From contig NW_008806295.1 in NCBI RefSeq assembly GCF_000400465.1, forward strand, positions 120,001-152,000: DNA of 32,000 nt. Reading direction: 5' to 3'. This document shows positions 1-32,000 of the stretch, one piece after another. Both the position numbers and the translations under genes were made by a program. The stretch comes from Wallemia ichthyophaga EXF-994. Lineage: Eukaryota; Fungi; Basidiomycota. How positions within the stretch are numbered: position 1 is the first letter of the stretch; each line of letters opens with the position of its first letter. Under the pieces are notes generated by a model. The model was given only the letters and a program-made list of their open reading frames with translations. It did not search any database and was not told where the DNA came from.

Positions 1-1263
1 TATGCACACTCTTTCCAAGAAAGGCATCTTGCTTAGCATCTTTATCACAGTGTCTGGCCAGTACCTCATTGGAACCTCCTCTGCCTCTCCAAACACCAAT
101 GCTAAGTCTAGCTCCTTGATTGTTGGTATCGAATAACACAGTCTTTCGAGGCTGTCGTCCTCCGTAACTAAAATTGTCAACTTGAGTCGTTCTAGCTGCT
201 TATCCCGCAAATCTATCAACGCAAACGCCAACTCATCCGGCTCCATCAATCCTTCAAACTCTACCTCCTTCAGTTGCCTCGACACGCGCAATATCTGATC
301 CGATGTCGATGGCGGTCTCCCTGCGAATTTGAGACACTCCAATTGTCCAAACATATCGTCTTTCTCGGTTCTGCTCACCCTATATGACCTCTCGACTCCT
401 GACAACGACAATGTTTTTAATTGCTTCAATGTCTTGAACATGTCTGTGTACGCTACCTCAATATCCCCATCGATGGCCTCGCTTGGCAGAGGCAGCGGTC
501 CTATTGCGAGATTTTCCAATGTGCTATCAAACTGTGAAATAAACCTGAACAGATCCACAAACTCTGTCTTATCCGGTGGTGCAAGTGGAATTGGATCACC
601 GTCTTGATCTGTACCATCTCCCTTGAAATTGTTGGTGTTAGTGAGAGTTACACAGATCAGGTTTACCCTGCTTACGTATGTTGCATCACGCGGGTACCAT
701 TCTACTGTAAACTTATTCAATTTCGGTTTACTGAGGTGTTTTCTTTGCAAACCAAGCGTCAAAGTATCGTAGAAAATAAGATCAAGTGACGTGAGTGTCG
801 TAATGCCTCCAAGGCTCTCTCCTATTGAATCAAACATTGGCTGATCCCATGCCAGTGAGACGTGGTCCAACCAAGACAATTGACGGATTCCGCGAGCGAC
901 TTCGAGTGCAACTAAGGGGCCTGTTTGAGAATGTCATAACCACTATTATCTATATAGCTCACGCGATGCTGGCTTGTATAGACATATCCGCAGATCAATA
1001 TCGAGTCTACGTATGCTGTCATGGCCAATTGAGTCGGTTTTACATCTAGAAGGCATTGCTCACTGATTAAAACTGGTCGGATCACATCGCAGCGCTTTCA
1101 AATTGCTCAAGTCGTGTCCCCGTATCGTCATGCTCCGCGATAACAGTCTACGCAGCACGCGCTCGAAGCGCTTGCAAGTGAGCGAGAAATGCAATTTATC
1201 TTCAAAATCAAGATAATTGGCTATTTGAAGCACCTCTTTATCCTTTATCGTTGACGTATTCAT
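1..1263 (-). CDS. F-box plus leucine-rich-repeat-like protein, 3' end truncated by the window edge
   Basis: ATG at 1263 gives MNTSTIKDKEVLQIANYLDFEDKLHFSLTCKRFERVL, an F-box-like pattern. Introns at 1063-1016 (GTGAGC..CAG), 962-921 (GTGAGC..CAG) and 675-622 (GTAAGC..CTAAC..AAG) join to a frame that stays open to base 1. That frame has LRR-like segments (LKQLKTLSLSG, LECLKF, LKEVEF, LERLKLTI, IKELDLAL). Most of it is absent from the ORF track. Confidence 0.7.
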
Positions 1264-1334
1264 CGTGGTCCTTTTAGAAGATAAGACTTGAAAATTATCA
1301 AGAATGTCTTTCATTCCCGCGCATTCTTGGTAGC

Positions 1335-1355
1335 AATAATAATAATAATAATAAT
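1335..1355. repeat. (AAT)7 microsatellite
   Basis: Seven perfect AAT units read directly, inside the 122-bp gap between the GCN2 stop and the F-box ATG. Confidence 0.95.
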
Positions 1356-1385
1356 AAAACGTTTTCTTTCTTATAATACACACTC

Positions 1386-4300
1386 TCAAATCAAAGCTAT
1401 CCTGTTGTCTTTTATATTGAATATCAGCCAAGCCGACGTTTGGGTTTTCTGGTCGCGCACCCGCTCTCTTATCAGATGAAGGTAAGAGGATATGTGGGGT
1501 GAGCCAGCACCTAGAACCTGTTTAAACTTGTCGTCATCGCGTATCCAGTCGCTGTTCATTGCCATTCTATCAAAGACAACTGCTGGTACATCGACAGCCA
1601 GCATCGCCTTACTAGCATTTTCAAATTCTTGTAATGCACTCTCAGCTGTTTTGTGTTGCGTTTCGTGTTTTGCGTTAACATTGTAATTATAAATTGAGTA
1701 TCAAACTCACCTCTGTCACTCATTAGGGCCCGATTCCGCTTGTTAATCTTGTTCTTATTGTCGTCCTTTTTAAATGACCACGCTATCTCACTTGGCATGG
1801 CAAGATGAATATCAACACCAGGTGTATCTTTGTCATGTGTCCTCGATATTTCGTCCTGTGATTGGCGCAGCTTCCTCGATAGAAAATCAACGATATCATG
1901 TCGATCGACTGTGAAGAGTTAAGCTCAGTTATTAAAAAACACCTATAACCAACCACACACCTTCCTCCTCTGATTTTTTAGACAGCGTATTGCGCACCTT
2001 CAATACTGTACTGTTCGCCTTGAGCAGCACGAGATAGGTGATTCCCTCGCCTCTGCACCTTTCCATCAACATATCAGGACTTTGATATGTATGCGATCCG
2101 TCGTACATCTGTAGACATTAGCAAACCAACACCAAATCCCAAAATGACTTACCACGTCAGCTGAAATACCAGCATCCCATAATAGCGCAGCTACATCCAT
2201 CCTCTCGCTCATCATGCCCTGGTATGTATTACCAAAACTTCCAACATAAACATCACACCGACGAGGCATGTGGTTTTTCTGTCCAGGCGACATTTTCGAA
2301 TTGGGCTTCTTATTACTGGAATCCATCACACAACTAGCCAAGACATCTACATTAATGCGCAGGTTAACCATGAACGGAAGTGTTCTTGTAGTGTGGGACA
2401 GCTTTTTCAGAAGATTATCAGATCGCCCGCCGATTGCCATCGCTTCTCGACGTCCTTTAGCGACCCTCCTGCTCACATCAAGCATCAATCCAGATGCATA
2501 GTCGTCATACGAGTCATTCAATAACGTCGTCGTATCAAATACTATATTCCGGCGGCTGTGGTGGCGAGAGAAGAACTCAAATGTACTGTCTAGATCGCCT
2601 AACGTCTCTTTCAATTCATCTTTGTGATGCGGGAGTGCTTTCATCATCTCTGTAAGCATTGTTTTATGGTCTTTACCTCTGATCAGGAGATGCTCGAGCT
2701 CTTCTAGCCGCGCAACACTCTTGGTGTTGTCTATCTGCGCCGTAAGCTGGCTGCGTACATGTGGCATGCCCACTCCCTTTCCGAGCTGGTCGAATATTCC
2801 CAGTACTGCCGCACGTTTCTTGGTTGGGAAGAGTGAGAGGATGATTTCGACAATGACTGAGTGATTGATCCTGATCTCCCAATTTGAAGATATTACTGAT
2901 GGATGCTCTAATACCTTGTCAATTACTGACATTATCTCTCCCTCCATTGCCTTGGTAGTCGTTGGAGACACTATATCAAAATTGGCCTCCGATTCTTGAA
3001 TTGGTTGGCCACCCGCTACATTACGCTTAAAGCGGCCTCCCATCCAGAACCGTTTGGTGCGTGTAATGTTCTGCTTCAATATTATTCTGGTAAATCCTAC
3101 CAGACCATTGTAAGGTAGATGCACAACACAACCAGTGCTGTCGAGCAAGCTGACTACTTCTTTGTCTTTGATACCTTCACTTTCATCCGGCTTGGGAGAT
3201 AGGAGAGGCGAAGCGAGAGGCACTGCACCGTGTAGCTTGAATACCCAGTCTAGATGCTCCTGCACTAGGCGTATAATTGCATCAGGAGAAAGCGATCCTC
3301 CGCCAGTATCGTAGGTGTGGTATTGCAGTGCGTTGGGTGAGTTGTTAAATAGCCTTGAAACTAGTTTCTGGTATCGCGGTTGGTCGGGATGGAGAACTCG
3401 CAAAGCTTCTTCAAAGTACTCCTCTTCCATTGTCTCAGGTAGTAGACTTGAATGGAGCACCTCAGCGGCCGATGGCCGTTCACTTTGGTCGTGCTTGAGC
3501 ATCCACTCTATCAGTCTCTTTTCATCTACTAAAGTATCTGGAAATGTTGATGGAAACACCGGCTTTGGCTGTCTCATTTGATGCAGTACTTGGACTCTCT
3601 CCATACCCGTCCTGAACTTGTTGCACATTTCAAAAAAGATTATCTTGGGTGGGTTGTTAGACGACCAACAATAGATAGCTCACTTACGCCTAATGAGAAG
3701 ATGTCTACTTTCTCAGTATATCTTCCACTGCTATTTGCAATTTCCGGCGCAATATAAAGACTCGTACCAACAGCTGATGTAGTATCACTCGACTCATTGA
3801 CTAGCGCCCTATCAAATATCATGCTATTGTTAGAATCGTTCACTCCAAGTGTAGCAAGACCGAAATCACCAATCTTGACATCACCTTGTGCGTCGATGAA
3901 AATGTTGCTCGGTTTCAAGTCGCGATGTACGATGCCAAGAGTATTGATATAAGCCAGTCCGTCTAGTACTTGTCTGAAGATTTTCCAGCGTTCTTCTGTG
4001 CTTAACCCTTCTTCAAGCGACTCTGATAGAGTCAATTTCTCGCAGTACTGCATCTGTATGTACAAAATGCGCGAGTGAGATGTCAAGTTTTTCTTGTTTT
4101 GGTCTTGAGAGCTACGGCTACTCAAGCTACTGCTATCGCTACTAACTTCACTTTCATTCTCGTTCTCGCTCTCATCCTCATCGTCGTTCTCGCTATCCTC
4201 CTCATCACCCCCTTCGAAGAATATACCATCGTCTCTGCTTGCCGTCTTTGCAACACTGAGCGAATCATCAAACTTGGGATTGAGAAGTTTGTGCATAGAG

Positions 4301-6259
4301 AAGCTATAGCTGTCAGCAGTGCCCTTCTTTGTATTGGTCGCTTCACTCGTATTACTGAACGGCTGTGCTGCTGTTTGCGCTGCTTCCTCTATCCAGCATC
4401 CAAAATATCTAACCACAAATCTACTATTCAGCCTACTCAATGACAAAACCTCTCTGAAAAGCTTACTATCCGTATTAGGCTTGAGTCTGACTTTTTTTAT
4501 GGCATAAAACAAGCCATCTAGTCTGTTACGCGCTTTTACTACTTCTCCGAAGCCACCTTTTCCTAAATGCTCGACTTCTTCAAAGTCACTTCGGAATCTG
4601 CTGCTGTTGGAATGTTGACTCGTTGACTGCCAAAATGGATCGATGGGAGGTGGGGCGACAGACGCGGATGGTGTTAGAGGTGGTCTAGGTGTGGATGTTT
4701 TGCGAGCAGTGATTGATGTCGGTCTGGTTGTTGCCACACTGCAGGAGTTTTCTGAGGCGCTGTTTATCCTGTCTAGTATTTGAATTGCTGATCCGCGCTG
4801 CGAAGGTTTGGCTTCGAGCATGTAAGAAAGTATGTTGAGTGTCTGCTGTGGTATATCACCTGACTTATCCAATAATACTCCTGGTGATGGATAAGATGTC
4901 GCATCTAATCCAAACACCATGCTGATGAAACACACTCCTGCATCCCAAACATCTCTTTTTCTTGTAAATGATGAAGCTTCAAGACTTTCAGGTGCTTGCC
5001 AGGCTTCGTTTATAAATGTCTCGGATATTTTACGTTCGTTGATTGGATTCGAGCGGTGGAGATTGGAGATAGTTTTGGCGTATGATGGCTTGACAATTTT
5101 CAATATGCGACCTGGAGAGATGAGAATGTTTGAAGGGTTTACATCCATGTGCACTACGTCCAACTTATGCAACTCTTGTAAACCAGTGAGTAGTTGGACT
5201 AGATAGTTGGTAGCTAGATCTATACGGAGATTATCGCACGCGTGTAAAAGATCTTTTAGTGTATTCATACCACTGCTCCTTGAGTGCAAAATAAGCAACT
5301 CCCATATAACGCTTCCGTTGGATTGAGGATGAGGGCGCAATTTCGAAGCATAAATTCGTTCAACATTCTCACAATCTATTTTCGACATTACTTCTAGGGT
5401 GCGTGCAGTTTCCTGTAACTTCTTTTTACCTGCGCTCTTATCGTAGTATTCCGAATTGATGATGTACACTTGAAGTTCAAGGAGGTCGTCGGTCTTTGCG
5501 ACAGAGCAAAGATATGTCGAGCTAAGACCGTCAGAAGAGATGAGATTTCCGACATGAACAGTGAAATCGCCATCAAAGTTCTCTGTCCAGATATCGTGTC
5601 TTCTGTACTGCCTTTGGCGAGATATTTGGGTGTTCTGTTTCTCATTCTCAGAACGAATTTGTTCCTGTTTGCGCTTAATATCAGATTCGATTCGTTGTGC
5701 CAATTCATCAGCCTCGAGAGACTCTTTATGGCGTTTCTTTGCTTCGAAAGACTCCTCGCGCTGCATTTTTTCAGCTTGAACGGCGCTGAGACGCTCTTGC
5801 ATTTTAGTAGCCAAACTGGAGTTACCGATAATAGTGTGATTAGTAGAAATGTACTCCTGAACGAATATAGCGAGATCATAGAGCATAGGCTCGCCAAGAA
5901 GAGAATGCTTGGATTTATCAAGCAACTCCTGCGCTAGCTGATTACGCTGGTCTACTGAAAGACCTTTGGTGTTGCGAATTGAAAGCTGTGGGGGAACGTT
6001 TGGGTAAGTTTTGGGTATCTTAGCGTGTAGCTCGACGGCGACATGATTTTTAAGGTCCTCTTCTAAAGGCTGGAGCTGTATGATATATTCAGGTAGATTT
6101 GCAGCACCCTATACGCGACTGAGCTTATCTGGAGACATCTCGTCATCAGAAACGCACCTGCCACGCGGGATTTGAATTGGTTGCGACGGTGAATAGATCG
6201 CCATAGATGGCACTCAAAGCTTCGAGCTCATTCGATTGCACCTCGCGTAAGGTGTCCAT
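1386..6259 (-). CDS. GCN2: eIF2-alpha kinase GCN2 (RWD, pseudokinase, kinase, HisRS-like and C-terminal domains), about 1539 aa, 6 exons
   Basis: ATG at 6259 (MDTLREVQSNELEALSAIYG, RWD start). Kinase motifs: LGKGGFGEV, YAIKK, HRDLKPSNIF, DFGLA, TSAVGTSLYIAPE, with an acidic insert. These are followed by a HisRS-like region (GAVPL, EANFDIVS) and a Lys-rich C-terminal segment (KNKINKRNR). Introns at 6157-6109, 3687-3644, a 44-nt intron near 2110-2155, 1960-1909 and a 65-nt intron near 1650-1710. The spliced length is 4620 nt, a whole number of codons. Confidence 0.97.
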
Positions 6260-6298
6260 GGCGGTGGCTAATCAACCGGCGCTTTATTCCCGAACCCC

Positions 6299-7039
6299 AT
6301 GTCCGATAATCAAATGATTTGGGTTGGCAGGCATTGTAGCCTCCATACTTGCAGACAGACAGATTTCCTACCGAGTAATTGCGTTTACTGCCACAAAGAT
6401 TTCTGCGCTGAACACGCACCTCCTTCTTTGAATTTCAGCGATAGCAATCACTTATGTGATGCGTATAAGGCTTCAATAGAGGCTAAGAATGGCAGATCAA
6501 AGAACACGTACAATGAAATGAGTATTTGTGGCTTGGAGAGCTGCAATACAAAGCTAGTATCCCCTATTAGGTGTACAGAATGCGGCCTCAGCTTCTGCAC
6601 TTATCACTACCACACAAACACACATAATTGCAAGAAACATAGCAGGTTGGCTAATCAAGGGCGTTCTGCTGCGTCTAACAATGCTGGTTTGGCAGCACTT
6701 AAGCGCCTAGGACTGTCAAATAGCAGTCATACTGAACCTAAAGAGCCACAGTCACGGCCAGAACGACAAAATAGCCAAACAACAGAAAAGCAATCAAAGA
6801 GCGTTTTATCAAATATTATACCCAACATGGATAGAATACAGGCAGGCGGATCAACAAAATCACCAATTACCTCATTTAAAAATGATAAGAGAAGCAAGAG
6901 TGAGCGTGATTCGCAGCTGAAAGCACTACTAGAGCGAGAGAAGAAGGGCATTCTGTCATCAAATGATAAATATCGCCTTGCAGAGTTTAGAGCACTCGAG
7001 AACCAGTCGAGCAAGGGTAAAGAATGCAAGGTTCAATAG
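6299..7039 (+). CDS. Tandem AN1-type zinc-finger protein, ZFAND2/AIRAP-like, ending in CaaX-type CKVQ
   Basis: Single ORF of 246 aa. Finger 1 is CSLHTC..DFLP..CVYC..FC..H..H.C and finger 2 is CGLESC..CTEC..FC..H..H.C. The C-terminus is ECKVQ-stop. Confidence 0.88.
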   Translation: MSDNQMIWVGRHCSLHTCRQTDFLPSNCVYCHKDFCAEHAPPSLNFSDSNHLCDAYKASIEAKNGRSKNTYNEMSICGLESCNTKLVSPIRCTECGLSFCTYHYHTNTHNCKKHSRLANQGRSAASNNAGLAALKRLGLSNSSHTEPKEPQSRPERQNSQTTEKQSKSVLSNIIPNMDRIQAGGSTKSPITSFKNDKRSKSERDSQLKALLEREKKGILSSNDKYRLAEFRALENQSSKGKECKVQ

Positions 7040-7116
7040 CTGGATGTATAAATACAACATTTGTAATAATAATTAACCTGTAGCTGAATAAATATGTAAA
7101 CACAGCATTAAACAAA

Positions 7117-7903
7117 TTACTCACGTCTCTTGGGATTTGATCGCGTTGATGATGTTCTTCCTCGGGTGGCTTTAGGCCGAGCGCTACCTGTGGATGTTGC
7201 TTTTGCTTTCTTTGGAGCATCTGCGGCTGCTTTAGCAGTTTTAGAACGTGAAGAGCGTGTATTGGTGTCATCCTCATCGACATCCTCGCCTTCATTCGCC
7301 AGCTGGACATGTTCATGCTCGTCGACCTCCTCGACATGGTCCTGCTTGTTAAATCGACCAATTGCGCTTCTCCTACGCGTACTAGATGGCCTCTTCTCTG
7401 ATTTTGTAGCTATCTTCTGCTCACTATCTGATTCCTGCTCAGCATCCATTTCAGCCTCACTGAGACTAGATTCAGCCTCGTCTTCTGGAGTCGGTATCGG
7501 TGAGCCTAACGGAGAAGCGTCTTCTCTGGGTGATTTAAAAGCTCTACGCTGCCATAATTCAATAAATTCTGCATCGTGTGGTAATTCAAACGGCTCCACG
7601 GTTGATAAGAAGTCATCCTCTGCCAAATCCTGCAAGTGAAATGAGCGGGAGCTGATGACGATACGCAAATCCCACCTGATTGTCCAGCTCCTCTAAATTG
7701 TAAAGACTAGCCAATTTTGACCATATCTCATTCACGCCCACATCCTCTTGCAGTTCAATTGACATGCTGTGCTGCATTGCGAGCACCTGGAAGTGCTTGT
7801 GTACTCCAACTGGCCTCGCCTGCGCTATCGCTCTGTATAGCGCTATTTCGAAGTCCATTGAGGTATTATGGCTGGTGACTGGTGGCGGTTTGGAGATAAC
7901 CAT
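7117..7903 (-). CDS. EAF7: NuA4 subunit Eaf7 / CT20 (MRG-binding) family protein, about 246 aa
   Basis: FEIALYRAIAQARPVGVHKHFQVLAM..EIWSKLASLYNLEELD, then an intron at 7675-7630 (GTGGGA..CAG), then PFELP..F and a charged low-complexity tail. This matches the CT20 pattern from memory. Confidence 0.85.
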
Positions 7904-8027
7904 TAAATTTCTAGTTACTTTGGTATAATATGAATATTTACAAGAATTTACATAAATATCTTATTCTCTCCACGCGAGTGTATACCTCAATGGACATGCA
8001 TTCGAAATTGAAACAAACCAAATTTCA

Positions 8028-9218
8028 CTAAACTCTCCATTGCCCGTAAAGAATTCCACGGATAATTGAGTATGGCGCGTCAGGTGTGTACAACCCACAG
8101 CGTACAAACTCATCAAGGAAGAGTCTCCCAGTCACCCCAACGAAAATGGCTGTATAGAGATATCCGAGCAACCTTCTTTTCATCGTTGGAGTCTTCAAAG
8201 ATATCGTATTCCCGAGTATCATAAACTCCACCACAATACCGACTGCCTGTACCAAGAAAAAGCAAAATTGTCCGAGGCCGAGTCCCGCGAGCACATACGC
8301 ACCCATTGCATGACTTAGCCCTGTCAAACTGAAGGCAACAAGCATCTTTACGGGCATTTTTGCATACTTTGGGAACAAACTACCAATACTATCCCCGTAA
8401 AATTTTATTGACCGCCTGAACAAACCATGCCAACCAATCCCCCAAAGTCTCTGTATTGAGTAGGCCTCAGCCATGTTAAAAAACCTAGGCCAATCACTAG
8501 GATTGTTGAGTCCGATAACAACGCAGACTACCGATGTCAAGCTGTAAGCAAGATTGACGCAAGAAAAGGAACTGATGCCAATAAAGATCAAGTGAAAGAC
8601 TTGCATGAGATATCGCTGTGAAGATATTGGCCTCAGTGTGAGCAAATCATAGGGTGGCGTATGCACGTATGTCTCAAACATGTCTAAAATGAGAATTTGT
8701 GTCATGACATTTGGCAGACGATCTGTGACGAACTGCCACCTAGTTTTGCGCCCCTCTTTTTCTATTTCCTGCTTATCAATACTCCTCGCCCATTTCCAGT
8801 GTATACCGCGTGGGTTAGCTATAAGTTCCGCTACAAATTTGAACCTTTCCCACAGACCCACTGGAGGTGGTTTCTCGTTGCCTTGGCTGTCCAACTTTAC
8901 CAGAATCTTCTCAGAATCCACGCTAAGAAAACTTGTTGTCTGGATAATAGCGAAGATCTGCAAATTGCCAACAAAGTATGCAGTGAATGCATCTGGCTGG
9001 CGGAGGTATACTAGCGGGTATATTATGCTGGCAACAGACACGGGTATCCCAATCCATCGGCGCAGGTGGAGCGGGAGGAACAGAATACTTGCAACAGTCA
9101 CAATGTAAGGCAGCTGCGTAAACCACGAAGGCGCAACTGGCTTCGAAGGATCTATTTCTGGCAATTGGGGAATTTTATGTCTCGTTAACCCTTCAGTAGA
9201 GTAAAAGTTCACGGTCAT
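8028..9218 (-). CDS. Membrane-bound O-acyltransferase, wax-synthase/TRI7-like (MBOAT_2 family)
   Basis: Intronless 396-aa hydrophobic ORF. Motifs: NPRGIHWKW, DWPRFFNMAEAYSIQRLWGIGWHGLFRR and AFSLTGLSH (putative catalytic His). Confidence 0.85.
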   Translation of the reverse strand: MTVNFYSTEGLTRHKIPQLPEIDPSKPVAPSWFTQLPYIVTVASILFLPLHLRRWIGIPVSVASIIYPLVYLRQPDAFTAYFVGNLQIFAIIQTTSFLSVDSEKILVKLDSQGNEKPPPVGLWERFKFVAELIANPRGIHWKWARSIDKQEIEKEGRKTRWQFVTDRLPNVMTQILILDMFETYVHTPPYDLLTLRPISSQRYLMQVFHLIFIGISSFSCVNLAYSLTSVVCVVIGLNNPSDWPRFFNMAEAYSIQRLWGIGWHGLFRRSIKFYGDSIGSLFPKYAKMPVKMLVAFSLTGLSHAMGAYVLAGLGLGQFCFFLVQAVGIVVEFMILGNTISLKTPTMKRRLLGYLYTAIFVGVTGRLFLDEFVRCGLYTPDAPYSIIRGILYGQWRV

Positions 9219-9910
9219 AGCTTAGAATGCAGTCATGTGATCCATGCATATTTAGGTGACTCAAATTATTCCTTGCACACAAGTTCGGTATGTTGATGAA
9301 TGCGGATCTCAATCATGATCTTAATCAAAGTTGTTTTACCCACCCCGCAATCAGATCGCTCAAGTCACCCTGAAAATTTAAGAAAGTGTGGAGATAAGCA
9401 CAGGGATGTTTTAAAGCGAAAATTAATACAAATAACCCCTATTTAAAATTCTCTTTAGCTCTTTGAGCATTTCAAGAGCTTTCTAAATACTTAAACCTCG
9501 TCTGTCCAGCTAATCCTGGTTTTTCCGTAAAACACCTTCAGATTTCGGAATTTTTCAAGTCGCGGAATAAAGATACTCGTTTGATATCCAGGTAGCACTT
9601 TAGAAGGCGTGGTCAATGAGATATATTTTATCCTGCTATCCCGCCAACCAGATCCGACTAAACGCGACTGGTTTGGCTAGGTACTCGGCAGATTGAAAAC
9701 ACGAAAACTGGCGCTAGAACAACAATAAGAGTATTATTGGGATGCTGAAAATCTAGATGACATATGAAGCAATTTTGATAAGTGAATTTCAACCAAAGTT
9801 CATCAAGCTGATAAGCCGCAGTACTCTCAGATCTGGACCACCACCATACAAAACAATTGTTTGAGCTGCGATAAACGCTGTCTCTACTCAAGGCTCATTA
9901 AATTCTAGTC

Positions 9911-11858
9911 ATGTACTCTTCCGCTTCGTCTTCGAGAAGGCCTTCTTCGGTGTGTAAAATGCGGCGATTAAGCTGAGAAGTGCGAGTTAACACGCGCTTT
10001 CCAGGAATTCAAACTCCTCGATGCTGAGAATGGCCAAAACGACAGTCCTGCGACCACAAACCGCAGATTCGGTCCATCTTCTGCGTGGAAAAAGTGGGCT
10101 CTCGGTGCATCAGTAGCCCTGTTCGTAGTGGTTTTACTCTCTAGGGAAAATCCAGGCATTACTGTGACCAATTCTACTAGTCCTCTTTCTCTCAGTGCGT
10201 TTAAATGTTATCCCCCACAATCCCACTGACTTCATTCCGAAGGCGATCAAACCAATAATGATCAACTTAAAATCGAAAAGCCTAACTTCGATCTTCCAAA
10301 TGCTGGTGTCCAGGATCCTCTTATCGATGTCACCAAAGACCAGTCCATCAAGCACGACGGCCCTTTCGCCGAAGCCGAGGCTAAGCTACCCGATCATCTC
10401 GACTACATGTCTGCCGATCAGACCTTCCCCGATTATAACGAGGAAGCGTCTTCAGATTCTGACTTTCCTACGAGCTTCGAGCAAGACAGTGACCCTTCCT
10501 CTTCAGTCGCATGTGATTCACCACATACAGACGCAGTAGCCAAAGGCAGGCCAATCGTTCAGTACGTCGTCATGATCGATGCTGGCTCTACGGGCTCCAG
10601 AGTTCACGCATACAAGTTCAACAACTGCCACAGCACTCCTCAACTGGAGTACGAGACTTTCAAGACGACGGAGAAGGGTCAAGGTTTGTCTAGCTTTGCT
10701 GGGAATCCTCTCGGTGCCGCCAAGTCTCTTGAACCTCTGCTTAACGAGGCTGTCAGGGTCATTCCAGACGAGTTGCACTCTCTTACTCCCGTCGCTGTGA
10801 AGGCTACTGCGGGCTTGAGAATCTTAGACACCAAATACGGCTCTAATGCCAGCAAGGAGATTCTGGACGCTGTTCGTAACCACCTTGTCACCAATTATCC
10901 ATTCAGCGTCAGTGACAGACCGGGGGATGTCTCAGTTATGGATGGCAGTGATGAGGGTGTGTACGCTTGGATTACAGTTAACTATCTACTCGGGAGAATT
11001 GGTGCAGATGTCGACAATAGTGATACTCCAACTGTCGCTGTTATGGATCTCGGTGGTGCTTCTACTCAAATTGTCTTCGAGCCAATGTCTAAACAATCCA
11101 ATGCGACTCCTTTAGCAGATGGTGACCACAGATATACTCTGACTTACGGTGGCAAAGAACACATACTCTACCAACACTCATATTTGGGTTACGGATTAAT
11201 GCAAGCACGGAGATCAGTACACAACCTCGTCGCTTATCTCTACGAATTTGGTAATGTTTTAGTGCCATCCTGGGACAAATGGGACGAGAATGTCAAAGTA
11301 CCTAACCCATGTATATCACGAGGTAGCTCTAAGGTGGTGACATTAGACCCACCAGGCAAAGCACCAGTGAACGTAACGATGGTTGGTTCATCGAATGGCT
11401 GGGATGCATGCAACAGAGTAGTAGAGTTGGTAATGGCGAAGGATGCAGTGTGTGAGGTACAGCCATGCTCTTTCAACGGTGTCTATCAGCCATCATTGAT
11501 GGAAAATTTCGATGGGCCTTTACTCGCAATGTCATACTTCTATGATAGATTGTCACCACTTGGTATAAACAGCAAGTCTGCTTCATTTGCTAGAGGAGAT
11601 ATACAAAAAATGGCATCACATTCATGCAAAGGACAGCAGAATTGGGAGACGTATTGGAGCGGTAATACTGAGGCACTGGCAGTCCTTCACGACAAACCTG
11701 ACATGTGCTTGGATTTGACATTCATGAATGGATTGCTAGGATTAGGGTACGAACTAGGACCACAAAGACAGATCGGTACAGGTAAGAAAATTGATGGTGT
11801 TGAGCTGGGATGGACATTGGGTGCATCGATCGCAGTTCTCGACGCTTCTTCGCTTTAG
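9911..11858 (+). CDS. GDA1: Golgi guanosine diphosphatase (GDA1/CD39 NTPDase), type II membrane protein, about 614 aa
   Basis: All five apyrase conserved regions are present: IDAGSTGSR, KATAGLR, MDGSDEGVYAW, DLGGASTQ, LGWTLGA. The N-terminal exons lie upstream of the ORF-track start: ATG 9911, introns 9950-10004 and 10195-10242. They add a cytosolic tail and TM anchor (KKWALGASVALFVVVLLS). The spliced length is 1845 nt. Confidence 0.93.
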
Positions 11859-11861
11859 TTG

Positions 11862-11892
11862 TTTTACTTCTTTTCCTTTTTCTTTTTTTTTT
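11862..11892 (+). repeat. Polypyrimidine / poly-T tract immediately after the GDA1 stop
   Basis: The tract ttttacttcttttccttttt ctttttttttt is read directly. It probably belongs to the GDA1 3' end or the NIPA promoter. Confidence 0.6.
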
Positions 11893-12011
11893 CAATTCCT
11901 ACTAGAGGACAATTGATTGCCATATACAAATCACAAATGACAGTTTTTACAGTTTTCACGTTTCTATTCAACTATCTTGTACTTTCTATTCATCTAACGT
12001 CATCAGTTGAT

Positions 12012-13192
12012 ATGCAATTGAGCGTGATCGTCCTGCTGGTAACAATATGCTCGGCAGTACAGAGCTTGGGTTTGACAATGCAGCGCAAATCACATATAGA
12101 CAGTTCTAGTTGGTGGGTTGGTGGGTATATGCACTGACACATGTAACGCAGCAACGCAGTCGCAGCCAATGGCTTATCGGATTCACGCTTTATCTAGTTT
12201 TCAATGTTTTAGGAACTATCATACAGCTAGCCAGCTTGCCTTTGATAGTGCTTGCGCCGTTGGGAGCGATATCATTACTCCCGAATGTTGTCTTCGCGCG
12301 AGTGCTGCTTAAGGACAAGAGGAGAGAACTGCTTCAAGGGATAGTGTTGATAGTTATCGGAGCAACTCTGATTGCGTATCATTCAGATGTCACACCCGAG
12401 CAACACCTCAGCTACGATAGACTTATGGAGCTGTTTAACAGGAGTGTGAATCAGGCGTATCTCGCAATCCAATCTCTGGCAACACTTGCAGCATTAGGAG
12501 TTGCCCACATTTGGGATAGGAGTCGTACGCAGTCGGCAGCTGAAGCAACACCGCTGATTGGTGAAGATAGAAAAGCTCGATACAATGGACCGGCTGTTTT
12601 ATTTGCATCGTGTAGTGGCGTACTCAGTGGAATGTGTTTACTACTGGCTAAAGGTGGTATTGACGGGATAATTGAAAATTCCGAGTGGAGGGTTTTGCTA
12701 CACTGGCAGATTGGGCTGCTGCTTGCGGTATTAGCAATAGCAGCAGTGGTTCAACTCTATTACCTCAACCTAGCACTCAAATGCAGCGATCCATCGCTGA
12801 TTTCTCCGCTGGCATTCTGCTTCTACAACGTCTCATCAATTTTGAATGGATTGGTGTTCTTTGATCAGTACTCGCATACTTCCACAACTGATCTTATGAC
12901 TATATCAGCAGGTACAGTCACTCTACTCGTCGGAGTTTGGATTGTTAGTGGCAATGGAGACAACATGGATCAAGCGGGGAACTTGAGGAACTCAGGGCAT
13001 TCGGAGTATTCGGAACATTTAGCGCATACAGAGCACCCTATTGAAACCAATATGCAACACTCCCCACCAATTTCCCCAATTCAGGGTTTTAGTATTGGGA
13101 TCAGTGCCAATTCGCCTGGATTTGCTTTTAAAGAACAAACACGGCAAATCAGCTTAATTAAAAGTATTACGAACATGTTTAAAGCTAAATAG
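12012..13192 (+). CDS. NIPA-family (magnesium transporter / DUF803) membrane protein, about 377 aa
   Basis: QSLGLTMQRKSH..WLIGF..IIQLASLPLIVLAPLGAISLLPNVVFARVLL, SGVLSGMCLLLAK, QLYYLNLALK, PLAFCFYNVSSILNGLVFFDQY. One intron from 12113 to 12159 or 12165. A further upstream in-frame ATG at 11937 is possible. Confidence 0.88.
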
Positions 13193-13224
13193 TTTTGTAT
13201 TCTCATCCTTCAAATCACTCCGCG

Positions 13225-15424
13225 ATGTCATTCGATAGCCGCAGGAAAGCATTACTGCGAAATCTGACTGAAGTACTTGATAAAGTGGGTAATCGATAAA
13301 GCTCAAATTTCATCCATCTTAAACGCCTTCAAGATCACCGGAACCAAGACGCTCATCCTCCATCCCGATCTGGCTGGACCGCTAGGATTAATAGCCCAAG
13401 TTTCAACACTTAAGGTGGGGAATTAGCACTTTATCGATGTAATTAAACATCTACACAGCATCACGGCGTCGATAAGCTTTTCTGGCTCGAGAAAGGCGTA
13501 CTGAGGTCATCGACTACCAACCTCGTTTACTTTAGCAGACCAAGCGTCGCAGCGAATAGTTTAATTATACAGCAGATTCTACAATCTTCAGATGAATACC
13601 ATGAGTACTTCATCATTTCCATTCCATCATCCACAAAACTCCTCCAACGCCAATTGAGCGACGCAGGCCTGCTCGATACAGTCACGCTGCTAGAATTTCA
13701 ATCTGGCTTTATCCCTATAGAGGATGATCTATTGTCTTTGGAATACGAGAATAGCTATGTCGATTACTTCCTCAACGGCGATTCTAGCTTATTATACGAC
13801 TCTAGTACAGCTATTTTAACCTTAGAAAAAGAGTTTGGCGCGTTTCCCATCGCTGTGGGCAAAGGTAAAGCAGCAGAGGTGCGTTTTTGGCTTATACAAG
13901 TCTACACTTTCCACACGCTCACGCCGCCAAGGAACTCATTCCACTGATAAAGAGGCGAAGAATGGAAGAACATCTTTTGCACTCTGATAACAAGAGGGAA
14001 GTAGAGAATCTCAATCACGCGTCTAGCACGTTCGACGCTCTCGTCGTTGTCGACAGATCAACAGATTTGATTACACCAATGTGCATTCAACTCACCTATT
14101 TAGGGCTGATCGACGAGTATATTGGAGTTAAAAACGGTTAGATGGCTTTGCTGCTCTTAAACCACACTTACATCATCCCAGCACATGTAGAAGTAGATGC
14201 GTCTTTGATAGAGGGCACCCAGCCCAACAACACACCTTCCACGTCCGCACTCAGTGCAAAGAAGAAGAAGAAACATCTTTTATCGACATTTACTGATCCC
14301 GTTTACGAGGAGCTACGCGACATCAATTTCTCGCAAATAGGCGTATACCTTAACAAGATTGCTAAAACTATTGATCAGAGGTATAAAGTGGGTAGAGTAT
14401 TTGTGATGGGGTAATGTACTAACAAATACATTAGGACAGACACACCGCCAATACCGTCAAAGAAATTAAGGATTTCGTTGGCAGGCTTGGTGGTTTGCAG
14501 TCAGAGCACCAGAGTCTGCAGTTACATACTGCCCTATCTGAGCTGTTGCTTGAGTTTACCAAGAGCGATACTTTCGGCGCAGTACTTGAAGTGCAACAGA
14601 GTATGCATCGTTTATAGTGTACACCCTAATGCTAACGACAGCCATATAGATCTATTAGCCGGGTACGAATTTCAATCGCAGATTTCAGCCATCGAGGGAC
14701 TGATATATGAAGAGGCTCCAATACACAACGTACTCCGCCTGATAGTCTTAGGTCACATTTGTGACGGCAACATCAAGAGCAAGACTATGGAACAACTCAA
14801 AGGGGAAATTTTGCAAGTAAGTATTTGCTGCATATTAATTCTAAATCTCAATTAAAATTTCCAGACATACGGATACCAATACCTAACCCTACTTATTACC
14901 CTAGAAGAGCATATCCTCGCACACAACCACTCTTTCTCGCAGATACGCAAATATTTCGCACTCTTTGTCGAGGATGTCAATGAGGCCAAACCGAACGATA
15001 TTAGTTACGCTTACTCGGGTTACGCACCATTGTCGCTAAGGATAGTGCAGTGTGCAGCTCAAAAGTCAGCTGTAAAGAGCCCCCTACCTGACTCCACAAT
15101 TCAATCCAAGGCTAACAACATTGATTCTTTTGGTGGATTCACTGATTCACTCAAGTTTGTCAAAGGTGGTATCGTACAAGACAGATTCGATGGTTTACCC
15201 AAAGAGGACAATGGTGGTATGAAAAAAACCCTAGTCTTTTTCGTCGGTGGTGTCACATTCGCTGAAATTGCGGCATTAAGATTGATGTCTAGTCAAATTA
15301 AAGGTTTGTATGGTGCTCATAAGACCTAATGAAACTAAACACTCAAATAGACCGCGATTTTGTCGTCGCTACAACTGATATCCTGAACTCCAAAACACTC
15401 CTCACACAACTTTCAAACAGCTAG
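13225..15424 (+). CDS. VPS33: Sec1/Munc18-family vacuolar sorting protein Vps33, about 605 aa, 9 exons
   Basis: KTLILHPDLAGPLGL..HGVDKLFWLE, FIPIEDDLLSLE, VDRSTDLITPMCIQLTYLGLIDE, DISYAYSGYAPLSLRIVQ and VFFVGGVTFAEIAALR. Eight GT-AG introns of 44-53 nt (first 13285-13333, last 15304-15350). The spliced length is 1818 nt. Confidence 0.95.
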
Positions 15425-15581
15425 AAAATATGTATGCTATGTGATGTTTATATGCCTTGAAATTTAAAACTTTATAAATAGTTGAAAAGAGGTGGTTGAA
15501 AAAATTATCCTTTATGTAACTTATTGTGCTTACGTTGATTGAAATTGAGTGAAACTTATACATAATGTTCGTCAGCTCGTA

Positions 15582-18500
15582 TCAGAGGAAAGGTACTTGA
15601 TTCATTTCCCTTGTTGCTAAAATATCCTCATCAAAGTCATCTTCCATCTCCTCTCCGATTGACGTAGTCGATCTCTCGCCCATGCTGTTTGACTTGTTGA
15701 CAATACCTGAGTTATTAAAAGTAAGATCATCCACGTCATTGGTATCATATTCATGCTCCTCCTCGTCGTCGTCTTCGTCTTGGTCGTCATCACTATCTTC
15801 ATCCTCCTCCTCCTCCTCCTCAGATAAAACAAAATCAGATACTGGGGAAGTAGCTCTACTAAATCTGGCGTCAGGTGACGATGCTCTACTCTTTCTACTC
15901 TTCTTTTCTGGGTCGTCTTGAGCGGTGCTTATTGGACTAGTAGCAGTACTCCCTCTTCTACTCAAACTCGATGCTAGAGAGCTAGGCCAGAACATCCCCA
16001 ACTTCGAAGTAGTACTCTGATCACTGCGTGTGCTGAGTGCTGGGCTAGGTGGTGACAAATCAGGTAGCTCCACATCAGGTATGGCCGGCTTCCAGTAGTT
16101 GAAATCTGTGAAAGCAGGCTCAAATGCGTTGTTGATAGACGGGAACATTTGGTCTACCAAATCTGTCATATGAATGTAGGAGGATTTATATCCTGCCAAT
16201 TCCAGTAACTCCATCTTCACTTCACCGAAACTATCGATAGTGAATATCCTAGATGACGGGACATTCACTGATCTGTATGACATGGCATCTGTAATACGGT
16301 TACCGAAACCAGCATAAAAAGGATTCTTCTTATCAAATACTCTCTGTATATCCCGCAACGCTGCCATTTTGAACACTTCAGGTTTACGCATAATCACTTC
16401 GCGGTGGAGTGACGCCATCAATCTATCTGGTGACATGATAACTGGACCGTCAGGTAGCTGATGATCTTTTTGTCGGATCCCTTTCAAATATTCCCGCGTT
16501 GTGTCAGCTTGGCCTATTGCTCGTGATGTTAAGTAGAGTATTTGGTAGCCGTTTTGAGCTATGTCGGTGTAGAGTTTCGCGACGCCGATATGCGTCCAGT
16601 CACGACCTATCATAGTGAACACATGTCCCAAAGTATCAGATCTGTTTCGCGTTAATATTAAAAAAACAAAGGATTGACGAGGTTCTCTTACGCACTTTGT
16701 TATTGTACCGTCGATATCAGATATTACAACCTGGTCCGTAGAATTCCAGTAGAATATTCTAGCAGTAGCCATAGCGACACCAGAATAGCTACTGTTGACG
16801 GAGAAGGTGATGTTGTTTACACCTTTCTTCAAATTAAGTGACTTGAGTTGATTAGAAGTGAGACGTAATGTTTTAGCGTAGTGTTTCTTATCCTTTTCCG
16901 GTGCAGCTTGTTGATTTCGTGGTTTTTGTTCCTCATTTTCATTCTTTTGCGCTTGAGATGCAGCCGTTGCAGCAAGATCAGGATCAGACTTTGCCTTTGA
17001 CCACCACCTCGACCAGCCACTTTCACTCATTCGTGGTTGATGCATAGGTTTCTTACTAACATCTACATCAGTGTCGTCTTTATGACCGGCGAAAATAGGT
17101 TCAATTAAAGATCTTCTGTAGATAGCCAACGATGCAATGACAGGTGCTGAGGAGAACCAATCGAGGTAGCTATTGTTGTACCTACATACCAATCCCTTGC
17201 TATCGACGATATTCACATCACTGATAAACTTCTCGAAAGAGATTTTGTTCTTCTCGAACTGCTCACTGTCGATTTCGTCCTGTTTGTGATTGAAAACTGC
17301 TATTTCGAACACATGCTTGACATTCTCCATCTCGAGTACAAACTGATGTTGATTTTCACCGCATTTCAATGTTGGTCTTGGTTTGGATGCACTGGTGCTA
17401 GCGTTGTCCTCAGATTTAGTCGGTATGTGGTTAAAACCAAGGGATGTTTTCTCAACAGCAGGTGTAGCTTGTGTTGAACGTGTTGGGAAACCACCCCATT
17501 CCCATGTGTATTCTTCTTCAGGAGGTTGATTGGAGTTTGTTTTGGATAATGACAAACCATGTAGACTATTCTTGAGCTGCTCAACATCAAAATTATCTTG
17601 ATTAGGTGCAACGTAATTGTCACTGCCATTATTTATAATATCCTGGTCGTCGACGCCATCTATATCATCAATATCTTTGTGTGCCTTGTGCCTCTGCTTA
17701 GTTGGAGCAAGAGAAAAGTTCTTCCCATGTGCAGACGTCAGTAAATCATAACCAAAAGTCGCCAAAGCGAGATCCTCAGGTGTACGACTACCCGATCTCT
17801 CTTGCTCGACGTCGCGATGCAAAGCCTCTCTAACCGTATCCGCTTCAGGTTCAAATTCACCACTACGATTGTCTATATCGTCATAAGAGTCCTCGTTGGA
17901 CTGCTTGTATCCTTCTGAATCAAGTACGACGTCATTTGCATATACAACGGAAGGACCTTTAGCTTCGTATTGAGGAAGGTACTTATCGGAAGGCTCTTCG
18001 TCCCTTTCGAAAGTGTTGACGTCTAATTTCGAAGGTTGCGACCGCTTGAGCTTACTTCCGGGGAAATTGCCGACTTGTGCAGCGCCGCCAACGAGAGCGG
18101 TACCGACTTTAGAGACGGCGGAGGCGGCGTCATGAATAACACCGGAGCCTTGGTTGTCGTCTTTGTTGTTATCGTCAAGTTGAGATTCGTTGGGGTTAAG
18201 GGTGAGTGGCTCGGGTTCTTCAGGGGAGTCTAAGTCGTGGATGAGGTTTTGATCTATAGCCTGAGGTAAGGGGCTGACAGGTACGCTGTTTTCATTCTGA
18301 TCAATCGGAGAAATGATTGGGGATGTCTGTAAGTCCTCTGGGACATCAATATCCGTTTCAAAGACGAAGAAAGCTTCACCAGCATCACCAACTTTCATAG
18401 AATACTCTATAGGTGTTTCTGAGTCATTCAGGTGCAGCGTAACCTGGAAAAAACTCAATAAACGCAATTCACTGATACGAAATCCAACCAACCTTCTTCT

Positions 18501-18690
18501 CAGCTGCTCTGAGTACACTGAGTTTACCGAATCTAACGTGAAAAGGAGTACACGCTAGCTCAATTCCATCTGGTTCCTCTGGATTATCCCTTTGTACAAC
18601 GATAACGTCAATTGCACCAGTCAGCGTCGAGGGATTTATATCTTTGTAATAATTCAAAGCTGATGTTAGAGCTCTGGCGACGAAAGCCAT
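15582..18690 (-). CDS. PAH1: Lipin / phosphatidate phosphatase (Pah1/Ned1), about 1001 aa
   Basis: N-LIP domain ([36 protein letters not shown]). HAD C-LIP domain with [26 protein letters not shown] and [11 protein letters not shown], plus an acidic tail. Introns at 18492-18444 and 16695-16642. Confidence 0.97.
16642..16695 (-). other. 54-nt in-frame, stop-free intron in PAH1
   Basis: GTGCGT...TTAAC...CAG. Removing it restores the conserved [10 protein letters not shown]. The ORF track translates it as [18 protein letters not shown]. Confidence 0.9.
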
Positions 18691-19213
18691 AACTTGTGCG
18701 TTTTTGGGTATATTACAATGACGGTTGCTGTTGAAAGGTGCTTATCGCACGGGAAATTAACCGACAAGATTCATTTAAGAACGTGCAAATATATTTTGTA
18801 TTATTTCCTTTGATGGCGTTTCAATACATTTTCAAATTCTCTAATTTCCCGCGTACCCGGTTTGACAGTTGATTCACCGGATATCCTGTCAAACCATGTC
18901 TCATACGTCATTTGGCAACTTGAACGACAGTATACGCAGTTCAGGCAGTGTTGACAGCATCCACACGCTATAAATATTTTATGCACGTCTTACCTAATTC
19001 GTATCTCTTTGCGCTGTCGTGTATTAATCAAAAATATTTTAGCTGTACAATGGAACCTTAAGTTGCTATAGAAATAAAAAACGTGGACAAGTAATTCTTT
19101 TTCTTCAATGTAATACTATTTTTGGCAGAGCATTGAACTGCTGTATTACGTGAAAATTTGCTGCGAATATTAAACGAGTTGATGTAATTACGCTTTTACT
19201 TATAAAGCGACGC

Positions 19214-20847
19214 TTAAGAAACGTGATGTTCAGCTGTTTGTCCTGTTAATAAACCCTCATACGACATCATCTACCCAACTCACTTTGATGTTGAACTTGA
19301 ATCTTGACAGGATCGAATGGGTTAGATCCATTTCCGCCATTAGCTGGCTGCTCTGATCTATACAGCGACTCCTCGTCATCCTTGTCTTCTGTGTTGTACG
19401 AGTTCTGTCCATGATCGTTGAGTTGCTCTTCATTGACATCTGCAAGTGTCCCGACAAAGTCTGTTGAGAACTCATTCATTTTGTAAGATCCGAATGTCGT
19501 TGTTTGAGGCTGTGCTGCATTTCCGCGACGGTTAGTTCCACCAATGGTAACAACTGGACCTGGTCCGCGCGAATTGGATCTGTCCTTTGATGATGTCGAT
19601 CCTGCACCAGTGGTATCGTCAAGAGCGCGTAATGAAAGAACCAATCTGCAACCCCTGTTGATTGTGTCAGTGTGCCGTTGTGTCTCGGCTGGGTGAGAGA
19701 CACTCACATAATCGCTGTAAGGGCAATTGCTAGGGTTGAGTTGGCTGCCTTGATATTGTCTGGTGTGACCAAGTAGCTGTGAAATAATCAGTCTTAGCCC
19801 TTGCAAGCTCGATCCTTTTCCAACTTACAACTGTACGTGCCTTAGTTTCAAATGTCTTTTGGAAATTAAAGACGACTCACAATCATGTTTATCAGGTTAA
19901 TTCCGAAAATAATAGAGAAATAGAGCAATCCGTCTCTCAAGAATACCTTTGCGATCTTGGACCTCGAATGGGCACGATTGAGCGCGAGTTTAGCAATCGT
20001 CATCAGAACGACAATTGCGTCAAAGATAAGTGGAACAATCCAATAGGCGGTTGTGAGCGGGTGTGTACCAGTTGAAATGCAACCCATCTCCAGCGTACCA
20101 AATCCTTGAGGGAATTGAACAGGTTCATAGAGGGCAGCCGCAGCGGCCATGATGGCTGCTTCGACTAATAAACAGAATAATAGCGGAATTAGAACGTATA
20201 ATTTCTGTGATCGATGATAAGCTTTGTTCCTGCGGACGTTACTCATTGCGCACGAACCTTTCCCCAAAGTGCCCAAACACGGATAAGAAGAATGGCTTCA
20301 GTTGAAATGACAGTAATGAGCGCAATACCCTAAACATCGTGTTAGAGGCTTTTTGTGCTGCGGGATTTGGACCGACGGGTTCAATTTTAGCATAGGTTTC
20401 ACACTGTGAATCAGATAGATACTGGTAGTGGAAACCGAAAGCTGTTTCTTGTCAATGCCGCTGTGTTGGTATATCTTTAACCCACTAATCAAAGTAACTG
20501 AGATGACTGCAGAGTATCGGGTCTTTTTGAATCAATTAGTTAGTTAATGCAGTTAATAAAACCACATACAATGAAATAAAGCACTTTGACAATAGACCAA
20601 GGTGCCTTCCATATTCTGCGGTACTAACCGAATATCAGCGAACGTTCTGGGACAATGCTATATAGTTGAGTCACCTCTAAATGGATGGTGGTGAGAATAT
20701 CCCACAGAAGCACGGCCATAGCGGCCGCGTCGTACGCTCTGAGAGCGTTCATTTGAAAACGCCTGGCGAATCAAGTTAGATAGCGTCTTCTTTTCTTAAA
20801 AACGCAACGAACGCAAGATCGAGCGCTGGAGGCACAGTATCAGCCAT
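19214..20847 (-). CDS. DUF6533-type fungal multi-pass (about 7 TM, GPCR-like topology) membrane protein, about 378 aa, 11 exons
   Basis: Spliced product: MADTVPPALDLARFQMNALRAYDAAAMAVLLWDILTTIHLE-YRRIWKAPWSIVKVLYFI-TRY..-GIALITVISTEAILLIRVWALWGK-KLYVL..LRDGLLYF..NLINMI-F-YLVTPDNIKAANSTLAIALTAIM-GCRLVLSLR..VTIGG..HQTEHHVS. Ten GT-AG introns of 44-53 nt give 1137 nt. The WD..T..E..IW..YF.RY, RVWALW, LRDG..YF and RL.L.LR patterns match this basidiomycete family from memory. Confidence 0.8.
19829..19830 (-). other. Predicted 2-nt micro-exon (TT)
   Basis: The minus strand reads ..CTAAGGCACGTACAG | TT | GTAAGT.. It is flanked by a 50-nt intron (19880-19831) and a 52-nt intron (19828-19777), each with a donor, a branch-like motif and an acceptor. 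It is needed to keep the last hydrophobic helix in frame. Confidence 0.7.
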
Positions 20848-21124
20848 CAGTTTACTTTTTCGGTGGTGAACGTCTTGAATGAACCTTGACTGGTATTTGG
20901 TTGTCAAAAGGATAGGGTACTAAATTTGGTGACAAGATCGCGGAGCTACGGCTGCGTGATTCAGAGGACGCTTTGGCCGCGACTGCAGTTAGTAGCTCAT
21001 ACGTCCTTTTCCAGCTTAAAACAACGCCCTTCCCGGCATCACATTCATTCGTTCATTTGACAGTTTCTGTTATCACATTCCTTTTGGAGGAAAATTTTCG
21101 GCCAATTCGAACGTACCTAGAAAA

Positions 21125-21130
21125 TATAAA
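21125..21130 (+). promoter_or_regulatory. Probable TATA box of the phenol monooxygenase gene
   Basis: TATAAAAG lies about 60 nt upstream of ATG 21190 and is followed by a pyrimidine-rich stretch. Confidence 0.5.
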
Positions 21131-21189
21131 AGCGTAAACTTCTCTTTCAGGATAACCATATCATATACAATAACCAAGTTGTGAACAAG

Positions 21190-23311
21190 ATGGCGTCAGA
21201 TCCGCAAATCAAAAACTCAAACGTAGACGTACTAATCATCGTGGGTATCCGTGCATGATTGAGGGGTCCTTCTAACATATCTTAGGGAGCTGGTCCTGCT
21301 GGTGTCATTGCCGCTGACTGGCTCGCGAGATTCACCAAATACGGTGTTAAGACAAGGGTGGTGGACAAGCGCTCGCACAAAGTCTTCACCGGACAAGCAG
21401 ACGGACTCAACCCGCGCTCTATTGAAATGTTCCAGTCTTTCAACATTGCAAACAAGATCGTCAGTGAAGGTGGGTTATGCATGCATAGTATGACAGCTCG
21501 GCTAAGACGTCTCAGCGAACCCGATGAATGAGGTTTGTTTCTGGGCCCCAAATGAGAGCCATGGTGGTATTGAGCGTGGTAGACGTATTCCAGATACCAT
21601 CCCTGGTATATCAAGATACGTCCAGTCTGTCCTCCACCAAGGTAGAATCGAGAGACACATCCTCGACGACATGAACGAAAAGAGCAATGGTACAATGAAG
21701 ATCGAGCGTGGTGTGCTTCCCGAGACGTTGGAAGTCAATGAAGAACTCTGCCAAGACGACAACGCGTACCCAGTCAAAGTCGGTATTCGCCAACTCTCAG
21801 AAGAGGAATCACGTCCAAAGCTAGGCTCAAAGAACGGTGAAGTAGAATCTGGTCTCTACAAGTCAAACCTCGTCAAGGATGAAGACGATGACGTCGAATT
21901 CAAACCAGATGTTCCGGTCGGCGACAGAGAAATTATCAACGCAAAGTATGTTATTGGTGCAGATGGTGCGCACTCGTGGGTGCGTCGTCAATTAGGATTC
22001 AAGATGCAAGGTGAAGGATCTGATTTCGTTTGGGGTGTTGTCGATGGTGTTCCAATCACAAACTTCCCTGATATCCGCTGCCGTGCTGCTATCCACTCAA
22101 ACGCTGGTAGCATGATGATCATTCCACGCGAAGGTAGCCTCGTTCGTCTGTACATTCAGCTCAACTTGCAAGTGGACGAGGGTGGACATGTCGACCGTAG
22201 CTTGATCACACCAAAGATGCTGATGGACCAAGCTAAGGCTGTGTTCCATCCATACTCGATCGAGATTCCTGATATCATGTGGTACACCGGTTACCAAGTC
22301 GGACAACGTCTCACCTCGGAGTATGCAAAGAATGACCGTGTTTTCATCGCCGGTGACGCTTGCCACACGCACTCTCCTAAGGCCGGTCAGGGTATGAATG
22401 CATCCATGGCTGACACATACAACCTGTGTTGGAAAATTGGTCATGTCTTAGCTGGACACGCTCCACGCTCCATTCTCAAAACATACGAGAGCGAGAGACG
22501 TCCATTCGCGGAGCACTTGATTATGAACGATGCCCAACTCGCCAAGCTCTTTTCAGGAAAGCCATTGTCATCAGCTGAGCTTAATGAACTTGGTGTCGAC
22601 ATGAAGGACTTTGAAAACATTCTCGAGAGAGGAATTTCATTCTTTTTGGGTACTTCTATTGAGTACTTCAACTCCACTGCCACCGCCAACGGAAGAGACG
22701 GTAGACTTTCATCGAAGCAGGAGCTGGCGAAGAATATACCAGTCGGACAACGTTTCCCCTCTCACCAAGTCGTCTCGCAGTTCGACGGCAGACACTACCA
22801 CTTAGTCGACACCATGTTTGCTGATGGACAGTTTACTATTGTGTTATTCGCAGGCAATATGGACAAACAAGTAAACCGTCAACGTTTGCAAACCATTGCT
22901 CAACGTCTCGACAGCGATGATGGCGTAGTGAGCAAGTATACACCTAAGGACAGACAAAGAGATGGCGTGATTGACGTCAAGACAGTCCACTGTGGAGGCA
23001 GAACGAACATTGAAGTGCATGAGTTCCCACAACCAACTATTTACCCACCAGGCACATACAACAAGCTCTACGTCGACGACGTTTCCTACCACGCAGGTCA
23101 CGGAGAGGCTTACAAGAACTACGACATCAGCAAGGAAGATGGTGCTGTTGTTGTTGTGCGTCCAGACCACTTTGTCGGATTAGTTACCTCGCTCGACGGT
23201 GCTGGTATGGATGATGTCGACAAATACTTTAGCGGATTGCTCAAGACTGTTCCGGCAGAGCAACGCAACTCGGCAAAGGATATCAAGGTTATTCCACAAC
23301 CTAAAGTTTAA
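21190..23311 (+). CDS. Phenol 2-monooxygenase-like FAD-dependent hydroxylase, about 676 aa
   Basis: VDVLII-GAGPAG (FAD dinucleotide fold), GQADGLNPRSIE, GADGAHSWVRRQLG, MIIPRE, VRLYIQL, RVFIAGDACHTHSPKAGQGMNASMAD and a C-terminal thioredoxin-like VVVRPD. These motifs match Trichosporon-type phenol hydroxylase. Introns at 21241-21285 and 21470-21515. Confidence 0.93.
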
Positions 23312-23506
23312 AGATGGAATTCAAGGATTCATAGATTAGCTTATTTTCAGGCTTGGATTTACAGTGATTAAACAATCACTTTACTCTCTTTCATTCAAAA
23401 ATTTTCATATCAATTATTTGTAATATAACATACCTTTTAGAAGATATCAACACACATAAGTGGTAGTTTTTATAAAAGAATAATTATGATGGTACACTGG
23501 TAGAAA

Positions 23507-24316
23507 TTAATGGAGTACATCTCTTGCGTATTTGGCCTGCCAATAGCCGAAAGCAGTTGCTAATCTCAGTAAAACGGGAAGAGGGATGATTAGAATGATG
23601 GAGAGGGGAACAATAGTAGCTGAGACTATGAGTAGTAAGAGAGCGATAGGGGGTCTGAAGCAGAGGAAATATAAGACAGATCTGTAGCTGTATGAGTCTT
23701 GAAACATAGCCAAGCTGTTGGTATAAAAGGAAGATTCGTATTCGACGTGACCAAACGGTCTAACGCGGCGAATACGCTGGAATATTGGTCTTTTTCGGAG
23801 TAGCTGCGTAGTGGATGGATAAAAGTGATTCTGGATGACAAGTTCAAAACGAGCCATTGCGCGTGCACCGACGAGAACGACCCAGCCAAAACCCAAACCG
23901 ATTGGGAGTGTGATGAGAAGGCTGGCAGTGATGACGCTCCCGACGAAGCAGAAAATCCACGCAAATAAAGCGAGCGGGAAGGAAATGAGAGAAAGATGTA
24001 GGAGGGCTTTCCACTGATAGGGATTTAAAGTACCAGACCAGTACCTCTTCCAAGTGGATCGATCGTCGTCCACGTCTGCGTCTAGAAGATGAGCGTTCTC
24101 GTCATAATCGTCGTAAGGATCGTAGTCGCGGTATAAATCCTCGGAAGCCCTTGGAGTGACTGATGTGGAGGCTTCTGCGGTGGTTTCCCTGGAGGCGTCT
24201 CTAGGGCCATCTGTGCCCCCATCGTATGGTGGTGGAGGCGTATCTAAAATACAAAAAGTTCTGTCATCGCCTGCGTTTAGATAGAGCAATTTGTTTTGGC
24301 TTTGAGGCTGAGCCAT
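23507..24316 (-). CDS. Membrane protein with a putative-sensor-like (PF13796-type) domain, PPxY and dileucine motifs, 269 aa
   Basis: The first ATG is at 24316 (the ORF-track start 24358 is GTG). The acidic N-terminal tail has PPPPY and ENAHLL. It is followed by WKALLHLSLISFPLALFAWIF..LITLPIGLG..ARAMARFE and SYRSVLYFLCFRPPIAL, resembling the two-hairpin sensor domain from memory. Confidence 0.65.
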   Translation of the reverse strand: MAQPQSQNKLLYLNAGDDRTFCILDTPPPPYDGGTDGPRDASRETTAEASTSVTPRASEDLYRDYDPYDDYDENAHLLDADVDDDRSTWKRYWSGTLNPYQWKALLHLSLISFPLALFAWIFCFVGSVITASLLITLPIGLGFGWVVLVGARAMARFELVIQNHFYPSTTQLLRKRPIFQRIRRVRPFGHVEYESSFYTNSLAMFQDSYSYRSVLYFLCFRPPIALLLLIVSATIVPLSIILIIPLPVLLRLATAFGYWQAKYARDVLH

Positions 24317-25103
24317 TGATTGAGCGACTTCAACCCCGTTTCGAATCCGGCATCGCACAGTTTCATGTGAAAAAATGTCCAGAAATTAAAGGATTTACGT
24401 TGTCATTGTCAATAATCACTTGCGAAAAGCCCACAATTTAAGCACACAAGTCAAGTAGTAGTCAAATCAGATTTATGTTAAAGCAATGGCTCTGTCAAAT
24501 CTTCTGCTGCTTCTGATGTCTTCTTTAACAAATTATATTTTACTAAGAAAAGGCCTTATCGACGATGAAACGTTTAGACTGGTGTTATTTGTGAGAATGG
24601 GTGCAAGTGGCTGTATAAAATTCTCACCTGGATTTGGCACTACGAATTGCGTTTCAAGAGTCCTCAGCAGTTTCCTCGTTTTCAACTTGTCAATCTTCTG
24701 ATCTAACACATTCGTTTGTTCTTAAACCCAAGCTTAATTCTTCGAAACTCTAAGATGAGTTCCGGGGCAGGTGATAAGTAAAATCGACCGAGGAAACAAG
24801 AAAGAAGTTGTACATCTTTTATAGCGGGAGGAAATAACGAAGCCTAAAAATTTTGATCGGAAGTGGAAAATAAGTATAAATGTAGGTTGTAAATAATACA
24901 CAGATTTACACTGGTCTACGCCCCTGTTCGATTCCTGGGAAGAAAAGGGGCTACCGGTGACAAACGAGCCCCATGACGACGACATGCGCAGCCGTAAAAG
25001 TACTTGTTTGATATCATGGACTTGTGCGGGAGAACCTCTTTTTTGTCCAACATCACTAAAACAGTTAAATGGCAGGAGAAAGATTAATAAATTCATTAAG
25101 AAT

Positions 25104-26251
25104 TCACAACAGAGTGTAGGATTTCTTCAGGCCTAAGCGCTCAATCGTCTTTACCGGCATACAGTATACTGGATCAACGCGTTCGATTTCGGGGTATCCG
25201 AGCATTGAAAGGCCTGGGGAGGAGTGAGCGGGTGTAAACAGTAAACATACCACACCAACCTGCTACACCGAATAGGGTATGGAACACGTCAGACACATCA
25301 CCGGGTCTATCTGCTATACCACCGCAATCTGGATCCTGTGCGCTGAGTATGAATGAAATTAGCTTGTCTTTGTTTATCCAGTGAAGTCTGTGAAGGATAC
25401 TGAGAGCAGAGAGCACCCACCACGAGTAGCAAACCTGTTTTTATCGTTAGATAAGAGTGAAAGGGAATTTCAAACGTCTCACATCTTCCTGCTTCTGTGG
25501 ACGGCCATTGAGGCCACCATTCTGGACTTGTCTTTCCGACAGCCACCAGCTGAGGTTGTCTGTGTGTATGATATCAAGTCTGTCTATAATGGCTAGTGCG
25601 GCGACAGCGGTAAATACTGTGTGTGCTGTGTGTTAAGCTGGTTCACATAGAAACATCCCTCTCACCTTGGCCAGAGTGAGTTTCAGCGCCAATGTTGTTA
25701 CCGAAACCGCCATCGAAGTTTATGCATTGAGTGAACCAACTAACTATCTTTTGTTTAATTGAAGTGCCCGATTCTACTTGATCTAGTCTGTCTAGTGCGC
25801 CCAACAAACTCAAAGTGCTGATAGCGCAGTATGTAAATCTAGTATCAGATTCACCCCACTCGTCTCCGGTGAAAAAGCCTTGATTGGATGGTCTTAACTG
25901 GAGTATGTAATCGACGACCTTGCTAGTGTCTATTTTAGCCTCCTCAACGGCATCCAAGGTAATTAAGATCTGTATCCCAGATAAAGTGGACAGTATATGT
26001 GTATCGTGGTTGGGATGGCTGCTAAAGCCGCCATTGCTTGAATTCCAGCAATTTCCAACGTATTCAATCACCGCGCTTCTATCCAACGCGTCTATTCTAC
26101 CAAGTAAAGATAATGATGTTATAGCCCAGTAAATTCCATTCAAACGGAGGTGCTCTGTCAGGTGATACGATAGTGTATTCTCCGCTCTCCCCAGGTTCAC
26201 GATATACTCCACGTGTTTATCTGCATTTAATTTCGCTGTACTCTCACTCAT
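25104..26251 (-). CDS. BET2: Rab geranylgeranyltransferase (type II) beta subunit, about 334 aa
   Basis: [96 protein letters not shown] and VDPVYCMP. Introns at 25665-25617, 25482-25435 and 25259-25214. The spliced length is 1005 nt. Confidence 0.96.
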
Positions 26252-26259
26252 CCACGCTG

Positions 26260-27096
26260 ATGTCAGAATTTAACAAGTCTTGTGATATTTCCAACAATTC
26301 CTCAAAATCCTCGAATAAATCTTCCCTTAACATACACGGCCTTCCTAAGAAGAAGTTCTATAGGCAAAGAGCTCATGCGAATCCTTTCAGCGATCATCAC
26401 CTACAAGTCCCTCTCCACCCTTTGCACAAAGACTGGTCCACTCATTTCCCTGCTTTTTCTGATTCAAATGCACGCGTTGAAATGGCAGACGTTGGCTGTG
26501 GCTTTGGTGGTCTTATCATTTCACTCGCTCCAAAATTCCCCAACTCTCTCATCCTAGGTATGGAAATACGCCCACAAGTTACGCAGTATGTGTCCGATAG
26601 AATAGTTGGCTTGCGCAATTTGGCCAAGACGGGCCAGATTGATGTCCCCGATAAGCTCCCCGATCAGCAGCAAGGTAGAGGCGCATACGAGAATGCCTCC
26701 GTAATAAGGGCAAATGCGATGAAATTTCTTCCAAACTTTTTCCAAAAAGCTCAACTCAAAAAGATATTCTTTCTCTTCCCTGATCCTCACTTCAAAGCGC
26801 GCAAGCATAAGGCGAGAATTATAACGCAAACGCTGCTTTCCGAGTATGCCTACGTGTTAGCACCGAATGCCACGCTTTTCCAGATCACTGATGTACCCGA
26901 CCTCTTCAGCTGGATGCAAATGCACCTGGAAAAACACCCTCTGTTTGAGCAAATTCCCGATGAGGAGCTCACCACAGAGGACCAAACCGCGCTCAGCTGC
27001 GTCAAGAGTGAGACTGAAGAAGGCAAGAAGGTCACGCGTAACGGCGGTGGCAGACAATGGGCGACTTGGCGTCGAATCCCTGATCCACCTCTCTAA
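26260..27096 (+). CDS. TRM8: tRNA (guanine-N7)-methyltransferase catalytic subunit, 278 aa
   Basis: LPKKKFYRQRAHANPFSDH, DVGCGFGG, LGMEIR, RANAMKFLPNFF, FPDPHFKARKHKARII and ETEEGKKVTRN. The ORF-track start at 26173 is GTG. The only in-frame ATG ahead of the conserved core is at 26260. Confidence 0.96.
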   Translation: MSEFNKSCDISNNSSKSSNKSSLNIHGLPKKKFYRQRAHANPFSDHHLQVPLHPLHKDWSTHFPAFSDSNARVEMADVGCGFGGLIISLAPKFPNSLILGMEIRPQVTQYVSDRIVGLRNLAKTGQIDVPDKLPDQQQGRGAYENASVIRANAMKFLPNFFQKAQLKKIFFLFPDPHFKARKHKARIITQTLLSEYAYVLAPNATLFQITDVPDLFSWMQMHLEKHPLFEQIPDEELTTEDQTALSCVKSETEEGKKVTRNGGGRQWATWRRIPDPPL

Positions 27097-27304
27097 ACTT
27101 GTACCCTAGATTAGCGCCTTTAAATAGTGTCTTAGATTAGTAAATTAGATGATTCATTGATTATAGTTGTATGGCTTGGTACTTATATTCTGCTTCGCAA
27201 CTGAATTTGCCCTAATGACGCCATTTGCATTCCTATCGTCTTAGCACGGAGGACCGACGAGTTGCCGAAGAATCATCACCACGACACGCACCACTCACAT
27301 CGAA

Positions 27305-29143
27305 ATGCTCATGTACACAGACAGCAGCCCAGACGACAAGATGCAATTCAGCAGTCGGCGATCGACAGTGCACTCCCGCCGGGGTCTAGTGAGTACATCG
27401 CAGCCACTAGCGAGTCAAGCGGGGGTGAAGGTGCTCGATCTGGGCGGAAATGCGGTAGATGCAGCTGTAGCCGTTGCAGCCGCCCTCAACGTGACTGAGC
27501 CAAGCTCGACAGGCATTGGCGGGGACATGTTCCTTCTCTACTACGCAGCGAGCGAGCGACGAGTGTACGGCTTGAATGGCTCTGGCCATTCTCCAGCCGC
27601 GCTCACCCGCGACAAGGTCCATTCTCTCCGTCTGCACAACGATGCAGGCACCCTCCCATTCGACTCGATTCACTCTGTCACAACGCCAGGCGCGGCTGCC
27701 GGGTGGTGCGACGCTGTGGAGGCGTTCGGGTCCCACACCCTCACTCTCCACCAGATACTCGATCCTGCGATCCGCCTTGCGCGTCATGGGTACCCCGTCC
27801 ACGAGCTTACGGCGGCGCAGTGGCGCCAGGCCGAGGAGCAACTCCAGCGCGCTTCTCCAAATGCCCACGAGATGCTCCTCGACGGACGTGCGCCGCGTGA
27901 GGGCGAGATCATGTATATGGTGGGTGCACTTGCAAAAAATACTGGCATGTCTCACTTTCTCACAACTCAGCCCAACCTCGCGCGCACATTCGAAGAGCTC
28001 GCACAGCACGGCAAAGACGGTTTCTACAGGGGGAGAGTAGCGGACGAGATCGTGGGGCTCGTGGCGAGTCGCGGTGGGCTGCTCTCGCACTCCGATCTCG
28101 CCGCACACCGCAGCGAGTTCGTCGAGCCGCTGACATACACGTATGCGGGCGAGTATGTGGTGCACGAATGCCCACCTAATGGCCAAGGAGTAACTGCGTT
28201 GATAGCGCTGGGTATACTTGAGTCATGCGAGCGTCTCGGCCTCCTGTCAGCTCCGCTGCTTTCTCTCCCCCACAACGGCACAGAGTACCTCCATTTCCTC
28301 ATCGAGAGTCTCCGGCTGGCGTTCGCAGACTCGAAGCGATACACGTGCGACCCCACCTTCTCCACTCACAACACCTCCACTCCCACTCCACCCTTCGATT
28401 ACACCAAGCTACTCGCGCCCGACTATCTGGATGCTCGCGCCAGGTTGATTCACCCGCACAAAGTGAGCAGCGTGCAGCACGGGGCACCAGAGCACTCCTC
28501 AGACACTGTTTATTTCACCGTCGCTGATGAACACGGCAACGTCGCCTCCTTCATTAACTCCAACTACGCAGGTTTTGGCACGGGTGCTGTGCCCCGTGGA
28601 TGCGGTTTCACCCTCCAGAACCGCGGCGCGGGTTTTGTGTTAGAGAAGGGACATCCAAACGAGCTCGATGGGGGGAAGCGTCCTTACCACACTATTATAC
28701 CGGCTATATGCACGCTTAAGAGCACCAACGATATCTTTCTCAGCTGGTCCGTTATGGGTGGCTTCAATCAGCCACAAGGTCAATTGCAGACTTTCTTGAA
28801 CATCCTTAGAGGCCTTTCGCCTCAGGAGGCTGTCGATAAGGAAAGGTTCTGCATCGGCGCTATCAAGCAGGCTAGAACTCCTAATCCCCCTGTCCCGCTC
28901 AAGCAATCCGCACTGCAGGGTCAGATGCACGATTCAGATATCAACACAGAAGTTAATATGGAGGAAGGCGTCGATGAGATAATCTTGGAAGAACTGAAAA
29001 GAATGGGTCACGATGTGACTATTGCGAGGAAAATGCAGAGACAGGTCTGTGGCCGTGGTCAGATCATTCAGAAGACTGCACACAATGTCTGGTCAGCTGG
29101 CAGCGATATGCGCGCAGATGGTTGCGCTATGCCGCAAGTCTGA
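27305..29143 (+). CDS. Gamma-glutamyltransferase-like Ntn hydrolase (YwrD/HpxW-like cytosolic subfamily), about 595 aa after splicing
   Basis: STSQPLAS..GGNAVDAAVAVAAALNVTEPSSTGIGGD, CPPNGQG, SSDT (nucleophile Thr), SFINSNYAGFGTG, LQNRGAGF, RPYHTIIP, VMGGFNQPQGQ and SDMRADG. There is no signal peptide or TM anchor. One stop-free 51-nt intron lies at 27920-27970. Confidence 0.93.
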   Translation: MLMYTDSSPDDKMQFSSRRSTVHSRRGLVSTSQPLASQAGVKVLDLGGNAVDAAVAVAAALNVTEPSSTGIGGDMFLLYYAASERRVYGLNGSGHSPAALTRDKVHSLRLHNDAGTLPFDSIHSVTTPGAAAGWCDAVEAFGSHTLTLHQILDPAIRLARHGYPVHELTAAQWRQAEEQLQRASPNAHEMLLDGRAPREGEIMYMVGALAKNTGMSHFLTTQPNLARTFEELAQHGKDGFYRGRVADEIVGLVASRGGLLSHSDLAAHRSEFVEPLTYTYAGEYVVHECPPNGQGVTALIALGILESCERLGLLSAPLLSLPHNGTEYLHFLIESLRLAFADSKRYTCDPTFSTHNTSTPTPPFDYTKLLAPDYLDARARLIHPHKVSSVQHGAPEHSSDTVYFTVADEHGNVASFINSNYAGFGTGAVPRGCGFTLQNRGAGFVLEKGHPNELDGGKRPYHTIIPAICTLKSTNDIFLSWSVMGGFNQPQGQLQTFLNILRGLSPQEAVDKERFCIGAIKQARTPNPPVPLKQSALQGQMHDSDINTEVNMEEGVDEIILEELKRMGHDVTIARKMQRQVCGRGQIIQKTAHNVWSAGSDMRADGCAMPQV

Positions 29144-29265
29144 GCTCGATTTAGAAAATGACCTATATATACTATTTAAAAAAGAAAACCCTGCCAATAA
29201 TTTTATAATACTACTAATTACTGCGTATGTGTCCAGATAATGAGAATCAAATTGATGGCCCCCAT

Positions 29266-31828
29266 CTACCACGTCTCAAAGTATGGATTACCTCCTTTGA
29301 CAGTCTCCAAACGCTCGACAATTACCTTGCGAGTCTTGTATGGTGCTGGTGGCATCCTATGGCTGTTTGTGCGGTTGTAATGAGACGATGCGGCAGTATC
29401 TACCGAAAGTCTGCCAGGTCGCTGCTCCGATCTGTCATTACCAGATGCGTACGTTTTGAGCCATTCCTCGGCATTGCGTGCAGTACCGACATCTGCATCA
29501 TCTCGCTCTACATTCACATTATTCACTTGCGTGTGATCCTGCTCGTTTGCGAGTTGGTGCATTGAGTGCTCCACTGCATCCAGTTGATCCATGTGTTGCA
29601 AAACGTCTACTCCAGATGCCGCTTCAAGACTCTTGGCATATATACTGGCTGACCTCTGTCTCGAAAATGGTACTGGACGGCTGTTTACACTCGATTGAGC
29701 TGGTGAATGTGGTGGTGTGATTGATGCTGAATGCGACTTGTCAAAGCTAGTCCGCACTCCACCATCCATTGACTTGGATTTTCTGCTGCTGTACTCATTG
29801 TGTCCAGGCAGTGACTTTATTTCATCATCATCATCGTCACCCTCCTCATCCTCCTCATGCTCATCCTCGGTATAGCTGTACCTCCTCTCAGTAATATCTT
29901 GCTCCTCCACTTCTTGATTGTCTGCGACGTCTATAATGTCATCCCATACTAGCACTTTCACTCTTCTGCATAACTCCAATGGACCTTCGTCGGCATGTCT
30001 GAGACTCTGCACAATGTTCCACCCTTGTCCTTTCACTATGGCCATCTGTCGGGCGAACATTCCTTCGTTGAAATCAGGATCCACTTCAAATACTTCCCTC
30101 AAAGCTTGCGTCGTCTCTGCCCACCACTTTGGATCACTCAACAGCGGTAAAAAGTGTCGCCTTGTTGATGCTGAGAATGGCTGTCCAATTAATGATACTG
30201 GAAGGAATAACCATCCATAGGTATAGGATCTCCATCCTTTCGGATGCTGATGTGGAAAACTCAACGAATTGTCGATAGCTGCTATACGAATACGTGGTCT
30301 GTTCTCCGGTATTGATTGCTTTGACTGTGAAAACGATGGTGTTGGTGCTCTTGGTATGTTTAATATCGATTGCTTGGCATCGAACTGATTATCGTCGTAA
30401 AATAATGATTCTTGAGGATTGCTCTGCTGATCCGGCACGTATGAAGTACTTTGTTGATTGCTTGTGAGAGGCGTTGATGGTCCTGACATCGAAGACACGT
30501 CGGGTACGAATGGTTCGGCGTTGCGTGTTGGTGGTCTATTAATAATTCCATTTATATTTGAATTGCGGTTGAGGGTTTGTCCTGGATCAAACTGTATCAT
30601 CTAGAGTGCGTGTTAGTTGAAGAAGCGAGAGCATAGCCTAAACGCACAAAATTGTCAAGTCCTCTGTCAGTGTTGCGCATGAGGTAGTCTAAAATGACGA
30701 GTTTCTCTAATTCTTCTCTAAAGCTCTGTTGGAGTTCAGGCGTCCAGCTAAATGGTCTGTCAGTGTAGCTAGCACGTGGCTGTCTCGTTGAGAAGTAATC
30801 ATCGTCATCATCGTCCAACTGAGCATGAACCTGCCATTCAGCATCAGCGTCTACGTCGTAGTCGAAAAGATCATCGTTATCGCCTTCTCTCCTACCACAC
30901 ATGACTTGTAGTGGCTGGCATCTCCAAAAATTGTGTGAACGCTTCTTCCTATTAGCTGCGAATGCGTCTGCGGAAGATCGACCGGGAAATGGATGTTCGG
31001 CGAGGAAGTTGGACGCGTCTCTAAATCCATGCATGAAAGTTTGTAGACTACCGATCTTGTCGGGTAGATGTCTGCCTTTCTTATGCCAAGCACGTCTGTC
31101 AGCCCACTCGTAGAAGAAGGAAGGGGAGGCAAGGTCGACTAATCCAGTGCGTGGTACGATGCCCAGTTCAAGTCTATCGTCCAGTACGGAAGCAGCAGCT
31201 TCGGATATATAAGATAAATTGGGAATCAAGCAACTTCTACCAAAACCGATCCACCAGAAGAAATTCCTATGAGCCCATTTCGTCCATTTTGGGTTTAGTT
31301 GACCGTATGGCTGAGACAATGTTAGTATTGTGTCATAATGAGTTGATATGAACGCACCTCTTCGTCTTTTGGTTTAAATACGCCTATAACTTCGACGTCA
31401 TTGCTATTAAGCTTGCCTCTAACGAAATAACTTCCACTAGAGCCTTTGACGATCATTTTTGGGTGTAGCCCATCGTCAATGGCGTTTCTGACGCGCTTGA
31501 CGAGCTTGTCGTATTCAGAGCGCGGAGGGAGAGTAGGAGGAACGTAGCTGCTATCGGAGGGGATTGGGGTGAATACGCTGGATAAGATTGGGATTGGAGG
31601 ACTGTGCTGTCTCCTCGACTTCCTTGGCCGGCTTCTGAGATTGACCTTGTCGGAAATAGAAGAAGACCACGATTTGAGTGCAGTGTCCAAGCCATTGAGA
31701 TCTATATTGAAGTTCTATTGGCCGTTAGACGTGCTTGCATTTCAGAAACCACCAACCTTGGTCGATCGCTGTGGCCTCGTTGACGATCCAGGCTCATCGA
31801 TTGATTGCCGTAAAGGAGCATAGCTCAT
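29266..31828 (-). CDS. LSB6: Type II phosphatidylinositol 4-kinase, about 808 aa
   Basis: [69 protein letters not shown] and IAAIDNSLSFP. The true ATG is at 31828 (the ORF-track start 31690 is TTG). Introns at 31756-31715, 31357-31311 and 30647-30601. The spliced length is 2427 nt. Confidence 0.96.
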
Positions 31829-32000
31829 TTCTGATTAGATTTATTTATCGCCTTGAACACGGTGGTAATTGACAACAGCCGCCACGCAATCAATTGAGAA
31901 GGTAAACAAATTTCAGTAATCGCAACAATATCCATAATAATCTGTATCATTGACTCATTCTCATTCCCGGTTATTTACGCATTCCCACTCGTCTGGAGCT

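What the first reader, a model, noticed from the sequence alone, without database searches (positions are those of the whole stretch)
19777..19880. Predicted 2-nucleotide micro-exon in the DUF6533 membrane-protein gene
Seen (minus strand): ATT | GTGAGT..CTAAG..TACAG | TT | GTAAGT..CTGAT..CACAG | CTAC. The two flanking introns (50 and 52 nt) match the window's usual length, while one merged intron would be 104 nt, far above any other here. Including TT gives NMI-F-YLVTPDNIKAANSTLAIALTAIM-GCRLVLSLR, an intact final helix. Skipping it, with the next intron spliced normally, hits TGA soon after. Inference: a real 2-nt exon that standard aligners and gene finders would miss, and a natural frame switch.
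Basis: partly seen in the sequence, partly recalled or inferred. Interest (0 to 1): 0.7.

Follow-up and report, generated by a model that had tools for sequence, protein, structure and literature searches.

The report
Conserved 2-nt exon in Wallemia gene
A membrane-protein gene of the salt-loving fungus Wallemia almost certainly contains an exon only two bases long (TT) that every public annotation of the gene has missed; such tiny exons are already documented in other fungi, so this is a well-supported new example, not a new phenomenon.

Summary
On the minus strand the sequence reads ATT|GTGAGT…(50 nt)…TACAG|TT|GTAAGT…(52 nt)…CACAG|CTAC, with TT at 19830-19829. The window matches Wallemia ichthyophaga EXF-994, and the gene is a DUF6533 multi-pass membrane protein with 11 exons.

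No single canonical intron joins the flanking exons in frame while keeping the downstream 'YLVTPDNIK' segment. TT is the only two-intron solution with strong donors and normal intron lengths.

Comparative evidence is strong:
- AG|TT|GTRAGT is intact in five Wallemia lineages, while the intron interiors are only 45-70% identical and carry indels that are not multiples of three.
- In 'YLVTPDNIK', 14 of 16 pairwise differences fall at codon position 3, in the frame that needs two extra bases.
- 112 of 131 distant homologues have exactly the spacing the TT model gives, and the nearest outgroups read …NLINTIFY….

Four public models all miss the exon, each in a different way: a 132-nt intron (RefSeq and others), a GA-AG intron (JGI), and read-through of intron A (W. 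hederae). The 132-nt model's acceptor is absent in two lineages.

I could not obtain RNA evidence. Exons of 1-2 nt are already documented in Coprinopsis and Fusarium, so this is a new member of a known kind. The 'frame switch' idea is untested.

The parts
19214..20847 (-). Whole CDS of the DUF6533 gene (locus J056_002593 of W. ichthyophaga EXF-994). The corrected model has 11 exons and 378 aa. Exons: 20847-20813, 20762-20675, 20623-20570, 20522-20486, 20441-20377, 20329-20258, 20204-19881, 19830-19829, 19776-19708, 19654-19284, 19233-19214.
   Evidence: Pfam DUF6533, E 5e-13. Model assembled. The same model with the 132-nt intron is identical to EOQ99078.1.
19881..20204 (-). Exon 7 (324 nt), ending …GINLINMI in phase 0.
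   Evidence: Conserved in all lineages.
19831..19880 (-). Intron A, 50 nt. Donor GTGAGT, branch-like CTAAG at 19845-19841 (11 nt before the AG), acceptor TACAG.
   Evidence: Its length is 50/46/58/48 nt in four lineages and its interior is 49-63% identical. A yTAAs-GC branch motif is conserved at a fixed distance from the AG.
19829..19830 (-). Two-nucleotide exon TT. It supplies the first two bases of codon TTC (Phe226); the third base is C at 19776.
   Evidence: Invariant in five lineages. It is the only canonical way to keep the frame. F is the commonest residue in that family column, 36 of 131 with no gaps.
19777..19828 (-). Intron B, 52 nt. Donor GTAAGT (GTGAGT in other strains and species), branch-like CTGAT at 19791-19787 (11 nt before the AG), acceptor CACAG.
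   Evidence: Its length is 52/48/52/52/49 nt. There is a 1-nt indel between W. mellicola and L013. The W. hederae NCBI model uses this donor and acceptor itself.
19708..19776 (-). Exon 9 (69 nt): C + YLVTPDNIKAANSTLAIALTAI + AT. It covers the end of the sixth hydrophobic helix, a polar loop and most of the last helix.
   Evidence: No indels. 14 of 16 pairwise differences in the first 27 nt are at codon position 3. Hydropathy is and the family alignment.
19749..19750 (-). AG inside exon 9 that the RefSeq/NCBI models use as acceptor of a 132-nt intron (19880-19749). It is probably not a real acceptor.
   Evidence: P0003 equals the 132-nt model. The AG is AA in L004 and W. hederae. That model loses 10 residues present in all relatives and scores 31.6 bits lower.
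19655..19707 (-). Intron C, 53 nt, phase 2 (AT|G).

Best explanation
The DUF6533 gene of Wallemia carries a constitutive 2-nt internal exon (TT, 19830-19829, minus strand) between two ordinary short spliceosomal introns of 50 and 52 nt.

Each intron has its own consensus donor (GTGAGT, GTAAGT), its own branch-site-like motif about 11 nt upstream of its own YAG, and a typical Wallemia length. Fungi with short introns are thought to recognise each intron as a unit (intron definition), so each can be removed without reference to exon length.

The mature mRNA reads …AAC ATG ATT-TT-C TAC TTG…. TT plus the first base of the next exon make codon TTC (Phe226), inside the sixth hydrophobic helix of the protein.

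The acceptor of intron A and the donor of intron B are only 2 nt apart. I therefore infer that the two introns are removed one after the other and not simultaneously, in the manner of recursive or twin-intron splicing. The order is unknown.

What is shown: the sequence anatomy, its conservation, the coding constraint on the downstream exon, and the fit to the family. What is inferred: actual inclusion of TT in the mRNA, and sequential removal of the two introns.
For: 1. Anatomy and coordinates are confirmed.
2. I enumerated all GT/GC-AG combinations. No single intron keeps exon 9 in frame. Of 19 two-intron combinations, only TT has two consensus donors and introns of at least 45 nt.
3. AG|TT|GTRAGT is invariant in W. 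ichthyophaga (two strains), W. mellicola (two strains), W. hederae, Wallemia sp. L004 and Wallemia sp. L013. Intron interiors are 45-70% identical, with lengths 50/46/58/48 nt for intron A and 52/48/52/52/49 nt for intron B.
4. Exon 9's first 27 nt have no indels, and 14 of 16 pairwise substitutions are at codon position 3 in the frame that requires two upstream bases. The skip-TT frame contains a stop in W. mellicola.
5. 112 of 131 distant homologues have 33 residues between the NLxN and xRLxLNLR anchors. The TT model gives 33 and the RefSeq model 23. The TT codon column is F36/L29/V27/I21 with no gaps.
6. The nearest outgroups read NLINTIFY. One of them, P0007, lies on intronless 1.6-1.9 kb contigs that look like transcripts. 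Atractiella has the F-Y codons on one uninterrupted exon.
7. HMM scores, using a model built without Wallemia: TT 310.4 bits, RefSeq 132-nt 278.8, codon absent 301.4, skip-TT 237.
8. The TT model gives two hydrophobic helices separated by the polar loop TPDNIK. The 132-nt model fuses them into one run of about 47 residues.
9. Exons of 2 nt are documented by long reads in another basidiomycete: 57 in 50 genes of C. cinerea (PMC12230235). A 1-nt exon with SRA support is reported in Fusarium (PMC12940212).
Against: - There is no RNA-level evidence. No transcript-derived ORF or contig for this gene exists in the collections searched.
- Homology cannot separate F (TT+C) from V (the GA-AG model); the difference is 0.7 bits.
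- The branch motif of intron A in W. ichthyophaga is CTAAG, not CTRAY.
- The motif YAGNNGTRAGT on its own is not rarer than chance.
- The 3' end of intron A is no more conserved than that of intron 3.
- All five lineages belong to one genus, so the conservation covers limited phylogenetic depth.
Confidence: 0.88

Rival explanations
1. One 132-nt intron (19880-19749, GTGAGT…ATCAAG|GCAGCC) is removed. The protein then lacks F-YLVTPDNIK. This is the model in RefSeq/GenBank for W. ichthyophaga EXF-994 and in the population-genomics annotations of W. ichthyophaga and W. mellicola.
For: It is canonical GT-AG and in frame. It was chosen independently by the annotation pipelines. The window's 132-nt model is identical to EOQ99078.1.
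Against: - The acceptor AG is AA in Wallemia sp. L004 and in W. hederae.
- The 27 nt treated as intron show a codon-position-3 substitution pattern and no indels.
- The model removes 10 residues present in essentially all 131 homologues: spacing 23 against a family mode of 33.
- It scores 31.6 bits lower.
- 132 nt is about 2.5 times the longest intron of the gene.
- It has no branch-like motif or pyrimidine tract before the acceptor.
- It fuses two helices.
Confidence: 0.03
2. A single non-canonical GA…AG intron is removed, with the donor shifted 2 nt into GTGAGT. This gives codon GTC (Val) instead of TTC (Phe), as in the JGI model of W. mellicola CBS 633.66 (…NTV-V-YLVTPENIK…).
For: The JGI model P0006 has exactly this reading, and it can only be obtained with a GA-AG intron. 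It gives the correct family spacing and an HMM score within 0.7 bits of the TT model.
Against: - GA-AG is not a recognised spliceosomal intron class.
- The model leaves unexplained why an internal CAG|TT|GTRAGT and a second branch-like motif are conserved in five lineages inside otherwise diverged sequence.
- It would make a 94-110-nt intron in a gene whose introns are 44-58 nt.
- The reading is what a cDNA- or homology-guided aligner produces when it must place 3 nt but cannot place a 2-nt exon: one mismatch, G for T. This last point is my inference.
Confidence: 0.03
3. TT is skipped in a substantial fraction of transcripts (104-nt excision). This gives a frameshifted, truncated 259-aa product or an NMD target, so the micro-exon acts as a regulated on/off switch. 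It could coexist with the best explanation.
For: Skipping does shift the frame to an early TGA. Tiny exons are expected to be hard to splice. Alternative splicing in W. ichthyophaga differs between salinities for many genes (PMC3849046).
Against: There is no evidence for any skipped isoform. Exon skipping is very rare in this fungus: one case was reported, although by TopHat, which cannot see a 2-nt exon. The strong consensus donor directly after TT argues for efficient use. The skipped frame is not conserved, and in W. mellicola it hits a stop inside exon 9.
Confidence: 0.08
4. The locus is a decaying pseudogene or carries an assembly indel, and the AG-TT-GT arrangement is coincidental.
For: Without the micro-exon, a frame problem exists at exactly this point.
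Against: The same arrangement is present in at least seven independent assemblies from five lineages. The rest of the gene is intact, with purifying selection on both sides of the junction.
Confidence: 0.01

Closest known systems
Ultra-short (1-3 nt) internal exons in Coprinopsis cinerea, found by long-read annotation (PMC12230235)
   Same: Both are in Basidiomycota with short introns. That study reports 57 exons of exactly 2 nt in 50 genes. Omitting such an exon creates a premature stop in most of the affected models, and the authors note that such exons break automated gene models.
   Different: The C. cinerea exons are supported by full-length cDNA reads; this one rests on comparative genomics only. 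The lineage is different (Wallemiomycetes, an early-diverging and highly compact genome) and so is the gene family (DUF6533; the C. cinerea study highlights enrichment in P450 genes).
Single-nucleotide exon in Fusarium CYP621A P450 genes (PMC12940212) and in Arabidopsis APC11 (PMC4674806)
   Same: The logic of discovery is the same: an 'intron' about twice the usual length, an internal AG-N-GT conserved among orthologues, the frame restored only if the tiny exon is kept, and an intron-free homologue showing the uninterrupted codon. Here Atractiella plays that last role.
   Different: Those exons are 1 nt, this one is 2 nt. Those cases have read-level RNA confirmation.
Spliceosomal twin introns (stwintrons) of filamentous fungi (e.g. 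PMC5587772, PMC5639578)
   Same: Two short canonical introns lie immediately next to each other and are probably removed in consecutive reactions. Both are a source of annotation errors.
   Different: In a stwintron the internal intron interrupts a splice signal of the external one, and nothing from between them stays in the mRNA. Here 2 nt must stay, and no canonical 'external' intron can be formed. The feature is therefore not a stwintron.
Recursive splice sites (zero-length exons, AG|GTAAGT) of Drosophila and vertebrate long introns (from general knowledge, not checked here)
   Same: A 3' splice site is juxtaposed with a regenerated or adjacent strong 5' splice site, and removal is stepwise.
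   Different: Recursive sites leave no nucleotides behind and serve very long introns. Here the introns are about 50 nt and two nucleotides are retained as coding sequence.
Misannotated plant microexons (PMC8831610)
   Same: These are conserved, frame-critical exons of 15 nt or less that are systematically missed or mis-modelled by annotation pipelines.
   Different: They are in plants and are often found in exon-definition contexts with longer introns.

Membership tests
Constitutive spliceosomal micro-exon (3 nt or less) | Flanked directly by a canonical 3' splice site (YAG) upstream and a canonical 5' splice site (GTRAGT) downstream | tested here: met
   TACAG|TT|GTAAGT at 19835-19823. The same arrangement is present in five lineages.
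Constitutive spliceosomal micro-exon (3 nt or less) | Each flanking intron is complete on its own: donor, branch-like motif, acceptor, and a length typical of the species | tested here: met
   The introns are 50 and 52 nt, against 44-53 nt for the other eight introns. Branch-like CTAAG and CTGAT each lie 11 nt before their AG. Both motifs are conserved in position across lineages. Branch use itself was not tested.
Constitutive spliceosomal micro-exon (3 nt or less) | Inclusion is required to keep the conserved reading frame, and no canonical alternative exists | tested here: met
   Exhaustive enumeration. The only in-frame canonical single intron (132 nt) deletes conserved coding sequence, and its acceptor is missing in two lineages.
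Constitutive spliceosomal micro-exon (3 nt or less) | Conserved at the orthologous position in related species | tested here: met
   Five Wallemia lineages. Absent in the Atractiella homologue, where the codon is uninterrupted.
Constitutive spliceosomal micro-exon (3 nt or less) | Present in the mature mRNA | not testable with these tools
   No transcript-derived sequence of this gene is in the collections searched.
Stwintron (spliceosomal twin intron) | An internal intron interrupts the donor, branch or acceptor of an external intron, and both are removed leaving nothing in the mRNA | tested here: not met
   Contiguous removal of the whole 104-nt block breaks the frame. No canonical external intron boundaries restore it.
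DUF6533 (PF20151) fungal membrane-protein family | Significant match to the Pfam model, and full-length similarity to family members | tested here: met
   Pfam E 5e-13, 49.4 bits against a cut-off of 24.1. 4,739 relatives at E of 0.001 or less. The alignment covers all helices.

The most novel reading that the evidence does not exclude
The 2-nt exon forces an obligatory order of intron removal, because the two splice sites 2 nt apart cannot be occupied at once. Its inclusion efficiency might then be condition-dependent (for example on salinity), so that skipping produces a frameshifted NMD substrate and tunes the level of this membrane protein. That would be a fungal, intron-definition counterpart of regulated micro-exon switches.
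Probability: 0.08. Interest if true: 0.55.

Novelty: new member of a known kind. Interest (0 to 1): 0.4.

Why it matters
**Annotation.** The RefSeq/GenBank protein for this locus (EOQ99078.1 / XP_009270133.1) and its orthologues in W. mellicola and W. hederae are all wrong at this junction, in three different ways: 10 residues deleted, Val in place of Phe via a GA-AG intron, and 16 intron-encoded residues inserted. The corrected 378-aa model restores a helix-loop-helix that is universal in the DUF6533 family.

**Wider points.**
- It extends documented exons of 2 nt or less to Wallemiomycetes, a deep basidiomycete branch with one of the most compact fungal genomes.
- It shows that such exons can be predicted from raw sequence and confirmed by comparative genomics alone.
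- It offers a simple natural substrate (two ~50-nt introns, two retained bases) for asking how an intron-defining spliceosome handles splice sites 2 nt apart.

It does not change the understanding of splicing in principle.

Tried and rejected
- **Deep family search with the spliced TT protein.** I used the JGI protein P0006 instead.
- **Search for RNA evidence.** The full-length and junction-peptide homologue searches found only genomic models and unspliced ORF fragments. The scan of JGI metagenome/metatranscriptome contigs with the protein gave 600 pattern hits, none a relative. The scan with a degenerate spliced-junction pattern gave 0 hits.
- **Motif rarity.** YAGNNGTRAGT is not over-represented, 3 against 1.04 expected. 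I dropped this as an argument.
- **Origin by tandem duplication of an intron.** Introns A and B are no more alike than shuffled controls in 4 of 4 species; the best case has a fraction of 0.054. No support.
- **Special constraint on the 3' end of intron A.** 9 of 20 positions are invariant, the same as intron 3. Not claimed.
- **Stwintron or nested-intron solutions, and shifted single-intron solutions.** None has canonical boundaries.
- **My first gene model.** It had a wrong start, a wrong intron 3 and no last intron. I corrected it from the orthologues.

Full report
**Observation.** The finding is exactly as described. On the minus strand:
- Exon 7 ends …AAC ATG ATT at 19881.
- Intron A runs 19880-19831 (50 nt): GTGAGT … CTAAG … TACAG.
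- TT sits at 19830-19829.
- Intron B runs 19828-19777 (52 nt): GTAAGT … CTAAG/CTGAT … CACAG.
- The next exon begins CTACTTG at 19776.

**Identity of the locus.** The gene encodes a DUF6533 protein (Pfam E 5e-13). Its closest relatives are 'hypothetical proteins' of Wallemia ichthyophaga and W. mellicola. When I model the window with the annotators' splice choice, the product is residue-for-residue identical to EOQ99078.1 / XP_009270133.1 of W. ichthyophaga EXF-994. The window is therefore that genome or one indistinguishable from it at this gene.

Guided by the orthologues, I corrected my first model. The gene has 11 exons and 10 introns of 50, 51, 47, 44, 47, 53, 50, 52, 53 and 50 nt, and it encodes 378 aa. 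The published mean intron length is 61 bp for this species and 55 bp for W. sebi/mellicola (PMC3849046).

**Is the micro-exon needed?** Exons 7 and 9 lie in the same raw frame, 105 nt apart, so exactly 3 nt (or 0) must survive splicing.

I enumerated all GT/GC donors and AG acceptors in the interval. No single canonical intron keeps 'YLVTPDNIK…' in frame. Among 19 formal two-intron solutions, only TT combines two consensus donors (GTGAGT, GTAAGT) with introns of at least 45 nt. The others need donors such as GTCGTC or GCTTGC and introns of 22-36 nt.

It deletes F-YLVTPDNIK and is the model used in RefSeq and in the population-genomics annotations.

**Comparative test.** I obtained the orthologous DNA from:
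- a second W. ichthyophaga strain (L001);
- two W. mellicola strains (L002, L003);
- W. hederae (L012);
- two unnamed Wallemia lineages from Logan assemblies (L004, related to W. hederae; L013, related to W. mellicola).

In every one the block CAG|TT|GTRAGT is intact. Around it, the intron interiors are only 45-70% identical. Their lengths differ by amounts that are not multiples of three: intron A is 50/46/58/48 nt and intron B is 52/48/52/52/49 nt. A branch-site-like motif is retained about 11 nt before each of the two AGs.

The 27 nt after the second intron behave quite differently. They have no indels, and 14 of the 16 pairwise differences are at codon position 3 in the frame xxC|TAC…. That gives FYLVTP(D/E)NIK in the three lineages compared, and FYLATPENIK in W. 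hederae. In the frame produced by skipping TT, W. mellicola hits a stop inside the segment.

The Lys codon is AAA in L004 and W. hederae, so the AG acceptor of the 132-nt model does not exist there.

**Family test.** A full HMMER scan with the JGI W. mellicola protein found 4,739 relatives. I aligned 131 of them.
- 112 have exactly 33 residues between the N of NLxN and the R of xRLxLNLR. The TT model has 33 and the RefSeq model 23.
- The column encoded by TT+C is never gapped and is F in 36, L in 29, V in 27 and I in 21.
- The three nearest non-Wallemia proteins read NLINTIFY…. One of them (P0007) lies on intronless 1.6-1.9 kb contigs that look like assembled transcripts.
- The genomic locus of the Atractiella rhizophila homologue has LINTIFYLLPNPALEAVNSPM on one uninterrupted exon. 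The two introns around TT are therefore not shared with that outgroup.

I also built an HMM from the non-Wallemia sequences only and scored each model against it:

| Model | Bits |
|---|---|
| TT micro-exon (F) | 310.4 |
| Same with Val (GA-AG style) | 309.7 |
| Codon absent | 301.4 |
| RefSeq 132-nt intron | 278.8 |
| TT skipped | 237 |

Hydropathy gives the same answer. With TT there are two helices separated by the polar loop TPDNIK. With the 132-nt intron they fuse into one run of about 47 residues.

**How the public annotations cope.** Four different models exist and none contains the exon:
- 132-nt (or orthologous) intron: W. ichthyophaga EXF-994 and E3P96, and W. mellicola E3Q05/E3Q24.
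- JGI W. mellicola CBS 633.66 reads NTV-V-YLVTPENIK. I showed this can only be produced by a GA…AG intron that borrows 'GT' from the donor. An aligner that needs three bases but cannot place a 2-nt exon would give this result.
- W. hederae reads through intron A, which happens to be open there (+16 aa, VSGTFAEEVLELTHRQ), and then uses the TT|GTGAGT donor of intron B.

**Mechanism.** Shown: two complete, typical short introns flank two retained bases. Inferred: in a short-intron fungus each intron is recognised as a unit, so exon length is not limiting. The upstream acceptor and the downstream donor are 2 nt apart, so both cannot be engaged at once and the introns are probably removed sequentially. 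Either order leaves a normal substrate for the second reaction: …ATTTT|GTAAGT, or …TACAG|TTCTAC. The order, the efficiency and any regulated skipping are untested.

**What did not work or was dropped.**
- No RNA-derived sequence could be found.
- The bare motif is not rarer than chance, and the two other hits are ordinary exon ends.
- Introns A and B are not detectably related to each other.
- The 3' end of intron A is no more conserved than that of intron 3.

**Comparison with what is known.** Exons of 1-3 nt are established:
- 13 one-nt, 57 two-nt and 27 three-nt exons in Coprinopsis cinerea, from long reads (PMC12230235);
- a 1-nt exon in Fusarium CYP621A, argued in the same way and confirmed with SRA reads (PMC12940212);
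- a 1-nt exon in Arabidopsis (PMC4674806);
- widespread misannotation of small plant microexons (PMC8831610).

No paper in the library links Wallemia and microexons. The feature is not a stwintron, because two bases must remain in the mRNA.

**Verdict.** This is a new, well-supported member of a known kind. I give 0.88 confidence that TT is in the main mRNA. Its interest is moderate: it corrects the annotation of this gene in three Wallemia species and provides a clean natural test case. It does not reveal a new principle.

Noticed in passing
window 27305-29143 (+): An intronless 612-aa gamma-glutamyltranspeptidase ORF (PF01019, E 3.7e-123) forms a compositional island: GC is about 0.56 against about 0.44 in the rest of the window. 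An intron-free, GC-shifted gene in an intron-rich genome is a candidate for horizontal acquisition.
   Followed up: partly
window 19214-19290 (-): The gene has a tenth, C-terminal intron (19283-19234, 50 nt, GTGAGT…TTAAC…AAACAG), which gives the ending …VQHQTEHHVS. That ending is shared with W. mellicola. The E3P96 W. ichthyophaga annotation (P0001) misses the intron and ends …QHQSELGR.
   Followed up: yes
L002 / P0002 and P0005 (W. mellicola NCBI models), orthologous to window ~20257-20205: These models carry six extra residues (GIYAIQ / DIYATQ) after …ALWGK. The residues are absent from the JGI model and from the other species. This is probably a mis-set boundary of intron 6.
   Followed up: no
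window 20763-20847 (-): The true start codon is in a small upstream exon (MADTVPPALDLA, ATG at 20847), followed by a 50-nt intron with a CTAAC branch site. The ATG at 20752 that looks like a start is internal.
   Followed up: yes
window 1705-1715 and 3682-3692 (-): These are the two other YAGNNGTRAGT matches. Both are ordinary exon-intron junctions where the YAG is coding (…SDRG|GTGAGT, and the kinase-like …DIFSLG|GTAAGT). They are not micro-exons.
   Followed up: yes
(database behaviour): The word-indexed homologue search with the full-length protein missed the W. hederae orthologue. That protein is clustered under a 100-aa unspliced ORF fragment (P0008) as representative. Absence of hits in that tool is therefore weak evidence of absence.
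   Followed up: partly

Follow-up and report, generated by a model that had tools for sequence, protein, structure and literature searches.

Yeast and mammals offer well-known cases of bidirectional promoters and of head-to-head overlapping gene pairs, and ultra-short 5' untranslated regions (UTRs) are found in Giardia and in intracellular-stage Encephalitozoon. We know of no evidence for ultra-short leaders in basidiomycetes. For the compacted genomes of microsporidia, both very short leaders and transcripts that initiate within upstream genes are on record (PMC3629993, citing Williams 2005, Corradi 2008). The halophilic basidiomycete Wallemia ichthyophaga has a genome of 9.6 Mb, 73.6% of which is coding (PMC3849046). 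In the literature searched we found no account of UTRs or overlapping transcripts in Wallemia and none of run SRR23314750, and the 2013 W. ichthyophaga genome paper reported no UTR data.

The window analysed here is a 32-kb (32,000-nucleotide) stretch of the genome of W. ichthyophaga EXF-994. Within it BET2 and TRM8 stand head to head, and direct reading of the plus strand gives CAT at 26249-26251, CCACGCTG at 26252-26259 and ATG at 26260-26262. The two genes lie on opposite strands with their 5' ends facing, and their ATGs, 8 bp apart, fall well inside the 1 kb (<1 kb) within which head-to-head pairs are defined; with 8 bp between the coding sequences (CDSs) no coding nucleotide is shared, and these are not overlapping genes in that sense. 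The same junction was present, identical, in 20 W. ichthyophaga contigs (14 + 6). It is genuine and species-wide, and it separates two intact, functional housekeeping genes. The features at the locus are as follows.

25104..26251, minus strand: BET2, Rab geranylgeranyltransferase (GGTase) beta subunit, 334 aa (PDB 6O60_B, E=1.8e-49; Pfam PF00432).
26251-25666, 25616-25483, 25434-25260 and 25213-25104, minus strand: BET2 exons (splice model).
26222..26248, minus strand: variable N-terminal tail of Bet2, codons 2-10 (SESTAKLNA), from which the GP motif of relatives has been lost.
26249..26251, minus strand: BET2 start codon (CAT on plus), from direct reading, with relatives within one codon and public models in agreement.
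26252..26259, no strand: 8-bp spacer CCACGCTG between the start codons, from direct reading; invariant in 11 compared strains.
26260..26262, plus strand: TRM8 start codon, from direct reading; the sole in-frame ATG from the TAG at 26122-26124 to the conserved LPKKKFYRQRAH.
26270..26272, minus strand: in-frame TAA (TTA on plus), 21 nt upstream of the BET2 ATG, from direct reading.
26260..27096, plus strand: TRM8, tRNA (guanine-N7)-methyltransferase catalytic subunit (m7G46), 278 aa, intronless (PDB 2VDU; Pfam PF02390).
26263..26340, plus strand: N-terminal tail of Trm8, codons 2-27, Ser/Asn-rich and poorly conserved; a candidate BET2 leader and start site, its location as such being predicted.

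The identity of Bet2 was clear from its homology to Rab GGTase beta, which ran from residue 7 onward and was far closer to the GGTase-II beta subunit (6O60_B, E=1.8e-49) than to farnesyltransferase beta (5e-14) or GGTase-I beta (2e-10); the prenyltransferase alpha-alpha toroid repeats (PF00432) were present. The first 195 residues form a single minus-strand ORF from 26251 with no second Met among them, and the four-exon spliced model of 334 aa ends at the C-terminus like its relatives. The EXF-994 reference protein (EOQ99081.1) and the NCBI models of several strains likewise give 334 aa from the 26251 ATG, and in W. mellicola CBS 633.66, which was annotated separately, the BET2 start is placed equivalently. 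Trm8 matched yeast Trm8 (2VDU, E=7.9e-82) over residues 27-277 and human METTL1 (7U20, E=3.8e-71), with the Methyltransf_4 fold (PF02390) and similarity over its full length. Its (K/R)KxYRQRAHxNP motif, present as LPKKKFYRQRAHANPFSDH, and its SAM-binding glycine motif ADVGCGFGG both align with yeast Trm8, and the 278-aa product differs from the annotated W. ichthyophaga protein at one residue (S/N, position 217); public annotations adopt the TRM8 start at 26260 as well. The frame upstream of the TRM8 ATG is open back to the TAG at 26122-26124 and contains no ATG, and beyond residue 1 there is no Met until M74, within the conserved fold. Within the species BET2 carries 15 synonymous and 8 non-synonymous changes and TRM8 carries 5 and 1, from which it follows that purifying selection acts on both genes. 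The earlier note on this DNA had named both genes, both start codons and the 8-bp gap, together with the TAA 21 nt upstream of BET2 and the lack of any other in-frame ATG before the conserved LPKKKFYRQRAH of TRM8; direct reading and homology bear out each of these.

The pairing extends beyond W. ichthyophaga. The gene order BET2, TRM8, gamma-glutamyltranspeptidase was kept in all the Wallemia or Wallemia-like loci recovered, and the head-to-head arrangement was kept in six loci other than that of the window. Both proteins start at equivalent positions in the relatives, with N-termini whose lengths match within a few residues, and spacers were compared together with the distance between two anchors, the KHV codons of BET2 and the GLPK codons of TRM8.

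W. ichthyophaga (window): spacer 8 bp; anchor to anchor 139 nt.
L017, Wallemia: spacer 32 bp; anchor to anchor 148 nt.
L014, W. mellicola: spacer 40 bp; anchor to anchor 174 nt.
L002, W. sebi complex: spacer 40 bp, identical in sequence to that of L014; anchor to anchor 174 nt.
L001, W. hederae: spacer 144 bp; anchor to anchor 290 nt.
L018, W. hederae-like metagenome contig: spacer about 150 bp; anchor to anchor 296 nt.
L013, AT-rich relative: spacer 336 bp; anchor to anchor 455 nt.

Tight BET2/TRM8 pairing is ancient and genus-wide with 8 bp as its extreme, and in three lineages the DNA is far too short for a classical interval with two promoters. W. hederae is the sister species of W. ichthyophaga (PMC6738226). 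The junctions of L017 and W. mellicola align with one another (p<0.0005), whereas that of W. ichthyophaga gave no significant alignment with either (p=0.36 and 0.88); the junction was therefore rewritten in W. ichthyophaga. Given that the anchors are 139 nt apart here and 148 nt apart in L017, the 8-bp gap may have arisen by deletion or by movement of the TRM8 start upstream into the old spacer, both being possible. W. ichthyophaga TRM8 has also lost three introns seen in L001, L014 and L017.

The annotated intervals around the locus measure 195, 788, 208, 122 and 762 bp, and published genome figures (PMC3849046) work out at about 373 bp of non-genic DNA for each gene. Under a constraint-free exponential model about 2% of intervals would be 8 bp or less, so in statistical terms a gap this short can occur. 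What makes it unusual is that two promoters and two leaders must normally fit into a divergent interval. Its interest is mechanistic rather than statistical. The earlier note had described the junction as the extreme of a pattern repeated in the window, and this was upheld when genes in the first half of the window were identified from their ORFs, which gave a second tight pair.

6257..6301, both strands: GCN2 ATG at 6259..6257 (minus), a 39-bp spacer, and the ATG of an AN1-type zinc-finger ORF at 6299 (plus), from ORF reading.

The RWD domain of this GCN2 matched PDB 1UKX (E=3.6e-14) from residue 2.

Evidence on transcripts came from a relative. Over 5.4 kb, contig L002 (run SRR23314750) shares 92.7% identity with genomic DNA of W. 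mellicola and lacks exactly ten GT..AG introns of 42-49 nt, in five genes and on both strands; as the ten introns are precisely absent, L002 must be RNA-derived. It is a single 8.1-kb contig that merges adjacent transcripts and runs continuously over the 40-bp BET2/TRM8 spacer. Logan assembly was presumably made with a de Bruijn graph at k=31, a setting at which joining the BET2 and TRM8 transcripts requires about 30 nt of shared RNA cover. This continuity suggests overlapping BET2/TRM8 5' ends or read-through RNA in the relative, and could also stem from genomic DNA traces, pre-mRNA or read-through rather than from crossing leaders; any overlap could sit wholly within the 40-bp spacer. Were leaders of similar length used in W. 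ichthyophaga, transcription would have to start at least about 20 nt inside the partner CDS. The earlier note had proposed overlapping sense-antisense 5' ends, and of that proposal the overlap gains indirect support from an unbroken spliced contig over the homologous spacer, its occurrence in W. ichthyophaga itself staying a prediction. No RNA-derived W. ichthyophaga contig was found by exact protein look-ups or among cluster members, and neither the junction of W. ichthyophaga nor the spacer of W. mellicola gave a match when scanned against metagenomes. Between L002 and W. mellicola the spacer showed 0/40 mismatches against a third-position divergence of 15.8% (P about 0.001); the spacer is thus functional DNA in that lineage.

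As the locus has no room for two leaders or for a conventional bidirectional promoter, we favor crossing transcription units, and consider it probable that each leader starts within the CDS of the partner gene. The earlier note had reasoned that leaders and core promoters must lie within the partner CDS unless leaders are of 8 nt or less, and that logic is sound. The divergent intergenic region has collapsed to 8 bp. The TRM8 mRNA would start within the first few dozen nucleotides of the BET2 CDS and the BET2 mRNA within the N-terminal coding tail of TRM8. Such mRNAs would have complementary 5' ends, and their initiation complexes would be rivals for one stretch of DNA. The DNA doing double duty would encode the least constrained parts of the two proteins, which in Bet2 amount to about 10 residues and in Trm8 to about 27. 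We infer the positions of the start sites, the overlap of transcripts in W. ichthyophaga and the competition between initiation complexes.

Several features of the flanking coding DNA could be read as embedded signals, of which one is listed here.

26180..26259, plus strand: pyrimidine-rich stretch (60-75% C+T in 20-nt windows), antisense to BET2 codons 1-24; a candidate for the core promoter and leader of TRM8.

The last 30 nt before the TRM8 ATG are 70% pyrimidine, in the top 5% among 30-nt windows. No plus-strand ATG occurs in any frame at 26118-26259, the TRM8 sense strand having none in the 143 nt before its start, and on the other side the 81 nt that precede the BET2 start contain no ATG on the BET2 sense strand. 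These ATG-free stretches and the pyrimidine tract fit embedded leaders; each is a tail event of about 5-25%, individually weak and suggestive only. The hexamer CACGTG at 26210-26215 was weighed as a possible promoter element and dropped, since it varies among strains of the species and relatives do not have it.

The Trm8 tail was a further candidate, the earlier note having supposed that this extension exists mainly as the BET2 promoter or leader. That proposal did not survive comparison: all the relatives have such a tail, of 26-35 residues, whatever the spacer length, including those with 144-bp and 336-bp spacers, and yeast Trm8 has one too, so the tail is not "mainly" a BET2 promoter. In the relatives Trm8 starts MPPKR or MAHKRD and reaches SSLN..GLPKKKFYRQ after 16-25 residues; in W. 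ichthyophaga it starts MSEFNKS and reaches the equivalent anchor after 20. Composition alone sets this tail apart. Ser or Asn make up 14/27 of its residues, and the first 90 nt of TRM8 have a GC content of 36% against 47% for the whole gene. A similar drop is seen at the TRM8 5' end in L017 (32-bp spacer), a smaller one in W. mellicola (42% vs 47%) and none in W. hederae. The Ser codons of the tail make the TRM8 sense strand pyrimidine-rich, and not the sense strand of BET2.

The foremost rival is that one or both transcripts start inside the 8-bp spacer or on its border, with leaders of about 8 nt or less that barely overlap. Selection at synonymous sites bears on this. The earlier note had suggested looking for reduced synonymous substitution at both 5' ends, and no such signal appeared: excess synonymous conservation across species in the first 50 codons relative to the rest was +0.067 for BET2 (p=0.13) and -0.016 for TRM8 (p=0.64), in a test of low power with about 25 informative codons per gene end, and synonymous differences between L002 and W. 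mellicola were not depleted in the first 60 codons. Nor was the SNP-free stretch at 26214-26354 (11 strains) longer than other gaps in the locus. The lack of synonymous constraint in the flanking coding ends fits nothing essential lying there, and it is the spacer itself that shows constraint in the W. sebi complex. Near-leaderless mRNAs would also suit a compact genome (CDS 73.6% of 9.6 Mb; PMC3849046), and very short 5' UTRs are documented for another compacted genome of fungal lineage (PMC3629993). Against these points, neither BET2 nor TRM8 has a usable downstream in-frame AUG. Cap-scanning eukaryotes skip the first AUG when the leader is shorter than about 12-20 nt. Direct reading also showed a weak context at both starts, with a pyrimidine at -3 that differs from most relatives, and no element resembling TISU was seen at either start. 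A near-leaderless transcript would still leave its core promoter within the partner CDS, and in the relative the RNA-derived contig L002 implies that the two sides of the junction have some 30 nt or more of cover in common. We therefore regard near-leaderless mRNAs as an unlikely explanation that nevertheless deserves consideration.

A second rival is that one of the 5' gene models is wrong, through a non-AUG start or an upstream spliced exon, and that the true gap is larger or the arrangement different. Annotation in the genus gives some cause for this: in annotations of W. mellicola strains TRM8 is joined to the gene that follows it and BET2 begins 252 bp too far in, the BET2 product annotated in W. 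hederae has 613 aa, and W. ichthyophaga Trm8 lacks the MPPKR/MAHKR start common to all relatives. These points are outweighed by the sequence around the starts, since the plus strand lacks an ATG in any frame throughout 26118-26259, an in-frame stop lies 21 nt upstream of BET2, and the frame upstream of the TRM8 ATG has no homology to anything in the relatives. Both N-termini are within a few residues of the length in relatives, and the introns of the genus (42-66 nt) are too short to pass the partner gene. A mistaken 5' model is thus very improbable. There is next to no chance that an assembly or sequencing artefact removed part of the intergenic DNA: NCBI strain assemblies of W. ichthyophaga are reference-guided and so not fully independent (PMC6738226), but 4/20 of the agreeing junction contigs are Logan assemblies made straight from reads, reference-free and with strain-specific SNPs nearby, and because all four carry the identical junction an assembly deletion is excluded. 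The hidden upstream exon, downstream start and assembly deletion that the earlier note had named as grounds for abandoning its reading were therefore looked for and drew no support.

Crossing transcription units could be taken further than we take them. In a free-living fungus, core promoters and leaders of two essential-type genes might lie wholly inside the partner CDSs, the mRNAs might be obligately 5'-complementary and initiation mutually exclusive, and both tails might be shaped by the transcription and translation signals of the partner as much as by protein function; we hold this fuller version to be doubtful. If it were true, shaping by partner signals would explain why W. ichthyophaga alone rewrote both tails, with loss of MPPKR from Trm8, loss of GP from Bet2 (the N-terminus in relatives being M(E/D/QD)GP..LL..KH) and a Trm8 tail that became AT-rich and Ser/Asn-rich.

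If start sites do lie within the partner genes, this locus would be a natural test of how much non-coding DNA a pair of RNA polymerase II promoters needs, and would show CDS doubling as promoter and leader and the effects of mRNAs that are complementary at their caps. The series of 8, 32, 40, 144 and 336 bp in one genus, with a second pair at 39 bp in the same 32 kb, makes the question tractable by comparison. A practical consequence is that annotation pipelines mis-call genes at such tight junctions, as the fused and truncated models in relatives demonstrate.

Among known systems, the classical bidirectional promoters of yeast and mammals resemble this locus in that divergent genes have one short control region, and here the pairing is conserved genus-wide. 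In those promoters the start sites are about 100-200 bp apart and point outward, giving transcripts that do not overlap. This geometry is impossible in W. ichthyophaga because the ATGs are 8 bp apart, and at that distance start sites must cross or leaders must be of near-zero length. Mammalian head-to-head sense-antisense pairs (PMC2335118) are likewise opposite-strand genes with overlapping 5' ends, an overlap that for BET2/TRM8 is predicted; in mammals it usually arises through long 5' UTRs or first introns and not through both coding N-termini. The ultra-short-leader mRNAs of Giardia, Entamoeba, intracellular-stage microsporidia and mammalian TISU genes would account for the near absence of upstream non-coding DNA, although the BET2 and TRM8 starts lack a TISU-like context. 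A further parallel is found in the microsporidia (Encephalitozoon cuniculi, Antonospora locustae) and nucleomorphs, in which compaction has reduced intergenic DNA so far that transcripts begin or finish within neighboring genes and the RNA of adjacent genes is physically continuous, as in L002. Wallemia differs from them in being free-living and intron-rich with a 9.6 Mb genome, neither an intracellular parasite nor the remnant of an endosymbiont, and in that its case is specifically 5'-to-5' between start codons, with an overlap that is predicted. The BET2 and TRM8 gene models were already public; the crossing-leader mechanism is plausible, and the arrangement itself is an extreme but precedented product of genome compaction.

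The 8.1-kb contig L002 (Logan SRR23314750 contig 10976), from a W. sebi-complex species, spans the whole locus that contains the head-to-head pair BET2 and TRM8. L002 is an RNA-derived assembly of spliced sequence: ten introns of W. mellicola genomic DNA, spread over both strands and five genes, are absent from it. Six adjacent genes were joined in this contig, across gaps of 38, 40, 82, 100 and 229 bp. This merging suggests that transcript overlap or read-through is pervasive in Wallemia.

At the BET2/TRM8 starts (window 26252-26259) position -3 is a pyrimidine on both sides, C for TRM8 and T for BET2; in most relatives both genes carry a purine there. A second very tight divergent pair, with start codons 39 bp apart, was seen elsewhere in the window, and its GCN2 start has a strong context (GCC ATG G):

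Window 6257-6301, minus strand: GCN2
Window 6257-6301, plus strand: AN1-type zinc-finger gene, the partner of GCN2

Three relatives carry a gene of about 291 aa between TRM8 and the gamma-glutamyltranspeptidase gene:

L002 (W. sebi-complex), 2845-3720: ~291-aa gene
L017 (a Wallemia relative), 1994-2884: ~291-aa gene
W. hederae (L001), about 5162-6037: ~291-aa gene, without annotation
Window 27097-27304: the corresponding interval in W. ichthyophaga

In the W. ichthyophaga window TRM8 and the transpeptidase gene are only 208 bp apart, and a tblastn search of the whole window with the ~291-aa product gave no match. The gene has been lost or relocated in W. ichthyophaga.

Automated annotations of the BET2/TRM8 locus are wrong in the W. 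mellicola strains (L014-L016) and in W. hederae. Among them, TRM8 and the transpeptidase gene are annotated as one fused product of 1075 aa, the BET2 models of the W. mellicola strains pass over the conserved ATG and begin 252 bp further downstream, and BET2 of W. hederae falls within a fused 613-aa product.

The transpeptidase gene (window 27305-29143), which is syntenic in W. ichthyophaga, L017, L002 and W. hederae, has a GC content of 57.5%, against 46–47% in the adjoining genes. This contrast is repeated in L017 (58.5% against 46%) and was not seen in L002 or W. hederae; gene conversion, paralogue replacement and expression-linked bias are all candidate causes.

The BET2 stop codon and a 269-aa gene are 788 bp apart (window 24317-25103), with nothing annotated as a gene between them, whereas the counterpart of this interval in L002 is only 38 bp; W. 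ichthyophaga therefore does not uniformly have the more compact genome. TRM8 (window 26260-27096) has lost all of the three introns whose positions are conserved in W. hederae, W. mellicola and L017, and one of the three is present in the AT-rich relative L013. BET2 retains three introns in W. ichthyophaga, compared with four to five in its relatives.
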